This document shows positions 1 through 64,000 of a stretch of DNA of 64,000 nt, piece after piece. The translations under genes were made by a program, and so were the position numbers. Below the pieces are notes generated by a model. The model saw only the letters and a program-made list of their open reading frames with translations. It ran no database searches and was not told the DNA's origin. How positions within the stretch are numbered: the first letter of the stretch is position 1; every line of letters starts with the position of its first letter. Source of the DNA: a virus (Duplodnaviria > Caudoviricetes); IMG/VR virus record IMGVR_UViG_2634166429_000001, positions 1 through 64,000 of that record. One strand, 5' to 3'.

Positions 1-94
1 GGGAGCTGGCGCGTGCGGGGCCGCCCCCTGTGGGGGGGGGGCCACCCGGCGGGCCCGCACCCGCACCCCCCTTCTCCCGCCCCAGGAGGGCCCC

Positions 95-430
95 GTGGAC
101 ACAGCTACCCGCGCCTGGCTCATCTCCCAACTCGGCACCGCCACCGACCTCACCAACCTGGTCGCCCGCTACACCCGCCTCGGCACGGCACGCGCCGTCG
201 CCCTCGAGGTCCTCAACGAACGCCTCGCCGACCTGCGCGCCCAAGCTGCCACCGTCACCGTCTCCGGCGTCGCCAGCATCTCCATCGCGGAAAACATCAA
301 GGCCTACGAGCGGCAGATCGCCCTCCTCGTCGACGGCGCCGCCCCGGCCCCCGACGATCCGCCCCCCGCAGAGGAAGACACCTCAGACACCTACAACCTG
401 ATCTACTTCACCGGCCTGGACCGCCGATGA
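95..430 (+). CDS. Putative head-tail adaptor protein
   Basis: 111 aa ORF at start of head-tail cluster, ATGA-coupled to next gene; call is positional. Confidence 0.55.
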   Translation: MDTATRAWLISQLGTATDLTNLVARYTRLGTARAVALEVLNERLADLRAQAATVTVSGVASISIAENIKAYERQIALLVDGAAPAPDDPPPAEEDTSDTYNLIYFTGLDRR

Positions 431-1272
431 CCACCCCCACCACCACCCGCGACGACCGGCAAGAACTCACCGCCCTCATTGCCGCCGGGGTGACCGAGCT
501 CGTACGGCAGTGGCAGCGCCTCAGCCTTGCCCAGGACACCCTGCTGCGCACCCTAGAACGCCTGAAGCCCGGACTGGGTGCCACCACCCGAATCCGCGGC
601 ATGGTCAGGGCGTTCAACGAGCAGGTCGGCGAGTTCGACCGGCTTGCCCGCGCCTTCGCCGAACGGTGGGCCGGCCAGGACCTGCCCATCGCCTACCGCG
701 ACGGCGCCGTCCGCGCCCTGCGCCGGGCCGGGGCCGACATCCGCCAGTTCACGTGGACAGCCGCCCACCAGGAAGCCCTCACCGGCCTCACCGCGACGTT
801 CTACGTCGACCTGATCCAGCGCATCCAGGAGGCCGTCCGACGCGCGCAGGCCTTCGCCCGGGCCGCCCAGGACGCCGCACGCGATGTCACCCTCGCCCGG
901 AACCATTCCGGGCTGCCCTCCGCTCGCCTGGCCGCTGACCACCCCCTGACCACGGTCATCTACTCCAACGACTCCCGCCACCCCGTCAAAGCGTGGGCGC
1001 AATCCGCCCTGGCCTATCAAGGCGCTGTCACCGCCAACCACGGCGCCATCAACACCGGCTTGTACGAGCTCGAGACGGCCTGGTTCGAATGCGTGGACGG
1101 GCCGGAGTGCGGGTTCACCAGCCACCCCGACACCGACCACGCCAGCGGCACCATCCGGTCCGCCGATGACGCGGCCGCCTACCCCGTGGCCCACCACGGA
1201 TGCATTCGGGAATGGATCCCCCGCCCCGACCTCAACGGCCGCACCGGCCTCGTCTCCGGAGACCAGGCATGA
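427..1272 (+). CDS. Minor capsid / MuF-like head morphogenesis protein
   Basis: ATG at 427 overlaps previous stop (true start inside track ORF 13..1272); C-terminal 'DGPECG...HHGCIR' resembles minor capsid family. Confidence 0.55.
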   Translation: MTTPTTTRDDRQELTALIAAGVTELVRQWQRLSLAQDTLLRTLERLKPGLGATTRIRGMVRAFNEQVGEFDRLARAFAERWAGQDLPIAYRDGAVRALRRAGADIRQFTWTAAHQEALTGLTATFYVDLIQRIQEAVRRAQAFARAAQDAARDVTLARNHSGLPSARLAADHPLTTVIYSNDSRHPVKAWAQSALAYQGAVTANHGAINTGLYELETAWFECVDGPECGFTSHPDTDHASGTIRSADDAAAYPVAHHGCIREWIPRPDLNGRTGLVSGDQA

Positions 1273-1577
1273 GCGATCACCGCACTGCGCCGCCATCAGA
1301 CTGGCCGGGCCTCGAGACGGCCGGCATGACCAAGCTGAACGACGACATCTATTACGGCTGGCTTCCCCACGAGACCAACCCGATGTTCTGGCACTGGTGC
1401 AAGGCGCTCGAGGACGTGCCCGCAGACCGGAAGGTGCTGAAAGGCTGCTGGGTCGCTGCTGGCACTGGCGTTCACACGCTGGTCTCCCGGGAGCCGCTGC
1501 ACCTGGAACCTTCCCTGTTGTGGAACTGCTGCGGCCTCCACGGCTTCGTACGAGACGGCGAGTGGGTGTCCGTATGA
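1269..1577 (+). CDS. Hypothetical protein (DUF6527-like C-terminus 'LEPSLLWNCCGLHGFVRDGEW')
   Basis: ATGA overlap at 1269; Cys/His motif. Confidence 0.55.
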   Translation: MSDHRTAPPSDWPGLETAGMTKLNDDIYYGWLPHETNPMFWHWCKALEDVPADRKVLKGCWVAAGTGVHTLVSREPLHLEPSLLWNCCGLHGFVRDGEWVSV

Positions 1578-1810
1578 GCGACCAGAAGCTCGGGCCCATC
1601 CTGGACGGGCTCGGCAACACCCTGGAACTCGACGAAGGCGACCTGATCGTGTCCGCGTTCGTCATCTGCAAGGTGGTGGGCGAGGACGGCCGGGTCTCCC
1701 TCGGGCTCAGCTCCAGTGAGGGCCTGTCCTGGGTCGACCAGAACGGCCTTCTCTACTCCGCCCAGCAGATCGTCAACCAGGCAGAAGTCACCAACGGAGA
1801 CGACGCATGA
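1574..1810 (+). CDS. Hypothetical phage protein
   Basis: ATGA-coupled on both sides. Confidence 0.65.
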   Translation: MSDQKLGPILDGLGNTLELDEGDLIVSAFVICKVVGEDGRVSLGLSSSEGLSWVDQNGLLYSAQQIVNQAEVTNGDDA

Positions 1811-2190
1811 TCGCCCCCGAGCAGCCGACCGCACACGGCGTACGGATCGACGCCCAGCCCGGGTCCGCCACCGTCGCCATCGACGGCACCCCCCTCCCAG
1901 CCGGGCAACTGGTCGGCTACCAGCTCGAGCACTCCATCGCCGACGCCCTGCCCTCCCTGATCCTGCATACCCGGCAGGTCGACGGGATCGCCTTCGAAGG
2001 CCTCGCCCGCGTTGCTGTCGCCGTCCAGCAGGATCCAGGCGCCGCCACGGCCGCATTCCTGGAGGGCATCGACCCCGCAGCCCTCCAGCGCGCGGCCCTG
2101 GACCGCGACGACCTGGACGGCGGCCGGCACGAAACGACCGCGGCCATTCTCCGGCAGCTCGCCGAGTGGGCGAAGGGGGGCAGGCCGTGA
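1807..2190 (+). CDS. Hypothetical phage protein
   Basis: Translationally coupled in structural operon. Confidence 0.65.
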   Translation: MIAPEQPTAHGVRIDAQPGSATVAIDGTPLPAGQLVGYQLEHSIADALPSLILHTRQVDGIAFEGLARVAVAVQQDPGAATAAFLEGIDPAALQRAALDRDDLDGGRHETTAAILRQLAEWAKGGRP

Positions 2191-2633
2191 CCGCCCTGGA
2201 ATCCGCCCTGGCCGGCGTCAAGGTGTGGCTGGACGCCAACGTTCTCGTCGACACCGTCCGCATCGAACTGCCCGCCATCGGCAGCCCTGTCCTGGACCCG
2301 GCCACCGGCGAACTGACCCGACCGGCCAGGGAGACGCTGTACGAAGGGGCGGGTGCGGTCCAGGCGACCGGCCAGAACGAGATGACCGCCGCACCGGGAG
2401 CGCTGCAGCCGTGGGTGCAGGAGACCCGCTCCCGCTACGTCCTCCTCACGCCGCTCACCGCGCCGATCCCGCCCAAGGACGCCATCGTCACCGTCGTCCA
2501 GGTCCACAACCCGGCCAACACGGCCCTGATCGGCCGGTCATTCACCTGCCAGGATCCGGGCCGGGCTTCCACGGTGGAAGTCGTCCGTAAGACCCCGCTG
2601 GACCAGAACCAGGAACGGGGGGCCACGCCGTGA
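2187..2633 (+). CDS. Head-to-tail stopper (DUF6093-like)
   Basis: GTGA overlap; 'DPATGELT...LYEG' motif typical of actinophage stopper proteins. Confidence 0.65.
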   Translation: MTALESALAGVKVWLDANVLVDTVRIELPAIGSPVLDPATGELTRPARETLYEGAGAVQATGQNEMTAAPGALQPWVQETRSRYVLLTPLTAPIPPKDAIVTVVQVHNPANTALIGRSFTCQDPGRASTVEVVRKTPLDQNQERGATP

Positions 2634-3016
2634 CGCCGGAAGAGCTCGCGGACCGTCTCGAGCGGGCCGCCACCCGGATCGGGCCCGCCATCGCCCGGGG
2701 CGTCGAACACACCGGAACCCTTGGCAAGGCCCGGATCGCCGGGAACGCCTCGGGCCGGCCGGGCCCGAACGTCATCACGGGCGCCTATCGCAGTTCGTGG
2801 CGGGCTGAGACCCGGCGTCTGCCGTACGGGGCGATGTGCACGCTGGGCACCGACGCTCCACAGGGCCGCCGCCTGGAGTGGGGCTTCACCGGCACGGACA
2901 GCCTGGGCCGCTATTACGACCAGCCGCCGTTTCCGCACGTGGAGCCCGCCATCGACTTCATCGGAACCACCCTGATGGCGTCGATGCGCCTCGCGGTCGC
3001 GGAGGTCCTGCTGTGA
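2630..3016 (+). CDS. HK97 gp10-like tail completion protein
   Basis: 'TGAYRSSW...RLEWG...QPPFPHVEPA' pattern; position. Confidence 0.75.
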   Translation: MTPEELADRLERAATRIGPAIARGVEHTGTLGKARIAGNASGRPGPNVITGAYRSSWRAETRRLPYGAMCTLGTDAPQGRRLEWGFTGTDSLGRYYDQPPFPHVEPAIDFIGTTLMASMRLAVAEVLL

Positions 3017-3468
3017 TCGACACCCGGACCGTCACTGACAGCCTCACCGAACTCCTGGCCACCGCGACGGAACAGGCGGTCGGAAAGGGCCGCCGACCCG
3101 ACAACGCCGCCCGGTTGGCGCACTACTACATCGTCTACTTCATCACCCGCACCACGACCGGGGCCCCGTTCTCGGACCTGAACGAGGACGCCGAACTCAC
3201 CTACCAGGTCACCTCCGTGTCCGGGCCCGACCCAGACGACCCCACTTCCTTCGGCACCCAGAACCAGTTGCAATGGCTGGACGATGCCGCACGCCGCGCC
3301 GTCCTCGGACGCAACCCGGCCACCGGCGCGTGGCTGCACCCCATGACCATCCCCGGGGCCCGCGTCACCGGCCGTCGGGCGGCCGGAGAGCAGGGGGAAT
3401 CCCCTGACCCAGGCGATGCAATCATGAGCAGTGCGCAGAGGTTCACGTTCACCGTGTCCTCTCCCTGA
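3013..3468 (+). CDS. Putative tail terminator
   Basis: GTGA overlap; lies between gp10-like gene and major tail protein. Confidence 0.6.
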   Translation: MIDTRTVTDSLTELLATATEQAVGKGRRPDNAARLAHYYIVYFITRTTTGAPFSDLNEDAELTYQVTSVSGPDPDDPTSFGTQNQLQWLDDAARRAVLGRNPATGAWLHPMTIPGARVTGRRAAGEQGESPDPGDAIMSSAQRFTFTVSSP

Positions 3469-3609
3469 CCACTGTCAGGAACGTAAGACCGCACCGCGGC
3501 GGGACCCCACGCGGACGCCACCAGGCAGGTGGCCGCAACCCATACACCAACGTGTAAGGGGCCAGGTCCCAGACGGGATTGTCAGGCCCCGGGACCAAGG
3601 GGCCCACGA

Positions 3610-4404
3610 ATGCCGGTCAAGAAGTACATGCGGCGAGGCACGTCGAAGTTCTACTTCGTGCCCGATATCGCCTCCGAGAACATGATCCCGACCCGCTCCG
3701 AGCTGAACGCCGGCACCGAGTTCAGCCCGTACATCGCCGCCATGGACGGCTGGACGGTCTCCAACAACGAGATCGACACCCCCGACATGGCGGACACCTA
3801 CGACTCCACCATCCCGGGCAGCGATAAGGCCGACTCCTCCTCCTTCACGTTCTACGAGGACGAGGTGACCGCGACGCTCGAGACGACCTTCGCGAAGGGG
3901 ACCACCGGCTACGTGGTGATCCTCCGCAAGGGAGACGTGCCCGCCAACGCGTCGATGGACGTGTTCCCGATCCGCGTCGCCTCCCAGTCCCCGCAGTACA
4001 CCGCGGACAACGAGGCTGCCAAGTTCATGGTGACCTGCTCGATCACCAGCCGCCCGTTGCAGGGCGCAGCCGTCCCGGCCGCCGGCACGGACGAGGTCCA
4101 GACCGTCACCATCACCGGCACGCCGACCGGCGGAACCTACACGCTGACCCTCAGCGGGCAGACGACGTCGGCGATCGCCTACAACGCGACGGCTTCCGCG
4201 GTCCAGTCCGCGCTCGAGGGCCTCTCCAACCTCGCGCCCGGAGACGTCGTCTGCGCTGGCGGCCCGCACCCGGGAACCCCCGTCACGGTCACGTTCGGCG
4301 GCGACTACGACGGCGAGGACGTCCCGCAGATGACCGCCACCGGATCCTTCACCGGCGGCACCAGCCCGGCCGTCACCGTCAGCACCACCACGCCGGGCGG
4401 CTGA
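3610..4404 (+). CDS. Major tail (tube) protein with C-terminal beta-rich accessory domain
   Basis: 'IPTRSELNAG...DSTIPG' tube motif; C-terminal 'DEVQTVTITGTPTGGTYTL'. Confidence 0.85.
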   Translation: MPVKKYMRRGTSKFYFVPDIASENMIPTRSELNAGTEFSPYIAAMDGWTVSNNEIDTPDMADTYDSTIPGSDKADSSSFTFYEDEVTATLETTFAKGTTGYVVILRKGDVPANASMDVFPIRVASQSPQYTADNEAAKFMVTCSITSRPLQGAAVPAAGTDEVQTVTITGTPTGGTYTLTLSGQTTSAIAYNATASAVQSALEGLSNLAPGDVVCAGGPHPGTPVTVTFGGDYDGEDVPQMTATGSFTGGTSPAVTVSTTTPGG

Positions 4405-4513
4405 CCCAACCCCGGATCCCTCTCAGCTCCTGGCCGGGCGCTCAAAACGCTCCGGGAAGGGCGCTCGCCCGCCCGGCCAGGACCCGCCCCCCTGACGAAG
4501 GACACCACCCACC

Positions 4514-5065
4514 ATGACCACCACCCGCACCCAGCCGGAACCGCCCGCCGCTGCGGTGGCAGCCGACGCCCACTGGTCGGAGAAGATGCGCCGCCTGCGC
4601 GAGCGGAGCCTGGCGGAGACGACGTTCGTGATCTGCGACGACGTCGACGTCCGCACCCGCTACCAGCGGGCCAAGCGCGCCCACGAGATGGCGCAGGACT
4701 ACGTCAAGGACCACCCCGACGACACCGACGCACCCACGGAAGCCGCCAAAGCGGCCACCGAGTACGACGAGGCGAAGACCGCATACGACCAGGTCGCCAT
4801 CCCCCTGCGCTTCCGGGCACTTCCCCGCCCGGCGCTGGAAGCCCTGTACCGCCAGCACAAGCCGTCCGAGACGGAAGCCGACGACGGCAAGGAATGGGCC
4901 GACACCTTCCCGCCCGCACTGATCGCGGCCGCGTCCGTCGACGGGATGACCGAAGGCGAAGCCCGCGAACTCCTGGCCGCATGGTCCCTGTCGGAGGCCA
5001 ACGCCATGTTCAACGCCGCCATGGGCGTGCAGAGCACCACGCGGGCCGACCTGGGAAAAGGCTGA
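4514..5065 (+). CDS. Tail assembly chaperone (gpG-like)
   Basis: Between tube and tape measure; ends at slippery site ...CTG GGA AAA GGC TGA. Confidence 0.85.
   Translation: MTTTRTQPEPPAAAVAADAHWSEKMRRLRERSLAETTFVICDDVDVRTRYQRAKRAHEMAQDYVKDHPDDTDAPTEAAKAATEYDEAKTAYDQVAIPLRFRALPRPALEALYRQHKPSETEADDGKEWADTFPPALIAAASVDGMTEGEARELLAAWSLSEANAMFNAAMGVQSTTRADLGKG
5053..5059 (+). promoter_or_regulatory. Programmed -1 ribosomal frameshift site G GGA AAA
   Basis: X XXY YYZ heptamer just before chaperone stop; -1 frame open to 5433. Confidence 0.85.
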
Positions 5066-5433
5066 TCGATGACGAGCAGTTCAGGTCCGAACTCGCCCTG
5101 TGCCACCAGTGGGGCATCCCCCACAGCGTGTTCCGCGGCACCGGCGACGGCACCTGGACCGCGCAGGACCGGGCCAAGGCCCTCGCCTACGCCGCCTACC
5201 AGCGAGGTGTCTGCCCGCAATGCGGCACCCGCGATTCGGAATGGGAGGACGACGACGGCGCCTACGTCGACGCCTACGTGTCCGTCTCCCACAAGTGCCT
5301 GGGCTGCGAGGAAATCGCGATGAAGCAGCGCGAGATCCCCGAGGGCCGGGCCGGCGACGGCATGAAAGTCCTCCTCATCCCCGCGCACATCCACGCCGCG
5401 CAGCAGATAGCCGCGGAATTCACCAGCAACTGA
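5059..5433 (+). CDS. gpT-like frameshift extension of tail assembly chaperone
   Basis: -1 frame ORF 'RLIDDEQFRSELALC...CPQCG...CLGC' with no convincing own start. Confidence 0.8.
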   Translation, partial: RLIDDEQFRSELALCHQWGIPHSVFRGTGDGTWTAQDRAKALAYAAYQRGVCPQCGTRDSEWEDDDGAYVDAYVSVSHKCLGCEEIAMKQREIPEGRAGDGMKVLLIPAHIHAAQQIAAEFTSN

Positions 5434-5461
5434 CCAACGGACGGAAGGGAGGGCGAGGCGG

Positions 5462-8400
5462 GTGGCCAACTGGAACCTCAGTGTCGACATCCGAGGGCAC
5501 GGCAACGACCTCGCCCAGTCCCTCAAGTCCAGTGCCAAGCACGCCCGCACTCTCGGCACGGCGGCCCGCACCGCGAAAACCGAAGTCCGCGAACTCGGGG
5601 CGGCGGCCAACGCGGCAGGCCGGCACATCCGCACCCTCGGATCCGACGCCCGCACCGCCGCACGCCGCCTCAACTCGCTCGGATCCGACGCCCGCACCGC
5701 CGCGCGCCGTCTCGGCCAGTACGGCGACGCAGCCCAACGCGCACAGCGCCACGTCAACGCCCTCGGCGACGACTCCCGCACCGCCGGCCGGCAGCTCGCC
5801 CGCATGTCCGGGCAGATCGACACCGCCGTCCGCGACCTGCTGCGCCTCGCCGACGCCGCCCGCCGCGCCGACTCCCGCCTGAACCACGTCGGCGGAGGCG
5901 TCAACGGCATCCGCCGCTACGCCGACGAGACCGGCCGGGCCCGCCGCGAAATGGCCCACCTCGCCACCCTCCTCACCGGCGGAGCGTTCGTCATGGGCGG
6001 CGCCGAGCTGCTCAAGATGGGCGGCGAGTACCAGCAGGCCATGAATACGTTCGGCGCGGTCACCGGCGCCACACAGATGCAGATGCAGCGGGCGTCCGCG
6101 ACCGCCGACCAGCTCGGCAACGACCTTTCCCTGCCTGCAGCGACCGCATCGGACGCAGCCGAGGCGATGGTCGAACTCGCCAAGGCCGGGTTCCGTACCG
6201 ACCAGGCCATCTCCGCCAGCCGCGCTAGCCTCGTCCTCGCGTCCGCCGCCCAGGTCAACGCCGCCGACTCCGCCAAGTATCTCGGCGACATGATGGACCA
6301 GTTCGGCATGGGCGCAGACCAGGCATCCGTGGCCGCCGACACCCTCGCCGCGACCGCCAACGCCGCATCCGGCGACATCATCGACATCTACTACGCGATG
6401 AAGTACGCCGGGCCGGTCGCCCACGGCCTCGGCGTGAACATGCAGGAGACCGCGGCCGCGGTCGGCATGCTCGGCAAGGCCGGCATCCTCGGCCAGACCG
6501 CGGGCACCACCCTGCGCGGCATGATGGCCAACCTGGCCTCGCCCACCAAGCAGATGACGCAGGGCCTTGAGGCCATGGGCATCCAGGCCTGGGACGCGCA
6601 AGGAAACTTCAAGGGCCTGCGCTACGTCATCGACGGCCTGTCCAAGGCCCAGCACCGCATGACCCAGAAGGACTTCGCGGCCGCCGTGAAGAAGTCCATG
6701 GGCAAGCCCGCCATGTCCGGGGCCATCGCGCTCGCCCACCAGGGCGTCGACTCCTTCGACGCGCTCATGGCCGCCGTCTCCGAAACCGGCGCTGCCTCCG
6801 ACATCGCCGCCGCGAAGGGCAAGGGCCTCGCCGGCGCGATGCTCCAGCTCAAGACCCAGGCCAAACAGACCGGCCTGACCATCTACAACGGCATGGCGCC
6901 CGGGCTCGAATTCCTGGTGCGGGGCATCACCGGCGGCCTGTCCAAGGCCACCCCGGCCATCAAGGACTTCTTCGACTACCTCAACGACGCCGCCACCCTA
7001 TTCGGACCCGACCTGGCGGCTGCGGCCCGGGAAGAGTTCTCCGGGATCGCCGACGCCGCCCACGACATGATGGATCCCTTCAAGGATCTCGGAGGCGACG
7101 CCATCGCCTCCGGCCTGCACCTGCTGCTCAGTGCCGGCCAGCTCGCCATCCAGGTCCTGAAGAACCTGGCGCAGGCCGCCGAACCCGTTGTCGAAGCCCT
7201 GTCGGGGCTGGCCGGTGAAGGCGGCACTGTCGCCTCCACCCTGGACATGGTCGTGTCCGTCCTCGACCTCGCCGCCAACGCCGCAGGGAGCCTGTCCGGC
7301 GTCCTGGTCCCCATCGGGCACGTCGTGGGCACCCTCGTCAACGCCTTCGCCGGACTACCCGGCCCCATCCAGCAGTTCGTGCTCGCCGCGATGCTCACCA
7401 GCCGCATCCAGCCCCGCATGGCCTCCCTGGCCACCACCGTGTCCGGACGCGTCACCACCGCATTCGGATCCCTCAACGCCCAGATGGCCGTCCAGCGCAG
7501 CCTCGCCGCAGCCGCCGGCATGTCCCTGTCCCGCTACGGCGCCGCCATGGCCGTCCTCCAGACCCGCGTCCCCGTCATCGGCCGCATGGGCGAAAGCTTC
7601 CGCACCGCGGCCGCCGCCGGCACCGGCTTCACCGGCACCCTGCGCGGCATCGGCGCCGCTTCCCTGACCGCTACCCGCGCCCTGGGCGGCGGGCTGGTCG
7701 GAGCTCTCGGCGGCCCGTGGGGGCTGGCCATCACCGCCGCCACCGTCGGCCTCGGCTTCCTCGCCACCAGCCAGCAGAAAGCCGCGGCAGCGGCCGCCGA
7801 ACACCAGCAGCAGATCAGCTCCCTGTCGGCGGCGCTGCGCGAGTCCAACGGCGTCGTCGACGAGTCGGTACGGGCCATCGCCACCGAGAACCTCATGCAG
7901 ACCAAGGTCAAGACGACGCTGGACGGGCAGCAGCGCCTCGTCGACCTGGCCCGCAAGGCGAAGGTGCCGATGTCGGCGCTCGTCGACGCCTACACCGATC
8001 AGGGCAACTCCCTCAGCAAGTTGCAGAAGGAGCTGAAGGCTACCGCCGAGGCGCAGAAGACGACGGTGATGGACCCGGAGACGGGGCAGTCGTCCACCGC
8101 CTTCACCGTGCAGGGGCAGGCAGCAGAAGACCTGCGGGGCACCCTGTCCGGGCTGTCCGGGGACTTCCAGAAAGCGGCCGCCGACGCCAAGTCGTACAAC
8201 GAGGGCGTCAACGGGACCGGGGACGGTGTCTCCGCATACGGGCGCCTCAAGGACGCGGTGGCCGCTCTCGCCGACAAGACCGGCGACGCCGACTCCCGCA
8301 CCCGCGCCCTGCGGGAGGCCCTCGATCTGCTCTCCGGCGGCAGCGTGTCCCTCCAGGCCGCGCAGGCCCGCGTCAACGAAGCCATCAGCAACGCCAACGA

Positions 8401-10735
8401 GTCCATGGCCGCCGGCATCGACAAGGCCAACGGCTTCGGGAAATCCCTGATCAACGCCAACGGCACTCTGAACACGACCACCAAGAACGGCCAGCAGCTG
8501 TTCAACACGTTCAACACGATGGCCGACGGGGCGTCCAACGCCGCGGTAGCCGCCTACGACCTGGCCCAGTCCCAGGGCAAGGGACTGCCCGACTCCCTGG
8601 CGGCCGCCCGACGCGAGATGCAGACCTCCCGCGACGCCGCGGTGAAACTCGCGCAGGGCTACGGCCTGACCGAGACGCAGGCCGGCGCAGTCGCTGACTC
8701 CCTCGGCCTGATCCCCGGCCAGGTATCCATCCTGCTGTCCACCGAGGGAGTCGACTCCACCCTCGCCGAGCTGCTCGCCGTACAGGCGGAATTCGAGCAG
8801 TTCCCGAACCAGAAGACCATCAAGGTCGACGCGCTCGGCGACCAGGCGAAGCAGGAGCTCGAAGACCTCGGCTACCAGATCCAGCTAATCCCCGGCACCC
8901 GCGAATACAAGATCACTGCGCCGACACAGGCAGCACGTTCCCAACTGGACCTGCTGATCGGCGCCCTGTCCAAGGTCCCCGACGGCAAGGACGTCAAGGT
9001 CGACGTCGACAAAGCCGTAGCCGTTGAGGGCCTCAACGAGGTCATCGCCAAAATAAAGGCGACGCCGAAGGGCAAGTCCGTCACGGTCAAGACCCTCAAT
9101 GCGACCGCCATCACGGCCCTTGAAGCGGTCGGCTTCAAGACCAGGACTCTGCCCGACGGACGCGTCGTCGTCACCGCAGCAACCGGCACCGCCATCAGCA
9201 ACATCGGAGCCGTCCAGGCAGCCCGCAACGGCCTGTCCGACAAATCCATCACGATCACTGTCACCAAGCGGACCATCCTCGAAACGATCGGATCCCAGCC
9301 CGCCTCCGACGCCGCGTCCGCCATCCAGAAGCAGGCCGACAACCTTCGCAAGGCAGACGGCGGCACCGTCGACTTCTACGCCGGCGGAGGCGTCCGCCGC
9401 GCCACCGGCACACCTGGCGACCGGCCCAACCAGCACACGGCACAGCTTGCCCCTGCCGGCTCCTATCGCGTGTGGGGAGAGCGGGAGACAGAGGGCGAGG
9501 GCTACGTACCTTTCCGGCGGTCCGCACGCGGCAGGTCCCGGTCCATCACCGAAGAGATCGTCCGCCGCCTTGGCGGGAACCCGGCGGGCATCCAGTGGAA
9601 CGCCGACGGCAACGTCACCGACTGGCGCTACGACCCCAACACCGGCTCCCTGTACTCCGCGTCCGATGCCGGATCGGCCGGCCACAAAACGAAGAAGGTG
9701 AAGGTCAAGGGCAAGGTCAAGGAGATCGACTACTTCGACCTGGGCGCGGTCGAGAAGAAGCTCAAGTCGATCTCTGCGGCGACCACCACCTGGAACAAGG
9801 ACCTCGCCAAGGTCGCCGACCGGGCAGGCGGCGACGTCGCCGAAGCCCTTGCCTCGATGGGCGAAGAGGGCAAACAGCTCGCCCACAAGATGGCCACCGG
9901 CTCGACCGCCTACATCAACCAGATGTCGGCCGCCCTGCGCAACCTCCAGGCCACCGCCAAAGCCTCCCTCACCGACTACACCCGCCAGCTCACCAAGGCC
10001 AACACGCTCAACAAGGCGTTCTCCGACAACCTCGCCACCCTCGCCGCGCAGGGCTTCGGAGACCTGGCCGGACAGCTCGCTGAACAGAACGACGCAGCCG
10101 CCCAGCAGCTCGCCGCAGCAGCCGTCAAAGACAAGTCGAAGGCGACCTCGGCGAACAAGCAGGCCAAGACCGCGAACGCGGCACTCACCGCCGACCAGGT
10201 CACCGAACTCGTCCAGATCATCGCCGCCATCAGCACCTCCAAGACCGGCATCCACGACGTCGCCGGGAAGACCGGCCTGGGCGAAGACGAGATCATCACC
10301 GTTGCCACCAAGGCCAAAGCCCAGATCAGCAAGTCCCTGGGCACGCGCGCGGCGAAGTTCCTCACCGACCTGGGCCGCGCCGGGCAGGGCCTGTCCTACG
10401 CCAACGGCGGCATCCGCGCCGGCATGTACGCCACCCAGGGTGGCATCATCCGCTTCGCCGAACCCGAGACCCACGGCGAGGCCCTGATCCCCCTCGGCCC
10501 GAACAAGCGACGGGCCGCGCTGCCGGTCCTCGCTGACGTCGCCCGTCGCTTCGGCGTGGGGATGACCGACGCGTCCGCATCCCGGCCGGTCGTCATCGTC
10601 CAAGGCGGCGGCGACACCCACGTCAGCGTGACCGCGGTCCGCACCGGCGCCACCGCATCAGACATCGGGGCGCAGGTCGGACGGTCCGTCCGCCGTACCC
10701 GCAGGGGAGGGGTGGCAGCCCGTGCCGGATACTGA
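5462..10735 (+). CDS. Tape measure protein
   Basis: 1757 aa Ala-rich; TP901-type core ('AAEAMVELAKAG','AGTTLR','LGGPWG'). Confidence 0.95.
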   Translation: MANWNLSVDIRGHGNDLAQSLKSSAKHARTLGTAARTAKTEVRELGAAANAAGRHIRTLGSDARTAARRLNSLGSDARTAARRLGQYGDAAQRAQRHVNALGDDSRTAGRQLARMSGQIDTAVRDLLRLADAARRADSRLNHVGGGVNGIRRYADETGRARREMAHLATLLTGGAFVMGGAELLKMGGEYQQAMNTFGAVTGATQMQMQRASATADQLGNDLSLPAATASDAAEAMVELAKAGFRTDQAISASRASLVLASAAQVNAADSAKYLGDMMDQFGMGADQASVAADTLAATANAASGDIIDIYYAMKYAGPVAHGLGVNMQETAAAVGMLGKAGILGQTAGTTLRGMMANLASPTKQMTQGLEAMGIQAWDAQGNFKGLRYVIDGLSKAQHRMTQKDFAAAVKKSMGKPAMSGAIALAHQGVDSFDALMAAVSETGAASDIAAAKGKGLAGAMLQLKTQAKQTGLTIYNGMAPGLEFLVRGITGGLSKATPAIKDFFDYLNDAATLFGPDLAAAAREEFSGIADAAHDMMDPFKDLGGDAIASGLHLLLSAGQLAIQVLKNLAQAAEPVVEALSGLAGEGGTVASTLDMVVSVLDLAANAAGSLSGVLVPIGHVVGTLVNAFAGLPGPIQQFVLAAMLTSRIQPRMASLATTVSGRVTTAFGSLNAQMAVQRSLAAAAGMSLSRYGAAMAVLQTRVPVIGRMGESFRTAAAAGTGFTGTLRGIGAASLTATRALGGGLVGALGGPWGLAITAATVGLGFLATSQQKAAAAAAEHQQQISSLSAALRESNGVVDESVRAIATENLMQTKVKTTLDGQQRLVDLARKAKVPMSALVDAYTDQGNSLSKLQKELKATAEAQKTTVMDPETGQSSTAFTVQGQAAEDLRGTLSGLSGDFQKAAADAKSYNEGVNGTGDGVSAYGRLKDAVAALADKTGDADSRTRALREALDLLSGGSVSLQAAQARVNEAISNANESMAAGIDKANGFGKSLINANGTLNTTTKNGQQLFNTFNTMADGASNAAVAAYDLAQSQGKGLPDSLAAARREMQTSRDAAVKLAQGYGLTETQAGAVADSLGLIPGQVSILLSTEGVDSTLAELLAVQAEFEQFPNQKTIKVDALGDQAKQELEDLGYQIQLIPGTREYKITAPTQAARSQLDLLIGALSKVPDGKDVKVDVDKAVAVEGLNEVIAKIKATPKGKSVTVKTLNATAITALEAVGFKTRTLPDGRVVVTAATGTAISNIGAVQAARNGLSDKSITITVTKRTILETIGSQPASDAASAIQKQADNLRKADGGTVDFYAGGGVRRATGTPGDRPNQHTAQLAPAGSYRVWGERETEGEGYVPFRRSARGRSRSITEEIVRRLGGNPAGIQWNADGNVTDWRYDPNTGSLYSASDAGSAGHKTKKVKVKGKVKEIDYFDLGAVEKKLKSISAATTTWNKDLAKVADRAGGDVAEALASMGEEGKQLAHKMATGSTAYINQMSAALRNLQATAKASLTDYTRQLTKANTLNKAFSDNLATLAAQGFGDLAGQLAEQNDAAAQQLAAAAVKDKSKATSANKQAKTANAALTADQVTELVQIIAAISTSKTGIHDVAGKTGLGEDEIITVATKAKAQISKSLGTRAAKFLTDLGRAGQGLSYANGGIRAGMYATQGGIIRFAEPETHGEALIPLGPNKRRAALPVLADVARRFGVGMTDASASRPVVIVQGGGDTHVSVTAVRTGATASDIGAQVGRSVRRTRRGGVAARAGY

Positions 10736-11624
10736 ACTCGCAGACTGGCAGTACGACCTCGGGGGCGTACTGATCGGCGCCGGGACCACGGTCAACGTCA
10801 TCGAGACCACCGGACTGGGACGGCCCCCGGTCCGGGACGCCGACGTCGACCAGCCGTCCATGGACGGCATGTTCGCCGGCCCGGACTTCTGGGCCGCCCG
10901 GCAGGTCCAGATCGACGCCGCGATCAAGGCGCCCGGGGAGCCGGACGCCTGCCACGACATGATCGCCGCCCTCCAGGCAGCCTCCGACACGGCGGCAGTC
11001 CGTCTGGTCGGAGGGCAGGGGATGACGTTCCGGCTGAAGCGACCCGGTCGCCCGGTGAAGCGCCTCACGGGCCGTCTGCGGAAGCTGGACCCGGAGTACG
11101 GGCAGGTCATCCACGGCTACGTGCCCTTGGACATCGAGTTCGTCGCCCACGACCCCGTCTTCTACGCCGACGCCGAGACCACGACCGAACTCCCGCTGGG
11201 CTGGCTCACCGGCGGCGGATTCGCAGCGCCGATCATCGCACCGATCGTCGTGCAGGACGGCACCGTCGCCGCCGACCGGCCCGGCTGGGTCACCAACAGC
11301 GGTGATGCCGAAGCCTGGCCCGTCATCCGCATCACCGGTCCATGCTCCAACGTCACCATCACCCACGCCGCGACCGGCCGCACCCTCGCCCTGCCCACCC
11401 TCACTCTGGCCGCCGGACGGTGGGTTGAGATCGACACCCGGCCCGGCTACCGCACCGTCACCTGGGACAACGGCGGCAACGCCTCCACCGTCCTGTCCCC
11501 AGCCTCCCGCCTCGACCTCTTCTCCCTGCCACCCGGACAGTCCGAGATGCGCTGGACCGCCTTCGACGCCACCAACACCGCCCGCCTCCGCCTGACCTGG
11601 CGCGACGCATACATAGCCCTGTGA
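10722..11624 (+). CDS. Distal tail protein (Dit)
   Basis: Directly after tape measure; 'FVAHDPVFY','NSGDAEAWPVIRITGP'. Confidence 0.85.
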   Translation: MPDTELADWQYDLGGVLIGAGTTVNVIETTGLGRPPVRDADVDQPSMDGMFAGPDFWAARQVQIDAAIKAPGEPDACHDMIAALQAASDTAAVRLVGGQGMTFRLKRPGRPVKRLTGRLRKLDPEYGQVIHGYVPLDIEFVAHDPVFYADAETTTELPLGWLTGGGFAAPIIAPIVVQDGTVAADRPGWVTNSGDAEAWPVIRITGPCSNVTITHAATGRTLALPTLTLAAGRWVEIDTRPGYRTVTWDNGGNASTVLSPASRLDLFSLPPGQSEMRWTAFDATNTARLRLTWRDAYIAL

Positions 11625-11631
11625 GGACACC

Positions 11632-12570
11632 GTGACCCTCTACCAAGTGCCGATCCTCACCAACGGCGCCACCCACTCAGCAGAACAGTTCCGCGCCATG
11701 GTCCAAGACCTCGCCCGCGGCAGCGAAGGCATCACCGCCGGAACCGACCTGAAGGTCACCCAGCTCGGCACCCCGGGCGGGGGAGTACAGATCGCTGAGG
11801 GATCGGCTGTCATCCGCGGCCGCGTGAGCGCTTTCCAGGGCACCTACACCTCCCGCAACCAGGGTGCGGCCACCGTCAGCATTGCCTCCCAGGGCGCGGG
11901 GTCCGGGCGCTCCGACATGGTCATCCTGCGCGTCGAAGACCCGCAGTACGAGGGAACCCTGGACCCGGTCACCCAGCCGATCAACTACTTCCAGGTCCTC
12001 TCCAACGTCTCATCCAGCGCCACCACCATCCCGGGCGGCCTGACCGGAATCCCCCTGGCGCGCATCGACATCCCTGCGTCCACGTCGACCATCACCAACG
12101 CCATGGTCGTCGACTTGCGACAGATCGCGAACCCGCGCCGGCAGTCCCTCCAGTACGTCCACTCGCCGACCGGCACGTCCACCGCCATCAACAACTCCAA
12201 CGGCACGTACGCGTACTTCTCCACCGAGGCCGGCTGGTCCGTGCCCATCCCGTCCTGGGCGTCGCAGGCCATCGTCTCCATCGACCTTGCCCAAATCCGG
12301 TACACCACCGCCGCGTTCATCGGCAGCCTGCGCGCCACGTTCGGCGCCTCCCTCACGCTCCAGGCTGTGATCCTCGACGACAACCAGACCGCCATCCGCA
12401 GGGCCACCACCTTCGTCGCCGACACCCTGACCATCCCGGACGCCTACCGAGGCACCAGCCAGCTCCTGCGCCCCCAGGCCACCGGAACCACCGGCAACAC
12501 AGGCGTCGTGTCCGTCGACGCGTCCACCACGCTGCGGTACAACGTCGAATTCATCGAGGCGCCGCGGTGA
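11632..12570 (+). CDS. Minor tail protein
   Basis: Position; 'RSDMVILRVEDPQY','IPLARIDIPA' typical of actinophage minor tail proteins. Confidence 0.75.
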   Translation: MTLYQVPILTNGATHSAEQFRAMVQDLARGSEGITAGTDLKVTQLGTPGGGVQIAEGSAVIRGRVSAFQGTYTSRNQGAATVSIASQGAGSGRSDMVILRVEDPQYEGTLDPVTQPINYFQVLSNVSSSATTIPGGLTGIPLARIDIPASTSTITNAMVVDLRQIANPRRQSLQYVHSPTGTSTAINNSNGTYAYFSTEAGWSVPIPSWASQAIVSIDLAQIRYTTAAFIGSLRATFGASLTLQAVILDDNQTAIRRATTFVADTLTIPDAYRGTSQLLRPQATGTTGNTGVVSVDASTTLRYNVEFIEAPR

Positions 12571-13676
12571 CCGTCACCCCACCCGTACGGGTCCTCACCC
12601 AGCACGCCCTCACCGGGGAGTGGCTGTCTACCGCCCTCCCCGTTGTAGACCTGGAGTACGGGCCCGAGCTGTCCGGCCCGGGCAGTCTGTCCGGGAAGCT
12701 GTCGCCGCGGCTGGTGTCGTCCAACCCGACCCTCGCCGACCCCGGGACGACCTGCATCTACGTGGAGTCCTCCGACGGCGAAATCCAGTGGGGCGGCCTC
12801 ATCTGGGACGTCCGCGCCCAGGGCAACAACTACGCCTTCGAAGCCGCGTCCTGGTCGTCGTACCTGCAAAAGCGGTTCGACCTCGACGGCCAGCACGGCG
12901 GCCGCGGACCCTACGTCAACGCCGACCGCTGCGACGTCATCCGCAACGCCTGGGAGTACGCCCAGTCCATCCCCGACGGTGACCTGGGCGTCGTCGTCGA
13001 CGACACCGTCTCCACGTCGAAGATCGGCACCCCGGCAGAGCCGTACAACTCGTTCTGGTACGACGTGAAATGCCTCGGCGACCAGGTCGACGAGATGGTC
13101 ACCGACCAGGCCACCCCCGAGTACACGTGCACCACCACCTGGAACGCCGACAAGACCGACGTCGTCAAGCGCATCCGGCTGGGCTGGCCGCGCCTCGGAC
13201 GCCGCCGCAACGACATCCAGTTCGCCTCCGGCGTCAACATCATCGAAGACCCCGAGAAAGTCATCGCCGGAGACGACTACGCCCAGGTCGTCATCGGTAC
13301 CGGCGCCGGAGACGGCAGCGCCAAGATCCGGCAGATCTCCGCCGTCCGCAACGGCCGCCTCCGCCTCGAGGCCGCCGCCAGCTTCCCCGAGCTGAACGGA
13401 ACCGACACCGTCGGCCAACGAACCGACTGGGAACGCGCCTGGCGCCAGACCATGGGCGCCGTCGGCCAGGTCACCATCCGCAACACCGACACCGCCCCCT
13501 TCGGGTCCTGGCAGGTCGGAGACGACGTCTACACCCGCATCTACAACGCGTGGACCGAGTACACCGGCTGGTGCCGCGTCACCGGCTGGACCATGAAACC
13601 CGCCGCCACGGGCGGCCCCCAGGCCGTCATCGATCTGAAACCTTCCGCCATGTACCAGTACGGAGGCGTCGCCTGA
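12567..13676 (+). CDS. Minor tail / baseplate hub protein
   Basis: Position; 'LSGPGSLSG','WGGLIW'. Confidence 0.75.
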   Translation: MTVTPPVRVLTQHALTGEWLSTALPVVDLEYGPELSGPGSLSGKLSPRLVSSNPTLADPGTTCIYVESSDGEIQWGGLIWDVRAQGNNYAFEAASWSSYLQKRFDLDGQHGGRGPYVNADRCDVIRNAWEYAQSIPDGDLGVVVDDTVSTSKIGTPAEPYNSFWYDVKCLGDQVDEMVTDQATPEYTCTTTWNADKTDVVKRIRLGWPRLGRRRNDIQFASGVNIIEDPEKVIAGDDYAQVVIGTGAGDGSAKIRQISAVRNGRLRLEAAASFPELNGTDTVGQRTDWERAWRQTMGAVGQVTIRNTDTAPFGSWQVGDDVYTRIYNAWTEYTGWCRVTGWTMKPAATGGPQAVIDLKPSAMYQYGGVA

Positions 13677-15523
13677 TGGACATCGGACGCAAGCTCGCCG
13701 AGATGGAGGCCCGCCTCAACCGCATCGAGCGGTCCTCACGCCTCTCTCACGCCGCCCTCGACAACACGGCCATCACCGTCAAGGACAGCCTGGGAACAGT
13801 CCGGGGCGCGATCGGCATGCAGCCCGACGGCACCATCGGCCTCATCGCCGTCGACGGCCCGCCGCCCGGCGCCCCCACCACCCCGGTCGTCACCCCGTCC
13901 ATCGGCGGCCTGCGCATCGTCTGGGACGGCACTCTCGCCGACGGGACTGCCCTGCCGGCCGACTTTGACCACGTCGCCGTCCACGTCTCCACCAGCCCTG
14001 GCTTCACCCCCTCTGCCGCCACATTCGTCGGCACCATCACCCGCTCCGGCACCGGCGGCATGCTCCCCGTCACCCCCCTGCCGTACGTCGCGCACTACGT
14101 CGTCCTCCTCGCCGTGAACTCCTCCGGCATCGCAGGCCCGCCTTCTGCCGAGACCGCGGCCACCCCGGTCCAGGTCGAAGGGCCCGACCTCACCGTGGGG
14201 TCCGTCACCGCGGCCGCCATCGAAGCCGGGGCCATCACCGCCGAAAAGCTGGAGGCCATCCTCCAGCTCGTCACCCGCATCGTCGCCGGGAACCCGGCGG
14301 GGGCCCGGGTCGAACTCAACGAGGACGGCCTGCGGGTCTACGACGGATCCGGCGTCCTCGTCATCCAGTTCAACTCCGCCGACGGCTCAGCCGTGTTCAC
14401 TGGCGACATCACCGGATCCGACATCACCGGCAGCACCATCACGGGAACCACCGTCACCGGTGGCCTGCTCCGTACAGCCACCAGCGGCGAACGCATCACG
14501 ATCAACGAGAGCAACGCCAACAAGATCTTCATCTATGACTCAACCGGATCGATCGTCACCTCCGTCACCCCCACCGGGATCAGCCTGGCAGGGCCCGCCG
14601 GCAACGTCATGGCCATCAGCCCGGCCACCACCATCCCCTCCCTGCGCTGGTTCAACTCAGCCCAGACCAAATCCGCACGAACCCAGGCCAGTGAAGACGG
14701 CAGCGGAAACGTCTCCCTCGAGTCGGTCACCAGCAAGTTCGCCGACGGCGGCCCCTACAGCGACCTGATCTGGCACCACTACATGGGCAAGGACCAGGCG
14801 TTCATCGAGCGCATGCGCGACGACGGCACCTTCACCACCTACATCGGCGGCTCCCTCTCCCTCGCGCCCGGGTATGCCCGGCTGCAACTCAACAACACCG
14901 ACAGCCCAACACTGGGAAGCAAGATGTCGATGGAACCCGCCCTCGGCTACGTCGACAACGCCCGCTTCCAGGTCCTCGCCCCCGCGTCATCAAACTCCGC
15001 GTTTTACGTGCAAGGCGTCACCGCGCACACCGGCTACCTGCTGCGCGCCTACCGCGACGCGGACATGTTCCTCGTCGACAAGGACGGCAACACCACCATC
15101 GCCGGCGGCCTGGCGGTCGCCACCACCACGTGGACGTCCTGGACCCCGGCCATTACCAACGGCGGATCCGCCACATACGCCATCCGGGACGGCTGGTACT
15201 ACAAGATCGGCAAGCTGGTCTACATCGAGGCCTACATCACCCTGTCCGCGCTCGGAACCGGCACCACCGGCATCACCATCAGCCTCCCTTCCACCCCCTA
15301 CCGCGGGTCCGCGAACCGACGCCAGTACATCGGCGTCTACCTCGGCGGTATCGCCGCCGGCACCAACTCATCCGTGGGCGGCCACGGCGTCTGCCTCATC
15401 CAGCCCGGCGGCTCCGGTGCCCTCCTGGATCAGGTTCGCGGCCCGACGGACATCCAAGTCCGGGGCGAGAACCTGTCCGCGACCGCGACGATGACCATCA
15501 ACGGCTGGTACCGGGAAGCCTGA
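13676..15523 (+). CDS. Tail fibre / receptor-binding minor tail protein
   Basis: TGATG overlap start MDIGRKL; FN3-like segment, 'ITGSDITGSTITG' repeats, C-terminal 'GWYYKIGKLVYI'. Confidence 0.8.
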   Translation: MDIGRKLAEMEARLNRIERSSRLSHAALDNTAITVKDSLGTVRGAIGMQPDGTIGLIAVDGPPPGAPTTPVVTPSIGGLRIVWDGTLADGTALPADFDHVAVHVSTSPGFTPSAATFVGTITRSGTGGMLPVTPLPYVAHYVVLLAVNSSGIAGPPSAETAATPVQVEGPDLTVGSVTAAAIEAGAITAEKLEAILQLVTRIVAGNPAGARVELNEDGLRVYDGSGVLVIQFNSADGSAVFTGDITGSDITGSTITGTTVTGGLLRTATSGERITINESNANKIFIYDSTGSIVTSVTPTGISLAGPAGNVMAISPATTIPSLRWFNSAQTKSARTQASEDGSGNVSLESVTSKFADGGPYSDLIWHHYMGKDQAFIERMRDDGTFTTYIGGSLSLAPGYARLQLNNTDSPTLGSKMSMEPALGYVDNARFQVLAPASSNSAFYVQGVTAHTGYLLRAYRDADMFLVDKDGNTTIAGGLAVATTTWTSWTPAITNGGSATYAIRDGWYYKIGKLVYIEAYITLSALGTGTTGITISLPSTPYRGSANRRQYIGVYLGGIAAGTNSSVGGHGVCLIQPGGSGALLDQVRGPTDIQVRGENLSATATMTINGWYREA

Positions 15524-15538
15524 CCAGGTGCCTGGCCA

Positions 15539-15573
15539 GCAGGGGCAACACGGGCTTCGTACGCCCGTACCCT
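15539..15573 (+). promoter_or_regulatory. Phage promoter motif A copy 1: GCAGGGGCAACACG-N15-TACCCT
   Basis: Identical 14-mer in four intergenic regions, each followed 15 nt later by NANNNT. Confidence 0.7.
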
Positions 15574-15684
15574 GATCAGCAGGGCGACCCTCCGCCCTGC
15601 ACCACCCCCGAGGGACGGCCGCACCACAGCGGCCCGCAACGTTTCAGACGGCTCTGGGCGCGGGGAGTGCAGGAGTCCGGGCGA

Positions 15685-16509
15685 GTGCCCGATCTCGACA
15701 TCACACGGTATGACGTGACCGGCCCATTCGGCCGGCACCTCGTGCTGGACCCGCGCAGCCTCGCCTACCGGCCGCGGCCCGCCGGGCGACGCCTGCACCC
15801 CACCGAGTGGGCACCCAAGATCCCAGTCCTCAACCAGCAGAACCTGCTGTCCCAGGGAATCCACACCAGCCGCCGGTACATCGGCGTCGACGACGTGGAC
15901 GCCCTCGGCTCCTGCACCGGCAACGCGGCCACCGCAGCCGTATCGATCCTCCACGACGCCGACACGCTCGAGGCCGCCGACCTCGTCACCACCGACCCGG
16001 CACTGGCCGAATCGTGGGCGATCGGCCTGTACGCCGAAGCCACCCGCCAAGACCAGTGGCACGACCAGACCTGGCCGGCCGTGGACTGCGGATCCTCCGG
16101 CCTCGGCGTCGCCAAGGCACTCAAGGCGCGCGGCCTGATCGACTCCTACCGGCACGCCACCACCGCAGAGGAGCTCTGCACCCTCCTCCAGACCGGTCCG
16201 GTGCTGATGGGGATGCCGTGGCACGAGGACTTCTTCGACCCGCCCGGCCGTACCGCGCTCCTGGACGACCTCCCCAACTGGCAGAACTCTCCCGTCGCCG
16301 GCGGCCACGAAGTCTGCATCACCGCCCTTGAGCACCTCACCTACACCGCGGACGGCGGGCTCGACTACGCCCACACCATCCTGCGGGTCGTCAATTCCTG
16401 GTCAGCGGCCTGGGGCGACCACGGCTTCTTCCGCCTCTCCCTCGCCGCATACCGCGAGCTTCGCAACCAGATCGACCTCATCCAACCCCGCCTCACCAGC
16501 AACCGCTGA
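15685..16509 (+). CDS. Papain-like (C1 family) cysteine peptidase
   Basis: GSCTGNA (Cys), GGHEV (His), NSW (Asn) motifs; AGGAG RBS before GTG 15685. Confidence 0.8.
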   Translation: MPDLDITRYDVTGPFGRHLVLDPRSLAYRPRPAGRRLHPTEWAPKIPVLNQQNLLSQGIHTSRRYIGVDDVDALGSCTGNAATAAVSILHDADTLEAADLVTTDPALAESWAIGLYAEATRQDQWHDQTWPAVDCGSSGLGVAKALKARGLIDSYRHATTAEELCTLLQTGPVLMGMPWHEDFFDPPGRTALLDDLPNWQNSPVAGGHEVCITALEHLTYTADGGLDYAHTILRVVNSWSAAWGDHGFFRLSLAAYRELRNQIDLIQPRLTSNR

Positions 16510-16535
16510 CCGGCGCCCCACGAAGGAGACCCACG

Positions 16536-17825
16536 ATGGGCGAGCCCCGACCCCTCGAGGACGACATAAGCCAGGAACGGCAAGCCGCCCTCCTGACCGC
16601 CACCGGCAACGGGCCCACCGTCCGCAACGAAGAGGAGCTCCTGGCCGACAAGTACGGCCCGGCCGACTCCCACGGCGTGTACGGACTCCCCGCCGACGAC
16701 GATGGCGACGAGGCCGTCGGCGACCCGCTGGACGACCAGCCGCGGCGGCTCGGTGGAAACACCGGCGGCCTCGAGAAGATGATCGCTGCCATGGAGACGT
16801 GGCTCGGACTGGGCGAGCCCAACGTCATCCAGGAGTGGTACCGCCAGCGCAACGGCAACGCGTACGCCGGGAACTTCGCCTGGTGCAACGCCACCATCAC
16901 CCGCGCCGCCTACGACTCCGACAACTACGCAGCCGTCTGCTTCGGAATGGACTGGGCGTACACCGTCGCCCACGCCGCCCGCTTCAACACGGACAAGCAG
17001 TGGACCGCGATGACCAACGGCATCCTGAAGTCCGGGATCCGCCGCGGCGACATCGTCTTCTTCGACTGGGACGGCACCTCCGAGATCGGCAAGATCGACC
17101 ACGTCGGCATCGTCACCAGCGTCTCCTCCGACGGCAAGTACGTGTACACGATCGAGGGCAACACGGCGAACGTGTGCGCCCGCCGCGTCCGCGTCGTCGC
17201 CGACATCGCAGGCTTCGGCCGCCCCAAGTACCCGACCACCGGTCCCGTTACCGCGGCCACCCCGGCCCGCTACAAGGTCACCGTCAACGGTCTCGAGTAC
17301 GGATACGGAGCCAAGGGAGACCACATCACCAAGGTCGGTCAGGCGCTGGTGAAGGCAGGATTCGGCAAGCACTACACCGAAGGCCCCGGATCGACCTGGT
17401 CCGACGCCGACACCCGCAACTTCAGCGACTTCCAGAAGTCCCTGGGCTACAAGGGCACCGCGGCTGGCCAGGACGCCGACGGCATCCCGGGATCGTCCAG
17501 CCTGAAGAATCTCCTCGGCACCCTGCCGGCCAAGCCCGCCCCGGCACCGGCACCGGCCAAGCCGCCCACGCCGGTCTACCAGCCGTACCCCGGCAAGGCC
17601 TTCTTCCACGCCGGCCGCTACTCGCCGATCATCACCGCCCTCGGCAGGCGCCTGGTTGCCCTCGGCTACGGCCGCCACTACTCCACCGGCCCTGGACCGA
17701 ACTGGACCAACGCCGACCGGTGGAACGTCCGCGACTTCCAACGCGCACAGGGCTGGACCGGCGACGACGCCGACGGCTACCCGGGCCCCGAGACGTGGAA
17801 GCGCCTCAAGGTTCCGAAGATCTGA
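16536..17825 (+). CDS. Endolysin: CHAP domain plus two peptidoglycan-binding domains
   Basis: 'AWCNA','GDIVFFDW','HVGIV','TIEGNT'; 'ADGIPG' and 'ADGYPGPETW' repeats. Confidence 0.9.
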   Translation: MGEPRPLEDDISQERQAALLTATGNGPTVRNEEELLADKYGPADSHGVYGLPADDDGDEAVGDPLDDQPRRLGGNTGGLEKMIAAMETWLGLGEPNVIQEWYRQRNGNAYAGNFAWCNATITRAAYDSDNYAAVCFGMDWAYTVAHAARFNTDKQWTAMTNGILKSGIRRGDIVFFDWDGTSEIGKIDHVGIVTSVSSDGKYVYTIEGNTANVCARRVRVVADIAGFGRPKYPTTGPVTAATPARYKVTVNGLEYGYGAKGDHITKVGQALVKAGFGKHYTEGPGSTWSDADTRNFSDFQKSLGYKGTAAGQDADGIPGSSSLKNLLGTLPAKPAPAPAPAKPPTPVYQPYPGKAFFHAGRYSPIITALGRRLVALGYGRHYSTGPGPNWTNADRWNVRDFQRAQGWTGDDADGYPGPETWKRLKVPKI

Positions 17826-17866
17826 CCACCCCCCCCTCCACCACCCATCCACAGAAGGAACCCGAC

Positions 17867-18187
17867 ATGCAGCCCACCCTCGACACCTCGTACTGGCTCG
17901 GATTGGCCGTTAGCTTCGTCCTGCCGGTACTGGTCGGCCTCGTCACCACCCGCGTCACCAACGCCGGTGCGAAGGCCGTCATCTTGCTGTTCCTCACCGC
18001 CCTCAACGGCTTCCTCGTCGAACTCGGAAACGCCGGCGACGACTACAGCTTCAGTTCCGCCGTGATCCTGTCTGCCGTCTCGTTCGTGATCTCCGTGGCC
18101 TCGCACTTCGGCCTGTGGAAGCCGTCCGGTGTCAGCGGCAAGGCCCAGGACGTCGGAGCCCGCAGCAACGTCAGAAGCGCGGCCTGA
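17867..18187 (+). CDS. Holin
   Basis: About 106 aa with three hydrophobic segments, 'HFGLWKP', after endolysin. Confidence 0.8.
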   Translation: MQPTLDTSYWLGLAVSFVLPVLVGLVTTRVTNAGAKAVILLFLTALNGFLVELGNAGDDYSFSSAVILSAVSFVISVASHFGLWKPSGVSGKAQDVGARSNVRSAA

Positions 18188-18263
18188 CCGTGACCGTCCG
18201 GCACGCCTGTTGCCGTCTGGCAGCGGCGCAGGCGTGCCCCACCACCGACGAGGAGCGGCACCG

Positions 18264-18599
18264 GTGAACGAGATCTCGGGCGTGACCCTGCTCATGCAGG
18301 GCGGGGCCTGGACCATCGTGACGTTCGTCGTGCTGCTCGTCTTCCGGGGCAACCTCGTTCCCCGCTCCGTCCTCGAGGACGTCCGCAAAGACCGCGACGC
18401 CCGCGTCGCCGAAGCACTCGCAGAGCGGGACACCTGGCGTAAAGCCCATCAGGAAAGCGAAGCCGCACGACTGGACGCGCAAGGACAGGCAGGTGAGCTG
18501 CTGGAACTCTCCCGCACCGCCTACACCGTCCTGCGCGCGATACGGGGGGAGGTGCCAGGGGATGCGATGGATTCGCCGGTTGCTGCACCGCCGTCCTGA
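18264..18599 (+). CDS. Membrane-anchored coiled-coil lysis-cassette protein
   Basis: N-terminal TM segment; GAGGAG RBS. Confidence 0.65.
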
Positions 18600-18792
18600 G
18601 CCCGCCCCCCAGCGCCCGGACACGCCTGGCCAGAAGGCCGCAGAGAAGGCGCTCACACGGGCCCAACTGGCCCGCCGGGAAGTCGAAGCGCAGCGGTCGG
18701 CCGTATCGCAGGTCGCTTCCCGTCTGGCACGTGAACGCGAGCGCAACCACTTCGCGGAAATGTTCCGCGAGGCCTTCGGAGGGAGGACCTGA
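18562..18792 (+). CDS. Small lysis-cassette protein
   Basis: '[10 protein letters not shown]' motif common in actinophage lysis cassettes; GGAGG RBS. Confidence 0.65.
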
Positions 18793-19139
18793 TGGACATG
18801 GACTACGCGCAACTGTCGAACGTGTACGCATCAGGCCTGGTCACCCTGTGCTGCACGATCTTCGCTGTCGTCTACCACCTGCACGCCCCCTGGGGGTCCA
18901 CGCCGGTCGGTCGGCACGTCATGACGTTCACCCTGGCCATAGGAGCGCTGGCCGCCTACACGGTGGTGGTGTCGATATGGCCCGACGGCATCTTCGCCAC
19001 CGTCATGCGGTTCGCCCGCGTCCTGCTGCTCCTGGGGATTGCCAGCCTGGTCATTCAGCGGACCCGCATGGTCCTGACCGCCCAGCACGACGGCGTCCTG
19101 CTCCACGAGAACGATCCGCACGACGACTCTGTGACCTGA
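18792..19139 (+). CDS. Membrane protein (holin-like, three TM)
   Basis: Three hydrophobic segments; '[13 protein letters not shown]'. Confidence 0.7.
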
Positions 19140-19153
19140 ACGGGAGCACCACC

Positions 19154-20887
19154 ATGACGACGGTGACGGGAAAGCTGATCGGCTTTGCGGCCGGGCAGCG
19201 GTCGGAGATGAAGGCCACGCTGGTCGACGTCACCGGGACAGAGGCGGTCGGCTACGTGGCCGCCGTGTCCGGCGAGCTCGTACGCCCGGTCGTCATCACG
19301 CCGGACGCCGACGGCGACTGGACGGTCGACCTGACGCCGAATGCGGGGATCGAGTCGGCGGCGGGGGACACCCTGTGGGCGATCCAGGAAGGCCGGGCGA
19401 AGGACGGCACGCCGATCGTCACGTACGTGGCTGTCCCTACTACCGGCACCTGGTGGGCGGGCGACATTCGCGCCGACCTGTCCGACACCCTGACCGGGCA
19501 GTCCACCGTCGTCTACCTCGCCGGCGCAGAGGGCCCCGAGGGGTCAGAGGGGTCAGAGGGGCCGGAAGGCCCGGCCGGCCCGCAGGGGGATCCAGGACCA
19601 GCCGGTCCCACCGGGTCCACTGGTCCGCAAGGCCCGAAGGGGGACACGGGAGCCACCGGCCCCCAGGGACTGACCGGCCTCACCGGGGCGACCGGAGAAA
19701 CGGGCGAGCAGGGACCGCAGGGAGACCCCGGAGCCACCGGCCCCCAGGGGCCGAGCGGACTCACGGGCCCGACCGGAGCCACCGGACCACAAGGGCCCAA
19801 GGGGGATCCGGGGGATACCGGGCCACAGGGGCCGACCGGCCTGACCGGAGCTACAGGCCCGCAGGGGCCCACCGGACCCAAAGGCGACACCGGCGACACT
19901 GGCTCGCAAGGGCCGACCGGCCCGCAACCGCCCCTCGGCGCTGCCGGCGCTGGCGACACCGTGGCCCTGAAGTCGACCGACCCCACGACCACCAACGCGC
20001 GGACCCCCACCCCCCACGCCAGCAGCCACGCATCCGCCGGCTCTGACCCCGTCACCGTCGCCCAATCCCAGGTGAGCGGCCTGAGCGCCGCGCTCGGCGC
20101 TCTCCTGCCGCTCGCCGGTGGCACCATGACCGGCACCCAGAACGCCACCCTGGCCAGCTCAACCACCGTCGCGCAGGCATCCCTCGCATCCGGCGACACC
20201 TTCGACCGGTACCGGCGCGACACCGCTGGACGGCAAGAATGGGGCCCCGGTAACGCGGCCCGGGACACCACCCTGTACCGATCCGGTGCCGACACCCTCG
20301 CCACCGACGACAGCCTGAACGTGGGCGCCAATCTGGCCGTGACGGGCTACGCGCTGGGGCAGGCCACTCCCGCAGCTCACGGGGTCGCCGCCTGGTGCTA
20401 CGACCCGGCGTTGGCGGTCAACTCGACGTCGCTGACCAGCGGCACCCTGTACCTGGTTCGCGTCAACGTCGCTGCCGCCGTCACCGTCACGAAGATCTAC
20501 TGGTGGGCGGGGAACTCCGGGTCAGGTGCTGTCGCTGGCCAGAACGTGGTCGGCCTGTACAGCTCGAGCGGCACGCTGCTGGCGTCGACGAACGTAGACT
20601 CCGCGATCTCGTCGGCCGGTCTCAAGACGACCACGATCACGGGGCAGGCGCTGGCGGCCGGCTCGTACTACTGGGTGGCCCTGTTGTTCAACGCTTCGGT
20701 GCCGCCGACGCTGACCAGGGCTTCAGGTTGGACCGGTGTGGACGCGGCCGCGAACCTGGGCCTGAGTGCATCCGGTTTCCGGTTCGCGACGAACGGGACG
20801 GGTCGCACGGCGCTGCCGTCGACGATCACCCCGGCATCGAATGTGGGGACGGACTTCGCCGGGCCGTGGGCTGCGGTGGGTGCGTGA
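19154..20887 (+). CDS. Collagen-like fibre protein
   Basis: 45 contiguous Gly-X-Y triplets between N- and C-terminal globular domains. Confidence 0.85.
19523..19927 (+). repeat. Collagen (Gly-X-Y)45 repeat
   Basis: Counted from GAE GPE GSE to GPT GPQ. Confidence 0.9.
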
Positions 20888-20915
20888 CCGCCGCCCGGAC
20901 GGGATGACCTCGGGG

Positions 20916-20961
20916 TCTGTCCTACACGTTTGGGAATCAAATAACTTGATCATGCTCACGC
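20916..20961 (+). repeat. 46-bp inverted repeat, left copy (candidate recombination site)
   Basis: TCTGTCCTACACGTTTGGGAATCAAATAACTTGATCATGCTCACGC; 43/46 identical to reverse complement of 35608-35653. Confidence 0.9.
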
Positions 20962-21111
20962 TCGCGACCTGGGGAAACGTCCCTGGCTGAGCCCGTCCCA
21001 CACCCCCGGCAGCGCTGCTCCGCTGGCCTCTCGCACCTGGAAAAGATCTACAGACTCCCGGCCGCCGATCCCTGCCCGCCCGGACTGGCCGATGGTACGT
21101 ACGATGGGCTG

Positions 21112-21288
21112 GTGAACGAGTCGTCGATGCCTGTCCCGCCTGCTCCCGTGTGTCCGCCGGCGCACGTCGGCCCGTGTACGGGGTGTGGTCATCCGACGCA
21201 CCGGTACGGGTCGGGCGGGTGCCCGCTGTGCGTGCTGTGCCTCGCGCGGGTGGAGGCGGGGCGGGCGAAGAAGCCAGCCGCGGTCTAG
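21112..21288 (+). CDS. Small Cys-rich protein (58 aa), probably leaderless
   Basis: MNESSMPVPPAPVCPPAHVGPCTGCGHPTHRYGSGGCPLCVLC...; TACGAT -10 six nt upstream; below track length cut-off. Confidence 0.55.
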   Translation: MNESSMPVPPAPVCPPAHVGPCTGCGHPTHRYGSGGCPLCVLCLARVEAGRAKKPAAV

Positions 21289-21298
21289 GGTGCACGAC

Positions 21299-21329
21299 GG
21301 GCCCCGCCTGTTTCCCTCAGGCGGGGCCC
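21299..21329. terminator. Hairpin between convergent genes (bidirectional terminator)
   Basis: GGGCCCCGCCTG-N7-CAGGCGGGGCCC. Confidence 0.65.
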
Positions 21330-21347
21330 ATCTGCGTCCACGTCGTC

Positions 21348-21530
21348 CTATCGGCGGAAGTACTGCCGATAGGGGCAGCCCTCCTCATGCACGGTGCGGT
21401 CGTTCACGGTCCCGCACCATTCGCTGCACTCGGGTTCGCCATCGGTCTGTGTCGGCGGCTCGTGGCGATGGGAGTAGCGGGGATTGATGCAGTCCGGGTC
21501 GTCGCAGTACGGCGTCAGGCTCCTGACCAT
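21348..21530 (-). CDS. Small Cys-rich hypothetical protein
   Basis: GAGG RBS; member of short leftward operon. Confidence 0.5.
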   Translation of the reverse strand: MVRSLTPYCDDPDCINPRYSHRHEPPTQTDGEPECSEWCGTVNDRTVHEEGCPYRQYFRR

Positions 21531-21541
21531 GGTCGGTGTCC

Positions 21542-21691
21542 TCACTTCTCGGCGGCGCGCGCCGCCAGGTGCGGGTAGCGCGCCTCGACTGCCGCCAGGT
21601 GGGCCTTCGCGCGCAGGTACCCCCGGCGGGCGAAGAACAGGTTCCCGACGCTGATCACGAGCGCCAGGACACTCAGCGTGCTGGCCAGCAT
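21542..21691 (-). CDS. Small membrane protein (49 aa)
   Basis: MLASTLSVLALVISVGNLFFARRG...; GAGG RBS. Confidence 0.5.
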   Translation of the reverse strand: MLASTLSVLALVISVGNLFFARRGYLRAKAHLAAVEARYPHLAARAAEK

Positions 21692-21698
21692 TGTGTCC

Positions 21699-21944
21699 TC
21701 ACTTCTTGGTGGTCATGGGGTCGTTCGCCTTCATGTAGGCGATGAGGCTCGCGAGTTCCTCTGACGTCTCCGGGTGGGAGTGTGTGGCGCGTATGGCCGT
21801 CACCTTGGCGACGAACTCCTCGCAAGGCTCGCACCGCCAGTGCTGGCTCGGCGCGTAGTAGAGGGACGGCTTCCAGGTCGGCTTTTCGCAGCGGTCACAG
21901 TCGGGACCGGCTTGCCCGGTCAGCCGACGCCACGTCTTCAGCAT
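21699..21944 (-). CDS. Hypothetical protein with two CxxC motifs
   Basis: CDRC...CEPC; in leftward operon. Confidence 0.6.
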   Translation of the reverse strand: MLKTWRRLTGQAGPDCDRCEKPTWKPSLYYAPSQHWRCEPCEEFVAKVTAIRATHSHPETSEELASLIAYMKANDPMTTKK

Positions 21945-21951
21945 GATGCCC

Positions 21952-22155
21952 TCACTCTTCTCGCTTCGTCGTCTGTCGCTTTGGGTGCTGTACTCGCCAC
22001 TCGTCCACGCCTTGCGCAGGCCAGAGGGATGTCCGTCCGACCTTCTTCGGCTTCGGGAAGTCCGGTGACTTGTTGGCCAGGTTGTAGAGACTCTGGCGGT
22101 TGATGCCGAGTCGTTCTGCTGCTTCGTCGGAGGTCAGGTAGCCGGTCAGGTCCAT
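21952..22155 (-). CDS. AlpA/Xis-like HTH protein
   Basis: 'YLTSDEAAERLGINRQSLY...FPKPKKVGRTSLW'; TACGCT six nt upstream suggests leaderless mRNA. Confidence 0.85.
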   Translation of the reverse strand: MDLTGYLTSDEAAERLGINRQSLYNLANKSPDFPKPKKVGRTSLWPAQGVDEWRVQHPKRQTTKREE

Positions 22156-22176
22156 GGCTTCAGCGTAGGCGGAGTG

Positions 22177-22220
22177 GAGTAGCTTGACTACTGCTACGTT
22201 TAGAGTAGCTCAACTACTCT
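22177..22220. promoter_or_regulatory. Two tandem palindromic operators AGTAG-N5-CTACT in divergent promoter region
   Basis: GAGTAGCTTGACTACT (22177) and AGAGTAGCTCAACTACTCT (22202). Confidence 0.65.
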
Positions 22221-22249
22221 GATGTTGTCTGCACCCAGGAAGGACGCGA

Positions 22250-22864
22250 ATGCCGACAGTGCACGAGCAGATGGCCGCCAAGCTGTTGGATCAGATGCTG
22301 TACAGCCCGAGTGCCGCGCAGGTCCTGGCTGAGACTCGTCAGGACCTGCGCTCAGGCCAGATGGACGCTGCATACAGGGACCGCATCGGCCAGACGCAGC
22401 ACAGGGCGGCGTACTGGCCTCCGGAACAGGCCGCCGCCTTCCTGCGCGTACACACCGGCCTGATGTCGGGCGAGTTCGCGGTGGCGCTGCTTGAGGTGGG
22501 CGAGGTGCCGACCGGGGACGCCGACCGGCGTGTCAACGCGCAGCGGCTGGCCCGGATGCACCCCGCGTTCGCCGTCCAGTTGGACGCCGAGCAGTCCAAT
22601 GCGGAAGGAGACGGGGAAGTCTGCTGGACGGTGCCCATCCGAGCGCAGCGTTCCACTGGACGGCCGCTCGTTGGGGACGCAGCGCCGCGGCCGGAGCTGA
22701 TGGAACACGAAGTGCCGCCTGGCTGCGTGCCGTTGGAGATCGGCCTGACCTTCCCCAGCCGGACTCTGATGCACCTGCTCAAGCATGGCGGGGTGGCGCG
22801 CTGGCCGTACCAGTCGACGTTTGTGGCGCTGCTGCTGAACACCCAGACCGAAGGAGCCGCATGA
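22250..22864 (+). CDS. Hypothetical protein
   Basis: AAGGA RBS; coupled to recombinase gene. Confidence 0.65.
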   Translation: MPTVHEQMAAKLLDQMLYSPSAAQVLAETRQDLRSGQMDAAYRDRIGQTQHRAAYWPPEQAAAFLRVHTGLMSGEFAVALLEVGEVPTGDADRRVNAQRLARMHPAFAVQLDAEQSNAEGDGEVCWTVPIRAQRSTGRPLVGDAAPRPELMEHEVPPGCVPLEIGLTFPSRTLMHLLKHGGVARWPYQSTFVALLLNTQTEGAA

Positions 22865-23691
22865 GCACGCCCAACACCGACCGGACCTACCGCACGCAAC
22901 GCCGCCAGTTCCAAGCATGGTGCGCAGACCGGGGTGTAGACACCACTCCTTGCACGGCGGAGACGTTCACTGGCTACATCAGCTACCTGATCAACGACCG
23001 CCGACTCGCGCCGAGCACGGTCGAGCTCGCCTGGTACGCCATACGCACCTGGCAGCCACATGGGCACTGGTTCGATACCGCGGCCGCCCGTGAGCTGTGG
23101 GACCGCTGGAAGATGGAATGGGCCGCGTCCGACAGGGGCAAGCCTAAGACCGTTCCGATCACCGAAGAAGGATTGCGGGCGATGCTGGCCACTTGCCAGG
23201 ACGATTGGATAGGCCTACGGGACGGATGTCTAATCACCCTGGCGTGGGGCACGGCCATTCTGCGGTCCGAACTCGCGCGATGCATGGCAGGATCAGTTCG
23301 TCTTGTGGACGGCGGCGTACGGCTACAGATGCCGTGCGCGCAGACGAGCGTCCTGGTGCGCGACAGCCAGGACCCGGTCACCAGTGTGGTCCGCTTCACC
23401 GCAGGATGGCTCGCGCACCTCCGCCGCAATGAGCGACATGACGGCTTCCTGTTCCCGAGCTCAGACCGGTGGGGAAACCTCGGCGAGAAGGGCCTTACCG
23501 CGCAGACCTTGCACAGGATCGTATGCGAGCGGGCCGAGGCCGCAGGTCTGGGCACATCGGGCATCAGCTTCACCAGCCTTCGCGTGGGCAGGGCCACCGG
23601 GCGCAGCACCGTGGCCTTCTCCGAGCCGGACGTGGAGCGCTTCGGCCGATGGCAGCCTCCGACATTCGAGGTGCTGTACCCGGCTCGCTAG
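22861..23691 (+). CDS. Cre-like tyrosine recombinase 1 (HxxR motif degenerate)
   Basis: 'GLRDGCLI..LRSEL','DRWGNL','TSLR' for HxxR, 'GRW', terminal Tyr. Confidence 0.75.
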   Translation: MSTPNTDRTYRTQRRQFQAWCADRGVDTTPCTAETFTGYISYLINDRRLAPSTVELAWYAIRTWQPHGHWFDTAAARELWDRWKMEWAASDRGKPKTVPITEEGLRAMLATCQDDWIGLRDGCLITLAWGTAILRSELARCMAGSVRLVDGGVRLQMPCAQTSVLVRDSQDPVTSVVRFTAGWLAHLRRNERHDGFLFPSSDRWGNLGEKGLTAQTLHRIVCERAEAAGLGTSGISFTSLRVGRATGRSTVAFSEPDVERFGRWQPPTFEVLYPAR

Positions 23692-23864
23692 TACCCCTGC
23701 CCGGGTGCCGTCCTTTTTCTTAGGATCACTCCTAGCGAAGAATCGAATCCCAGTCCGGCACGCCCCTGATCTGCACGCCGAGGGATCATCACGGCCCACC
23801 TACACCATAATCACTGTTCTGTGGATCCCCTACGTGTGGGGAAGGACAGCCTGCCAACGGAGGC

Positions 23865-24317
23865 ATGATGGACGATCTGGTGCAGTTCCTGAGTGACCGG
23901 CTCGACGAGGACGAGCAGATCTCCCGCAAGGCTGGCAGCCGGCAACCACGTGGCGACCAGTGGGAGTTCGCTGACATGCACGTCCGAGCTGGAGACGGGG
24001 CCCCCGTAACTCGGCACACGTGGGTTGACGAGGGGGCTCACATCGCTCGCCACGATCCGTCTCGCGTGCTTGCCCAGGTCGACATCGACCGCGAACTGCT
24101 TGGCGAGTACGAGCGCGTGTCCCGCGCCTACGCTGCCCACCGGCAGGAAGCAGATCGCCTCACCGAGTCCGCGGCCGACGACACGGTCCGAAGGAACGCC
24201 CACCGGCGGGAGGCCGACTACCTGCCCGCGATGCTTCACATCCTTGAGCGCTGGGCCAAGCGGAAGGCGGCTGTGCACGACGGTCACCCGGACTACAACG
24301 AGGCATGGCGGCCGTAA
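23865..24317 (+). CDS. DUF6221-like protein
   Basis: 'LVQFLSDRLDEDE','HIARHDPSRVL','HPDYNEAWRP'. Confidence 0.75.
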   Translation: MMDDLVQFLSDRLDEDEQISRKAGSRQPRGDQWEFADMHVRAGDGAPVTRHTWVDEGAHIARHDPSRVLAQVDIDRELLGEYERVSRAYAAHRQEADRLTESAADDTVRRNAHRREADYLPAMLHILERWAKRKAAVHDGHPDYNEAWRP

Positions 24318-24424
24318 CCGGCATCCTCCCCTGTCCCGGATGGCCGCGCCGGGGCAATCATGGTGCCTGAGTCCGGATACTCTCCTCATATCCTGGGTGA
24401 TCAGGGGAGTCGAAGGAGAGCACG

Positions 24425-24709
24425 ATGACAGAGCCGTTCGAGATGCCGCCCGCCAAGACCATGGACGACATCAACAAGGTCGCTGACTTCATCAAGGCGC
24501 GCGTCGAACCCCTACGTGCCAGCGCAAAGTACGACTCTGACCAACGCCGAGCACACCAGGCCCTGCTCGACATGGTGTCCGTCGCCCAAGGCTCGGCCTG
24601 GGCCGAGACGGCCCGTGGCGACGACCCGAGGATGGAGTACTTCTTCCTGGCGACCGCAGCCAGGGAGTGGCGCGGCCACCCCGACTTCCTGCCCGAGTGG
24701 AAGAACTGA
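24425..24709 (+). CDS. Hypothetical protein
   Basis: GAAGGAG RBS; C-terminal 'WRGHPDFLPEW'. Confidence 0.7.
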   Translation: MTEPFEMPPAKTMDDINKVADFIKARVEPLRASAKYDSDQRRAHQALLDMVSVAQGSAWAETARGDDPRMEYFFLATAAREWRGHPDFLPEWKN

Positions 24710-24761
24710 CGGCGGCCGCGATGGGACAGCAACCTCACCTACACCGGGACGGCGGCTCGCG

Positions 24762-25829
24762 GTGAGCACCGAACTCCAGCGGACCGACGCAGCCGAGATC
24801 CACGCCGCATGGGCCGCCCGCTACGGGACCGAAGCAGCCGACCGCCTGATCGAGGCCGAGAATCTGGCCGACGCCATCCGCGCGGCCACCATCCCGCCGA
24901 ACACCACCGACACCTACGCCAAGGGATGGCGGGTGTGGGAACGGTTCTGCACCGCACACGGCCTTCCCCTCACCGAGGGATCGCGCGGCGCCCTCGTCGC
25001 CTTCGTGTCCTGGGCACTGGACCGCGGCCGCCAGGAGCCCGGCCCGAACGGCACCGCCGGATACGCGCCCTCCTCGGTCCAGTCCCATCTGACCGCCACC
25101 GTGGTGGAGTTGCGCCGGCGCGGCCATCCCGTCTCCAAGGACGCGCACTCCGAGGCCCGCGCCACCATCAAGCGACTGACCACCCAGCTAGCCAAGCAAG
25201 GCGAACGCCGCGGCCGCGGCCAAGCCCCGGCGGCCGACCTGGACAACCTGCACCGCATCGCCGCAGCCTGCGACAGCACACCTACAGGGTTCCGGGACCT
25301 GGCGCTGGTCCTGACCGGCTTTCACTTCGCCTCACGCGCCTCCGAGGTGGCCGGCCTGCTGGTCGCTGACGTCACCGTGCACGCCCGCGGCATGAAGGTC
25401 GCCGTAGTGACGGGCAAGACCGAGCGCAGCATCCGCACCGCGAAGATCCCCTACAACCGCGACGAGCCGGCCATCTGCGCCGTCACCGCCTGGCTGCGGT
25501 GGGCCGAAGCGTACGGCCTGACCGATCCTCGGCGTCCGGCTTTCCCCCGCATCGACCGGTGGGGCAACGTCGGGGGGCCGATGTCCCCCGACGCCGTCAC
25601 CGCGGCGGTGGCCAGGATCGCCCGGCGCTCCGGTGTTCCGCTGCGCTGGACCGGGCACAGCCTGCGCTCCGGTCTGGCAACCGAGAGCCGCAGGAACGGC
25701 AAAGACGGGTTGGCGATCTCTGCACAAGGCGGGTGGGCGCCGAACAGCAAGTCCATGATGGGCTACATGCGCAGGGCGGACGAGTGGGATGACAACGCGG
25801 CCGCAGGCCTGCGCCGCCCCAAATCCTGA
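24762..25829 (+). CDS. Cre-like tyrosine recombinase 2 (intact)
   Basis: R (ASRASEV), K (GKT), HSLR, GGW and Tyr (MGYMR) all present. Confidence 0.9.
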   Translation: MSTELQRTDAAEIHAAWAARYGTEAADRLIEAENLADAIRAATIPPNTTDTYAKGWRVWERFCTAHGLPLTEGSRGALVAFVSWALDRGRQEPGPNGTAGYAPSSVQSHLTATVVELRRRGHPVSKDAHSEARATIKRLTTQLAKQGERRGRGQAPAADLDNLHRIAAACDSTPTGFRDLALVLTGFHFASRASEVAGLLVADVTVHARGMKVAVVTGKTERSIRTAKIPYNRDEPAICAVTAWLRWAEAYGLTDPRRPAFPRIDRWGNVGGPMSPDAVTAAVARIARRSGVPLRWTGHSLRSGLATESRRNGKDGLAISAQGGWAPNSKSMMGYMRRADEWDDNAAAGLRRPKS

Positions 25830-25848
25830 CGAGGGGAACTTGCTGACG

Positions 25849-27003
25849 ATGAGCGTCCAGCGGTACAGCGCGCCGTCGGTACGGCAGTTGGCGGCGGCGG
25901 TGGAACGGGTCGCCCCGCGGGATCCGGCGACGTGGGACGGGCGGGAGAAGGCTCCGGGTGCGGGCGGGATCCCGGTGCAGGTGTCGGAGGGGAGGGCGCG
26001 GCAGCTGTGGATGGTGGTCGGCATGTACGCCCGGGCGGTGGGCCGGGAGGAGATGCCGAAGCGGTCGTCGCGGGAGGTCGCCCAGTTGTTCACGCCGCCT
26101 GCGGTGCGCGCGTTCTGGGGGCTCGCGGTGGCGGGGGAGCTCAGGCATTGGGAGAAGGATGCGGGGAAGCCGTTGCCGGTGGCGACGCTGCGGACGGTGC
26201 GGGACTGCCTGAAGATCCTGGCCGCGGTGGCGGTGCCGGGGCGGCGGGTGAAGCTGCCGGTGGTGGAGGATGCGGAGCTGAAGCCGACGGTGGATCCCCG
26301 GCAGTTGACGGCCGTGTACCGGGAGCTCGTCGACCTGGCCGGTGAGGGACCGCTGGAGTTGGACGGGCGGGCGATTCGGGCGCAGGAGCGGGCCCGGCTG
26401 CTGGCGATGGTGTCGGTGGTGCTGGATACGGGGGCGCGTGTGGGGGAGTTGGAGCGGATGAACGTCGACGACCTCGCGCCGGGCCTGGGCGAGGTGCGGG
26501 TGACGCGGCGGCCGCAGCATTCGGACCGGGGGTTCGAGGAGGTCGCGTACCGGCTCGGTGTGGCGCAGTCGACGGTGTCGAAGGTGATGGCGGGTGAGAC
26601 GCAGCGGGCGTCGCATCAGCTGGTGCACGACATCCGCAGGGAGATGGAAGCGTTCCGGGCAGAGGGGCCGCGGGTGGAACGCTACGCGCTGTCGGAGGCG
26701 TCGCGGGTGGCGGTGGGCCGGTGGCTGGACGTCCGGGACGGCCTGGTGGCCGGCATCGAGGGCGGCAAGAGCGCCTTGTGGGTGACGGTGTTGCAGTCGA
26801 AGGCTGGCCCGCCGGGGATCCGGATCCGCGCGCAGGGGTTGGGGCAGTCGTACGGGCGGGGGGTGAACGTCCTGAACTGGTTGATGGCGGGCCGGCCGGG
26901 TTGGGAGCCGCTGCCGGTACGGATGGAGCAGCTACGGCGGGCCGTGGACCCGGTTCCGTTGGAGGACGAGGAAGGGGCGCCCGTGGATACAGGGTGCCGG
27001 TAA
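25849..27003 (+). CDS. Tyrosine-recombinase-like protein with inserted HTH, lacking C-terminal catalytic Tyr
   Basis: 'VLDTGARVGEL' box I; Cro-like HTH 'FEEVAYRLGVAQSTVSKV'; 'EQLR' then stop soon after. Confidence 0.7.
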   Translation: MSVQRYSAPSVRQLAAAVERVAPRDPATWDGREKAPGAGGIPVQVSEGRARQLWMVVGMYARAVGREEMPKRSSREVAQLFTPPAVRAFWGLAVAGELRHWEKDAGKPLPVATLRTVRDCLKILAAVAVPGRRVKLPVVEDAELKPTVDPRQLTAVYRELVDLAGEGPLELDGRAIRAQERARLLAMVSVVLDTGARVGELERMNVDDLAPGLGEVRVTRRPQHSDRGFEEVAYRLGVAQSTVSKVMAGETQRASHQLVHDIRREMEAFRAEGPRVERYALSEASRVAVGRWLDVRDGLVAGIEGGKSALWVTVLQSKAGPPGIRIRAQGLGQSYGRGVNVLNWLMAGRPGWEPLPVRMEQLRRAVDPVPLEDEEGAPVDTGCR

Positions 27004-27042
27004 GAATGCTGTCATGAGCCGCAAACGACAGGGAGGACACCG

Positions 27043-27627
27043 ATGACGATCTACCAGACCCCGGCTGAGCCCGGGAAAATCCGGCCTTACGCACCACTTG
27101 ACCCGCAGGCACTGCACGGCCTCGCACAACACGCCATGGACGTGTTGATGCCTGCGGCTATCGGGCCCGAGCGCGAGCCCCTGGGTGAGGCCGGCGCTCA
27201 GCTCGCCATCGCGCTGTCCGCGTTCGCCAGGTTGGTGGAGGCCAACGCCGACGACCAGCTCGCCGACGGCGAGGACGTCGTGGAGCGGCTCCGCCGGGCC
27301 TCGCTCCATGTACACGAGCACATGGCCGCTGCGGTGCCGTCACAAGACCTCGACTCCCGGAACGTCGACGTGATCGAGAGCTGCCTGGAAGAGGGGCTGC
27401 CGGTGATTGGGTCGATGACGGCGGTGCTGTTGCTTGCTGGCGGTCAGACGGCCACGGTCCGGCTGACGAAGGAAACCGCGCACCAGGAGGTCGAGCTGAC
27501 CGACGGTCGGACGGCCCGGCTCCCCGCTGCCGATCACCTGATCGTCCGCGACGGGCTGCACGAACTGGCGCGGCTGCTCGCCCCTCTGACTCGGGAGGCC
27601 GGTACGGGCGGGGAGCAGCGTGGTTGA
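27043..27627 (+). CDS. Hypothetical protein
   Basis: GGAGG RBS; plausible globular ORF. Confidence 0.6.
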   Translation: MTIYQTPAEPGKIRPYAPLDPQALHGLAQHAMDVLMPAAIGPEREPLGEAGAQLAIALSAFARLVEANADDQLADGEDVVERLRRASLHVHEHMAAAVPSQDLDSRNVDVIESCLEEGLPVIGSMTAVLLLAGGQTATVRLTKETAHQEVELTDGRTARLPAADHLIVRDGLHELARLLAPLTREAGTGGEQRG

Positions 27628-27690
27628 ACTGAGGGTAGACCGGTGGTGAGTTGATCGGATACTCTTCGCGTGCGTAATCAGAGTGCGTGC

Positions 27691-27729
27691 AGGCCACCAA
27701 CCCAGTTCGGGTCGGTGGCCTTCTTCGTA
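27691..27729 (-). terminator. Repeated hairpin, copy 1
   Basis: AGGCCACCAACCC-AGTTC-GGGTCGGTGGCCT directly after stop of 27736..28149. Confidence 0.65.
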
Positions 27730-27735
27730 TCAGGA

Positions 27736-28149
27736 TCAGAAGTTGGGGTCGTTCCGCGGGCAGCCTTCCCGGTGCTTCGGGATCCGACAGTCGAATGCCG
27801 GAGCCGCGCACTGCGGGCACTCGTCCAGCCTCTCCTCGGACTGAGTGGGCCGGTTGGCGTCCACCTGCTCGCGAACCCAGGCGGGCCACTCTTCCGGCGT
27901 CTCCAGGTAGTCGGGGTGGACGAAGGCGGCCTTGTCCTCCTCGTCGTCCAGGATGTAGCTGATGCTGGTGACGGTGGTGGTGGGGTCGGTGCCGGGCTTC
28001 GTGGTCGTCTCGTAGCTCAGGGCGAGTTCGGTGACCGGCACGATCCGCGGGTAGTCGGGGTGGTTGCCGAGGTCGATGGTGACCGGGTCGTCCATGCGGA
28101 GGCGCACAGAGTGGGTGCTGCTCTGGTGGATGACGGTTGTGGCTGTCAT
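27736..28149 (-). CDS. Hypothetical protein
   Basis: GGAGG RBS; 137 aa. Confidence 0.7.
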   Translation of the reverse strand: MTATTVIHQSSTHSVRLRMDDPVTIDLGNHPDYPRIVPVTELALSYETTTKPGTDPTTTVTSISYILDDEEDKAAFVHPDYLETPEEWPAWVREQVDANRPTQSEERLDECPQCAAPAFDCRIPKHREGCPRNDPNF

Positions 28150-28229
28150 GTGGTGTTCCTCCGGTGAACGAGTCTGGTGTGTTGCCGTGAGATTTTGCTA
28201 CGCTGCGCGTGCGCGATCACTGACTTTCG

Positions 28230-28268
28230 AGGCCACCAACCCAATACGGGCCGGTGGCCTTCGTCGTA
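28230..28268 (-). terminator. Repeated hairpin, copy 2
   Basis: AGGCCACCAACCC-AATAC-GGGCCGGTGGCCT after PP2C stop. Confidence 0.65.
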
Positions 28269-28275
28269 CCTGGGG

Positions 28276-29025
28276 TCAGTGGGTGGGGCGGATGTCGGTG
28301 ATGAGGACGGTGGCGTTGTCGGCATACGGACGGGCGGCTTCGCGGGCTATGTGGACAGCGGTGTCCACGAAACCGCGGGCCGTCGTGCCAGGGGTGCCGA
28401 TGAGGTAGGTGGCGATGTCGTGGCCGCCGTCTTCGTAGGGCTCGTAGGCGCCATCGGAGGCGAGGAGGAGGCGGTAGTCATCGGCGTCCCGGGTGACGGC
28501 TTCGATGGCCGGGTGGCCGTACTGGTTCTTGTTCTCCTGGTCGGTCTCGATGGCGCCGAGGCAGGAGGTGATGATGTTGCGGTTCCCGCCGGGCCTTCCG
28601 TCCCGCGGCGGGAAGATGCGCCGCATGTTGTGATCGTCGGTCAGCCGCTGAACGGTACCGCGGACGAAGATGTAGGCGCGGGCGTCACCACACCAGGCGA
28701 CGGTCAGGGGTTGGCCCGGGGCGGTGACGGCAACGACAGCGCACGCGGCGGCAAGGTAGCGGCGCGCCCACGGGTCGTGGCGGTCGGGTTCTGCGGCGTA
28801 CCGCTCGTACACGGTGCGCAGGCCGGCCTCGGCGTCACCGTGGCGGGCCGCGGTACGGGCGAGGCGTCGGGCAGCGTCGCGGGTCCAGTCGCGGATGGCG
28901 TCCGTACTGCCGATTCCATCGAGGAGAACGTAGGCGCGGGCCCCGGTGGGGGTGGTGGAGACGGCGGTGACGTCGCACTGGTGGGAGCGGTCGCCGATGA
29001 GCTGGGCGGTGGCGTAGGCGCGCAT
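28276..29025 (-). CDS. PP2C/PPM-family Ser/Thr protein phosphatase
   Basis: 'RSHQCD','LLDGIG','AWCGDARAY','LTDDHN','LLLASDG','DNATV'. Confidence 0.85.
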   Translation of the reverse strand: MRAYATAQLIGDRSHQCDVTAVSTTPTGARAYVLLDGIGSTDAIRDWTRDAARRLARTAARHGDAEAGLRTVYERYAAEPDRHDPWARRYLAAACAVVAVTAPGQPLTVAWCGDARAYIFVRGTVQRLTDDHNMRRIFPPRDGRPGGNRNIITSCLGAIETDQENKNQYGHPAIEAVTRDADDYRLLLASDGAYEPYEDGGHDIATYLIGTPGTTARGFVDTAVHIAREAARPYADNATVLITDIRPTH

Positions 29026-29036
29026 CGTGGATCTCC

Positions 29037-29537
29037 TCATGCGGCGAGGTCGGTGTCGGTCTGGGTCAGCTTGCGGCGGGGGCGGTAGTCGGCGTCGTCG
29101 CTGTCGCGCTCCAGCTCGAACCAGATGAGGGCGGTCTCGTCGTGGTTGGGGGCGGTCGGGGTGGGCTGGTAGGTGGTGTTGGCGGGGCGGGTGAGGACGT
29201 AGCCCATGCGGTGGACCGTGTAGCTGAGGATGCCCGACAGCGCGAATTCGCGTGCGGCCGTCATGCCCTGGGTGTCCTCGCCGGCGGCGGCCTTCTGGTC
29301 GATCTCGGCGGCGCGCAGGCGGCACATGGCGAGGATGTAGATGTCGCCGCCGGTAACCTCGCCGGTCTTGGAGATCTTTACGGCGCTGGTGCGGAGATCG
29401 CTGATCTCAATCGTCCGTACCTTGGGCTCGGCCTCGCCGGGCTTGAGGTAGGTGATGGTGACGGCGTGCTGGCGGTCCAGGGCCCGATACAGGTCGGCGA
29501 GGGTCTTGGTGCGGCTCTGGTTCCGGGTGAGCTTCAT
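29037..29537 (-). CDS. Stand-alone WYL-domain protein
   Basis: 'ALDRQHAVTITY...VRTIEI...YILAMCRLR...REFALSGI' WYL pattern; no HTH. Confidence 0.7.
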   Translation of the reverse strand: MKLTRNQSRTKTLADLYRALDRQHAVTITYLKPGEAEPKVRTIEISDLRTSAVKISKTGEVTGGDIYILAMCRLRAAEIDQKAAAGEDTQGMTAAREFALSGILSYTVHRMGYVLTRPANTTYQPTPTAPNHDETALIWFELERDSDDADYRPRRKLTQTDTDLAA

Positions 29538-29568
29538 GGTGGTGTCCCCTCGCTGTGGTGTTGAGAGA

Positions 29569-29600
29569 ACACTATCCATACTCCATTGCGCACGCAAGGG
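29569..29600 (-). promoter_or_regulatory. Promoter/operator motif B copy: TTGCGT-N17-TAGTGT
   Basis: Contains GCAATGGAGTATGG, shared with 44747 and 51509. Confidence 0.7.
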
Positions 29601-29747
29601 GTTTACGCGTACTGTGGTGGCAACGCCCCCCGCACGCCACCACCATGGCGGGCGCAATCAGATATGGAGGACACTGGGTTGGCTACTGCCCCCACGCACC
29701 CGCCGAACCGGTCCACAGGCGGCGGGAGCCCGCCGAAAGGACCGCGC

Positions 29748-30293
29748 ATGCCGCGCAGCCGCCGACTCGCCCCCGACGTCGTCCGCGCCCGCCTCACCGT
29801 CCTCGCAGACCGCCTCCACGCCACCGGCGCACAGGACAAGGACCTTGCCGAAGCCGTCGACGCGATCCTCGCCCCCCGCGGCTGGGAACTCCTGCGCAAG
29901 CCGGAGAAGGCCACCGCAGCCGACCGCAACATGGCCATCTCCATGAACAAGGCCGTCAAGGACGCCATCTACGCCTCCGCGGAGGCGGCCGGCGAGAACC
30001 TGGCCCGGGTGGTGGAGGAGGGCTGGCGGCAGTTCATCGTCGGCGAGTTCGTGCCCGCGAAGCCGCTGCGCTCCGTGCGCGGGTCGGAGACGGTGAAGGA
30101 GAACCTGAACATCCGCCCGTCGGACGAGCTTCGCGAGCAGGTCCAGGCGCTGTGCCCGGACCGGTCGAAGGAGCTGGGCTGGAACGTGACGCCGGGCCTG
30201 GTGGCCGCGTCGTGGCTGTACGAGGAGTACGGCATCACCGATGACGACCAGCGCGGCGTGACCGCCCCGGGCGACAGCACCGTCCCCGAGTAG
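29748..30293 (+). CDS. Putative DNA-binding regulator (possible tandem ribbon-helix-helix)
   Basis: Two beta-helix segments 'NMAISMNKAVKDAI' and 'NLNIRPSDELREQV'; divergent from WYL operon. Confidence 0.5.
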   Translation: MPRSRRLAPDVVRARLTVLADRLHATGAQDKDLAEAVDAILAPRGWELLRKPEKATAADRNMAISMNKAVKDAIYASAEAAGENLARVVEEGWRQFIVGEFVPAKPLRSVRGSETVKENLNIRPSDELREQVQALCPDRSKELGWNVTPGLVAASWLYEEYGITDDDQRGVTAPGDSTVPE

Positions 30294-30375
30294 CCCCCGG
30301 CGGGCGGGGCGGGCCTGGACGCCGACAACCAGGCCGGCCCCGCCCCCGATCGCACAACCCCATAGGAGACCTCAC

Positions 30376-31311
30376 GTGGCATCCGCCATCGAGGCCCCCG
30401 CCACCATCCAGGCGGAGGGCCCCACCCAGCACACCCAAAACCAGGCTCTGGAAGAGCTGGTGACCCGCCTGGAACGCCTCCTGGAGAAGGAGGCCACCAC
30501 ATCGGGCACGTACGGATACACGCGGGCCGAGCAGTTGGAGGCCCTGCACAAACTGCGCGAGCCGTTCCCGACCAGCGAGATCCGGCACCGGCCGCAGCCC
30601 TGGTGCAAGCGGTGCTCGGAGACGCAGGGCTGGCCGAAGGTCTGTGGCGACCACCGGCTGGTGAAGTGCCCGAACTGCAACGGCCAGAAGATCACGGACG
30701 CGCACATCTGCCTGAAGTTCATCGGGCACGCGGAGGCCACGAACCGGCTGCTGAACGTAGACCCGTTCTGGGGCTGGGAGCCGATGGCGCTGGACCAGGC
30801 GGGTCTTCCCCAGTACGACGGGAACCGCGGCATGTGGATCCGGATGACGGTGTGCGGGATGACCCGGATCGGCTACGGCGACGCGACCGGGAAGAACGGC
30901 GCGAACGCCGTCAAGGAGATCATCGGCGACGCGATCCGCAACGCTGGCATGCGGTTCGGAATGGCGCTCGACCTGTGGACTTCCTCCGAACTGGAGATCA
31001 TTGAGTCCGGCGGTGCGTCGCTGGAAGACGAAGGGAAGGCTCCGGGGCAGCAGCCGGGGGCTTCTCAGAATCCGCCCGCTGCCGCTGATCAGAGCGCCGA
31101 CGTGGACGCCTTCCAGAAGCGGGTCAGCAACGGCTGGAACCACTTGGGCGCGACCGAGATGGCGCTGGCCGAGGCGGAGAAGAAGGGCATCAACCCCGTC
31201 GTTCCGTTCGAGGGGGACCACCTGCACATCCAGGACGTGCTGAAGATCCGCATCAAGGCACTGAAGGAGAAGGCCGCGCAGGGCGGCGCCACGGAGAGGA
31301 CGGCGGCCTGA
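30376..31311 (+). CDS. Rad52/Sak-like single-strand annealing protein
   Basis: 'FIGHAEATNRLLNVDPFWGW','VKEIIGDAIRNAGMRFGMALDLW'. Confidence 0.75.
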   Translation: MASAIEAPATIQAEGPTQHTQNQALEELVTRLERLLEKEATTSGTYGYTRAEQLEALHKLREPFPTSEIRHRPQPWCKRCSETQGWPKVCGDHRLVKCPNCNGQKITDAHICLKFIGHAEATNRLLNVDPFWGWEPMALDQAGLPQYDGNRGMWIRMTVCGMTRIGYGDATGKNGANAVKEIIGDAIRNAGMRFGMALDLWTSSELEIIESGGASLEDEGKAPGQQPGASQNPPAAADQSADVDAFQKRVSNGWNHLGATEMALAEAEKKGINPVVPFEGDHLHIQDVLKIRIKALKEKAAQGGATERTAA

Positions 31312-33116
31312 TGTACCGCAACGACGACAACGCGCTGACCGTCATGGACTGGTTCTGCGGGGCCGGTGGTAGCTCGCAGGGCATGCACTCCATTCCGGGT
31401 GTCCGGATGGAGCGGGCCGCGAACCACTGGGAGCGGGCGATCGAGTCGCACGCCGCGAACTTTCCCACCGTCGACCACTACCGCGGCGACATCCGCGAGG
31501 CGCCGGTGGAGAAGTGGCCGGTCACCGACATTTTCTGGGCATCGCCGGAGTGCCCACAGTGGTCCAACGCCCGCGGCAAGAAGCGCGACTTCGACGCCTC
31601 CCTCCAGGGCGACCTCTTCGACGGCTTCGGACCGTCCGAGGAAGTCGAACGCTCGCGCGCGCTGATGGAGGAGGTGCCGCTCTACCTCCGCGGAGTCCAG
31701 CAGCGGGGCGGCCTTGTGAAGGCCGGCGTGGTTGAGAACGTCGTCGACGTCCGCGCCTGGGACCAGTGGGACCGGTGGGTCGGTGAGCTCCACAAACTCG
31801 GCTACAAGACCCGGGTCATAGACCTGAACTCGATGCACGCCGATCCGCGCACCGTGCACAAGGCGCCGCAGAGCAGGGACCGCCTGTACGTCGCCTACTG
31901 GCACGCCTCCCTGGGCCGGACCCCGGACTGGGACAAGTGGCTGCGGCCGCGCGCCTGGTGCTCGGGCTGCGATGCCTGGGTGCAGGCCGTGCAGCGCTTC
32001 AAGCAGCCCGGACGCGACATGGGCCGCTACCGGCAGCAGTACGTCTACCGCTGCCCGAACGTGGCCTGCCGCAACCAGGTCGTCGAACCGGAGACCCTGC
32101 CCGCCGCCGTCGCCATCGACTGGACCCTGCCCGGACAGCGCATCGGTGACCGCACCAAGCCGCTCGCCGACAAGACGCTGGCGCGGATCCAGGCCGGCCT
32201 CGACAAGTTTGCCCGGCCCATCACCCTCGAAGCTGCGGGCAACACCTTCGAACGGCGCCCCGGCGTCCGCACCTGGCCCGTCGACGCACCCCTCACCACC
32301 CAGACGACCACACCCACCAAGGCCGTCGCCTACGAGCCGTTCATGGTCCCGGCGGGAGGTACCTGGCGCAACGACCCGTCCAGCGTGCTGGACCCGATGG
32401 CCTGCCGGACCACCCGCGAGAACGACGGCCTCGCCATCCCGCCCCTGCTGATCCCCGTGGAGGGCCGCGATGGGAAGGAGCCCGCGTCCGCGAACAACCC
32501 GCTGCGCACCCAGACCGCCCGGAACGAGACCGGCCTGGCCTGGCTGCCGTTCATGGTCACCATGCGCGGCGGCGGCGACCAGCTCCGCGGGCGCTCCATC
32601 GGCGAGCCTGTCGGTACCGTGTCTGCGAACGGCAACCACCACGGCCTGGTCACTCCGAACCTGCCTGCGTTCGTGATGCGCAACAACGGCAGTACCGGTG
32701 ACGGAGGCGAGCACTGCACCACCGCGGCCGAGTACTTCCGCACCATGACCACGGCCGGCCATCAGTCCCTCGTCTCCTGGGAACACCTCCTCGTCCCCTA
32801 CTACGGCAACGGCACGGCGAAGACCGTCCGTGAGCCGGTCGGCACCCTGTCCACCCGCGACCGGTACGCCCTCGTCCAGGGCGACGTCGACATCGACGAC
32901 GTGCTCTTCCGGATGCTGGAGCCGCACGAGATCGGCCGGGCAATGTCCTTCGCCGACCAGTACATCGTCCTGGGCTCCAAGCGCGAGCGGGTCCGGCAGT
33001 ACGGCAACGCAGTGACCCCGAACTGTGCAGAGGTCATCGTGTGCGCGCTGGTGGAGTCCATCACCGGCGAGGACATCGACCGTCACGCGGAAGCATCGTT
33101 CGCTGCCGCTGCCTGA
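31311..33116 (+). CDS. C5 cytosine DNA methyltransferase (orphan)
   Basis: FCGAGG, SPEC, ENV, QSRDR, GNAV motifs. Confidence 0.92.
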   Translation: MYRNDDNALTVMDWFCGAGGSSQGMHSIPGVRMERAANHWERAIESHAANFPTVDHYRGDIREAPVEKWPVTDIFWASPECPQWSNARGKKRDFDASLQGDLFDGFGPSEEVERSRALMEEVPLYLRGVQQRGGLVKAGVVENVVDVRAWDQWDRWVGELHKLGYKTRVIDLNSMHADPRTVHKAPQSRDRLYVAYWHASLGRTPDWDKWLRPRAWCSGCDAWVQAVQRFKQPGRDMGRYRQQYVYRCPNVACRNQVVEPETLPAAVAIDWTLPGQRIGDRTKPLADKTLARIQAGLDKFARPITLEAAGNTFERRPGVRTWPVDAPLTTQTTTPTKAVAYEPFMVPAGGTWRNDPSSVLDPMACRTTRENDGLAIPPLLIPVEGRDGKEPASANNPLRTQTARNETGLAWLPFMVTMRGGGDQLRGRSIGEPVGTVSANGNHHGLVTPNLPAFVMRNNGSTGDGGEHCTTAAEYFRTMTTAGHQSLVSWEHLLVPYYGNGTAKTVREPVGTLSTRDRYALVQGDVDIDDVLFRMLEPHEIGRAMSFADQYIVLGSKRERVRQYGNAVTPNCAEVIVCALVESITGEDIDRHAEASFAAAA

Positions 33117-33193
33117 ACCACCCCGGCCCGCCACCGTGCGGGCCGGACCCCTTTCCTCACCTTCACCCGGTCGTCGCCGAACGGAGTTCCGTC

Positions 33194-33544
33194 ATGCCCA
33201 CATCCCTGCCCGACTGGACTACCTCGATGGCCGTCGTCCTGCTCTTCGGCGGGTCGGCGTTGTACACGGCCGTGGACTGGTGGTGGGGGCGGTGGCTGCG
33301 GCGCCGTCACGGCCTGCTGTCGCCGCGCCGCCCGAAGGCCTACCGGGACGTGGTGCGGGAGGCGCAGGAACGGCAGGCCCGGTTGGAGGGCTTGGGCCGG
33401 TCGGTGAACGAGGTCCTGGACCCGGCCGCCGACCAGATGGCCCGCCTGTACGACCCCACCACGCTGACTGAGCCTCCGGTGGATCCGTGGGGTGAAGCCC
33501 TCCTCGAGGACGTCGCCCGCCGGCACACCCTGCACCACCGCTGA
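33194..33544 (+). CDS. Hypothetical membrane protein
   Basis: N-terminal hydrophobic segment; GGAG RBS. Confidence 0.55.
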   Translation: MPTSLPDWTTSMAVVLLFGGSALYTAVDWWWGRWLRRRHGLLSPRRPKAYRDVVREAQERQARLEGLGRSVNEVLDPAADQMARLYDPTTLTEPPVDPWGEALLEDVARRHTLHHR

Positions 33545-33604
33545 ACCGCAATCCCCCGTCCTGCCCGCATGCGTCTGGCACACCCCTGGTTGGAGGTGAG
33601 CGTC

Positions 33605-33874
33605 GTGCCAGCACCCCCCATCCGCTACCTGGCCGCGCTCGCCGCCACCACCGTGGCAGCAGCCGGCCTCTACCACCTGCACCGCCTGCGGCGCGCTCTC
33701 GATGCGGAGCGCGCCGCAGGCCGTCTCACCAGCAGTCTCCACACCCGCGACATGGACGCCTTCACCCACCGCCTGACGCAGGCGGTCCACGCCCACCACG
33801 CCGTCACCCAGGCCGACCTGGTCCTCACCGAAGCGCTCGCCGCACACCACAACCCGGAAGGGGGAACCCGATGA
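33605..33874 (+). CDS. Hypothetical protein
   Basis: GGAGG RBS; coupled to WhiB gene. Confidence 0.55.
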   Translation: MPAPPIRYLAALAATTVAAAGLYHLHRLRRALDAERAAGRLTSSLHTRDMDAFTHRLTQAVHAHHAVTQADLVLTEALAAHHNPEGGTR

Positions 33875-34728
33875 ACCAGCCGATACGTCTGGACGTCACG
33901 ACCGCCCACCAAGCCTTCACCGACCACGCTCACTTCCGCTACCGCGGCTGCGCCCCCGACCCCGACCAGCCCCACCTTGCCGCAGGCGACCACACGGTTC
34001 CCGTCACCTCCTGGGAAGCCCCCGACCTGGACGGCGGCGAAGCACCTGCGGTCCGTACCGCTCGGGAGCAGGCCGCGGTCGAGGTGTGCGTGGGCTGCCC
34101 GGTCATGGTGCAGTGCCTGGCCTATGGTGCCTCCCTCACCCGCGACGGGAAGCTCGCCGAGCCGTACGCGGTCCTGGGTGGAATGACGCCCATGGAACGC
34201 CACCGGGCGTTCGTCGCCTACAAGACGGCGTTGCAGGAGATGCCGCAGCCTGCCCCGGCCCGGCAGTTGCAGACGGATCAGAAGCTGGTCGTGTTGCGGG
34301 CGTTGGCCGTCCACACCAGCCCGCAGGCTGTTGCCGACGCCGCTGGCACTCCTATGCGGACCGCGAACTGGCAGCGGTCCATCCTCGTCGGCAAACTCGG
34401 GCTGGCCCGGCCGGCGACGCGGATGCAGCTCCTCACGGCGGCCGCCGAACGCGGCCTCCTCGACGGCGTGCAGGTCGTGCCGGACGACGGGAGCGTGCCC
34501 GCCGTGCCCCGCCCCCCGCACCGCCCCCGCAAACCCCGCCGTCCCGCGGGCCGGCTCACTGTGGTGGCGCTGCCCGAACCCGGACCGTACGAACCGGCCC
34601 GCGTCCCCAGCCTGCGCCGCAGTCGCTTCACCGACATCGCCGGCCAGCTCGCCTTCGACGACCTCGCCCCCGACGCCACCATCCGCAACCTTCCCACCCG
34701 CGCCCGCGTCCTGGAGGCCGCAGCATGA
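33871..34728 (+). CDS. WhiB-family regulator with C-terminal HTH-like extension
   Basis: C...CVGCPVMVQC...VLGGMTPMER. Confidence 0.8.
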   Translation: MNQPIRLDVTTAHQAFTDHAHFRYRGCAPDPDQPHLAAGDHTVPVTSWEAPDLDGGEAPAVRTAREQAAVEVCVGCPVMVQCLAYGASLTRDGKLAEPYAVLGGMTPMERHRAFVAYKTALQEMPQPAPARQLQTDQKLVVLRALAVHTSPQAVADAAGTPMRTANWQRSILVGKLGLARPATRMQLLTAAAERGLLDGVQVVPDDGSVPAVPRPPHRPRKPRRPAGRLTVVALPEPGPYEPARVPSLRRSRFTDIAGQLAFDDLAPDATIRNLPTRARVLEAAA

Positions 34729-35150
34729 CCGCACCCGCCCCCGCGGCCCCTACCCTCCACGGCATCAACCCGGCCGTCGACCAAGCCCTCGCCGACACCG
34801 CCACGACGAGCGGCGCCTACCTGGCCGGGCTTATAGCCTGCGCCATGCTCGACACCGCCGGCCGCCCCGACAAACTCCCCGAGTACCTGTTCCCCGACCT
34901 GGCCCCGGCCGACGTACGCAGGGTGTGGCAGGCCGCCCTCGCCGTGGGCCTGCGCGCCGGGCGCCTGTCCAACTCGCCCCGCTTCCACCGCGACACCCTC
35001 GCCCGGTTGCAGGCCCTCCTCGCCGACGCCGGCTGGACGGCCATGGCCCACACCGCCCACCACGCCGCTCGTACCGCAGCCACCGAACCCGAACCCGACC
35101 ACGAACGCACCCCCACCAGCAGCGACGAAACCCGCGGCGGACACTGGTGA
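34725..35150 (+). CDS. Hypothetical protein
   Basis: ATGA coupling. Confidence 0.6.
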   Translation: MTAPAPAAPTLHGINPAVDQALADTATTSGAYLAGLIACAMLDTAGRPDKLPEYLFPDLAPADVRRVWQAALAVGLRAGRLSNSPRFHRDTLARLQALLADAGWTAMAHTAHHAARTAATEPEPDHERTPTSSDETRGGHW

Positions 35151-35593
35151 CCCGCCCCCGAACCCGGCCAGTCCCCGGACGCGGCCGCGGACGCCCCCTC
35201 CTCTTCGACGACACCCAGAAGAAGGCGTACCTCAAGCACGTCACCGCAGGCCTCACGTTGAACGAGGCCGCGGCCGCCGTCGGCATCGACCGACGCACCG
35301 TCAACCACCACACCACCACCGACCCCCGATTCCGCGAAGCCCGCGACACCGCTAAAGCCGCCGGACGGGCCGCCCGTTGGGACGACAAGCCCCACAACGA
35401 ATACCGCTACATCCACGGCGGCTGTCGCTGCCCCCAATGCACCACCGCCGCATCCTCCGCCCGCGCCGCACGACGCGCCGAACCCCCGCCACCCGCCGCC
35501 GACACCCCCAGACATGCCCCCACCGTCATCCCGCTGCCCAACCGCGACATCCGCCCCGACCAGCACCTTCCGCCCCTCGCCGCCGTCTCTTGA
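35147..35593 (+). CDS. HTH protein with CxCxxC motif
   Basis: 'GLTLNEAAAAVGIDRRTV','GCRCPQC'. Confidence 0.65.
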   Translation: MTRPRTRPVPGRGRGRPLLFDDTQKKAYLKHVTAGLTLNEAAAAVGIDRRTVNHHTTTDPRFREARDTAKAAGRAARWDDKPHNEYRYIHGGCRCPQCTTAASSARAARRAEPPPPAADTPRHAPTVIPLPNRDIRPDQHLPPLAAVS

Positions 35594-35607
35594 GGCCTCC
35601 GGCAGGG

Positions 35608-35653
35608 GCGTGGGCATGATCAAGTTATTTGGTTCCCAAATGTGTAGGACAGA
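35608..35653 (-). repeat. 46-bp inverted repeat, right copy
   Basis: GCGTGGGCATGATCAAGTTATTTGGTTCCCAAATGTGTAGGACAGA. Confidence 0.9.
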
Positions 35654-36035
35654 ACCGCAGGCCCGTACGCCCGTGCGATGACCTGGATATCTGACGACAA
35701 GTCTGATCAAAAACGCGCAGCAGGGAATGGAGACAGATGGTGCGTCCAACGAGTAGGCTGAGCCTCGCGTCAGACATGCAGTCAGTTGCGAGGCTGGTTG
35801 GACGACGCAGCCCAAGAAAGTTGGAAGCCCCCGCTGCCACCTTGGTGGCGGTCCCGGTTTGCGAAGCCGAGACGCGAGGGCTGCCGACACCTCACCGATT
35901 CGAAGCGAATGAAGGTGCCGACATGGCAGAGCGTACCCGCCCTCCGGGGCTATCAGACAGTGGAACCCCAGCCAGCACCGTGAAGATCACACCGGCGCGC
36001 GAGCAGGGTCCTGTCACCACTACCCCCATCGTCGC

Positions 36036-36470
36036 GTGAACGCCGCGGCGCCGCTGGCATCTATCTGCCAGTGCGGCGCAGAAGGCAGCTGTGAGACAGA
36101 TGGATGGGTCCGCTTCTTCGGGCAAGACATCTGCCCTTCCTGCTGGCGTAAGCAGAAGGAGGCGGAGGCCGCCAACAGGGAGCGGCACTTCCGCGAGAAG
36201 CAGGAAGCCCAAAAGGCGTGGCGTGCCCAGAACGCCGAGGTGGCGGATTGCGCCAAGTGCAGCAGGAAGAACCTTCGCGTGCGTCTGCCGCGTGACGGTC
36301 GCCAGGTTGGCGACGGAACCCTCTACATCACGTACTGGCACAAGTCCCCGGAGACAGGCACCGACTGCCGCTCCGAGGTGGACACAGAAAACGTCCGGAT
36401 CGCCAATCGGGCCGAACGGTCCTGGCGCCGGAAGCAGACCTCACCCAGTAAGGGAGATCAGGTGACGTAG
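36036..36470 (+). CDS. Cys-rich hypothetical protein
   Basis: Several CxxC motifs; preceded by coupled short ORF 35923..36039. Confidence 0.5.
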   Translation: MNAAAPLASICQCGAEGSCETDGWVRFFGQDICPSCWRKQKEAEAANRERHFREKQEAQKAWRAQNAEVADCAKCSRKNLRVRLPRDGRQVGDGTLYITYWHKSPETGTDCRSEVDTENVRIANRAERSWRRKQTSPSKGDQVT

Positions 36471-36480
36471 TGACTTCCTG

Positions 36481-36660
36481 AGCGGGAGGTCCTGGGCCCC
36501 TTGGCGGGGGCGCTTCCTCTACCGCTGGCCGCTGGTGTTGGCGCACCGTGCGCGGCCTCGTGCAACGGCTCGGTTTGGCGACCGAGCTAAGGCCCGAACT
36601 TCGATCCGGTTTGGCGACCGGCCCGAGATTCGAGCGACCTACAGGTTCTGGCGAACCCAC
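36481..36660. ncRNA. Array of five YUGGCG-loop hairpins in rep leader (candidate antisense control locus)
   Basis: Loops start at 36501, 36538, 36575, 36611, 36648, each closed by a different stem. Confidence 0.7.
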
Positions 36661-36714
36661 CGAAGTCCCAACCGGGCCTTCGTCGTCCCCCTTGTCAGCA
36701 AGGACGGATCCATA

Positions 36715-38226
36715 GTGCAGCACGGCATGCCCTCTTGTCAGCTTGGCGACGCCCCGAAGGGCGATTCGCGAGGAATCTCCCCCCGCGCGGGCGACACCCC
36801 GTGCCCCCAGCCGTCACACAACACGCACGCCCCCAACATCGAAATCGAACCCACGTTCGACTACAGTGCTGGTCAGGCGGGTCGTGGCGGACAGCTCCGG
36901 GTGCTCGCAGCCGCCCAATGGCTGCACGCCACGACCGGCCGCATCGCCACCTGCCCCCACTCCTGGATGACCGCAGTCCACTGGGTCCACGGCAGCGGCC
37001 TCTACACGCCGTCCCGCACCCACGGCCCCAAGTGGGGACCCACCACCATCGCCATCGCGCAGGAACTCTCCGCGCTGAAGGAGTGCCGGCCCGGCATCGA
37101 CTACCTCGCCCGCAAGCTGCGCATCTCCGAGCGGACCGTCCAGTACCACCTGGGCATGCTCCGTGAGGCCGGACTCCTCGTCTACCGCAGCAAGGGCACC
37201 CGCATCCAGGGCATCGGCGGCCGCGCCTCCGTCTTCGAGCGGATCATCCCCACCGCCTTCGACGACGCCCTCGGCATCCGCACCGTCGGCGAGGGTGCAA
37301 CGCGCCGCCCCGTCGGAGCCGCCCCCGAGCACCGGACCCTCCTCGGGAAGCTCGCGAAAAAGGCCGCCCGGAAGACCCGCCGCCGTCCCTCCCGCACCCG
37401 GTCTCAGCGAGGACAGCGTTGCACCCCAATGCAGGGTGGTACCTCAACTGTTTCTTCTACCGCTCTGACTAGCTTTCCCTCTGAGGCAGAACTCGCAAGC
37501 GGGGAAGCCGAGTCACAGCCGAGGAAGTCCAACAACCGCGGGCAGATCCTCAACAACCAGCCCCACATCCCCAACCAGCTCCCCAAGAAGCCGAAGAAGC
37601 TCAACAAGGTCGGCCGCCGCTACCAGCTCGCCCGCGAACTCCAGCAGATGGTCCCCTGGCTCAACCGCGCCGCCGTCCCCCGCCTCGCATGGATCGTCCG
37701 CCACGTCGCTGACGCCGGATGGACGGCCCTCGAGGTCCAGGCCGCCGCCGAGCAGCTGCCCGTCTCCGCAGACGACGCCCGACGCCCCTCCGGACTCCTC
37801 GCCTACCGACTCGCCTCCTGCCACCTGCTCTACACCACCCCCGCCCGCCGCAAGACCCTCCTGGACGCCTGGCGCGAGTCCCGCGTAGCCGAGCAGGCCC
37901 GCCACACCGGCTACGACGAACTCACCAGCGGCCCCACGAGCCTCGCCGCCCGCCGGGAAATCGATGCCGCGTTCAACGCCATCCGCAACCGGCTCGCTGC
38001 CGACAGCCCGCCCCTCGACGACGCCCCCCTGGAGCTCGAGGACCTGTCCCGCGAAGAAGTCATCACCATGCGCACCGAAGCCTCCCGCGACCCCGGCCTA
38101 ATCCACTCCGCGATCGTCCTCCTCGGTGAACGGCAGGCCCGCCGGCTCTACACCAACCAGCTCGTCGACCAGACCCTCGCCCTCGAGGCCATCGCAGCCC
38201 GCAACCCCAACGCCCCCGCCTTCTGA
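36715..38226 (+). CDS. Replication initiator (HTH Rep)
   Basis: wHTH 'RPGIDYLARKLRISERTVQYHLGMLREAGLL'; upstream of DciA and ParAB; start uncertain (36715 or 36727). Confidence 0.7.
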   Translation: MQHGMPSCQLGDAPKGDSRGISPRAGDTPCPQPSHNTHAPNIEIEPTFDYSAGQAGRGGQLRVLAAAQWLHATTGRIATCPHSWMTAVHWVHGSGLYTPSRTHGPKWGPTTIAIAQELSALKECRPGIDYLARKLRISERTVQYHLGMLREAGLLVYRSKGTRIQGIGGRASVFERIIPTAFDDALGIRTVGEGATRRPVGAAPEHRTLLGKLAKKAARKTRRRPSRTRSQRGQRCTPMQGGTSTVSSTALTSFPSEAELASGEAESQPRKSNNRGQILNNQPHIPNQLPKKPKKLNKVGRRYQLARELQQMVPWLNRAAVPRLAWIVRHVADAGWTALEVQAAAEQLPVSADDARRPSGLLAYRLASCHLLYTTPARRKTLLDAWRESRVAEQARHTGYDELTSGPTSLAARREIDAAFNAIRNRLAADSPPLDDAPLELEDLSREEVITMRTEASRDPGLIHSAIVLLGERQARRLYTNQLVDQTLALEAIAARNPNAPAF

Positions 38227-38235
38227 GGAGACGCC

Positions 38236-38721
38236 ATGCCCACCCCAGACATGCCCAGCGACGTGAAAGCCCTCCGGACCCACCTGCGCATCGCCCGGCA
38301 GCACGCCCACACCACCGACGCAGAACGAGCCGAGATGGAAGCCCGTCTCCACGAGTCCAAGGCGGAGACCGCCCGGGCCCACGCACGCGCCGCCCGCAGC
38401 CACGCCGAAGCCGCCCTCGCCTACGCCGCGCTTGCCGAGGTACGCCGCCTGTGCAACCTGACCATCGCCGAGTCAGTGCGCACCCCGGCCATCGCGCAGG
38501 CCCGCGACACCCTCACGGCCATCGACTCCGTCACCGAAGGCCAGCCGCTGCCCGACGACGCCGCCTGGCACTCCGTGTGGCTGCACGGCAACTGGCGCCA
38601 CCTCACCAAGAACATGACCACCCCGGAACGCGAGCACGCCGCCGACGCCGTCGCCCGCTACAGCGCCCATGTCGAGCCCGACGAGCCCGCCATCGCCGAC
38701 CTGCGCTGGTGGAGGGACTGA
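38236..38721 (+). CDS. Hypothetical protein
   Basis: GAGGAG RBS; in rep operon. Confidence 0.65.
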   Translation: MPTPDMPSDVKALRTHLRIARQHAHTTDAERAEMEARLHESKAETARAHARAARSHAEAALAYAALAEVRRLCNLTIAESVRTPAIAQARDTLTAIDSVTEGQPLPDDAAWHSVWLHGNWRHLTKNMTTPEREHAADAVARYSAHVEPDEPAIADLRWWRD

Positions 38722-38723
38722 CC

Positions 38724-39521
38724 ATGACCACACCCCAGTCCTCCGGGGCCGACCTCGCCCGCCAGGCCCTCGCCGCAGCCCGCGCGGCCGCCAAAACCCA
38801 GCCCGTCGCCGGCCCGAAGAAGACCCGCCGCACCATGCGCGTACACCGCGGCGAAGGACGCGACCCCCAAGCCTTCGACGCCATCCTGAACACGCTCCGC
38901 GCCGAACAGGGCTGGGAAGGCGGCATCAACGGCGGCAACCTCCTCGACCAGTGGCCGGACATCTGCCCGCCCGAGCTGGCCACCACCGTCCGGCCCACCG
39001 CCTACGATCCCGAACGCGGACTCCTCACCCTTGAGCCGTCCACCCCCGCCTACGGCACCCAACTCCGCCTCTTCCAGAACAAGCTGATCCAGCACCTCAA
39101 CCAGGCGCTGGGGAAGCCCGCGGTCCGTACGATCCGCGTTCTCCCCCCTGGCGGCCGCCGCGACGGCGCCCCCGACCCGGCGCCGCAGCCGACCGCCCCC
39201 AAGCCCGAGGCGCCGGTGAAGACCCGGGAGACCGCACACGCCGGCTACCGGCACACACTTGCCCTCGCGCTGGAGAACCGGCTCACCCTTCCCCCGGAGA
39301 CGGCTTACGAGGAGGAAGCCCGACGCCGGCAGGAGGCCGCCCTCCGCGCCAACCGGCAACCGGAAAGCGAGGACCGGGAGGCGTACTGGGCGCAGCAGGA
39401 CGCCGCTGCCGCCGCAGGCCCGACCCCGGGCAGCATGGCCGCCTCCGAAGCAGCCGCCCGCGCCTACGCCCGCAGCCAAGCCGCCGGCCGCACACCGCAG
39501 CGCGCGTTCGACGTCGCATGA
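38724..39521 (+). CDS. DciA (DUF721)-like helicase loader
   Basis: 'ADLARQAL..A','LLDQWPDI','LTLEPSTPAYGTQLRL','IRVLPPG'. Confidence 0.8.
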   Translation: MTTPQSSGADLARQALAAARAAAKTQPVAGPKKTRRTMRVHRGEGRDPQAFDAILNTLRAEQGWEGGINGGNLLDQWPDICPPELATTVRPTAYDPERGLLTLEPSTPAYGTQLRLFQNKLIQHLNQALGKPAVRTIRVLPPGGRRDGAPDPAPQPTAPKPEAPVKTRETAHAGYRHTLALALENRLTLPPETAYEEEARRRQEAALRANRQPESEDREAYWAQQDAAAAAGPTPGSMAASEAAARAYARSQAAGRTPQRAFDVA

Positions 39522-39958
39522 CCGGCAACCTCGCCCTGATCGGCCTGACCGGCAGCCGTCTTTGGCCCGACCCACAACGCCTCGAGGACACCCTCCTGGG
39601 CGTCTGGCACGACGCCCTCCAAATCGGCTACACCGGCATCGAACTCATGCAAGGCTGCGCCGACGGCGCCGACACCATCGGCGACCAATGGGCCCGCCGC
39701 AACGGCCTCCTCGTCCGCGAACGCCCCGCCGACTGGGACGGCCCCTGCGGACCCGAATGCCCGCCCGGGCACCGCCGCCGCAACCGCCGCGGCACCGAGT
39801 ACTGCCCGATGGCCGGCCACAGACGCAACCAGCAGATGGTCGACGAACGGCCCGTGCTGTTCGTCGCGGCGTCGTACCGGAAGTCCAGCGGGACCGCGGA
39901 CTGCCTGCGCCGGGCCCGCAAGGCAGGCATCCCCGACCTGACCATCACAGCCGACTGA
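39518..39958 (+). CDS. SLOG family (YspA/DUF2493-like) protein
   Basis: 'LTGSR','QGCADGAD','RRNQQMVD','SSGTADC'. Confidence 0.8.
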   Translation: MTGNLALIGLTGSRLWPDPQRLEDTLLGVWHDALQIGYTGIELMQGCADGADTIGDQWARRNGLLVRERPADWDGPCGPECPPGHRRRNRRGTEYCPMAGHRRNQQMVDERPVLFVAASYRKSSGTADCLRRARKAGIPDLTITAD

Positions 39959-39993
39959 GCAGGGGCAACACGATCCGGAATCTGCGGCACCGT
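39959..39993 (+). promoter_or_regulatory. Phage promoter motif A copy 2: GCAGGGGCAACACG-N15-CACCGT
   Basis: Same 14-mer and spacing as other copies. Confidence 0.7.
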
Positions 39994-40042
39994 GGACCGC
40001 GACAGCCACACCACCCCCACCTGCACGCGAGGGGACACTGCT

Positions 40043-40273
40043 TTGCCCACACCGATCGCACCCGCACCAGCCCCCGACCAGACGAGCGGCATGTGCCTCC
40101 TCCACGCCGACTACCACCCCATGGACGGGCGCTGCCTGACGGCCCTCACCGACTTCTTCTTCGAGTACGCCGACCTGCCCCTGCCGGCCGCCCGCGACCT
40201 CTACCAGCTCGAGGTAGAACGCCTGATGCTCGACGAGCACATCCGCCGGCACCTCGCCGGCCCCACCCCCTGA
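40043..40273 (+). CDS. Hypothetical protein
   Basis: TTG start after GAGGGG; downstream of motif A. Confidence 0.5.
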   Translation: MPTPIAPAPAPDQTSGMCLLHADYHPMDGRCLTALTDFFFEYADLPLPAARDLYQLEVERLMLDEHIRRHLAGPTP

Positions 40274-40282
40274 AGGACCGCC

Positions 40283-40420
40283 ATGCCCACCACCCCGTTC
40301 ATACCGGCCCAACGCACCGTGCCCGTCTGGGAGAGTCACCAGCTGTTCCGTGAACCGCAGTACGAGAACGGCGTGCCGTGGACGCCCGAGGACGACGACA
40401 GTCCCGAGGACGACGGCTGA
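40283..40420 (+). CDS. Small acidic hypothetical protein (45 aa)
   Basis: GAAGGA RBS; MPTTPFIPAQR... Confidence 0.45.
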   Translation: MPTTPFIPAQRTVPVWESHQLFREPQYENGVPWTPEDDDSPEDDG

Positions 40421-40421
40421 G

Positions 40422-40443
40422 GAGTTTTACGGCCGTAAAACTC
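40422..40443. promoter_or_regulatory. parS-like palindrome 1
   Basis: Perfect 22-bp palindrome GAGTTTTACGGCCGTAAAACTC upstream of parA. Confidence 0.8.
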
Positions 40444-40539
40444 TCGACCCCGCACGTCTCTCCGAGCCCGATCTCCCCGTCTGGCAGGATGCTCCCCGTC
40501 CGAAGTACCGGATCCTCGGGAAGTAGTCGGAGAACGAAC

Positions 40540-41280
40540 ATGCCTTACATCACCGTGCTCCTGAACAGAAAAGGCGGGGTCGGGAAGTCCCTGATCTCCG
40601 TCAACCTGGCCGCGGTCTATGCCGAGATCCTCGGCTGCGGCGAAGACGACCCCACCGTGGCTGTCGTCTCGATAGACCCCCAGGCCACCAGCGTCGAACA
40701 CGCCGACGCGGTACGCAAAGCAGGCCGGCCCGTCCCCTTCCGCGTCGTCAACGCCAAGAACAACGTCGATCAGTTGCGCAAGCTGCGCCGCGCCAAGGCC
40801 GACATCATCATCGTCGACACCCCAGGCTTCATGCCCCTGGAAGAAGGCGAGGAAGACGCAGGACCGTCCATCGACCCGCTTGGCGACGGAACTGTAGGCG
40901 ACTCACTGCGGGCCGTCTTGGATGCAGCCGACGACGTCATCGTCCCCCTCCCCGCCGCAGGAGCAGCGTTCCGTTCCACCAAGACCACCATCGAACGTGT
41001 CCTCATTCCCCGGCAGATCCCCTACGGCGTCGTCGTGTACTGGGATCCGCGCGACAGCGAGGCGGACCGGGACCGCACCCAGAGCCTGGTGCGCCGCCAG
41101 GGCTGGGACATGTACAACACCACGATCCGCCACTACAAGCCGCACACCCGCGGCATTACCACAGGACGGCTCTGCACCCAGTACGAGCCCAACCCCATCG
41201 CACTCAAAGCCAAGGCTGACTTCCAGTCCCTGGCCCTCGAGCACCAGATGCGGCGCCAGAAGCGTGCGGGAGGTCAGTGA
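40540..41280 (+). CDS. parA: ParA partition ATPase
   Basis: Deviant Walker A 'KGGVGKS','IDPQ','IIVDTPG'. Confidence 0.92.
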   Translation: MPYITVLLNRKGGVGKSLISVNLAAVYAEILGCGEDDPTVAVVSIDPQATSVEHADAVRKAGRPVPFRVVNAKNNVDQLRKLRRAKADIIIVDTPGFMPLEEGEEDAGPSIDPLGDGTVGDSLRAVLDAADDVIVPLPAAGAAFRSTKTTIERVLIPRQIPYGVVVYWDPRDSEADRDRTQSLVRRQGWDMYNTTIRHYKPHTRGITTGRLCTQYEPNPIALKAKADFQSLALEHQMRRQKRAGGQ

Positions 41281-42437
41281 TGGCCAGCCGTAACGACTTC
41301 GACGACTTCTTCGGCGACGACGAGGAGACCGCAGTCGCCGACACCCGGGCGGACGGACGCCTCTACCGGGTGCCTATCTCTCGCATTGCGCCGAACCTGG
41401 TCAACCCGCGGAAGGACTTCGGGACCGCGGACCAGCTCATTGATCTCGGCAAGAGCCTGGCCCGCCGTCAGAACCAGCCCTGCCCCGTCGTCAGCCGCAA
41501 CGCCTACCTGAAGCTGTGGCCCGAGCCTGAGGACCGCCTTAAGGACGTCGACTACGTCCTCGTGTCCGGCGAGCGCCGGTACCGGGCGGCCACCGCTGTC
41601 GGCCTGGCCACACTGGATTGCGTCGCCAACGACGACTTCGCCAGCGACCGGCGCACGTTCATGGAGGCCGTGGTCTCCGAGAACGTCGACCGGCAGAACT
41701 TCGACCCCGTCGAAGAAGCCTACGCCGTCCAGGCCCTGGTGGCGGAGTTCGGCACCAACCGGGCCGTCGCCCAGCACTTCGAGCGCGCCGACGGATGGGT
41801 CACCCAACGCATCCTCCTCACCAACCTGGCCCCTGAAGTACAGGACCTGGTGCGGAAGAAGACTCTCCCGCTCGAGGCGGCTCGAACCTTGGGCAAGCTG
41901 GCCCGGGATAAAGACTGGGCTGCCCGCGACCAGCTGGAGTGGTGGGAGGGCGAGCAGGAACGGCGTGCGGCCGCGTCTGCGGCCCGCTCGGCTGCACGCC
42001 GCGCCGGCAGCCAGGAGCCGGTGCCGATGCGCCAGCCAGCTCCGGAACCTCTTCCAGCGGTGCCGGGGGCCACCGGTCCGGGGACGCCGAGTTTTACGGC
42101 CGTAAAACCGTCGGTGCCCTCCAGCAACGAAACGGCCCCCGCCCTCGAGAACGATGCGCCCGGGCCCGCCGCGGTTCACGCTCCGCGGGAACCCGCCCTC
42201 GCACCGGTCCCGGCGGCAGTGGCTGAAGCAGAGAGGGTGGTGCCGGAGCAGCCCGGCCCAGTGACCCCGGAACAGACGGCGGCTGACGACCGGAAGCCGG
42301 CGAAGCCCTTCCCATACGACGACGGCCTGTTCGCGGGACAGCTGGTCGTGCACAAGATGGATCTGGCTGAGGTCGCCAAGATGTACGAGGTTCTCGGCCT
42401 GCATCTGAAGAAACACGAAGCTTCCTCTTCCGTGTGA
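41277..42437 (+). CDS. parB: ParB partition protein
   Basis: 'NPRKDF','SGERRYRA','ENVDRQNFDPVEEA' and HTH. Confidence 0.92.
   Translation: MMASRNDFDDFFGDDEETAVADTRADGRLYRVPISRIAPNLVNPRKDFGTADQLIDLGKSLARRQNQPCPVVSRNAYLKLWPEPEDRLKDVDYVLVSGERRYRAATAVGLATLDCVANDDFASDRRTFMEAVVSENVDRQNFDPVEEAYAVQALVAEFGTNRAVAQHFERADGWVTQRILLTNLAPEVQDLVRKKTLPLEAARTLGKLARDKDWAARDQLEWWEGEQERRAAASAARSAARRAGSQEPVPMRQPAPEPLPAVPGATGPGTPSFTAVKPSVPSSNETAPALENDAPGPAAVHAPREPALAPVPAAVAEAERVVPEQPGPVTPEQTAADDRKPAKPFPYDDGLFAGQLVVHKMDLAEVAKMYEVLGLHLKKHEASSSV
42091..42108. promoter_or_regulatory. parS-like palindrome 2 (inside parB)
   Basis: GTTTTACGGCCGTAAAAC. Confidence 0.8.
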
Positions 42438-43159
42438 CCTGTCGACCCGGCCCCGCTCGTACGGCATGCAGCCGCTCGGGCGGGGCTTTCGCGTGCAGGA
42501 CGGCCTCACCTGCGACGTTGAACGTCGGTCAGTTTTGGGGCGGGTTGCCGGGGTTTCGTATCGCCCAAGAGAGTGATCCACCCGCAGAGGTCTTCACAGC
42601 ACATACGTGCACGTGAACGGATTGGGGCGCTGCCGGCTCTGGGGAGTCGGCGGACGTACGGCCGGGAACGGTACGCGCGTGGATCGCAGCCCACACTGGG
42701 CGTTCCCGGCCCGCGCGCCACCCCCCACACCTCCGGCCCACCCGTCCGCCACCCCAACCCGAATTGGCGGGGGATAGCGTCTGTCCGCGTGGTGAGTTCC
42801 CGGACTAGACTCCCGTCATCGAGCGGGCCTGTGCCTGTGAGGTCTCGAGGCCCTTCCCGGGGCCAGGAGTGCGGTTGTCGGCAACCATCCACCCTCCAGG
42901 ACAACGGGAGGGGCCCACCCCCGCACTGCCGTCACCGACCGCACACATTCGGCCTACACGCCGTCAGGCTATGGCCAAATCAGTTAAGACTTCGCGTCAA
43001 GAGCGCACTTTTCGTTCCGACACGCCCGCCCAAGGTGCCACAGTGGCATCCCGCACTAGTGGACTGGCAGCCAGACTGTGCGGGAATGAGGGCCCGGTAC
43101 TGCGAATACCAGGCTGCGAGAACCTTCCCTATATCTGCCGGAGGAGCGGAGACGCCCCG

Positions 43160-43522
43160 ATGTCCGCAGAACCCGTACGAACAACCGAGCCCGAGCCGGC
43201 CGCCGTCCCGGCTACGGTCCTCGCCTTCAAGCGCCCCCGCCATTCGAGCAGGGAGCCACGCGTGCCGATACAACCCGGACCCGACGCCGGCGCCGACCTC
43301 ACCCCGGAGCAGCGGCTGGCCGCCACCGTGGAAGCCGCGTTCGCCCGGCAGGGACGAAGTCTCACCGACGAGGGCACAGCCTTGGACTTCACCATCACCC
43401 TCGGCATCGTTATCACCCTGCTCAACGGGGCCCGGGACCAGAACCACCTGGGGGAGGAGGAGTTCGACCGGCTGAACGGGATGGTGCAAGGGGTGCTCAC
43501 CGTTCCCCGCCTCCTGGCCTGA
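43160..43522 (+). CDS. Hypothetical protein
   Basis: GGAG RBS before ATG 43160. Confidence 0.6.
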   Translation: MSAEPVRTTEPEPAAVPATVLAFKRPRHSSREPRVPIQPGPDAGADLTPEQRLAATVEAAFARQGRSLTDEGTALDFTITLGIVITLLNGARDQNHLGEEEFDRLNGMVQGVLTVPRLLA

Positions 43523-43754
43523 ATGTCCCAGTACTCCGGGTAACCGCAGACCTTCACAAAGGTTGTCAAACGGTAACAGTGCACACGGCCTGTTGATCGT
43601 TTGCGACAGTCTGTTCAACCCCCGCCCCATCCGTGGCACGATGGGGCGTCCGGACACACCCGGAGGAACTACTTCCGGCCACCCCGGCGCGCGCCCCGCA
43701 CACGCTACGGACCCCCCGCGCCCCCAGGGCAGGCCACTCAGGGACGGGGACACC

Positions 43755-44294
43755 ATGGGCCAAGACACCGCCGGAGCCGCCGCACGCGCCTTCCGCCTCC
43801 TCAACAGCCCTGCACTCCGACAGCCCACCCGCAACGCCCCCGCCGAACGCCGTACCACCAGCACAACACCCGCCGCACCCCTCGACCTCGGCCTCCTCGA
43901 CTACCTCAACGCCCACGTCGACGAGGTAATCACCCACACCCGCGCCGCCGCCGGCGAGCCCGGCCCGGTACCCCGCCAGCGCGCCGACATCTACGACTGG
44001 TGCGAACAGGTCATCCCCACCACCGAGGAAGACCAGCAACTCCTCCTACGGACCATGCTCGAACGCCACCGCCTCGAACACGCCGTACGCCTGGGCGACT
44101 TCAACGCCATCCGCAAAGAGTTCTGCCCCGCATGCGGTTGCCTCGGACTCTTCTGGGAAGACGCAGCCCAGCGCGCCGCGTGCAGCAACAGGCGATGCCG
44201 AACCCCAGACGGCCTCACCCAACGCTGGACACTCGCCCGGCTCGCCGCACAAAAGGCAGGCGGCACAGAAAAGTGGCGCCGCAATGCAACCTGA
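43755..44294 (+). CDS. Zn-ribbon protein, possible transcription regulator
   Basis: 'CPACGC...ACSNRRC'. Confidence 0.6.
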   Translation: MGQDTAGAAARAFRLLNSPALRQPTRNAPAERRTTSTTPAAPLDLGLLDYLNAHVDEVITHTRAAAGEPGPVPRQRADIYDWCEQVIPTTEEDQQLLLRTMLERHRLEHAVRLGDFNAIRKEFCPACGCLGLFWEDAAQRAACSNRRCRTPDGLTQRWTLARLAAQKAGGTEKWRRNAT

Positions 44295-44420
44295 CCGCCA
44301 CCCCGACGGTCTACACAGCACCACAACAGCACACGCCCGTCCCCGCACCCGGATGACCCGTCATCCGCCCGTATCGGCTGCTGGAGCTGCGAACTGTAGC
44401 CGCCGTCATGGGAGGCCGAC

Positions 44421-44669
44421 TTGGCCGCAACGCACTACAGCCCGCTCCCCGTTGAGATCGACGACCCCGTCACCTACGAAGAGGCCTCCGCCCTCCTGGC
44501 CCAGACCGGCCACCGCGCGCCCGTGAACACGCTGCGCCGGTGGGTGAAGGAAGCCGGCCTGGCCACGGTGAAGTCCGGCCGCGCGGTGTACGTGTCCTGG
44601 ACGGACATCCTCGAGATCCACCGGGACCGGACCGCGGTGAAGCTGAGAGCGTCCTCGAACTGGCCCTGA
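44421..44669 (+). CDS. Small HTH (MerR/Xis-like) protein
   Basis: 'VTYEEASALL..VNTLRRWV'; GGAGG RBS with TTG start. Confidence 0.7.
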   Translation: MAATHYSPLPVEIDDPVTYEEASALLAQTGHRAPVNTLRRWVKEAGLATVKSGRAVYVSWTDILEIHRDRTAVKLRASSNWP

Positions 44670-44697
44670 CGCCGGCGTTGACGGCCACCCCCCTGAT

Positions 44698-44729
44698 GAA
44701 GCCCTGACCCTCCGGTCGGGGCTTTCTTC
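44698..44729 (+). terminator. Intrinsic terminator
   Basis: AAGCCCTGACC-CTCC-GGTCGGGGCTT followed by TCTTC. Confidence 0.7.
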
Positions 44730-44746
44730 ATGCCCTCACACCCAAC

Positions 44747-44778
44747 CCATTGCGACGCCATGGAATATGGGTTACGTT
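44747..44778 (+). promoter_or_regulatory. Promoter/operator motif B copy: TTGCGA-N17-TACGTT
   Basis: CCATTGCGACGCCATGGAATATGGGTTACGTT. Confidence 0.75.
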
Positions 44779-44846
44779 GGGAGTGTTGGAAACGCCACCC
44801 CACACCACGGGAAGCGCGCAACACCCACACCACCCCGGAGCCCTCC

Positions 44847-45176
44847 ATGGCGCTGATGACGCACGCCCACAACCAGGCCCAAGCCAACTACTACGACATG
44901 GGCACGGCCGACCAGGAACGCTTCGACGAAATGATGGAACTCGCCGACGTCCGCGCCGAAAACAGCGTCTTCCTGGCCCTCATGGTCGCCGCAGCCCAGA
45001 TCGCCGGACTCCGCATCAACTACACCCAGGAGATCCGCCGCTGCGCCTGCTCCTGCTGGTGCCCCGTCATCTTCGACCCCCACGGGCCCGACGCGCACTG
45101 CATCGAAACCGACGAGTACAACCTCGGCCGCCACCAGTGCCCCCGCTGCGCCGACGACCACCGCGAAACCGCCTAA
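44847..45176 (+). CDS. Cys-rich hypothetical protein
   Basis: GGAG RBS; first gene after motif B promoter. Confidence 0.6.
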   Translation: MALMTHAHNQAQANYYDMGTADQERFDEMMELADVRAENSVFLALMVAAAQIAGLRINYTQEIRRCACSCWCPVIFDPHGPDAHCIETDEYNLGRHQCPRCADDHRETA

Positions 45177-45263
45177 CCCACACCCCAGACACCCCGGTCG
45201 CGTGACGACACGGCTCTGCGCGGCCGGGTGACAGACCACCAGCACAACCACAGGGGAGACCCC

Positions 45264-45590
45264 ATGCACGCCACCTCACGCCCCACCCGCATCACCCCCC
45301 AAGCCGCAGCCCAAGCCGCAGCCGACTACCTCGGTCTCCCCACCGCCCGCCTCACCACCCACAACGACGCCGCCCACATCTTCACCGCCGACATGCACCA
45401 CCTCACCGCCTGGTACCGCGCCCTCGGAGGCACCGTCACCCGCGAACGAGCCGGCCTCGGCGTCACCCTCTGGACCCTCCGCACCCACACCGAACCCCGC
45501 AACGACGGAACCCACACCCCCATCCTCATCCACTGCCTGGCCCTCACCACCGAGGACATCGACCCCACCCTCACCAACGCCGCCGCCTGA
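45264..45590 (+). CDS. Hypothetical protein
   Basis: GGGGAG RBS. Confidence 0.6.
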   Translation: MHATSRPTRITPQAAAQAAADYLGLPTARLTTHNDAAHIFTADMHHLTAWYRALGGTVTRERAGLGVTLWTLRTHTEPRNDGTHTPILIHCLALTTEDIDPTLTNAAA

Positions 45591-45607
45591 CACCCCGGAG
45601 CCCCGAC

Positions 45608-45898
45608 ATGAGCCTCATGACCACGGCCCCCGCCGTCAGCCCCTTCGCCAACGACCCCTTCTACTCCATGGGCATCGCCGACGCCTACGACGAACACCAG
45701 GCAGGCGAAAGCGTCGACACCCTCAAGCAGCGCGCCGCCGACATGCTCGAAGCCGACACCCGCGGCCAGATCCCCGCAGAGCTCTACCGCATCGGCTACG
45801 CCACAGCCATCGCTGGCCTCCTCAACTTTCACATTGCCACCGTCAACGCCCAAGCCGACGTCGCCCACGACGACCACCACGAAAGGCGTGCAGCATGA
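45608..45898 (+). CDS. Hypothetical protein
   Basis: GGAG RBS; coupled to next gene. Confidence 0.6.
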   Translation: MSLMTTAPAVSPFANDPFYSMGIADAYDEHQAGESVDTLKQRAADMLEADTRGQIPAELYRIGYATAIAGLLNFHIATVNAQADVAHDDHHERRAA

Positions 45899-46710
45899 CC
45901 GCGCCCAGCCTTCGATCCATCAGCTACGGGGGGGGCGTTCAGTCCACCGCGCTGCTCGTCCTCGCCGCGCAGCAGCGCATCGACTTTTCGTTGTTCCTCA
46001 TGGCTAACGTTGGCGACGACTCCGAAAACCCGGCCACTCTCCGGTACATCGAGGAGCACGCCCGCCCATTCGCCGCCGAGCACGGCATAGAGCTGGTCGT
46101 GCTGGATCGTGTGAAGCGAGACGGCAGCGTCGAGACCCTGATGGGCCGACTCACCCGGCCCGGCTCCCGCTCGCTACCGATCCCGATCCGCATGTCCAAC
46201 GGTGCGCCCGGCCAGCGTTCGTGTACGGCCGACTTCAAAATCAAGGTGATCGGCAAGGAACTGAAGCGGCGCGGGGCCACCGCGGCGGCCCCGGCAACGA
46301 TCGGGATCGGTATCTCGGTCGACGAGATCCACCGCGCGAACAACCGCAGGGTCGAACCTCACGAGGTCATCACGTACCCGCTCCTTGACCTTGGGCTCCG
46401 GCGAACCGACTGCGCCCGCATCATCCGCGACGCCGGCCTGCCCGTGCCGCCCAAGTCCAGCTGCTTCTTCTGCCCGTTCCACCGGCCGGAGACCTGGCAC
46501 GACCAGCGGCGCGACGAACCCGAGCTGTTCGAGAAGTCGTGCCAGCTCGAAGAACTCCTCAACAAACGGCGTGACGAGCTGGGCAAAGACCACGTCTACC
46601 TGACCCGCTTCAACCGGCCCTTGCGTGAGGCGATCCCCGACGGCGTCGACCTGCTGCCGATGTTCGACGAGGCGGACGGCCTCTGCGACAGCGGCTGGTG
46701 CATGACCTGA
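45895..46710 (+). CDS. PAPS-reductase-like PP-loop protein
   Basis: 'SYGGGVQS','CTADFKI','IGISVDE','KSSCFFCPF', terminal CxxGxC. Confidence 0.8.
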   Translation: MTAPSLRSISYGGGVQSTALLVLAAQQRIDFSLFLMANVGDDSENPATLRYIEEHARPFAAEHGIELVVLDRVKRDGSVETLMGRLTRPGSRSLPIPIRMSNGAPGQRSCTADFKIKVIGKELKRRGATAAAPATIGIGISVDEIHRANNRRVEPHEVITYPLLDLGLRRTDCARIIRDAGLPVPPKSSCFFCPFHRPETWHDQRRDEPELFEKSCQLEELLNKRRDELGKDHVYLTRFNRPLREAIPDGVDLLPMFDEADGLCDSGWCMT

Positions 46711-46789
46711 CGATCCCCTGTCCACCCGGCCGAACCAGCACCGGAGCCCCACCGCACCACACCCCAGCCCCGCAGGACGGAGAACGACC

Positions 46790-47404
46790 ATGCCCCGCAC
46801 CCGGCCCCGCGCCGCCAAAGCCGCCCCCAAGCCGACCCCCAAGAAGACCACCCCCACCCCGGCCGCCGTCGACCTCCGCCACCTGCTCAAACCACGCCGC
46901 CGCCTCTTCACCGGCCCCATGGGCCCCAACGAGCAAGCCGCCATCCGCGCAGCCCTCGACACCGCCCGCGCAGCCCTCCCCATCCCCGTCCGCACCTGGA
47001 ACGGCTCCACCGCCAACCTCACCGACGGAACCCTCCTCACCCACAACCCCGGCCCCGACCGCCTCTTCACCGCCCACATCGCCTGCCGACACGGCGCCAT
47101 ACACGGCTACCCCATCACCACCCACACCGACCTCCGCGAAGCCCGCGCCCTCACCCACGCCTGCGAACGCCCCCACACCAACCCCACCGACGACGGCATG
47201 AACTGGGACAAGGCCATCACGGGCGGCGTCCACCCCGCACCCGCCCCCAAGCCCGGCGTCGTCGTCCAACTCCGCGAAGGCATACGCCGCGCCGCAGCCA
47301 CCAAAGCCGAAACCCAGCCCCTCACCCTCGCCGACATCGCTGAAGGCCTCGCCGCCCGCACCGCCGATGCCGAGACCGCGAAGGAACACCCCACCGATGC
47401 CTGA
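46790..47404 (+). CDS. Hypothetical protein
   Basis: GGAG RBS; in operon. Confidence 0.6.
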   Translation: MPRTRPRAAKAAPKPTPKKTTPTPAAVDLRHLLKPRRRLFTGPMGPNEQAAIRAALDTARAALPIPVRTWNGSTANLTDGTLLTHNPGPDRLFTAHIACRHGAIHGYPITTHTDLREARALTHACERPHTNPTDDGMNWDKAITGGVHPAPAPKPGVVVQLREGIRRAAATKAETQPLTLADIAEGLAARTADAETAKEHPTDA

Positions 47405-47687
47405 CCTCGAAGACCTCTACGCCGCACCCGCCGCCGACATCGGCCCCACCAGCCCCCGCGACGAACTCCTCACCGCGGCCGCCACACTCCGCACCCGCGA
47501 CGGATTCCTCAACGGACAACTCAGCCTCTGGTTCCTCGACACCGCCGAACTCCACGGCCCCGACGAGACCGGCCACTACTGCTGGCGCGACCGCGACACC
47601 TGGCCCTGCTTCGACGTCCAAGCCGCACAGAAAGTCGCCTTCGCCCTCGGCATCGGATCCGGGCCCTGGGGAGCCGTCCATGCCTGA
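47397..47687 (+). CDS. Hypothetical protein
   Basis: Overlapping starts and stops; 'WPC' motif. Confidence 0.55.
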   Translation: MPDLEDLYAAPAADIGPTSPRDELLTAAATLRTRDGFLNGQLSLWFLDTAELHGPDETGHYCWRDRDTWPCFDVQAAQKVAFALGIGSGPWGAVHA

Positions 47688-47952
47688 GACCACCCCCGGC
47701 TACAGCGCAGCCCTCGGCGCCGCCGAACACCACGCCACCACCCAAAACCTCCGCGACCAGGCCTACACCACCCAACTCGCCCGGCAGCTCTACCAGCGCT
47801 ACCCAGACCTCCTCACCGCAGAAACAGACCTCGCCATCCTCCGCGCCCGCCTCGCCATCGTCACCACCTTCATCCAAAACCCCATCTACGACGCCACCAC
47901 CCGCCACGCCCTCGCCCAAGCCCTCAACCTCCCCACCCCGGAGAAGACGTGA
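47680..47952 (+). CDS. Hypothetical protein
   Basis: Coupled ORF. Confidence 0.55.
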   Translation: MPETTPGYSAALGAAEHHATTQNLRDQAYTTQLARQLYQRYPDLLTAETDLAILRARLAIVTTFIQNPIYDATTRHALAQALNLPTPEKT

Positions 47953-48350
47953 CCCCCGACGACTACGGACACCTCTACGCCGAAGCCCACGACGAACCCG
48001 CCTTCTCCAACAGCGATGAAGGCTACGGCTGGATGGACGCCAACTGCGCCACCTGCATCCACGACAAGCCGGCCCGCCAAGGCCGCGACCACGAAGGATG
48101 CCCCCTCATCCTCATCACCCTCATGAGCAAGCGCCCCATCCAATTCCTCGACGGACCGCGAAGCCCCGAAGGCCTCTACAACATCGCCGACCAATATCGG
48201 TGCATCGAGTACCGGCACGAGAACGACGGACCCACCGACCCCCAACCCATCCCCGACCCGCCCGGACAACTCACCCTCCTGCCCCGAGAGGACTACCAGG
48301 GCCACCGCATGCTCACCCAGGCCCCGCAGGAAACGGCGGTACCCCGATGA
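47949..48350 (+). CDS. Hypothetical protein ('FSNSDEG..W...C..C')
   Basis: Coupled ORF with phage-like Cys motif. Confidence 0.6.
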   Translation: MTPDDYGHLYAEAHDEPAFSNSDEGYGWMDANCATCIHDKPARQGRDHEGCPLILITLMSKRPIQFLDGPRSPEGLYNIADQYRCIEYRHENDGPTDPQPIPDPPGQLTLLPREDYQGHRMLTQAPQETAVPR

Positions 48351-48820
48351 CCACCACCGTCCCCGAAACCGTTCACGGCAGCATCACCCGCCCCAAGTCC
48401 TGGCGCATCGCCCTCCCCGAAGGGACCTTCCTCCTCAACGACAACCAGCGACTCCACCACAGGCGCAAGGCCGAGTACATCGAACTCATCCGACGGGCCA
48501 GCGCAGTCGCCGCCCGAGCCGCCGAAATCCCCACCTTCGAACGCATCCACGTCTACTACGTCGTCCACCCCAAGCCCAGCGTCCGACGCCGCGACCCCGG
48601 CAACTGGTCCCCCACCGCCAAAGCCGCCATCGACGGCCTCGTCGACGCCCGCACCATCCCCGACGACAACTCCACACGCGTCCTCGGCGGAGACCCCCGA
48701 CTCGGCGACCCCGTCAAGGGATCCCAGTTCGTCCTGTGGATCACCGACCTCGACCAGATACACCCCGAACACCTCGCCCTCCTCAACCCGCCCACCGCCC
48801 TCCCGGGAGCCACCCGATGA
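48347..48820 (+). CDS. RusA-like Holliday junction resolvase
   Basis: 'RRRDPGN..TAKAAIDGLVDA..IPDD'. Confidence 0.8.
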   Translation: MTTTVPETVHGSITRPKSWRIALPEGTFLLNDNQRLHHRRKAEYIELIRRASAVAARAAEIPTFERIHVYYVVHPKPSVRRRDPGNWSPTAKAAIDGLVDARTIPDDNSTRVLGGDPRLGDPVKGSQFVLWITDLDQIHPEHLALLNPPTALPGATR

Positions 48821-49266
48821 CCACCATGACGCCCCCGACAGGCCGCGTAAGGAATTCCGCCGCGCCGGCCCGAGACTGGCGGTCCTACGCCACCTGCCGC
48901 GAGACCGACCCGGAACTCTTCTTCGCAATCGGCCCGCACTCCGCGAGGGAGATCGCGCAGGCGAAGCGTGTGTGTGTGGGCTGCCCGGTCCGGTCCGCAT
49001 GCCTGGAGTGGGCGCTGGACACCGGCCAGAACCACGGCGTGTGGGGCGGCCTGGACGAAGCCGAGCGCCGCCAGATAGCCCGGAACCCGTTCTCCCACCG
49101 TGCCGTGGCCCTGGCGAACCAGGAGTTCATCGAGGAGCAGTTGGCCGCGAAGGTGTCGTTGCGGCAGATCGCCGCCGAGTTGGGGATCGGGCATGCGGCG
49201 GTCCGGCACGCGGTCGCCGAGTTCCGCGCCAACCGTGAGGGCGTGGAGGAGGTGCAGGCGGCATGA
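48817..49266 (+). CDS. WhiB-family regulator with C-terminal HTH
   Basis: 'CRETDPELFF','CVGCPVRSACLEWAL','GVWGGL'. Confidence 0.9.
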   Translation: MTTMTPPTGRVRNSAAPARDWRSYATCRETDPELFFAIGPHSAREIAQAKRVCVGCPVRSACLEWALDTGQNHGVWGGLDEAERRQIARNPFSHRAVALANQEFIEEQLAAKVSLRQIAAELGIGHAAVRHAVAEFRANREGVEEVQAA

Positions 49267-50078
49267 GCGAGCTGAACGCGGCGCAGCGAGGGGACCTGGC
49301 GGAGTCGATGCTTCCCGTAGCCGCACACCTCGCCGTTCTCGTCCACGGCGACGGAGGTCCGGAAGACGTCAGCGCCGTCATCCACGGCCTCACCGACACC
49401 GAGAAGGACGCCCTCATCGTGGTCCTGGCCGGCTTGGTCGACCCGGAGCAGCCGATGGGGAAGGCCCTTGGCTGGCTGGACTTCAACGAGCACGGCAGTC
49501 TCACGGTGCCGCCGTCGTGGAGTGAAGCGGGAACGATTCGTGATCTGGTCCCGGATCAGGAGGAGCTCGAGCTGGGGGACGACTACGTCGACCCGGCTGC
49601 GGTCGCCAAGTTCGTCAAGGGCTTCCGCGTGGAGGTCACGGACGCCGACTTCCTGGCCGCGGTCCAGGAGTGCTTCGCCCTGGGGATGACCTTGGGGGAT
49701 GTGGACCGGCTGCGCGGATGGGCATCGAAGACCGCCGAGAAGTGGGTGAACCGGCTCAGGAAGCGGTATCAGCGTGCCGGCCGCGAGTTCCCGAGCCTGG
49801 GCCCGGTCGTCGGTCCGGTGCTGACGGAGCGGGACGTGGTGAAGATGCGGCAGCGGTCGGAGCGCGGCGACTCCGATGTGGCGATCTCCATGTCGTTCGA
49901 CGTGACCAGGGAGACCGTGCGGGCGATCTGCACGGGCAAGCGGTACCCGCACTTCGGGGGGCCGATCCGGAAGGTTCGGAGTGCGAAGGGCACGCAGGCA
50001 TCGAGGGACTTCATGTGCGGGCACGGGGCGACGTCGCAGTTGGCGACGAAGAAGCACCAGCTGGGAGAAGCGGCATGA
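49263..50078 (+). CDS. Hypothetical protein with HTH-like segments
   Basis: Coupled; 'LTERDVVKMR..IS..FDVTRETVRAI'. Confidence 0.65.
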   Translation: MSELNAAQRGDLAESMLPVAAHLAVLVHGDGGPEDVSAVIHGLTDTEKDALIVVLAGLVDPEQPMGKALGWLDFNEHGSLTVPPSWSEAGTIRDLVPDQEELELGDDYVDPAAVAKFVKGFRVEVTDADFLAAVQECFALGMTLGDVDRLRGWASKTAEKWVNRLRKRYQRAGREFPSLGPVVGPVLTERDVVKMRQRSERGDSDVAISMSFDVTRETVRAICTGKRYPHFGGPIRKVRSAKGTQASRDFMCGHGATSQLATKKHQLGEAA

Positions 50079-50132
50079 GCAGGGGGAAGGCACCCCAGCG
50101 AAACCGCCTCTGAACTGGGAAAATTCTTCTGC

Positions 50133-50166
50133 GGGGCCGCCGGTGTTAGCGCACCAAAGCGGCCCC
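50133..50166 (+). other. Leader hairpin with UUAGCG loop upstream of HNH gene
   Basis: GGGGCCGC-C-GGTG-TTAGCG-CACC-AAA-GCGGCCCC; near-copy of array unit 36527-36557. Confidence 0.65.
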
Positions 50167-50202
50167 TGACCCTGCCATCCGAGATACCGGAAGGAGGGCT
50201 TC

Positions 50203-50937
50203 ATGGACAGTATCGAGTCCTACCCGCTACATACCAAGCGGGGGCCCAAGGCGTGCACCATGCCCGACTGCGGCGCGAAGGTCAGCGCTCGAGGACTGTG
50301 CAACAAGCACTACAAGCGTTGGAAAGCCCACGGTGACCCGAACACCTTCTTGCCGATCAGGCACACAGGGTGCGCCGTGGATGGCTGCGGTGGGGAGCAC
50401 AAGAACAGCGGTTACTGCGCCAAGCACTACAAGCGCTGGCGCAGATGGGGCGACCCCAATGGATCCCGGCAGCTCATTCCGGCAGATGTGCGGTTCTGGG
50501 CCAAGGTCAACAAGTCCGGGCCTATGCCGGCGCAGGGGCGTGTCACGGGAGCTTGTTGGCAGTGGACGGCAGGGCAGAACGGTCGCGGATACGGAGTATT
50601 CCACCCCGTGAAGAGCCAGTCGGTTCTTGTGCACCGCTACTCCTGGGAGCTTGCGCGTAGTCCGATACCAGAGGAACTGGTCATAGACCACCTGTGTCGT
50701 AACCGGGCTTGTGTGAACCCCGCTCATCTTGAGGTGGTCACACTCGCCGAGAACACGCGCCGTGGCTTTGGGATCAGCACCTGGAACCGTCTGAAAACGC
50801 ATTGCCCGGCCGGTCACCCGTACGACGCCGAGAACACCTACCTGCAACCTCGAAAGAACAGTCGCAGATGTCGTGCCTGTGCCCGTGATCGAGACAAGGC
50901 ATCCCACCGACGCAATCGACGGAAGAAGACAGCATGA
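50203..50937 (+). CDS. HNH endonuclease
   Basis: 'VHRYSWEL','[19 protein letters not shown]','KTHCPAGH'; visibly lower GC than neighbours. Confidence 0.9.
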
Positions 50938-51437
50938 GCAACGAAACGATCATCACAGTCGTCGGAAACCTAGTAGACGATCCCGAGTTGCGCTGGACGA
51001 GTAGCAGCGTGGCGGTGGCGAAGTTCCGTATCGCGTCGACGCCGCGGACGTTCGACAAGCAGACCAACGAGTGGAAGGACGGCGAGTCCCTGTTCCTGAC
51101 GTGCTCGGTGTGGCGTCAGGCTGCGGAGCATGTCGCGGAGTCCCTTCAGCGCGGTATGCGGGTGATCGTGCAGGGCCGGCTGAAGCAGCGGTCGTATGAG
51201 GACCGGGAGGGGGTGAAGCGGACGGTGTATGAGCTGGATGTGGAGGAGCTCGGCCCGTCTCTGCGGAACGCGACGGCGAAGGTGACGAAGGCGGGTGGTT
51301 CGGGGCAGGCCAGGGAGGCGTTGCAGCAGGCGCGTACGCGGTCGTCGCGGGAGGGGAGGGAGGATCCGTGGGCGTCGTCGGGTGCGGCTGCTGAGTCGGC
51401 TCAGGCGGGCGCGTGGGGGGACGCTCCGCCGTTCTGA
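50934..51437 (+). CDS. ssb: Single-stranded DNA-binding protein
   Basis: Canonical actinobacterial SSB '[20 protein letters not shown]', ends 'PPF'. Confidence 0.95.
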
Positions 51438-51508
51438 CTGGCGGGTGTTGGGCGTGAGGGGTCTGGCTTTTGGGTTGGGCCCCTTTCGTGTGTCCGGGGG
51501 CGTCACAA

Positions 51509-51540
51509 CCATTGCGGTGCAATGGAATATGGGTTAGAGT
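51509..51540 (+). promoter_or_regulatory. Promoter/operator motif B copy: TTGCGG-N17-TAGAGT
   Basis: CCATTGC-GGT-GCAATGG palindrome followed by AATATGGGTTAGAGT. Confidence 0.75.
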
Positions 51541-51580
51541 CGTCTTATTCCACCACCCCACCAAACCACCGGGGGACCCC

Positions 51581-51808
51581 ATGCTGACCACCGGCTTCGC
51601 CTCCATCCCCGCGGGCACCAACGTGCAGACCCCCAGCGGCCGGCGTGCCACCACGGTGGACGACTCCACGCTGGTCCGGAACTCCGAGACCGGCCTGATC
51701 ACCGCAACCAACCTGATCAGGTTCTCCGCCGACGACGAGGTCTGCCCGGGCGGCGAATGGCTCTGGGACGCCCAGAAGCTCACTCCGGTAGTCGAGAACG
51801 GCGCATGA
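51581..51808 (+). CDS. Hypothetical protein
   Basis: First ORF after motif B promoter. Confidence 0.55.
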   Translation: MLTTGFASIPAGTNVQTPSGRRATTVDDSTLVRNSETGLITATNLIRFSADDEVCPGGEWLWDAQKLTPVVENGA

Positions 51809-51934
51809 CGTGGGCTGCGACTGCGGCGCCAGCGCCCGCGACATCGCCGCCGGCATCCACTACCCCGGCTGCACCACCACCGAAGGACCGGTCGACGACC
51901 CGTCCGACCACTACGGCCAGTAAGAGGGCACAAG

Positions 51935-52294
51935 ATGCGCAACAACATGGCCAAGGAAGCACGGCTCCGCATCATGCGGCTGGCCCGTCAGCGAGACACG
52001 CTGAAGACAGTTGAGGGTGTTGAGCAGCGTACATCCGTGGATGACGCCCGAATCGCCCTGTGCATCGCCCTCGGCGTCGACCTGGACGACATCGACCCCA
52101 CCTCCGGACACAACCTGAGCCGCTCCGCCTACGAAAGCGTTCGCGAATCCTGGCGGTGGAACATCCAGATGCACGGATGGACGGAGTGGTGGGAACGCAG
52201 TCTGAACGAGGCGCTGGCCTCTTGGCGGGAACGCCGTCCGGAGTTCCTGGACGGCGATGACTGGCTGAAAGGCATTCCCCTCGAGCCCAAGTAG
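51935..52294 (+). CDS. Hypothetical protein
   Basis: GAGGG RBS; 119 aa. Confidence 0.6.
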   Translation: MRNNMAKEARLRIMRLARQRDTLKTVEGVEQRTSVDDARIALCIALGVDLDDIDPTSGHNLSRSAYESVRESWRWNIQMHGWTEWWERSLNEALASWRERRPEFLDGDDWLKGIPLEPK

Positions 52295-52471
52295 CCCCCA
52301 TGCCATGGGCCTCCCGCCCCCAGGAGGCCCCTCCCCGGGCCGCGCCACCCCCGCACCCCCAACCCCCTCCTGCGGGGGTGCGCGGTCCCCCCTCCCACGA
52401 CGGGCCGCCCGCCACGATCGCAGCCGTGCGGGCGGCCCACCCCTCGTTCCCGCTGAAGGAGCACCGCCACC

Positions 52472-52867
52472 GTGAAGACCCTCGACTTCGAATCCCCGTA
52501 CGGCTGCCGCTGGTGCGGGACCCAACGCTGGCACCACGGCCGTCGGTGGAAGCCGGTCGTTGGCCTGCACGCCTGGGAGGTCCCCAGCGAGGCGCTGATC
52601 CTCGAGCGAATGACGCGGCGCCGTGCGGACCGTCTGGCCGCCCTCCCGCAGGTCTTCCACGCCACCACCGGCTGGGCCGCCGACGGCACGGGGGAGAGCG
52701 CCGACCCGTACTGCGCGGACTGCAAGCGGGACGGCTGCCCCCGCTGGGCACGCATCCAAACCCGCCTGGACCAGCAGCGCCACGGCCTGCCCCGCCGTTT
52801 CCGTCGCCGCCGTAAGGCGCCCGCCGGCGCTGGCGGATGGGGCGGCAACTCGACCTGGCCGTTCTGA
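52472..52867 (+). CDS. Hypothetical Cys-containing protein
   Basis: AAGGAG RBS; 'PYGCRWCG'. Confidence 0.6.
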   Translation: MKTLDFESPYGCRWCGTQRWHHGRRWKPVVGLHAWEVPSEALILERMTRRRADRLAALPQVFHATTGWAADGTGESADPYCADCKRDGCPRWARIQTRLDQQRHGLPRRFRRRRKAPAGAGGWGGNSTWPF

Positions 52868-52901
52868 CCGAACCTCACCTGCAAAGGAGCAGCACCACGC
52901 C

Positions 52902-53459
52902 ATGACCGTGACCCCGGACGCCGCACCTGGCCCGCCCGCCGTGCGCCCCATCGACCCGCAGCAAGCTGCCGCGACCCTGTGGGCCAGCCTGAAGGAGTAC
53001 CAGCCCGCGATTGCCGGCGCCCTCGCCCTCCACCTCCGCGGTCTCCCCGAGGACTGGGCGCCGCGGGAGTTCGGTATCGCCCGCCCCGACGCTCTCCTCA
53101 CCCTGCGGCCGCCGCTGCGGCCGGGCTGCAACCAGATGCCGGAGGCCGCCCCCTACAACCCGGGAAGCGTCGACAACTTCGACGACTGCCCGGCCTGCGC
53201 CGAGACGGGTCTGATCTGCCGGTGGCACGACGGGCAGGCCAACGCGCACGAGTACTGGCACAACCACGTCATGGACGCCCTGCGGCACGACCGGGATGCG
53301 CGTGTCGACGACGTCCTCACCCATCAGGAGGCGGAAGACGAAGGCACGCCGTGCGTCTGCGCCCGCTGCGCCCCACCCAAGCCCGTCCCCGTCCGTGGCC
53401 CGTGGTGGTCCCGGATCCGCACCATCCTCACCCGCGCAAAGGAGAACCACGCCCGATGA
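52902..53459 (+). CDS. Hypothetical protein
   Basis: AAGGAG RBS. Confidence 0.6.
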   Translation: MTVTPDAAPGPPAVRPIDPQQAAATLWASLKEYQPAIAGALALHLRGLPEDWAPREFGIARPDALLTLRPPLRPGCNQMPEAAPYNPGSVDNFDDCPACAETGLICRWHDGQANAHEYWHNHVMDALRHDRDARVDDVLTHQEAEDEGTPCVCARCAPPKPVPVRGPWWSRIRTILTRAKENHAR

Positions 53460-53992
53460 CTACAAACGTTCCGGAGGCCGTTCCCGGACGCCTCATCACC
53501 TACACCCACCCCGTCACCAGCCAGGTCCTGCCCGGCATCATCGCCGCCATCGACGAAGGCAACCTGCTTCGGCTGCGGTTCGACGGGCACCGGCTCACCC
53601 TCACCGTGCCGGACGCCACCGACAAGGTCACCTACCTCGACATGGGGACCCTGCCCGCACCCGACCCGGAGCCGGGGGACCGCTTTCACCCCATCCCGGA
53701 GGAGCTCACCGGCGCCTGGCAGAGGATCCCGGTCCACCAGTTCGACACGGGTGAGCTGATCGCACTGACCGACGACCACGACCAGGCGGTGGCGGCACTG
53801 ACCGCGTTCCGTGTGTCGCAGGGCTGGGAGCCGGAGCTCGTCGACCTCACCGCGCTCGAGCTGGCCTACGCGGCATTCGAGTGGCTGCCCGAGGACGCCG
53901 GCACCGCCTGGTCCATGACGCCCGCGGTGGAGGGCGACGACCAGGCCATCCACCTGCACCGCCTGCCCGTCCCGCCCATGGAAGACGAATGA
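53456..53992 (+). CDS. Hypothetical protein
   Basis: ATGA coupling. Confidence 0.6.
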   Translation: MTTNVPEAVPGRLITYTHPVTSQVLPGIIAAIDEGNLLRLRFDGHRLTLTVPDATDKVTYLDMGTLPAPDPEPGDRFHPIPEELTGAWQRIPVHQFDTGELIALTDDHDQAVAALTAFRVSQGWEPELVDLTALELAYAAFEWLPEDAGTAWSMTPAVEGDDQAIHLHRLPVPPMEDE

Positions 53993-54015
53993 GCCCCCAC
54001 AGGAGGTACCACCGC

Positions 54016-54813
54016 ATGACCGCAACACCCGAAACCGAGACCATCACGACCCAGACCCCCGAGGAGCTTCTGGCGGAACTGGCTCAGCTACACATCCGCA
54101 CCATCGTTCCCCCGTCCCCGAAGCAGCTGGCCGCTTTCGGGTGGCAGGCCATCGCGGGTTGCCAGGCTGCCGGGTTCGCCCGTGCCCTGCACGTCCTGAT
54201 GGAGACGGCCCCGGACAAGGCTGCGGAGATCACCGACTGGTTCCAGGGGCCGTTCGAGGAGGGACCGGACCCGGAGGAGCACACGGACTGGATCGCACGG
54301 ACCGTGGCGCAGGACGTGAACGTGCTGGACCAGTGGATCACGGAGGCTCGGGAGCTCGCCGTGAAGTCCGCGGAAGCGACAGCGGAGCGCGAGGCCGGCG
54401 AGGTCGAACGCGACGCCGTTCACAAGCACTTCGGCCTGTCGTACGCGAATTACCTGGTCCTGCCGCGCACGCTGCTCCAGTCGATGCCCGACGAGTGGCA
54501 GACCAAGTTCGTGGCGCTGCTGAAGGTCCTCGAGGACGCGTTCGCGCACGTGCCGCAGGCCGACGTGTACGACGTCACCGCGGGCAAGGAAGACCTCCTG
54601 CGGGACATGACCGAGTCCGAGCTCTACCAGGCTGGCGTTGAGGTCACCGGCGACGACGACCTCGGGCACGGCCCGGACACCGTGTACCGCAGAATCAAGA
54701 CCGGTGAGGAGCTGGACGGCGACTCGTACGGCTTCCGCCCGGGCAAGGACCCAGTGCCGCACTACAACCGGGGACGCGCCCGTGTGGAGCCGCGCCTGGG
54801 CGGTGGCGAGTGA
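54016..54813 (+). CDS. Hypothetical phage protein ('FGLSYANYLVLPRTLLQSMPDEWQ')
   Basis: AGGAGG RBS; conserved-looking phage motif. Confidence 0.7.
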   Translation: MTATPETETITTQTPEELLAELAQLHIRTIVPPSPKQLAAFGWQAIAGCQAAGFARALHVLMETAPDKAAEITDWFQGPFEEGPDPEEHTDWIARTVAQDVNVLDQWITEARELAVKSAEATAEREAGEVERDAVHKHFGLSYANYLVLPRTLLQSMPDEWQTKFVALLKVLEDAFAHVPQADVYDVTAGKEDLLRDMTESELYQAGVEVTGDDDLGHGPDTVYRRIKTGEELDGDSYGFRPGKDPVPHYNRGRARVEPRLGGGE

Positions 54814-55382
54814 GCGTCCTGACGCTGATGCCGGCGGACACGGAGCTGGACGTGCACGTGGAGCAGACGCGGGACCTCGCCGGAGGAACCGCCGCTGCCG
54901 TATTCGACAGCCCCGCCCGCACCTACCGGTACCTCCTCACCCGAATCTGGGACCCCACCACCAAGCCCCTCGTGGTCCTGATGCTCAACCCCAGCACCGC
55001 GAACGCCCTGACCGACGATCCGACCATCCGCCGCCTGGCCGGCCCAACCGGGTTCGCCCGCCGAGAGCAGGCGGGGGGAGTGGTCGTCGTCAACCTGTTC
55101 GCGCTGTGTTCCCCGGACCCGCGGGACCTGGCCCGGCACCCCGACCCGGTCGGCCGGTACGCGGACGTGTTCATACGGACTGCCGCAGCCATGGGGGACG
55201 CGGTGGTGGTGGCGTGGGGTGCGTTCCCGGTAGCGGCGGAGCGCAGCCAGGTCGTGGTGGAGGGTCTGCGCGGGCGTGGCGTGCGTCTGCTGTGTCTGGG
55301 GACGACGTCGAAGGGGCTACCGCGGCATCCGCTGTACCTGCCGGGTGCGGCGGCCCTCGAGCCGTACGGGGTGACGGCGTGA
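54810..55382 (+). CDS. DUF1643 family protein
   Basis: 'YRYLLTRIW','MLNPSTA..DDPTIRR','VNLFA','AWG','PRHPLY'. Confidence 0.88.
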   Translation: MSVLTLMPADTELDVHVEQTRDLAGGTAAAVFDSPARTYRYLLTRIWDPTTKPLVVLMLNPSTANALTDDPTIRRLAGPTGFARREQAGGVVVVNLFALCSPDPRDLARHPDPVGRYADVFIRTAAAMGDAVVVAWGAFPVAAERSQVVVEGLRGRGVRLLCLGTTSKGLPRHPLYLPGAAALEPYGVTA

Positions 55383-55759
55383 CCGCCCCAGTCCAGGCGG
55401 GCCCGACGTCCTCGAGCGTCGGGCCCGTCCGTCCTCTCACCCAGCAGGAACTGGCTGTCCTCCAGTACGTCTCGGAGGGTCTGACGTACTTGGAGATAGC
55501 TGAGAGGACGGGGTACAGCCGCAACGGGGTCCTGAAGACCAGCACGCGGATCCTGCGGAAGCTGGATGCCAAGAGCCAGGCGCACGCCGTGTTCTTGGCC
55601 TGTCAGGCCGGGATTCTCGATCCGAAGCGCCGTCACGGAGACCATGCCGGGTTCGCCGCTCACCAATACCGCGGCGAGGAGCCGTGCGACCGGTGTTGGG
55701 ACGGCGAGCGGGAGTACCGGCGGGAGCGCCGTGCAGCCCGGAAAGCCAACGCAGCGTAG
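55379..55759 (+). CDS. LuxR-type HTH protein with C-terminal Cys motif
   Basis: 'LTQQELAVL..GLTYLEIA..ILRKL..HAV','HG..H..EEPCDRC'. Confidence 0.8.
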   Translation: MTAPVQAGPTSSSVGPVRPLTQQELAVLQYVSEGLTYLEIAERTGYSRNGVLKTSTRILRKLDAKSQAHAVFLACQAGILDPKRRHGDHAGFAAHQYRGEEPCDRCWDGEREYRRERRAARKANAA

Positions 55760-55865
55760 CCGGACTGCACCTGTGAACCGGACATCTTAGACACGTCCGT
55801 CGGCCTGATACCCGGCCCGTCCGAGTCCCGCTTACCCACCGTCACATCCGCCCCGTGGAGGGCCC

Positions 55866-56102
55866 ATGCTCCGCAAATACCTGCCCGTCATCACCTCCAC
55901 CGTCTTCTTCGTCGGCTTCGGCATCACCTTCGGCATCCTCTGGTGGGCTGTCACAGGCCGTACCAGCCCGCCCTGGTGGCTGGGCGTCCTCCTCGTCGCG
56001 GTCGCCGCGTTCATAGCCGACCTGGCCGAGCAGGCCGTACGCGCCATCCGCGGCCGCCGTAACCGGACGGGGCCCACCCCGCGGCACCGTAAGGCCGTGT
56101 GA
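55866..56102 (+). CDS. Small membrane protein
   Basis: Two TM segments; GGAGG RBS. Confidence 0.65.
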   Translation: MLRKYLPVITSTVFFVGFGITFGILWWAVTGRTSPPWWLGVLLVAVAAFIADLAEQAVRAIRGRRNRTGPTPRHRKAV

Positions 56103-56311
56103 TGGGCGCCGCCCGTACCGACTGCCCGTCCTGCCTGAAGCCCGTGCTCATGTCCGAGTACGGGCGCCTGGACGAGCACGGCAGCCCGCGCTGTGAACGG
56201 TCCGGGAAACGCGTGGGCCGCATCTGGCCTGCCAAGCACTTCGGCCGACGTGTGCAGACCGTGCCCGGCCCCGACACCTGGAACCCCACCGCCCTCGAAG
56301 GAGCAGCATGA
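56099..56311 (+). CDS. Small Cys-containing protein
   Basis: Coupled ORF. Confidence 0.5.
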   Translation: MMGAARTDCPSCLKPVLMSEYGRLDEHGSPRCERSGKRVGRIWPAKHFGRRVQTVPGPDTWNPTALEGAA

Positions 56312-56490
56312 CCAGCAGAGCAGCCCATTTCGCGGCCGCCTACGCCGCACTCACGGCAGCGCACGAGGTCGCCGACCACTGGGTCCAAATCGACGACCAG
56401 GCCGTCCACAAGGGCGGGGCCGGGCGCGACGGCGTGATCGCCTGCGCCGGGCACGTCATCACCTACACCGCCACGCAGGCTGTCGCAGCT
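56308..56490 (+). pseudogene. 5' fragment of DUF3307-like membrane protein
   Basis: 'AHEVADHWVQ..QAVHKG..HV' then reading frame degenerates. Confidence 0.65.
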
Positions 56491-56843
56491 GGCGTGCCGG
56501 CTCGATGCATCCGACGTGTCTGGTGCGGGGGCGGGTGCACTGCGGGACGGAGGACCGGCATGGGCAGGTGGAGGCGGTGGCCCGGTATGCGGTCGGGGTG
56601 GGGCGGGTGCTGGGGATGCCGGGCGGGTCGGTGTGGCCGCTTCTGGTGGTGCACGGCTCTGCGGTGGCCGGCGGGGAGCTGGCGCCGAACGTGGTGGTGG
56701 AGGGGTGGTCGGGTCCGGTGTACGTGTTGTCCGCGGACCGTCTCGTGTCCCGGCTGGCGGCCGCGCCGAAGGGGGTTCGGGATCCGGTGCGGGCTGCTGC
56801 GGTCGCGGGGAGGGTCGATCAGGTGCTGCGCCCCTACCATTGA
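56490..56843 (+). pseudogene. 3' fragment of NERD-like nuclease-related protein
   Basis: Different frame 'GRVHCG..VWPLLVVHGSAVAGG..LRPY' with no start. Confidence 0.55.
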
Positions 56844-56885
56844 GCACAGCCAGGGCGTACGGTGATCGCACGCCTGGGGGGCACT

Positions 56886-56923
56886 CGCCCGTCACCTGTT
56901 TGCGCAGGTGGCGGGCGTTTTTT
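56886..56923 (+). terminator. Intrinsic terminator
   Basis: CGCCCGTCACCTG-N6-CAGGTGGCGGGCG-TTTTTT. Confidence 0.85.
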
Positions 56924-56936
56924 CATGCCCGTAGGA

Positions 56937-56952
56937 TCGAACGCGTGAACGA
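56937..56952. promoter_or_regulatory. LexA (SOS) box overlapping TAGGAT -10
   Basis: TCGAAC-GCGT-GAACGA fits actinobacterial TCGAAC-N4-GNNCGA. Confidence 0.65.
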
Positions 56953-56953
56953 T

Positions 56954-57283
56954 ATGTCGACAAGTGAGCGTCTCGCGAAGCAGCGCACCCTGGAGGAGTG
57001 GCTGGTCTGGCAGCTGGCCCAGACCCGGCAGACGATCCGCACGCTGGAGGTGCAGGAGGAGCGGGAGAAGCGTCAGGCGGAACGGGCGTGGGTGGAAGCC
57101 CGGTGGAAGCTGGAGCCGGCCCGGAACCGCCGGTCGGTGCTGCATCGGGGCGGGTGCGGGATCTGGAAGGGCGAGGCGGGGTTCCTGGAGCGGGGCGAAG
57201 TACTGCTGGCGCTGGGGGACGACAGTCTGGTGGTGGAGATGTGCGGGGTGTGCAACCCGGAGCCGGGACTGCGGCAGCCGTAG
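56954..57283 (+). CDS. DUF6233-like protein
   Basis: 'VLHRGGC...CGVCNPE'; alternative leaderless GTG start at 56945. Confidence 0.75.
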   Translation: MSTSERLAKQRTLEEWLVWQLAQTRQTIRTLEVQEEREKRQAERAWVEARWKLEPARNRRSVLHRGGCGIWKGEAGFLERGEVLLALGDDSLVVEMCGVCNPEPGLRQP

Positions 57284-57313
57284 ACGTGACACCTACCGAC
57301 AACGCGCAGGCGT

Positions 57314-58075
57314 TCAGGCCTTGCGGAGGGTGTAGTTCGCCAGCATCTGCTTCAGCCCCGGAAGGTCGAACGGCGGCGTGAACCGGCCGGCGTCGACCGG
57401 GTTGTAGTAGCCGCCGTTCGGCGCGCACATCAGGGGCCGGGTGCCGGTCGCGGTGGTCACGCACTCGTACGACTCCACGGTCCCGTCCTTGTCGCGATCC
57501 TCGTTGGGATGGTCCAGGCCCAGGACATGCCCGAGTTCATGCGTGACCGCGTTCTTCCTGTACCCCTCGTTCTTCGTCGCGTCCGTGGAGAACCAGGCGG
57601 GGGTCGACCAGTACTCGGAGTCGACGAGGACGTGGCCTCCCCAGGCTGAGCCGTCTGCGACGGCGTAGCAGGGGCGTCCCTGGCTGACGCCGGTCTGGCC
57701 GGTGGGCCGGTAGGTGTAGTGGACGACGATGCGGTGGTAGGTGGGGCAGGAGGTTGCGGGGGTGGTGTCGAGGAGGGTGGAGACGGTGATGGGGACGCCG
57801 ACGTCGGTGGTGACCTGGTTGGCGGGTGCGGTGAAGTACGCGGCGAGTTTGGTGCGGGCTGTGTCGTCGGCGAACACGATGGTGTACCGGTCGGGGGACA
57901 GGCTGTACACGCCGGCCGATGTGAATGCCTTCCATCCGTTCCCTGCGTAGACGGGCCCGGTTGCGCCGTGGGCGGGTGGTGCGGAGGCGGTGAGGAGGGC
58001 CAGGACGGCGACGAGTGCGGCGGTCAGGGCGGTGACGATACGGCGCGTACTGGGACGCGAAGGGGTGGAAGGCAT
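57314..58075 (-). CDS. Secreted zinc metalloprotease (metzincin/matrixin-like)
   Basis: Signal peptide ending AHG; HELGHVLGLDH; Met-turn 'PLM'. Confidence 0.85.
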   Translation of the reverse strand: MPSTPSRPSTRRIVTALTAALVAVLALLTASAPPAHGATGPVYAGNGWKAFTSAGVYSLSPDRYTIVFADDTARTKLAAYFTAPANQVTTDVGVPITVSTLLDTTPATSCPTYHRIVVHYTYRPTGQTGVSQGRPCYAVADGSAWGGHVLVDSEYWSTPAWFSTDATKNEGYRKNAVTHELGHVLGLDHPNEDRDKDGTVESYECVTTATGTRPLMCAPNGGYYNPVDAGRFTPPFDLPGLKQMLANYTLRKA

Positions 58076-58082
58076 GCCCTTC

Positions 58083-58117
58083 AGTCTGGGCACGAAACCG
58101 GGACGTGTTGCCCCTGC
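58083..58117 (-). promoter_or_regulatory. Phage promoter motif A copy 3: GCAGGGGCAACACG-N15-CAGACT-N7-ATG
   Basis: Leaderless geometry for the protease gene. Confidence 0.75.
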
Positions 58118-58293
58118 TCAAACGGGGCCGGGTGTGCGTGTGGCCCGGTCCCACAGGGAGGACCGGGCCACGTTTCCCTGGCACGCGACGCGGATTGCGG
58201 CCGGGAGCCTTGTGGCTGGCGCCGCTACGGGGGACGAGACGGCGCCAGCTCCGTTCGGGAGTCTGCCACGCGGCACTGACAACGCGGGACGGT

Positions 58294-58758
58294 TCAGGCG
58301 GGAATCCACTCGTCGTTCAGGCGGACCAGAGGCGTGGGGCACCACGTGCAGATGCCGGGAGTCTGGGTGTCACCGACCTGGGGAACCTCGATGACGTCCT
58401 CGTGCCCGCACTCCGGTACGACCGTGCCCATGTCAGGGCGCAGCGCCTCGAGAACGTGGAGGAGCTGTAGGAGGGCGTAGTCGTTGGACTTCGCGGTCGT
58501 GGTCAGCGCGTCGACGTCCGCGGCCAGGAGACGGTAGGCGGGGAAGTCGTAGGTGGCTGCGTCGGTGCCGTCGCTGTACAGGTCGTACGGGTGTTCTTCC
58601 AGCTCGAGGTGGAGGTACGGGAAGTCCTCGTTGGTGACGTGGAGGGAGGATTCGGCGAGGTAGCCGGCGTCGGTGGAGCCGTCTGAGGTGATGTAGAGGC
58701 GGCGGTCTCCTGCGAGGCGGCGCAGGCGTACGGGCGAGCGGACCTGGAATTTGGGCAT
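58294..58758 (-). CDS. Hypothetical protein
   Basis: TGATG coupling with HAD gene; C-terminal Cys motifs. Confidence 0.6.
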   Translation of the reverse strand: MPKFQVRSPVRLRRLAGDRRLYITSDGSTDAGYLAESSLHVTNEDFPYLHLELEEHPYDLYSDGTDAATYDFPAYRLLAADVDALTTTAKSNDYALLQLLHVLEALRPDMGTVVPECGHEDVIEVPQVGDTQTPGICTWCPTPLVRLNDEWIPA

Positions 58759-59138
58759 CACATCACCTGGGCTAGGTCGAGCAGGGCCTGGTCCCAGGTG
58801 GTGAAGCGGATGCCGCGGTCGTCGATGTAGGCGATGGCGGGCAGCTTCCGGTCGGTGACGAGGAGGACGCCGGTTTCGTTCCAGAACTCGCGCTTCGGGT
58901 GGTCGGGCCCGGGAACGTCGACCATGGTGTCGAATCCGTGGTCGGCGAGCCAACAGGCGACGGTGGTGGCGTCGCGGGTGGTGTGGATGAAGACGGCGTA
59001 CGTCTTGGTCAGATGCTCGAGGGCTTCAAGGGTGCCGGGGAGGGGCGGGTCGTAGATGGTGCCGTCTTGCCAGCCGCGGCTGTAGGCGTGGATGACGCCG
59101 TCGAAGTCGATGGCGAGGGTTTGGGGGTGGGAGCTCAT
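58758..59138 (-). CDS. HAD-superfamily hydrolase (nucleotidase-like)
   Basis: 'AIDFDGVIH','IHTTR','RKLPAIAYIDDRG'. Confidence 0.8.
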   Translation of the reverse strand: MSSHPQTLAIDFDGVIHAYSRGWQDGTIYDPPLPGTLEALEHLTKTYAVFIHTTRDATTVACWLADHGFDTMVDVPGPDHPKREFWNETGVLLVTDRKLPAIAYIDDRGIRFTTWDQALLDLAQVM

Positions 59139-59145
59139 GGGCTCT

Positions 59146-59180
59146 ACCGTCCCGCTGATCCGCCGTCGTGTTGCCCCTGC
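59146..59180 (-). promoter_or_regulatory. Phage promoter motif A copy 4: GCAGGGGCAACACG-N15-GACGGT-N7-ATG
   Basis: Leaderless geometry for the HAD gene. Confidence 0.75.
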
Positions 59181-59232
59181 CCGGGGCCCGGCAGGGTGCT
59201 GGGGGCACGTCCTGCCGGGCCGGCCGTGGGTG

Positions 59233-59418
59233 TCAGCCCCACCAGGTGTCGAGGGGGGCGACTGTCGGCAGTTCGATCGTCGCGTCGGCGGTGGTGGTGT
59301 CGACGGTGACCGTGGTGGTGGTCTCGGCGGCGTGCGCGGTCGCGGTGAGTGCGGTGCCGGTGAGGGTGGCGGTGGTGAGGGCTGCGGTGGCCAGGATGCG
59401 GCGCAGGGTGGGCTTCAC
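59233..59418 (-). CDS. Small secreted pro-peptide (61 aa) ending DTWWG
   Basis: AAAGGGA RBS; basic N-region, Ala/Thr/Leu core, AHA|A cleavage site; 3' hairpin at about 59186-59220. Confidence 0.75.
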   Translation of the reverse strand: MKPTLRRILATAALTTATLTGTALTATAHAAETTTTVTVDTTTADATIELPTVAPLDTWWG

Positions 59419-59700
59419 GAGCGGTCCCTTTCTGGGCGTCAGCAGGGTCGGTAGGGATGCTGATGGGGCGTCTTGCCCGGTGTGTCGTACTCTGATCCGC
59501 TGCGATCCCCATGTCCGGGTGCGTGTTCTGGCAGTAGACGCGCGAGGGTGTTGGGGAGGATGTGGAGTACGAGCGCCGGGGGACGCCCCGCAGCTAATTT
59601 GCCTTACGCTGGTTCGACTCTCAACTGTTGTCGTGTGCGTGTGTGTGCATTGCGTGTTGGTGCAGTCGTGCGGTTTGTTTTGGGCGGGGGATCATAAGCG

Positions 59701-60780
59701 TTGGCCATAGATTTCGGTAAGGGTGACGCAGGGTGTTTGTCTCCGGCTGCCGTGGACGCGTTCGCGCTGATCGCGGCCGGTGAGGACCCATCGGAGCGGA
59801 TGCCTGACGCGGTCGCCGAACTGTTGGAACTCGGTTTGGTGGTGCGGGATGTGCGGGAGGGTCACCGGCTGGTCCCGTTGAATCCGCGGGATGTTCTCCG
59901 ACGCCGCATGATGATCGAATTCGGGGCGTTGGACGACTGCCTGTCCCGCATGCGGAGCCTGCCCGGGACGGTGTTGGCGCTCGAGGACGCTTTCGAGCGT
60001 TCCCAGCTGCATGCCGGTGGCCGATCCGAGTTCATTCCGGATCCGGTGGTGGTGAATGCGCGTCTTCAGGATGTGGTGGGCGGTGCGCAGTTCGAGATCC
60101 TGGCGGCGCAGCCGGCCGGGCCGCGGACGAAGGAGCACCTGGAGGCGGGCAGGGGCCGGGACACTGACGCTTTAGAACGCGGTGTCACGCTTCGGACCCT
60201 GTACCGGGCGACTGTCCGCGACAACCCGGTGACGGCGGAGCATGCCCGGATGATGGCCAACCGGCCCGACGGGCGGTCAGCCGAGTTCCGTACGCTCGCC
60301 GAACCGTTCGAGCGGGCCATCATCGTCGACCGCCGGACGGCGTTCATCTCGAACACGGTTGTGCCGGGCGCGCACGAAAACTCGGCGTGGCAGATCACTG
60401 ACGGGGCTTTCGTCGCGTACGTCGTCTCGGAATTCGAATCCCGGTGGAAGCGGGCAGACCCCTGGTTCGGGGAGCTCCGGCCGCGCACGGGCTGGCCGGC
60501 CGTCGACACGGTGTCCGGGGCCCAGGGCGTACGGACGACGAAAGAGGAGCGGGAGATCCTGCGGGAACTGTGCTCGGGCCGGGACCAGAAGGGCGCCGCA
60601 CGGCAGTTGGGAATCTCCCTGCGCACGTTCAACGCGAAGGTCGCGAAGTTGCGGGAGCTGTTCGATGCGGAGTCGGTCCCGGAGCTGACTTTCAAGTGGG
60701 CGCTATCGCCGGACCGGCACGTCGACGACAGCGAAGGCGGCACGGCAGCCGCGGGCGAGGCCGGGTTATCCGCCGCCTAG
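59701..60780 (+). CDS. TrmB-like/PLD-fold sensor plus LuxR HTH regulator, with two TTA codons
   Basis: 'LLELGLV','ALERGVTLRTLY','IIVDRRTAF', C-terminal 'EREIL..AARQLGISLRT'; TTA at 60172 and 60766. Confidence 0.85.
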   Translation: MAIDFGKGDAGCLSPAAVDAFALIAAGEDPSERMPDAVAELLELGLVVRDVREGHRLVPLNPRDVLRRRMMIEFGALDDCLSRMRSLPGTVLALEDAFERSQLHAGGRSEFIPDPVVVNARLQDVVGGAQFEILAAQPAGPRTKEHLEAGRGRDTDALERGVTLRTLYRATVRDNPVTAEHARMMANRPDGRSAEFRTLAEPFERAIIVDRRTAFISNTVVPGAHENSAWQITDGAFVAYVVSEFESRWKRADPWFGELRPRTGWPAVDTVSGAQGVRTTKEEREILRELCSGRDQKGAARQLGISLRTFNAKVAKLRELFDAESVPELTFKWALSPDRHVDDSEGGTAAAGEAGLSAA

Positions 60781-60787
60781 GACCTTC

Positions 60788-61549
60788 TCAAGCATCTGCG
60801 CCCTCGAGGTCGGCGCCGCCCAGCACAAGGCGCAGGCGGGCGCGCTGCGGGATGGGGTCCTTGCCAGGAGTAGGCCAGTTGTCGGCCACAACGCCGTACG
60901 TCTTCGACGGTTCCCAGAAACTGTCGATCTTCCACACCGCGGCCTCCTTGTACAGGCGGGCCCAGGCCTCCTCCTGCCCCTCAGCCATGAGGTACGAGGT
61001 GATGAGTCCGCCCGCGTTCGGGATGGGTTCCGGTCCAGGGTTGGCCAGACGCTGGGCCCGGAGGTCGCGCCCCCACGGTTCGTGACGTCGGCAGTACCAG
61101 ACCGCGGTCCGCCACCCAGTCTCCTGGTCGACGGTGTAGTCCCGGTCGGTGGCGTGCTGCCCGCACAGGCCGGCGCGCCGGATCATGGGCGCTGCGCAGA
61201 CCCGCTGCCCCCATTCGACGTGCTTGTCTTCGTAGCGGGGCCGGTCTGCGTATACGAGGTCGGCGAGGCGGGATCCTCGGCGCGGTCCTGGGCCGTACTC
61301 TCCGAGGATCTTCGAGGCGCGTTTCCTCCAGCTGATCTGGGTGCCGTCGGTGTCGTAGCGGTCGGGGTCGCGTGCGGACAGCCAGGCGAGGAGGAGGATC
61401 AGTTCACGGGCTTCTGGGGTCATGCGCTGGTCTTGGTAGACGCGGGCTACGAGAGCGTCGTAGCCGTCGCCTCCGCTGCCGCCGCCCTTCCTCTTCCGCT
61501 TCCGCACGGGCGCCTGCTGGACGTGCGCGAGGTGCAGGGCTGCTCCCAC
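60788..61549 (-). CDS. Hypothetical protein
   Basis: GAGGAGG RBS; Cys motifs. Confidence 0.7.
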   Translation of the reverse strand: MGAALHLAHVQQAPVRKRKRKGGGSGGDGYDALVARVYQDQRMTPEARELILLLAWLSARDPDRYDTDGTQISWRKRASKILGEYGPGPRRGSRLADLVYADRPRYEDKHVEWGQRVCAAPMIRRAGLCGQHATDRDYTVDQETGWRTAVWYCRRHEPWGRDLRAQRLANPGPEPIPNAGGLITSYLMAEGQEEAWARLYKEAAVWKIDSFWEPSKTYGVVADNWPTPGKDPIPQRARLRLVLGGADLEGADA

Positions 61550-61550
61550 G

Positions 61551-61949
61551 TCAGTCCTCCTCGTCGGTGATGGCTTCGATGCGCAGGCCGGGCTGTTGGC
61601 CGTTCACGGTGTGGCAGTGTCCGTCGGGTGACGTGACGACGAAGTCGAGGCCGCGGTTGCCGGCGCTGGACCACTGCCAGGCGTCGGCGATCTCGCCCTC
61701 GTAGATGACGCGGACGCGTGTGCCCTTCCGGGCGAGCGCACGGAGGCGGGCTTCCTCGTCGCTGAGGGCGTGCATGGGGCGGGGTTTCGGTGCGTGCATG
61801 ACGGTGACCTGGGTGGGGTGCAGGCCGGGTACGGGGTTTGGGCACTTGCAGGCGACCTGCTCGGGGTCGGGCGGTTCGACCTTGCAGGACTTGTCGCAGG
61901 ATCGGCAGTACCAGACCAGGAGCGTCGTCTCGGACATTGGCTCGGTCAT
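61551..61949 (-). CDS. Hypothetical protein
   Basis: GGAGG RBS; CxxC motifs. Confidence 0.6.
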   Translation of the reverse strand: MTEPMSETTLLVWYCRSCDKSCKVEPPDPEQVACKCPNPVPGLHPTQVTVMHAPKPRPMHALSDEEARLRALARKGTRVRVIYEGEIADAWQWSSAGNRGLDFVVTSPDGHCHTVNGQQPGLRIEAITDEED

Positions 61950-61951
61950 CG

Positions 61952-62521
61952 TCAGCCCTCCCGTCCCGGTCGGCGAGCTTGGCGGACAGCGCGGGCCACG
62001 GAACGGCCGACTTCCGCAGCGTCCTGCGGTTCGGCGGGCACGCTGACGGTGGTCTTGCTGCTGCGCCCGGAGTACCAGGGCAGGGCCAGGCCGTCGTTCT
62101 CCGCTCGCGGCACTAGGTGCAGGTGGAGGTGCCAGACACTCTGAGTCGCTTCTCTGCCCTTGCTGGTGATCAGGTTCATGGGGCTGCGCATCTGATTGCC
62201 GAGGAGAGCGGCCTTGGCCATGGTCCGGGCCGCAACGTAGGTGGAGGCCGTGAAGTCCTCTACGTGCGTCTTCGGAATGACGAGGGTATGTCCTTCCACG
62301 ACGGGGTTGTGGGGGACGATGGCGATGACGTCGTCCCACTCGCGGACGATCGTGGCGGGTGCTTCGCCGGCGACGATGTCGCAGAACGGGCAGCCGGGCT
62401 TGGCTACGCGTTCGGGGAAGTAGACCAGGCCCTTGTTGTAGCTGGGGTGGGCCGGGTTGGCGAGGCATACGGCGGGGTCGGCGTCCTTGCAGTGCCAGCA
62501 TGCGTGAGCGGCGTCGGTCAT
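61952..62521 (-). CDS. HIT-family nucleotide hydrolase
   Basis: 'CPFCDIVAG','GHTLVIPK','QSVWHLHLHLVPR'. Confidence 0.88.
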   Translation of the reverse strand: MTDAAHACWHCKDADPAVCLANPAHPSYNKGLVYFPERVAKPGCPFCDIVAGEAPATIVREWDDVIAIVPHNPVVEGHTLVIPKTHVEDFTASTYVAARTMAKAALLGNQMRSPMNLITSKGREATQSVWHLHLHLVPRAENDGLALPWYSGRSSKTTVSVPAEPQDAAEVGRSVARAVRQARRPGREG

Positions 62522-62964
62522 CGGGCGTCTCCGCGGGTGATGTGGTGGATGGCGTCGGCGGCCGTCTTGGTGAGGATCGTGTCGGGGAGGCGTTCGAGCC
62601 AGGCGAGGGCCATTTGGTCCAGGCGGGCCACCTTCCGTTCGGCTTCCTCGCCGGCTCGGAGGTGGGCGTTGATGCTGGCGTTGAGCGGCGCCCCGAAGCG
62701 GTGGGCGCGGGCGATCTGCTGGAGGGCGTCCCAGAACGCGCGGGCGGCGGTGTCGGGGGTGTAGTCGGGCCCGTATTCGAGGCGGCCGTCGGGGTGGATG
62801 GTGACGAGCGTGGTCCCATTGCGGCCTTGGACGCTGATGCTGTCGGGGGTGACGGGGCTGGCGGCCCACTGCTGGACGGCGCTGCTGGTGATGTACGTTG
62901 CGGCGGCGCTGAGGTCGTGGTCGAGGGGCGTGGTGCTGGTGTCGGGGGTGCTGGAGTCGCTCAC
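62518..62964 (-). CDS. Hypothetical protein
   Basis: Coupled; AAGGAG RBS. Confidence 0.6.
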   Translation of the reverse strand: MSDSSTPDTSTTPLDHDLSAAATYITSSAVQQWAASPVTPDSISVQGRNGTTLVTIHPDGRLEYGPDYTPDTAARAFWDALQQIARAHRFGAPLNASINAHLRAGEEAERKVARLDQMALAWLERLPDTILTKTAADAIHHITRGDAR

Positions 62965-63557
62965 GGTGTGGTGGGCTCCTTGTTCTCGAGGGCGGGGCAG
63001 GTGGGGTGCTGCTGGAGGGCTTGGTCGATTGCGAACGGGTGGTCGTACAGGCTTGACGGGGGCAACCAGCTCTCGCCGCGGGCCGGGCAGGTCTTGCACT
63101 TCCAGAACTCGCCGTTCCGGTCCCGTTCCAGGGTGAAGCGGTCGTAGAACGGAGCGAGTTTCGCTGCCCGGCGGGTCCAGATGGTGGTGCGGGTCTTGTA
63201 CTCGCGGTAGGTGGATCCGCTGCCGGTTTCGGGCTGGTCTACGGCTCGGTTCCATCCGGGCTGGTAGTCGGGGTGGGTTCGCCAGATGCGTGCGAGGCCG
63301 GTCATGGTCAGGCAGGGGACGCCTCCGGCGGAGGGGCTGCATGTTCGGCATCGGCCTGCGGATTGGCCGCGGAGGTCGATCCAGATGTTGTGCTGGGAGG
63401 CGATGAGGTAGAGGGAGTCGATGCGGTTGGACTCGGCGTCACGGGCGGGACCGGGCGGCATCTCGTCGGCAGCAGCCTGGGCGTCGGCGAGGCGGGCGTA
63501 GACGAAGTCCTCGCAGCGGAACTCCCACCGCCAGTGCGGGTCATCGGGGCCCGTCAT
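62961..63557 (-). CDS. Hypothetical protein (DUF6221-like 'HPDYQPGW')
   Basis: Coupled ORF. Confidence 0.6.
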   Translation of the reverse strand: MTGPDDPHWRWEFRCEDFVYARLADAQAAADEMPPGPARDAESNRIDSLYLIASQHNIWIDLRGQSAGRCRTCSPSAGGVPCLTMTGLARIWRTHPDYQPGWNRAVDQPETGSGSTYREYKTRTTIWTRRAAKLAPFYDRFTLERDRNGEFWKCKTCPARGESWLPPSSLYDHPFAIDQALQQHPTCPALENKEPTTP

Positions 63558-63943
63558 TCGTCATCCTCGGGGTCGTCGGCGCATCCGCAGCGGACTCCGC
63601 CCTGATGCTTGGGCGGGTCGGCGGGGACCAGGCGGAGGTTGGGGCAGCCCTCGGGGAAGCCTGGGCATCGCTCGATGGTGGCGACGGCGGGGTACAGGTC
63701 GGGGAAGGCGAAGCAGGCGTTGACGACGTCGGCCAGGATCGCCTTGTTCAGGGGGATCTCTTCGTTCTTCGGGTGCATGCTGCCGCGGACGTAGCCCATG
63801 ACGGCAATGTCTTGGACCAGGGCTCGTTCGCGGGCGGTGAGGTTGTTGAGGAAGTCGCGGATCCTGGCTGTGCGGGCGGCTTCCCGCTTTGTGAAGTAGT
63901 CGGCCAGTTCCGCCGTGACGTGGGGCTCGCGGTAGTCGGTCAA
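63554..63943 (-). CDS. Hypothetical protein
   Basis: TTG start after GGAG. Confidence 0.6.
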   Translation of the reverse strand: MTDYREPHVTAELADYFTKREAARTARIRDFLNNLTARERALVQDIAVMGYVRGSMHPKNEEIPLNKAILADVVNACFAFPDLYPAVATIERCPGFPEGCPNLRLVPADPPKHQGGVRCGCADDPEDDE

Positions 63944-64000
63944 AGTGACTCCAGGGTGGGCTGTAGGTAGAAGAGGGGGATGGTTTCCTGGCCGGGGAGT

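Follow-up and report, generated by a model that had tools for sequence, protein, structure and literature searches.

The 244-nt gap that precedes rep in a 93-kb pZL12-like Streptomyces phage-plasmid has, judged from its sequence and that of its relatives, about an even chance of being a self-contained cassette for sense/antisense kissing-loop control and incompatibility, comparable to those of IncI, IncFII and ColE1. In the stretch of DNA analysed here (the window, 64,000 nucleotides), the gap is filled by four TTGGCG-loop hairpins (36496-36621, period 36-37 nt) and an atypical fifth (36644-36657). In the proposed mechanism, the + strand would be read as the rep leader, containing a mini-ORF, the four UUGGCG hairpins, a fifth hairpin whose loop is private, and a weak GTG start for rep. 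A leftward promoter overlapping the first ten rep codons would give rise to a counter-transcript of roughly 200-230 nt, which would begin opposite the rep ribosome binding site (RBS) and fold into mirror hairpins that display CGCCAA. Kissing between loops, possibly among any like ones, followed by pairing, would turn rep expression down with copy number. The loop word would also decide which related replicons are incompatible, since an antisense RNA works in trans. Transcription of either strand, the ends of the antisense RNA, the kissing interaction and the blocked step of rep expression are parts of this mechanism that we infer. The features of the locus, in window coordinates, are the following.

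244-nt gap before rep (GTG 36715), + strand: hairpin cassette
36450..36470, + strand: mini-ORF GTG-ACG-TAG (36462-36470) after SD-like AAGGGAG, the conserved left border of the cassette
36482..36525, + strand: lower stem S1 (GCGGGAGG with CCTC..CCGC), bearing hairpin H1
36496-36511, + strand: H1, gcccc-TTGGCG-ggggc, loop 36501-36506
36527..36557, + strand: lower stem S2 (GGCCGC/GCGGCC), bearing hairpin H2
36533-36548, + strand: H2, tggtg-TTGGCG-caccg, loop 36538-36543
36567..36588, + strand: H3, ggctcggt-TTGGCG-accgagct, loop 36575-36580, then conserved CTAAGGCC
36606..36621, + strand: H4, ccggt-TTGGCG-accgg, loop 36611-36616, flanked by direct repeats GGCCCGAACTTCGA and GGCCCGAGATTCGA
36644..36657, + strand: H5, ggtt-CTGGCG-aacc, loop start 36648, stem GGTT(C)/(G)AACC conserved
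36700..36717, + strand: rep RBS AAGGA and GTG start (36715) in invariant ATAGTG, TAG overlapping GTG
36712..36744, - strand: candidate counter-transcript promoter, CTGACA (36741-36736)-18 nt-CACTAT (36717-36712)
36715..38226, + strand: rep, a lambda-O-like winged-helix initiator (PHROG 678, 391)

The loops begin at 36501, 36538, 36575, 36611 and 36648, with spacings of 37, 37, 36 and 37. The sequence-only reading, which had described five hairpins of one kind, was right about their positions and spacing, but the family has four members and H5 belongs to a separate class. Among relatives, the H5 loop is different in nearly every element and the stem GGTTC/GAACC is kept; because this loop varies freely, the CTGGCG of the window cannot be counted among the conserved members of the family. 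The sequence YTGGCG or CGCCAR occurs 150 times in the 64-kb window, 13 times with a flanking stem of at least 4 bp (G-T allowed), and five of these 13 occurrences make up the array; as background, such a stem flanks ~2% of all window positions. In the 93,135-base record, the pattern TTGGCG-N28-34-TTGGCG is found three times on the + strand, always within the array, and twice on the - strand, elsewhere, while the reversed-pattern control gave 0 occurrences. No second cluster of TTGGCG or CGCCAA hairpins was found elsewhere in the element. A hairpin of the form cggcc-CGCCAA-ggccg lies at 48075, inside a coding region.

The left border is conserved as an SD, a start codon (GTG in 30, ATG in 9 and TTG in 1), one codon (mostly ACG, ACT or ACC) and TAG in 40 of 50 unique leaders. 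The mini-ORF of the window is also the end of an upstream 144-aa ORF; in one relative (L016), an in-frame TAA just upstream makes the mini-ORF free-standing.

Structural support for the hairpins comes from comparison and not from thermodynamics, since the folding energy of the region was no better than that of shuffles, with z-scores of -0.72 (+ strand) and -0.59 (- strand) that are not significant. S1 and H1 were 97-100% paired in 29 type-A relatives, although these pairs almost never vary and so hold zero covariation information, and S2 and H2 showed a single compensatory change, G-C to A-U, in two of the 29. The stems of H1, H2 and H4, together with the spacers, are almost invariant in type A, so that the evidence of covariation comes from H3 and from comparing the array types with each other. 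RNAalifold, run on a MAFFT alignment, recovered S1, H1, S2 and H2 and missed H3-H5, whose stems of different length were misaligned; H3 was therefore tested on a loop-anchored alignment, while the remaining helices were tested with the structure mapped from the window, leaving out the misaligned H5 columns. In 25 distinct versions of H3, 94.0% of cells were paired as against 77.4% in shuffles (0/500), six of nine pairs had changed on both sides, and slid controls were 13-45% paired. These comparisons indicate that base pairing in H3 is under selection. Compensatory change is strong in H3; the other stems hardly vary. At the position of H2, flipped arrays have the alternative stems ggta/tacc, gtgg/ccac and gatggg/cccatc, and at that of H4 they have tcgga/tccga, cggg/cccg and ccgga/tccgg; some relatives are without H4 and carry a loop-less CTCCGG/CCGGAG hairpin in its place.

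The evidence that wobble pairs give on the strand is mixed. In both array types, every internal mismatch of H3 is A.C when read on the + strand, and G.T on the + strand occurs in H1 and in the outer pairs of H2-H4. Both strands are predicted to be foldable into 4-5 mirror hairpins. Minimum free energy (MFE) favoured the UUGGCG-bearing strand in 27/29 type-A arrays and 16/17 type-B arrays; the difference stems largely from the U.G-closed loop, so the preference was not accepted as independent evidence. In Rfam, the whole window was without a family at gathering score, and a search of 36350-36850 at E up to 10 returned two noise matches only.

At least two family hairpins are present in 51 of 58 unique leaders and at least three in 37 of 58, with a regular period of 36-38 nt. 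The relatives include the studied plasmids pZL12, pSLE1 of S. leeuwenhoekii and the 89.7-kb plasmid of S. ambofaciens ATCC 23877, and leaders of this kind number roughly 120 from plasmids and roughly 60 from viral or metagenome sequences. Between elements the loop word differs, the forms being TTGGCG, TTGACG, TTGCCG, TTGCAG, flipped CGCCAA and TGCCAG, and a 7-nt ...ACCA, whereas within most arrays the loops are alike, with 2-4 copies of one word. Concerted change of the word is seen for TTGACG (L023, L024, L096 and L098), TTGCCG (L015) and ...ACCA (L103), and unlike loops within one array are found in three relatives (L026, L002 and L022). About a third of the relatives have all loops flipped to the other strand, with flanks that keep their orientation. 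A cis antisense pair needs no like loops within an array, yet most arrays are uniform, which is a point against the proposed mechanism.

Strains that maintain two or three such replicons provide a further comparison: the loop sets differed in five of five cases, in two of them through one G-to-A substitution shared by all loops, although these pairs are few and partly non-independent, and their Rep differs too. NBC_00873 and NBC_00842 have TTGGCG versus TTGACG replicons; NBC_01240 has three loop types (TTGGCG, TTGACG and the 7-nt ...ACCA); NBC_01238 combines TTGGCG with flipped CTGCCA/TTCCAC/TGCCAG; and three of four loops differ between the replicons of NBC_01525. Unlike loop sets in replicons that share a cell are as expected of an incompatibility determinant and so are consistent with the role in incompatibility that had been suggested for the array.

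The uniformity of most arrays could also reflect a factor acting in trans. In such a scheme, which we consider unlikely, the hairpins of the sense leader, or of an operon's intercistronic RNA, would be repeated sites for a multimeric RNA-binding protein or a complement-loop small RNA that represses or activates rep translation without a cis antisense RNA. One word per array, changed in concert, is what a shared reader predicts, the regular 36-38 nt period would suit it, and the mini-ORF with its SD argues that the + strand is mRNA. Nevertheless, no neighbouring gene is conserved alongside the cassette, and the arrays with unlike loops count against a single loop-reading protein, which would not tolerate them. 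Flipping, in about a third of relatives, would turn the displayed sense word into its complement, and an exact complement of the loop was present in only 6/46 leaders, at scattered positions. The lack of any other TTGGCG/CGCCAA hairpin cluster in the element also speaks against this scheme. The gene for a loop-reading protein or RNA may lie far away in the genome or elsewhere.

The partners of a sense/antisense pair encoded in cis match each other by their very nature, so the pair can be swapped independently of Rep, and the relationships among the leaders and their rep genes bear on this property. On the Rep tree, the array types do not form separate groups but are interleaved. Three relatives with TTGACG (L024), CGCCAA (L038) and TGCCAG (L027) loops have N-terminal parts of Rep that are ~92% identical; between L024 and L027, identity is 98-100% from +20 of rep onward and 38-72% in the leader. 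The arrays of the window and of L074 are 98-100% identical while their rep genes are merely 75-85% identical, and the leader of L093 is 82.7-87.5% identical to that of the window although its Rep is just 28% identical. The genes upstream vary from element to element, none of the neighbouring proteins follows the loops, and recombination breakpoints are located at the rep-start junction. The cassette also precedes rep in plasmids of 199-892 kb. These observations indicate that the cassette swaps independently of Rep. Since the same or nearly the same Rep occurs with different words, orientations and spacings, and a near-identical array with a 28%-identical Rep, Rep is unlikely to be the loop reader.

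A broader proposal, to which we give somewhat less than an even chance, is that the array constitutes a portable RNA incompatibility cassette, that is, a multi-hairpin pair in which one word is present 3-4 times and any loop may kiss any other. Rewriting the word in concert, or flipping it, would found compatibility groups, and the cassette would recombine among rep genes down to 28% identity, in Streptomyces phage-plasmids and giant conjugative plasmids.

The same comparisons weigh on the idea, which appears rather improbable, that the array works as DNA, in the form of origin or copy-control palindromes that are extruded as hairpins or cruciforms where the DNA is unwound or single-stranded. 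They would serve as hairpin iterons or as signals for single-strand initiation, and their reader would be Rep, DciA together with the host helicase, or primase. In Streptomyces theta plasmids, iterons usually lie directly upstream of the initiator gene, according to passages of PMC3583192; the periodic spacing fits, the flipping of all hairpins suits an element active on either strand, and the wobble evidence singles out neither strand. But arrays vary independently of Rep, so that Rep is an unlikely reader, and a host factor explains neither loop diversification nor the unlike loops of co-resident replicons. Iterons that Rep binds are likewise unlikely on sequence comparison: instead of conserved repeats that co-vary with a cognate Rep, the stems differ between units and relatives, and the loops change without Rep. 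The sequence-only reading had preferred RNA structure to DNA iterons; that the hairpins are selected structures and not Rep-specific dsDNA iterons is supported by the covariation of H3 and by arrays that differ between rep genes of 98-100% identity. Base composition offers little to a DNA function as well, in that 36450-36750 has no AT-rich stretch (GC 0.63-0.71) and no GC-skew switch occurs at the array, the skew following gene direction. The sole GC dip near rep (0.56) is at 37400-37500, within rep, and nucleotide-invariant boxes around this 56% GC dip (37417-37442 and 37476-37503) make a better origin candidate; with a candidate origin separately inside rep, the array need not be the origin. 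Finally, stems of 4-8 bp are, as a matter of general knowledge, short for cruciform extrusion.

The junction between the cassette and rep contains the proposed promoter. The rep product matches PHROG 678 and 391, 'replication initiation O-like' (3.9e-06 and 5e-04), and Pfam HTH_20 and HTH_36 below their cut-offs; the genes that follow encode DciA, SLOG, ParA and ParB. The GTG at 36715 is supported as the start by 24 of 28 sources examined, which have ATAGTG upstream with its GTG in frame with Rep and open despite indels, and pZL12.20c is annotated from the equivalent GTG. TAG overlaps GTG (ATAGTG) in 58/58 leaders; an ORF with a start codon and at least 15 codons ends at ATAGTG in 33 of the 58, and in 7 there are fewer than 16 open codons. 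On the opposite strand, the candidate promoter lies within the invariant junction ATAGTGC-N16-TTGTCAGCTT, and its CTGACA and CACTAT elements, with their 18-nt spacer, are unchanged in 58/58 unique leaders. The pattern TGACA-N17-20-ACTAT occurs once in the window, as compared to 0.02 expected. Rep codon 8 is TGT in 48/48 and codon 10 is CTT in 42/48, although in genes of the window TGT accounts for 3/42 Cys codons and CTT for 14/245 Leu codons. The invariant motif forces rare codons, and a nucleotide-level constraint acts on this promoter-like sequence, although the junction is also the start of Rep and encodes a conserved N-terminal CQL, so that part of the conservation is coding. The minus-strand CTGACA-N18-CACTAT noticed in the sequence-only reading is present, invariant and kept with rare codons. 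A scan for consensus promoters and terminators gave 0 of either in the window and in three relatives (L011, L008 and L021), and CACTAT matches TATAAT at 3/6 positions only; a loose Streptomyces-type pattern (TTGAC.. TAnnnT) is uninformative, since it has 0 sites in the whole window. Nothing indicates the processing into ~37-nt units or the several targets that had also been suggested.

It is very unlikely that this junction is conserved merely as the rep start and N-terminal peptide, or as a recombination anchor, with hairpins that tune rep translation or mRNA stability and have no trans partner. The GTG is indeed the rep start, C8-Q9-L10 is invariant, recombination breakpoints fall at the junction, and H6-like stems just before the SD have G.T on the + strand in several variants (by eye). 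This account leaves unexplained the invariance of rare codons, the diversification of loops on conserved scaffolds and the unlike loops of co-resident replicons. Two other ideas were dropped, namely pairing of tRNA 3'-ends (NCCA) with UGGC loops, because TTGACG and TTGCAG loops do not fit, and a packaging site or centromere, because 199-892-kb plasmids carry the cassette in front of rep as well and its stems show covariation.

Almost nothing has been charted of how the large plasmids and phage-plasmids of Streptomyces control their copy number or become incompatible, and no description of antisense or hairpin-loop control in them was found in a literature search, judged at the level of search results. 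Under the portable-cassette proposal, Streptomyces theta replicons would have their first described antisense-RNA copy control, in a multivalent kissing-loop variant. If the reading is true, a six-letter loop word would predict coexistence among >100 sequenced replicons and would explain how one strain keeps three replicons of the same family, and compatible vector sets for antibiotic-producing Streptomyces might be made by editing four loops. An array of like loops would be an unusual, multivalent form of kissing-loop control, and the strand flipping of all loops would serve as a natural test of which of the two partners requires the U-turn loop.

The closest parallels are found in the I-complex (ColIb-P9 IncI-alpha, IncB, IncK and IncZ). 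In the ColIb-P9 rep leader, the Inc-target loop carries GGCG within UUGGCG and rep starts with a weak GUG, as stated in portions of PMC4705826, so that the parallel drawn earlier for UUGGCG is correct as far as that text goes. The locus described here likewise has a GGCG-bearing loop in the rep leader, in four copies, as well as a weak GUG rep start and a short upstream ORF (excerpts of PMC4705826 and PMC10724649). According to the same excerpts, loop bases are the incompatibility determinant in the I-complex and single-base loop changes yield compatible lineages (PMC4705826, PMC10724649); a single base of the RNAI loop is enough to alter compatibility among IncK plasmids (PMC10724649, in part). 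In the I-complex, moreover, a countertranscript is made constitutively from a promoter within the leader, and a leader peptide ORF ending at the rep start couples translation; on these two points the locus offers the candidate CTGACA-18 nt-CACTAT and the ORFs that end at ATAGTG in 33 of 58 leaders. Several features differ, as there are three to four like loops here instead of one, the mini-ORF is ~245 nt upstream of rep and probably uncoupled from the rep SD, and one relative in three has the UUGGCG word on the antisense strand. Further differences are an actinomycete host, an O-like initiator and the putative status of the countertranscript. For the pseudoknot partner of the I-complex, no CGCC was found beside the rep SD, and an exact complement of the majority loop on the same strand was found within -330..+200 in 6/46 leaders, never at a conserved position by the SD. 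Neither rep nor the RNA showed homology to the enterobacterial I-complex, the RNA having no Rfam family and Rep being an O-like winged-helix protein.

ColE1 has no Rep; its target is a primer RNA, its three loops are mutually different, and the Rom protein is used. As in ColE1 RNA I/RNA II, a multi-stem-loop antisense RNA would here kiss several loops and affect copy number and incompatibility (ColE1 is mentioned in a passage of PMC7157519). Unlike in ColE1, the putative target is the rep mRNA leader and the loops repeat one word.

The CopA/CopT pair of IncFII R1 controls rep by kissing loops through the leader, with a U-turn-type loop, and mosaic exchange of control regions among such plasmids has produced new incompatibility groups with similar Rep proteins. 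The locus resembles CopA/CopT in its proposed leader kissing-loop control, its U-turn-type loop and its mosaic exchange. It differs from R1 in that neither a single main kissing loop nor a repA-coupled tap leader peptide is seen.

Replication loci already described in Streptomyces combine rep with an adjacent iteron, as in pWTY27, SCP2, pFP1 and pFP11, and the RepA of pWTY27 binds a long inverted repeat for which a folded form was proposed (PMC3583192, in the passages concerned). The present locus is like them in having a non-coding repeat region that adjoins rep. In those loci each Rep reads its own repeats, which are conserved words (GTGGGAAC/TTCCCAC), whereas the stems of the array vary with pairing kept, and the arrays do not track Rep.

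The array belongs to an element that is a pZL12-like Streptomyces phage-plasmid, and the 503-aa winged-helix protein encoded downstream of it is the Rep of this element, as indicated by matches to plasmids and to phage ZL12 and by a gene order common with pZL12. The virus record containing the window comprises 93,135 bases and is rated complete. At the DNA level the region matches 124 plasmid records, 122 of them from Streptomyces and 2 from Kitasatospora and many of 85-93 kb, and also phage ZL12, which is plasmid pZL12 and has the same gene order. The 503-aa protein matches PHROG families labelled 'replication initiation O-like' (3.9e-06), its Pfam HTH matches being below cut-off, and the DciA homologue is identified by Pfam (E 9.2e-16). 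In 24 of 28 sources the conserved Rep core is preceded by the motif ATAGTG (in the remaining four, the motif or the upstream DNA is missing), its GTG being in the Rep frame, which is open despite indels; the annotated start of pZL12.20c is the same GTG. On these two grounds the rep start is placed at 36715, and the array then lies inside a 244-nt gap.

Features of the cassette and its surroundings
Upstream, + strand: genes for a C5 methyltransferase, a WhiB-like protein, small ORFs and a 144-aa ORF (end 36470)
36450-36470: left border, SD-like AAGGGAG followed by the two-codon mini-ORF GTG-ACG-TAG
36471-36714: gap containing hairpins H1-H5
36501, 36538, 36575, 36611: TTGGCG loops of H1-H4
36644-36657: H5, with loop CTGGCG at 36648
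Over the rep start: right border, junction ATAGTGC-N16-TTGTCAGCTT, its spacer length of 18 nt constant across 58 of 58 leaders
36741-36736 and 36717-36712, - strand: CTGACA and CACTAT, candidate promoter
Downstream of the gap, + strand: genes for the 503-aa winged-helix protein, DciA homologue, SLOG protein, ParA and ParB

All five hairpins are present, spaced as described in the sequence-only reading. Loop words occur 150 times in the window, with a stem of at least 4 bp at 13 occurrences, five of which form the array, and all three + strand occurrences of the double-loop pattern in the complete record fall within the array; the folding energy of the array region is no better than that of shuffles. 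The proposed five-member loop family is reduced to H1-H4. In H5 the stem GGTTC/GAACC is kept across relatives and the loop differs almost everywhere, a pattern opposite to that of H1-H4, which marks H5 as an element of another kind whose loop may be a private specificity loop. A hairpin in a coding region of the window (48070-48085, cggcc-CGCCAA-ggccg) has a loop complementary to the array loops, probably by chance.

Leaders of relatives were gathered both from contigs (genome, viral and metagenome) and from plasmid records, and a family hairpin was defined as a Watson-Crick stem of at least 4 bp with a 6-nt loop. Of the 58 unique leaders that extend at least 250 nt upstream, 51 contain at least two such hairpins and 37 at least three; their number is 2-4 across relatives, with H4 or H1 sometimes absent. 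Loop orientation is mixed within the array in only 3 of 58 leaders, and distant members have other words repeated within the array (TTGCCG, TTGCAG, TTTGCAG, TTTGGCAG, and 7-nt loops with an ACCA end).

Array types in the first set of 51 unique leaders
Type A (that of the window), 29 of 51: loops TTGGCG or TTGACG, period 37-38 nt
Type B (that of pZL12), 17 of 51: flipped loops CGCCAA, TGCCAG, TGCCAC, CTGCCA, spacing about 46/46/28
Odd arrays, 5 of 51

Base pairing was assessed in H3 using 25 distinct versions, a loop-anchored alignment and 500 shuffles. Paired cells made up 94.0%, against 77.4% in shuffles (0/500), both sides had changed in 6 of 9 pairs, and double changes occurred in 29 cells against 6.9 expected (0/500); slid controls gave 13-45% pairing. 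The compensatory change envisaged in homologues was found for H3. Within type A, H1, H2, H4 and the lower stems S1 and S2 that carry H1 and H2 are 96-100% paired and vary little, the single compensatory change being G-C to A-U in H2 (2 of 29), and because they are nearly invariant they say little on selection for pairing. Across types, the stems at the H2 and H4 positions differ yet are paired, orthology here being by position only. Internal mismatches in H3 are without exception A.C when read on the + strand, hence G.U on the - strand, in types A and B, about 8-9 events by eye. On the + strand G.T occurs in H1 and in the outer pairs of H2-H4, with three changes from G.T to Watson-Crick pairs. 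These mixed wobble-pair counts allow only that either strand could be the functional RNA; the MFE is better on the UUGGCG-carrying strand, mostly through the loop itself.

The Rep tree (N-terminal 260 residues) has types A and B interleaved. Behind leaders with TTGACG (L024), CGCCAA (L038) and TGCCAG (L027) loops, the N-terminal parts of Rep are about 92% identical, and sliding windows along L024 and L027 give 38-72% identity in the leader and 98-100% from +20 of rep. Between the window and L074, rep is 75-85% identical and the array 98-100%. Strain NBC_00873 carries a conjugative plasmid of 239 kb (L093) whose leader is 82.7-87.5% identical to that of the window, and the Rep behind this leader has 28% identity to the window Rep over 371 aa (E 5e-30). 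Genes upstream of the cassette vary among elements, and two borders are constant, the SD and mini-ORF block and the junction over the rep start. An SD, a start codon (GTG 30, ATG 9, TTG 1), one codon (mostly Thr) and TAG are found in 40 of 50 leaders despite differing upstream genes; ribosome loading on the leader and drop-off are possible roles of this mini-ORF. Because arrays swap independently of Rep and upstream genes vary, Rep cannot be what reads the loops, and none of the protein genes nearby travels with them. The earlier preference for RNA structure over Rep-read iterons is supported by near-identical rep genes with unlike arrays and near-identical arrays with divergent Reps. On the 239-kb plasmid and a 199-kb plasmid (L095), the Rep homologue is labelled 'cell wall protein' in RefSeq and matches nothing in Pfam; it is a distant Rep relative.

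Loops of replicons sharing a cell, in five strains of the plasmid collection with two or three replicons of the family each
NBC_00873: CTGGCG + TTGGCG x3 versus TTGGCG + TTGACG x3
NBC_00842: large plasmid type as in NBC_00873 versus TTGACG x4
NBC_01240: TTGGCG x4; TTGACG x4; third replicon AGCACCA, CTAACCA, CACCACA
NBC_01238: TTGGCG x4 versus CTGCCA, TTCCAC, TGCCAG
NBC_01525: TTGCCG, TTGCCG, TGCCAC, TGCCAC versus GTGACG, TTGCCG, TTGCAG, TTGCAG

The same loop set was found on two co-resident replicons in none of the five strains, a small sample in which one plasmid type is common to two pairs and the Reps differ as well. Two leaders about 79% identical (L097 and L098) have the identical G-to-A difference in each loop, a concerted change that suggests selection acting on the loop word. 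The third replicon of NBC_01240 (L103:326-410) has the usual junction and 7-nt loops on unlike stems, which adds another loop family to the TTGGCG and TTGACG arrays of this strain.

Function with any Rep and with no neighbouring protein, loop diversification and unlike co-resident loops are predicted by a cis-encoded pair of sense and antisense RNAs, which would be matched by construction, the antisense RNA acting in trans on like replicons. We consider it an even proposition that the cassette works like the antisense control of I-complex and IncK plasmids, through predicted sense and antisense transcripts, given its behaviour as a module and the parallels in GGCG loop, GUG, short ORF and one-base specificity. 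The I-complex account (PMC4705826) places GGCG in a Rep mRNA loop and CGCC in Inc RNA, and describes a weak GUG start of rep with involvement of a short upstream ORF; in IncK (PMC10724649) compatibility is altered by one loop base. The cassette itself is not a member of these systems, as it differs from them in having no pseudoknot partner, no evident coupled leader peptide and no homology, and in carrying several like loops instead of one. A ColIb-P9-type pseudoknot is unsupported: no same-strand loop complement was found beside the rep SD in 46 leaders, the exact complement occurring in 6, scattered. Likeness of loops within one array is not demanded by a cis RNA pair, and may reflect any-to-any kissing. 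It would be accounted for by the main rival, a shared trans reader of the loops, which we judge unlikely. Action as DNA, with the hairpins serving as iterons or as signals for priming, fits the data more poorly and is improbable. A shallow survey of literature on pZL12 and on Rep, iterons, stem-loops and antisense RNA of Streptomyces plasmids found no description of the cassette.

The minus-strand CTGACA-18 nt-CACTAT from which an antisense RNA had been proposed to start is present as written, overlaps Rep codons 1-10 and is unique in the window; as a promoter it was not called by a consensus scan, because CACTAT agrees with TATAAT at three positions only. Cys8 is encoded by TGT in all 48 unique relatives and Leu10 by CTT in 42 of the 48, against 3 of 42 (TGT, Cys) and 14 of 245 (CTT, Leu) across nine genes of the window (GC3 0.876), and the four bases preceding the rep GTG are invariant. 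Retention of these rare codons and bases points to a constraint on the junction beyond coding, at the DNA or RNA level. In ATAGTG (36712-36717) the TAG stop shares one base with the rep GTG, an overlap of the translational coupling type. TAG overlaps the rep GTG in 58 of 58 leaders, and in 33 it closes an ORF that has a start codon and spans at least 15 codons; a conserved upstream ORF terminating at this GTG is not evident among the 58. The sole departure noticed from the junction word is ATCTTG on plasmids of 177 and 127 kb (L097:2120-2135 and L099), which makes the rep start TTG; the proposed -10 would there read CAAGAT, which keeps the A of position 2 and the T of position 6. The sequence CCCCCTTGTCAGC at 36730-36742 has a second copy directly before the rep SD (36687-36699, repeat D4), shared only by the window, L061 and L069 among the leaders compared.

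Neither an AT-rich stretch nor a GC-skew switch was found at the array. Within rep, two boxes, one invariant (37417-37442) and one highly conserved (37476-37503), are preserved as nucleotide sequence even at third codon positions in 34 unique relatives, and flank a GC dip to 56% made of A/T-ending Ser/Thr codons. In lambda the origin lies within the O gene, and by analogy the boxes are a plausible candidate origin for an O-like initiator; with a candidate origin inside rep, the array need not be the origin. A small hairpin with the loop CCCCAA is possible in the 37417-37442 box.

Follow-up and report, generated by a model that had tools for sequence, protein, structure and literature searches.

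A two-gene cassette on a pZL12-type Streptomyces plasmid-phage would, at a probability we put near 55%, encode a secreted peptide signal and a receptor of a non-RRNPP kind. Both genes lie in a 64,000-nucleotide stretch of viral DNA (IMGVR_UViG_2634166429_000001:1-64000), referred to here as the window, which also encodes tail, tape-measure, endolysin, integrase and ParB proteins. The small gene for a 61-aa pro-peptide stands head-to-head with the gene for a 359-aa regulator, and the pair recurs across phages, plasmids and chromosomes of the Streptomyces family. A passage of PMC10075063 describes cell-cell signalling in Actinomycetota as small-molecule based and peptide-receptor cassettes as a Firmicutes trait, and a preprint (bioRxiv 10.1101/2021.07.15.452460) presents the known phage communication systems as all being of the propeptide and receptor type, in phages of Bacilli. 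The pair has the look of a peptide-based signalling system that is without a described counterpart in Streptomyces-family bacteria, and our literature search found no published description of it. The features of the locus, in window coordinates, are:

57314..58093, minus strand: ORF of a metzincin-type metalloprotease, predicted secreted, with an N-terminal signal-like segment and the site HELGHVLGLDH
58294..59138, minus strand: two ORFs downstream of the peptide gene, variable cargo genes of 154 aa (family unknown) and 126 aa (HAD-like)
59185..59224, minus strand: GC-rich, terminator-like hairpin after the peptide stop, from folding; main stem of ~14 pairs, no U tract
59233..59418, minus strand: pro-peptide gene, 61 aa, GTG start; signal peptide, Thr/acidic spacer, C-terminal LDTWWG
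59236..59250, minus strand: codons of the C-terminal D-T-W-W-G, with the stop directly after at 59233-59235
59329..59418, minus strand: predicted signal peptide, residues 1-30, cleavage after A-H-A, read by eye from the translation
59419..59700, no strand assigned: divergent control region, with conserved boxes between peptide gene and regulator
59528-59539, no strand assigned: conserved box CTGGCAGTAGAC of the divergent control region
59578-59589, no strand assigned: invariant box GGGGGACGCCCC of the divergent control region
within 59419..59700, no strand assigned: TAnnnT box and inverted repeat TGCG..CGCA before the regulator start
59701..60780, plus strand: regulator ORF, 359 aa, TTG start, head-to-head with the peptide gene
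59743..60012, plus strand: winged helix-turn-helix (residues 15-59) and long helix (62-104), as in TrmB/TrmBL2, from the model, Foldseek and profile
60025..60456, plus strand: PLD-fold alpha/beta domain, residues 109-252, the proposed sensor, from Foldseek
60541..60720, plus strand: C-terminal LuxR/GerE-type helix-turn-helix, residues 281-340, from Pfam GerE and profile A1

For the small ORF, the initial annotation had reported a Sec-type signal peptide, a Thr/acidic spacer, an LDTWWG end, its own ribosome-binding site and a 3' hairpin, and we located every one of these, the binding site being AAGGGA, 6 nt ahead of the GTG. The N-terminus carries positive charge, then a hydrophobic Ala/Thr/Leu stretch, then A-H-A followed by A at residues 28-31; all homologues begin in this way, rich in K/R and then hydrophobic (alignment A3). 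The spacer contains a decayed internal repeat. By codon position, GC content is 0.58/0.66/0.92, resembling the neighbouring genes. Since its GC3 of 0.92 compares with 0.67-0.73 for the overlapping frames, and since, of the 962 six-frame segments of 30 aa or more between stops in the window, it alone ends in the motif, the ORF is a real gene.

The pro-peptide has 137 database relatives, none of which bears a name or belongs to a Pfam family; the source annotation of one reads 'exported protein of unknown function'. Among the best 120 of the 137, the motif D-[TS]-x-W-G is the exact C-terminus in 114, and 118 contain two to four copies of it. The usual arrangement is two or three D-T-x-W-G copies, the last exactly C-terminal; the single DTWWG copy in the window is a rare, derived form. 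In alignment A3 the D and W of the motif are invariant and the T and G at least 90% conserved. The constraint at the motif acts on the protein: the 18-nt tails of 30 loci fall into 16 different sequences, in which the Thr and Gly of the motif are written with synonymous codons and each of the three stop codons is used directly after the Gly. A conserved D-x-x-W-G C-terminus, which the initial annotation had anticipated, was thus found, with variants that track the regulator clades: DTTWG, DTAWG/DTGWG, DPGWG, DSAWG, DSDWG and DIQWG, and further SISWGG, GIGWD, DTIWN, HQWT, DTGWN and DTWGWG. More distant regulators also have their own motifs beside them (e.g. DPGWG in phage Chymera, DTIWN, DSAWG, GIGWD), and the Trp is invariant across every variant found.

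Folding of the 63 nt that follow the peptide stop gave -40.3 kcal/mol, with z -2.9 relative to windows taken from that locus. Most relatives have a comparable stem behind the homologous ORF (z < -1.5 in 26 of 45 loci); a simple terminator scan did not list the hairpin at 59185-59224. On the other side of the gene, 282 bp separate the peptide ORF from the regulator start. In alignment A2 (28 loci) this divergent control region has a mean column identity of 69%, and it is more conserved than either the peptide gene or the regulator gene. The 12-mer CGGGGGACGCCC, which overlaps the invariant core GGGGGACGCCCC, occurs in 28 of 31 intergenic regions. RNA covariation in the region was almost nil, and it had no Rfam match. 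Elsewhere in the window the boxes were not enriched above chance, and because they do not recur there, no regulon, phage switch target or aimX-like target was identified.

The domain order that the initial annotation had assigned to the regulator, a TrmB-like region, a PLD-fold region and a LuxR helix-turn-helix, was supported by AlphaFold2, Foldseek and profile searches. The AlphaFold2 model (pLDDT 85) contains a winged helix-turn-helix, a long helix, an alpha/beta domain and a second helix-turn-helix; beyond residue 252, a low-confidence linker leads to the four-helix LuxR-type domain. With Foldseek, the model matched TrmBL2 (E 2e-11) and TrmB (1.5e-7), and the PLD-fold domain matched Nuc (1byr, 2e-6) and the TrmB sugar-binding domain (2f5t, 1e-4). 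Profile A1 matched TrmBL2 over positions 22-247 (E 1.6e-3) and the helix-turn-helix domains of RhlR, NarL, GerE and FixJ (E 2e-5 to 7e-3). In single-sequence Pfam searches the window regulator reached E 3e-4 against GerE, at 20.7 bits under the cut-off of 23.5, and its PLD-fold domain gave weak DUF7436/TbsP_N matches; the TrmB model PF01978 was not among its Pfam matches, and Pfam and NCBIfam scans found no TPR family on it. PF00196 is carried by many homologues, and source annotations in the family read 'LuxR C-terminal-related transcriptional regulator'. In two look-alike Atlas clusters, 10-15% of the members have PF01978. The regulator, which lacks a membrane segment, has 87 close homologues; one database entry of it begins at residue 18, and the N-terminal extension is conserved in the homologues. 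As modelled, the regulator combines a TrmBL2/TrmB fold with a LuxR-type helix-turn-helix. Its fold is of the ligand-sensing type, the PLD-like domain of the TrmB family, without catalytic His or Lys, and neither residue is found among the invariant columns of the homologue alignment. We know of no precedent for peptide binding by the TrmB PLD-like domain.

The initial annotation had envisaged small secreted ORFs beside homologous regulators, and exactly one small signal-peptide ORF with a Trp-motif end adjoins the regulator in 48 of 50 related loci (44 of 46 after dropping four duplicate records). An unbiased sample of 29 regulator loci contained 17 with no recognisable peptide ORF within 1.5 kb, and tandem regulator arrays exist without peptides in between, so members of the regulator family do not always need an adjacent peptide. 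Of the 61 Streptomycetaceae genomes that we sampled, 49 had a regulator homologue. The isolated temperate phage Chymera carries the pair next to its integrase. The system is nevertheless not phage-specific, the family being found across Streptomycetaceae. No conserved modifying enzyme or transporter stood beside the pair in the phage, plasmid and chromosomal loci that we examined.

The two genes, the regulator fold, the conservation of the pair and the repeated C-terminal motif with its divergence by clade are observed; the export, processing, uptake, binding and output that we infer for the cassette would run as follows. The small gene would be transcribed leftward from the divergent control region as a short unit ending at the hairpin, and its product exported by way of the predicted signal peptide. 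Extracellular proteases, either the host's or, where present, the element's own metzincin, would trim it down to a short peptide with D-T-W-W-G at its end. This peptide would build up with the density of element-carrying cells and be imported by an oligopeptide permease of the host. Inside the cell it may bind the adjacent TrmB-like/LuxR regulator at its PLD-fold domain and thereby alter the action of the regulator at the divergent promoter region and at further targets. In the plasmid-phage and in Chymera, the output would probably be part of the decision whether to persist as a lysogen or plasmid or to grow lytically.

Arbitrium (AimP/AimR/AimX, of Bacillus SPbeta-like phages) likewise places a phage-borne small secreted pro-peptide gene beside the gene of a cytoplasmic DNA-binding receptor, and its peptide variants differ between phage lineages. 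The two systems also resemble each other in that the C-terminus is expected to hold the active part and that the Chymera pair lies in the lysogeny region. In contrast to arbitrium, the receptor here has a TrmB-like fold with a LuxR helix-turn-helix instead of a TPR/RRNPP fold, the precursor usually has two or three motif copies, the genes are divergent rather than tandem, the host phylum is Actinomycetota, and searching the window for the boxes revealed no AimX-like target. Rap/Phr, PlcR/PapR, Rgg/SHP and ComR/XIP are also cassettes of a propeptide and an intracellular receptor. They share with the present family the presence of many paralogous cassettes with different peptides per genome and on mobile elements, as in Rap/Phr, where one genome holds multiple cassettes, and short peptides with key aromatic residues, as in the double-Trp motif of XIP. 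They differ in that the receptor described here has two DNA-binding domains and no TPR domain, and in their phylum, Firmicutes. The archaeal sugar-sensing regulator TrmB and the chromatin protein TrmBL2 have a winged helix-turn-helix, long helix and PLD-fold domain in the same order; where the effector domain of TrmB includes a second, C-terminal sugar-binding subdomain, the regulator here has a LuxR-type helix-turn-helix, and it is paired with a secreted peptide gene. LuxR-family proteins and LuxR solos share the C-terminal GerE/LuxR-type domain, but the present regulator carries neither an acyl-homoserine-lactone binding domain nor a receiver domain, its N-terminal two thirds being TrmB-like. 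RRNPP_detector candidates are defined by TPR HMMs, and the tool would therefore miss this regulator family.

More broadly, and with somewhat less than even confidence, we propose that Streptomycetaceae and their temperate phages, plasmid-phages and plasmids may use a large undescribed family of linear-peptide pheromones, each with a secreted multi-copy D-x-x-W-G/N precursor and a TrmB-type PLD-fold cytoplasmic receptor. A genome would then hold many private dialects, and the copies on phages would make lysis-lysogeny or plasmid-phage decisions depend on density and might eavesdrop on host cassettes. Peptide quorum sensing through a cytoplasmic receptor would then exist beyond Firmicutes, and arbitrium-like phage communication would have been invented a second time, independently. 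If the cassette is a signal-receptor pair, peptide communication reaches the principal antibiotic producers among bacteria, along with their phages, a new receptor fold joins the known kinds, and ready-made orthogonal peptide-regulator pairs would be at hand for study and synthetic biology in Streptomyces.

Divergent gene pairs often consist of a regulator and its target, and it is conceivable, if on balance unlikely, that the regulator controls only the expression of the peptide gene while the secreted Trp peptide acts elsewhere, unsensed by it. Binding of the peptide to the regulator is itself a proposal, and the 17 of 29 sampled loci without an adjacent peptide fit this alternative. So does the variable residue x of the motif, which varies without a matching change in the regulator: a single precursor can carry more than one x residue (L015, L016, L017, L044), and x differs between close sister regulators (L020 DTWWG vs L048 DTAWG), so that x lacks support as a specificity determinant. 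The sole shared regulator change found was V232I in the four W/C-type regulators, conservative and weak, and the co-variation with the sensor domain suggested by the initial annotation was not seen at fine scale for x. Several observations argue for sensing by the regulator instead. First, what moves among chromosomes, large plasmids, plasmid-phages and an integrating phage is the two-gene module alone, and no conserved third partner travels with it. Second, motif classes track regulator clades over deep divergence, a pattern of motif following regulator tree that co-inheritance of linked genes alone would produce. Third, several cassettes with different motifs can coexist in one genome, which fits private signal-receptor pairs. 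Lastly, a cytoplasmic regulator with the fold of a ligand domain needs some ligand. For a peptide acting elsewhere, the suggested targets are a surface receptor or kinase, an extracellular enzyme or neighbouring cells, where it might exclude related phages or interfere with competitors or development.

The invariant Trp also recalls ComX of Bacillus, a short signal centred on a modified Trp near its C-terminus, and the repeated motif recalls yeast alpha-factor, with several copies of the mature unit in one secreted precursor. The D-T-x-W-G repeats have the layout of a multi-copy pheromone precursor, which speaks for the proposed peptide signal. Repeated cores are likewise common in many RiPP precursors, and the peptide might be a ribosomal precursor with a modified Trp, through ComX-type prenylation or as a multi-core RiPP, with the repeated motif as core peptide and the enzymes encoded elsewhere. 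We regard this as improbable: no conserved enzyme gene, and no ComQ-like prenyltransferase gene, adjoined the pair in any context examined, the predicted signal peptide is of Sec type rather than a RiPP leader, and no RiPP precursor family scored over its cut-off (best TIGR04081, 13 bits vs 30.5). The receptor expected here is cytoplasmic, in contrast to the membrane kinase and GPCR of the ComX and alpha-factor systems.

There is similarly little likelihood that the secreted metzincin is an integral part of the system, maturing or destroying the signal, as the initial annotation had proposed. The protease was indeed located where described, its start 1.14 kb from the peptide stop, and its translation contains the HExxHxxGxxH zinc site, with weak matches, all below cut-offs, to Reprolysin_5, Peptidase_M10, M12 and serralysin. 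It shares the leftward gene block of the peptide in the window, and its family is almost confined to the plasmid-phages: of 16 plasmid records in which a homologue occurs, 15 are Streptomyces elements of 87-94 kb, and 7 of 11 plasmid-phage-size records with a regulator of at least 43% identity have one. However, it adjoins the pair in just 8 of 51 loci, lies 12-14 kb away in five plasmids at just 28-32% identity, and is missing from the other 4 of those 11 records, from the locus of Chymera and from all chromosomal and large-plasmid cassettes seen; it is an accessory outside the core pair. The core idea of the initial annotation, a pro-peptide with an active C-terminus and an adjacent non-RRNPP regulator, thus survived the refutation test that the annotation had set, in view of the pairing, the motif conservation and Chymera, while the protease as a core part and the fine co-variation were not supported. 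Spurious ORFs abound in high-GC DNA, and positions 54000-64000 are overlapped by 89 ORFs of 40 aa or longer, but a chance open frame with a meaningless motif is refuted by the GC3 contrast, the single motif-ending segment, retention in 48 of 50 loci and among 137 database proteins, and synonymous variation at the motif codons.

The two cargo genes downstream of the peptide gene are not conserved parts of the cassette, since, besides the copy in the window (L005), homologues of the 154-aa and 126-aa ORFs were found in 2 and 0 loci, respectively. The 126-aa ORF matches PHROG 1238 (E 8e-12).

The 57-61 kb stretch of the window contains a small gene for a secreted-type peptide, divergent from a regulator gene, and a protease gene; the features are as follows.

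57314-58093: metzincin-type protease with the motif HELGHVLGLDH, starting 1.14 kb beyond the peptide stop
59418-59233, minus strand: small ORF of 61 amino acids with a GTG start
59701-60780, plus strand: regulator, divergent from the 61-aa ORF
Regulator residues 15-59 (AlphaFold2 model): winged HTH
Regulator residues 62-104 (AlphaFold2 model): long helix
Regulator residues 109-252 (AlphaFold2 model): alpha/beta domain
Regulator, between the alpha/beta domain and the C-terminal HTH (AlphaFold2 model): disordered linker
Regulator residues 281-340 (AlphaFold2 model): four-helix HTH

The 61-aa ORF bears all the features that the initial annotation had ascribed to it. Its product begins like a signal peptide, with AHA|A at residues 28-31, continues with a Thr/acidic spacer and ends in LDTWWG, with signal peptides assigned by simple rules and the start codons of small ORFs uncertain. 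The sequence AAGGGA lies 6 nt before the GTG start, and a GC-rich hairpin of a kind common in plasmid-phage-family loci directly follows the stop. GC3 is 0.92 in this frame compared to 0.67-0.73 in the overlapping frames, and among the window's 962 stop-to-stop segments of 30 aa or more, only this ORF ends in the Trp-containing D-T-x-W-G motif (x, variable; DTWWG here). Searches of Pfam, NCBIfam and PHROGs with the peptide returned no significant match, and a PADLOC search matched none of six local proteins.

To determine how often the two genes occur together, loci were collected around regulator homologues on 4 annotated plasmids, 31 genome contigs and 15 viral contigs and scanned with a script that detects small ORFs with a signal-like start and a product ending in the Trp motif. 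As the initial annotation had anticipated, small secreted-type ORFs adjoin homologous regulators: exactly one was found in 48 of the 50 loci (44 of 46 without four duplicate records), the exceptions being L035 and L010 (in the latter, the N-terminal part is missing from the regulator match). Plasmid-phage-family loci have the small ORF 180-470 bp upstream of the regulator in divergent orientation; on Kitasatospora chromosomes it sits immediately downstream, in convergent orientation. The Kitasatospora cassette (loci L024-L034, with a DTIWN-type peptide) immediately follows grpE, dnaJ and an HspR-like gene of the MerR family, at a position that is a fixed core-genome site and not a mobile element.

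In relatives the peptide bears D-T-x-W-G (x = T, A, G or W; DSTWG occurs as well), mostly in two or three copies, the last of which is the exact C-terminus. A profile of 27 peptides retrieved 137 proteins from a large protein collection, all unnamed or "hypothetical" and none with a Pfam family. Conservation of the C-terminus, also anticipated earlier, was borne out in the best 120 of these 137, where 114 end exactly in the motif. Within the same 120, copy number was one in 2 proteins, two in 45, three in 71 and four in 2, and the C-terminal types were DTAWG (50), DTTWG (28), DTGWG (26), DSGWG (8) and DTWWG (2); the window's peptide is thus a rare single-copy form. In these 120, AP[DA] or TPP follows the internal copies, and TPL is the most frequent sequence before the last one; in the window's peptide, the spacer can still be aligned to a decayed internal copy. 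Sixteen different 18-nt tails encode the motif in 30 loci; they use synonymous codons for Thr and Gly, and each of the three stop codons is found directly after the motif Gly, indicating that constraint acts on the peptide and its free C-terminus. We rejected a chance ORF on the basis of GC3, the single hit among 962 segments, the pairing in 48 of 50 loci and the synonymous variation at the motif.

The partner gene was modelled with AlphaFold2 from a 38-homologue alignment, giving a confident structure (pLDDT 85). Foldseek placed TrmBL2 first (E 2e-11) and TrmB next (1.5e-7), followed by PLD-fold nucleases and phospholipases (from 2e-6) and the TrmB sugar-binding domain (1e-4). By sequence alone, the family profile also matched LuxR-type HTH domains and TrmBL2. 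The earlier assignment of TrmB-like, PLD-fold-like and LuxR HTH regions was correct. The invariant columns of the regulator alignment include no His and no Lys, so a catalytic HKD domain is excluded for the PLD-fold region. At the regulator C-terminus (window 60772-60780; homologues P0005-P0091), Ala-Ala is present in 71 of 87 close homologues and a final Ala in 83 of 87; Ala-Ala was not found in the distant chromosomal and large-plasmid homologues. This ending resembles that of the SsrA tag and those of Streptomyces regulators degraded by ClpP, and by analogy the plasmid-phage regulators may be kept unstable through proteolysis.

Regulators with only 26-36% identity also have neighbouring small secreted-type ORFs, each with its own Trp motif.

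Trp motifs beside regulator homologues, by locus
Gene 30 of phage Chymera, beside the integrase and divergent from gene 29: 2x DPGWG
Large plasmids: 2x DSAWG; 2x DSDWG; 4x DIQW[GR]; 2x SISWGG; 3x GIGWD; one DDQWG not at the end
Viral contig L051: 3x D[ST]GWN
Locus L036: LDWEWG
Locus L007: FDTCWC
Locus L022: 4x DTGW[TS]
Kitasatospora chromosomes: DTIWN, DTAWT, HQWT, DISWT

Among eight large-plasmid loci, one has a doubtful ORF and one an IS element at the place of the peptide gene. At L054 (NZ_CP108868.1) an ISAs1-family transposase gene lies upstream of the regulator where the peptide gene would lie, a possible natural knock-out. In L058 (NZ_CP108875.1) and L055 (NZ_CP109056.1), one of two distant cassettes adjoins a gene related to AfsA, of the butyrolactone-signal synthesis family, and a large LuxR-family regulator, and the other adjoins Lsr2 and a PhlD-type polyketide synthase; these neighbours hint at links to small-molecule signalling and secondary metabolism.

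The regulator family is widespread. A homologue at E <= 1e-25 was present in 49 of 61 sampled Streptomycetaceae genomes, with up to 13 per genome and often in tandem arrays. In one Kitasatospora genome there are 8 regulator paralogues, with at least 4 cassettes encoding different peptides, and one Streptomyces genome holds the plasmid-phage cassette (DTWWG) plus a chromosomal cassette (DSTWG). The chromosomal arrays comprise three to nine paralogues about 100 bp apart, leaving no room for peptide genes between them (sampled genomes G005:C1:172890-180774, G044:C1:3709057-3714052, G001:C1:3474670-3479636 and G002:C45:9995-12884); in G001 and G002 one peptide gene each lies at the array edge.

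In a tree of 87 regulator rows, every motif class fell in its own clade. This was a quick tree, made with FastTree on tblastn segments, that left out L036 (segment too short), L003 (match in two pieces), the window copies, four duplicates and overlapping fetches, and that labels L075 "none" although this locus holds a 2x DSTWG peptide.

The most economical reading of these data, to which we give somewhat better than even odds (roughly 0.55), is that the cassette encodes a candidate signal and its receptor. Several features favour it. First, the two genes form a self-contained module. Second, the regulator is cytoplasmic and has a ligand-domain fold. Third, the precursor is of secreted type with repeated short units, and its free C-terminus is strictly kept. 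Lastly, motifs diverge clade by clade, with several dialects in one genome. Other observations count against it. Linkage by itself would be enough for the motifs to track the regulator tree. In the wider family, many regulators lack an adjacent peptide: among 29 best-hit loci from other genomes, 12 had an adjacent secreted-type ORF with the motif (7 C-terminal, 5 internal) and 17 had no peptide ORF within 1.5 kb of the regulator, an upper bound because the detector requires Trp near the end. Fine-scale co-variation of the variable residue with the sensor domain, proposed earlier as a check, was not seen: x differs within single precursors and between sister regulators. The only change found to be common to regulators with W or C at peptide position x was V232I, too weak to use because I and V are both widespread at that position in the regulator protein alignment.

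A signal and receptor pair of this kind would work like the RRNPP and arbitrium systems, but its receptor has no TPR domain, so the cassette does not belong to that family. According to a 2023 survey, Actinomycetota signals are typically small molecules, and the survey defines peptide systems by TPR receptors (PMC10075063). In full-text literature searches, which reached few subscription journals, neither the motif nor the pair was described. A role in the lysis-lysogeny or plasmid-phage choice, for which the position beside Chymera's integrase is the main support, is less likely than signalling through such a pair.

Conservation is higher in the 280 bp that separate the peptide and regulator genes than in either gene itself. 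Of 31 plasmid-phage-family intergenic regions, 28 contain the 12-mer CGGGGGACGCCC, and its core GGGGGACGCCCC (window 59578-59589) is invariant in 28 aligned loci. Flanking elements are CTGGCAGTAGAC, GGGGAGGA, a TAnnnT box and the inverted repeat TGCG..CGCA. A structured RNA was considered and rejected: RNAalifold gave 20 pairs, nearly all invariant and only 3 with any double change, and an Rfam search of the control region found nothing, its one sub-threshold match lying inside the peptide ORF on the opposite strand. Given the hardly co-varying pairs and the lack of an Rfam match, we read the boxes as candidate DNA-level protein-binding and promoter sites. Counts of three conserved boxes across the window were no higher than in shuffles, with no recurrence elsewhere. 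The core GGGGGACGCCCC is invariant in the 28 aligned regions despite regulators often only ~40-57% identical to the window's, and sits at about the -35 region of a rightward promoter that would use the conserved TAnnnT box.

The protease lies where the initial annotation had placed it and carries the HExxHxxGxxH signature; its proposed part in the system was not upheld. A homologue was found within the 3-kb flank at 8 of 51 loci (6 distinct), and the module occurs without it on chromosomes, on large plasmids and at the Chymera locus. The protease is thus a frequent gene of this phage family and not a member of the two-gene module. Of 16 plasmid records with a homologue, 15 are 87-94 kb Streptomyces elements, and in five of these plasmids the gene is 12-14 kb from the cassette at 28-32% identity. 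Seven of 11 plasmid-phage-size records with a regulator of >=43% identity carry a protease homologue. Among plasmids, this predicted-secreted metzincin family (plasmid hits H85-H99) is found almost exclusively on plasmid-phage-like Streptomyces elements of 87-94 kb.

The parent IMG/VR virus record comprises 93,135 bases and is rated complete, and the window's DNA has a G+C of ~69%. PHROG matches of its large ORFs include a major tail protein, tape measure, Dit, minor tail proteins, endolysin, integrase and a ParB-like protein. At 57-61 kb the DNA matches 86-94 kb plasmids from Streptomyces, among them pSLE1 of S. leeuwenhoekii, reported by its authors to be syntenic with the plasmid-phage pZL12 (PMC4487206); the window's element is accordingly a pZL12-type plasmid-phage of Streptomyces. 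Upstream of the cassette (53881-57283) lie a DUF1643 protein (54810-55382; E 1e-34) and, inferred from annotated relatives, HTH, NERD-domain and DUF6233 genes. Within the 4-kb stretch, DNA similarity to any sequenced phage was found only at a HAD-like 126-aa ORF (58758-59138), which also matches PHROG 1238 and is 79% identical over ~300 bases to genes 54-55 of Streptomyces phage KimJongPhill, annotated as polynucleotide kinase.
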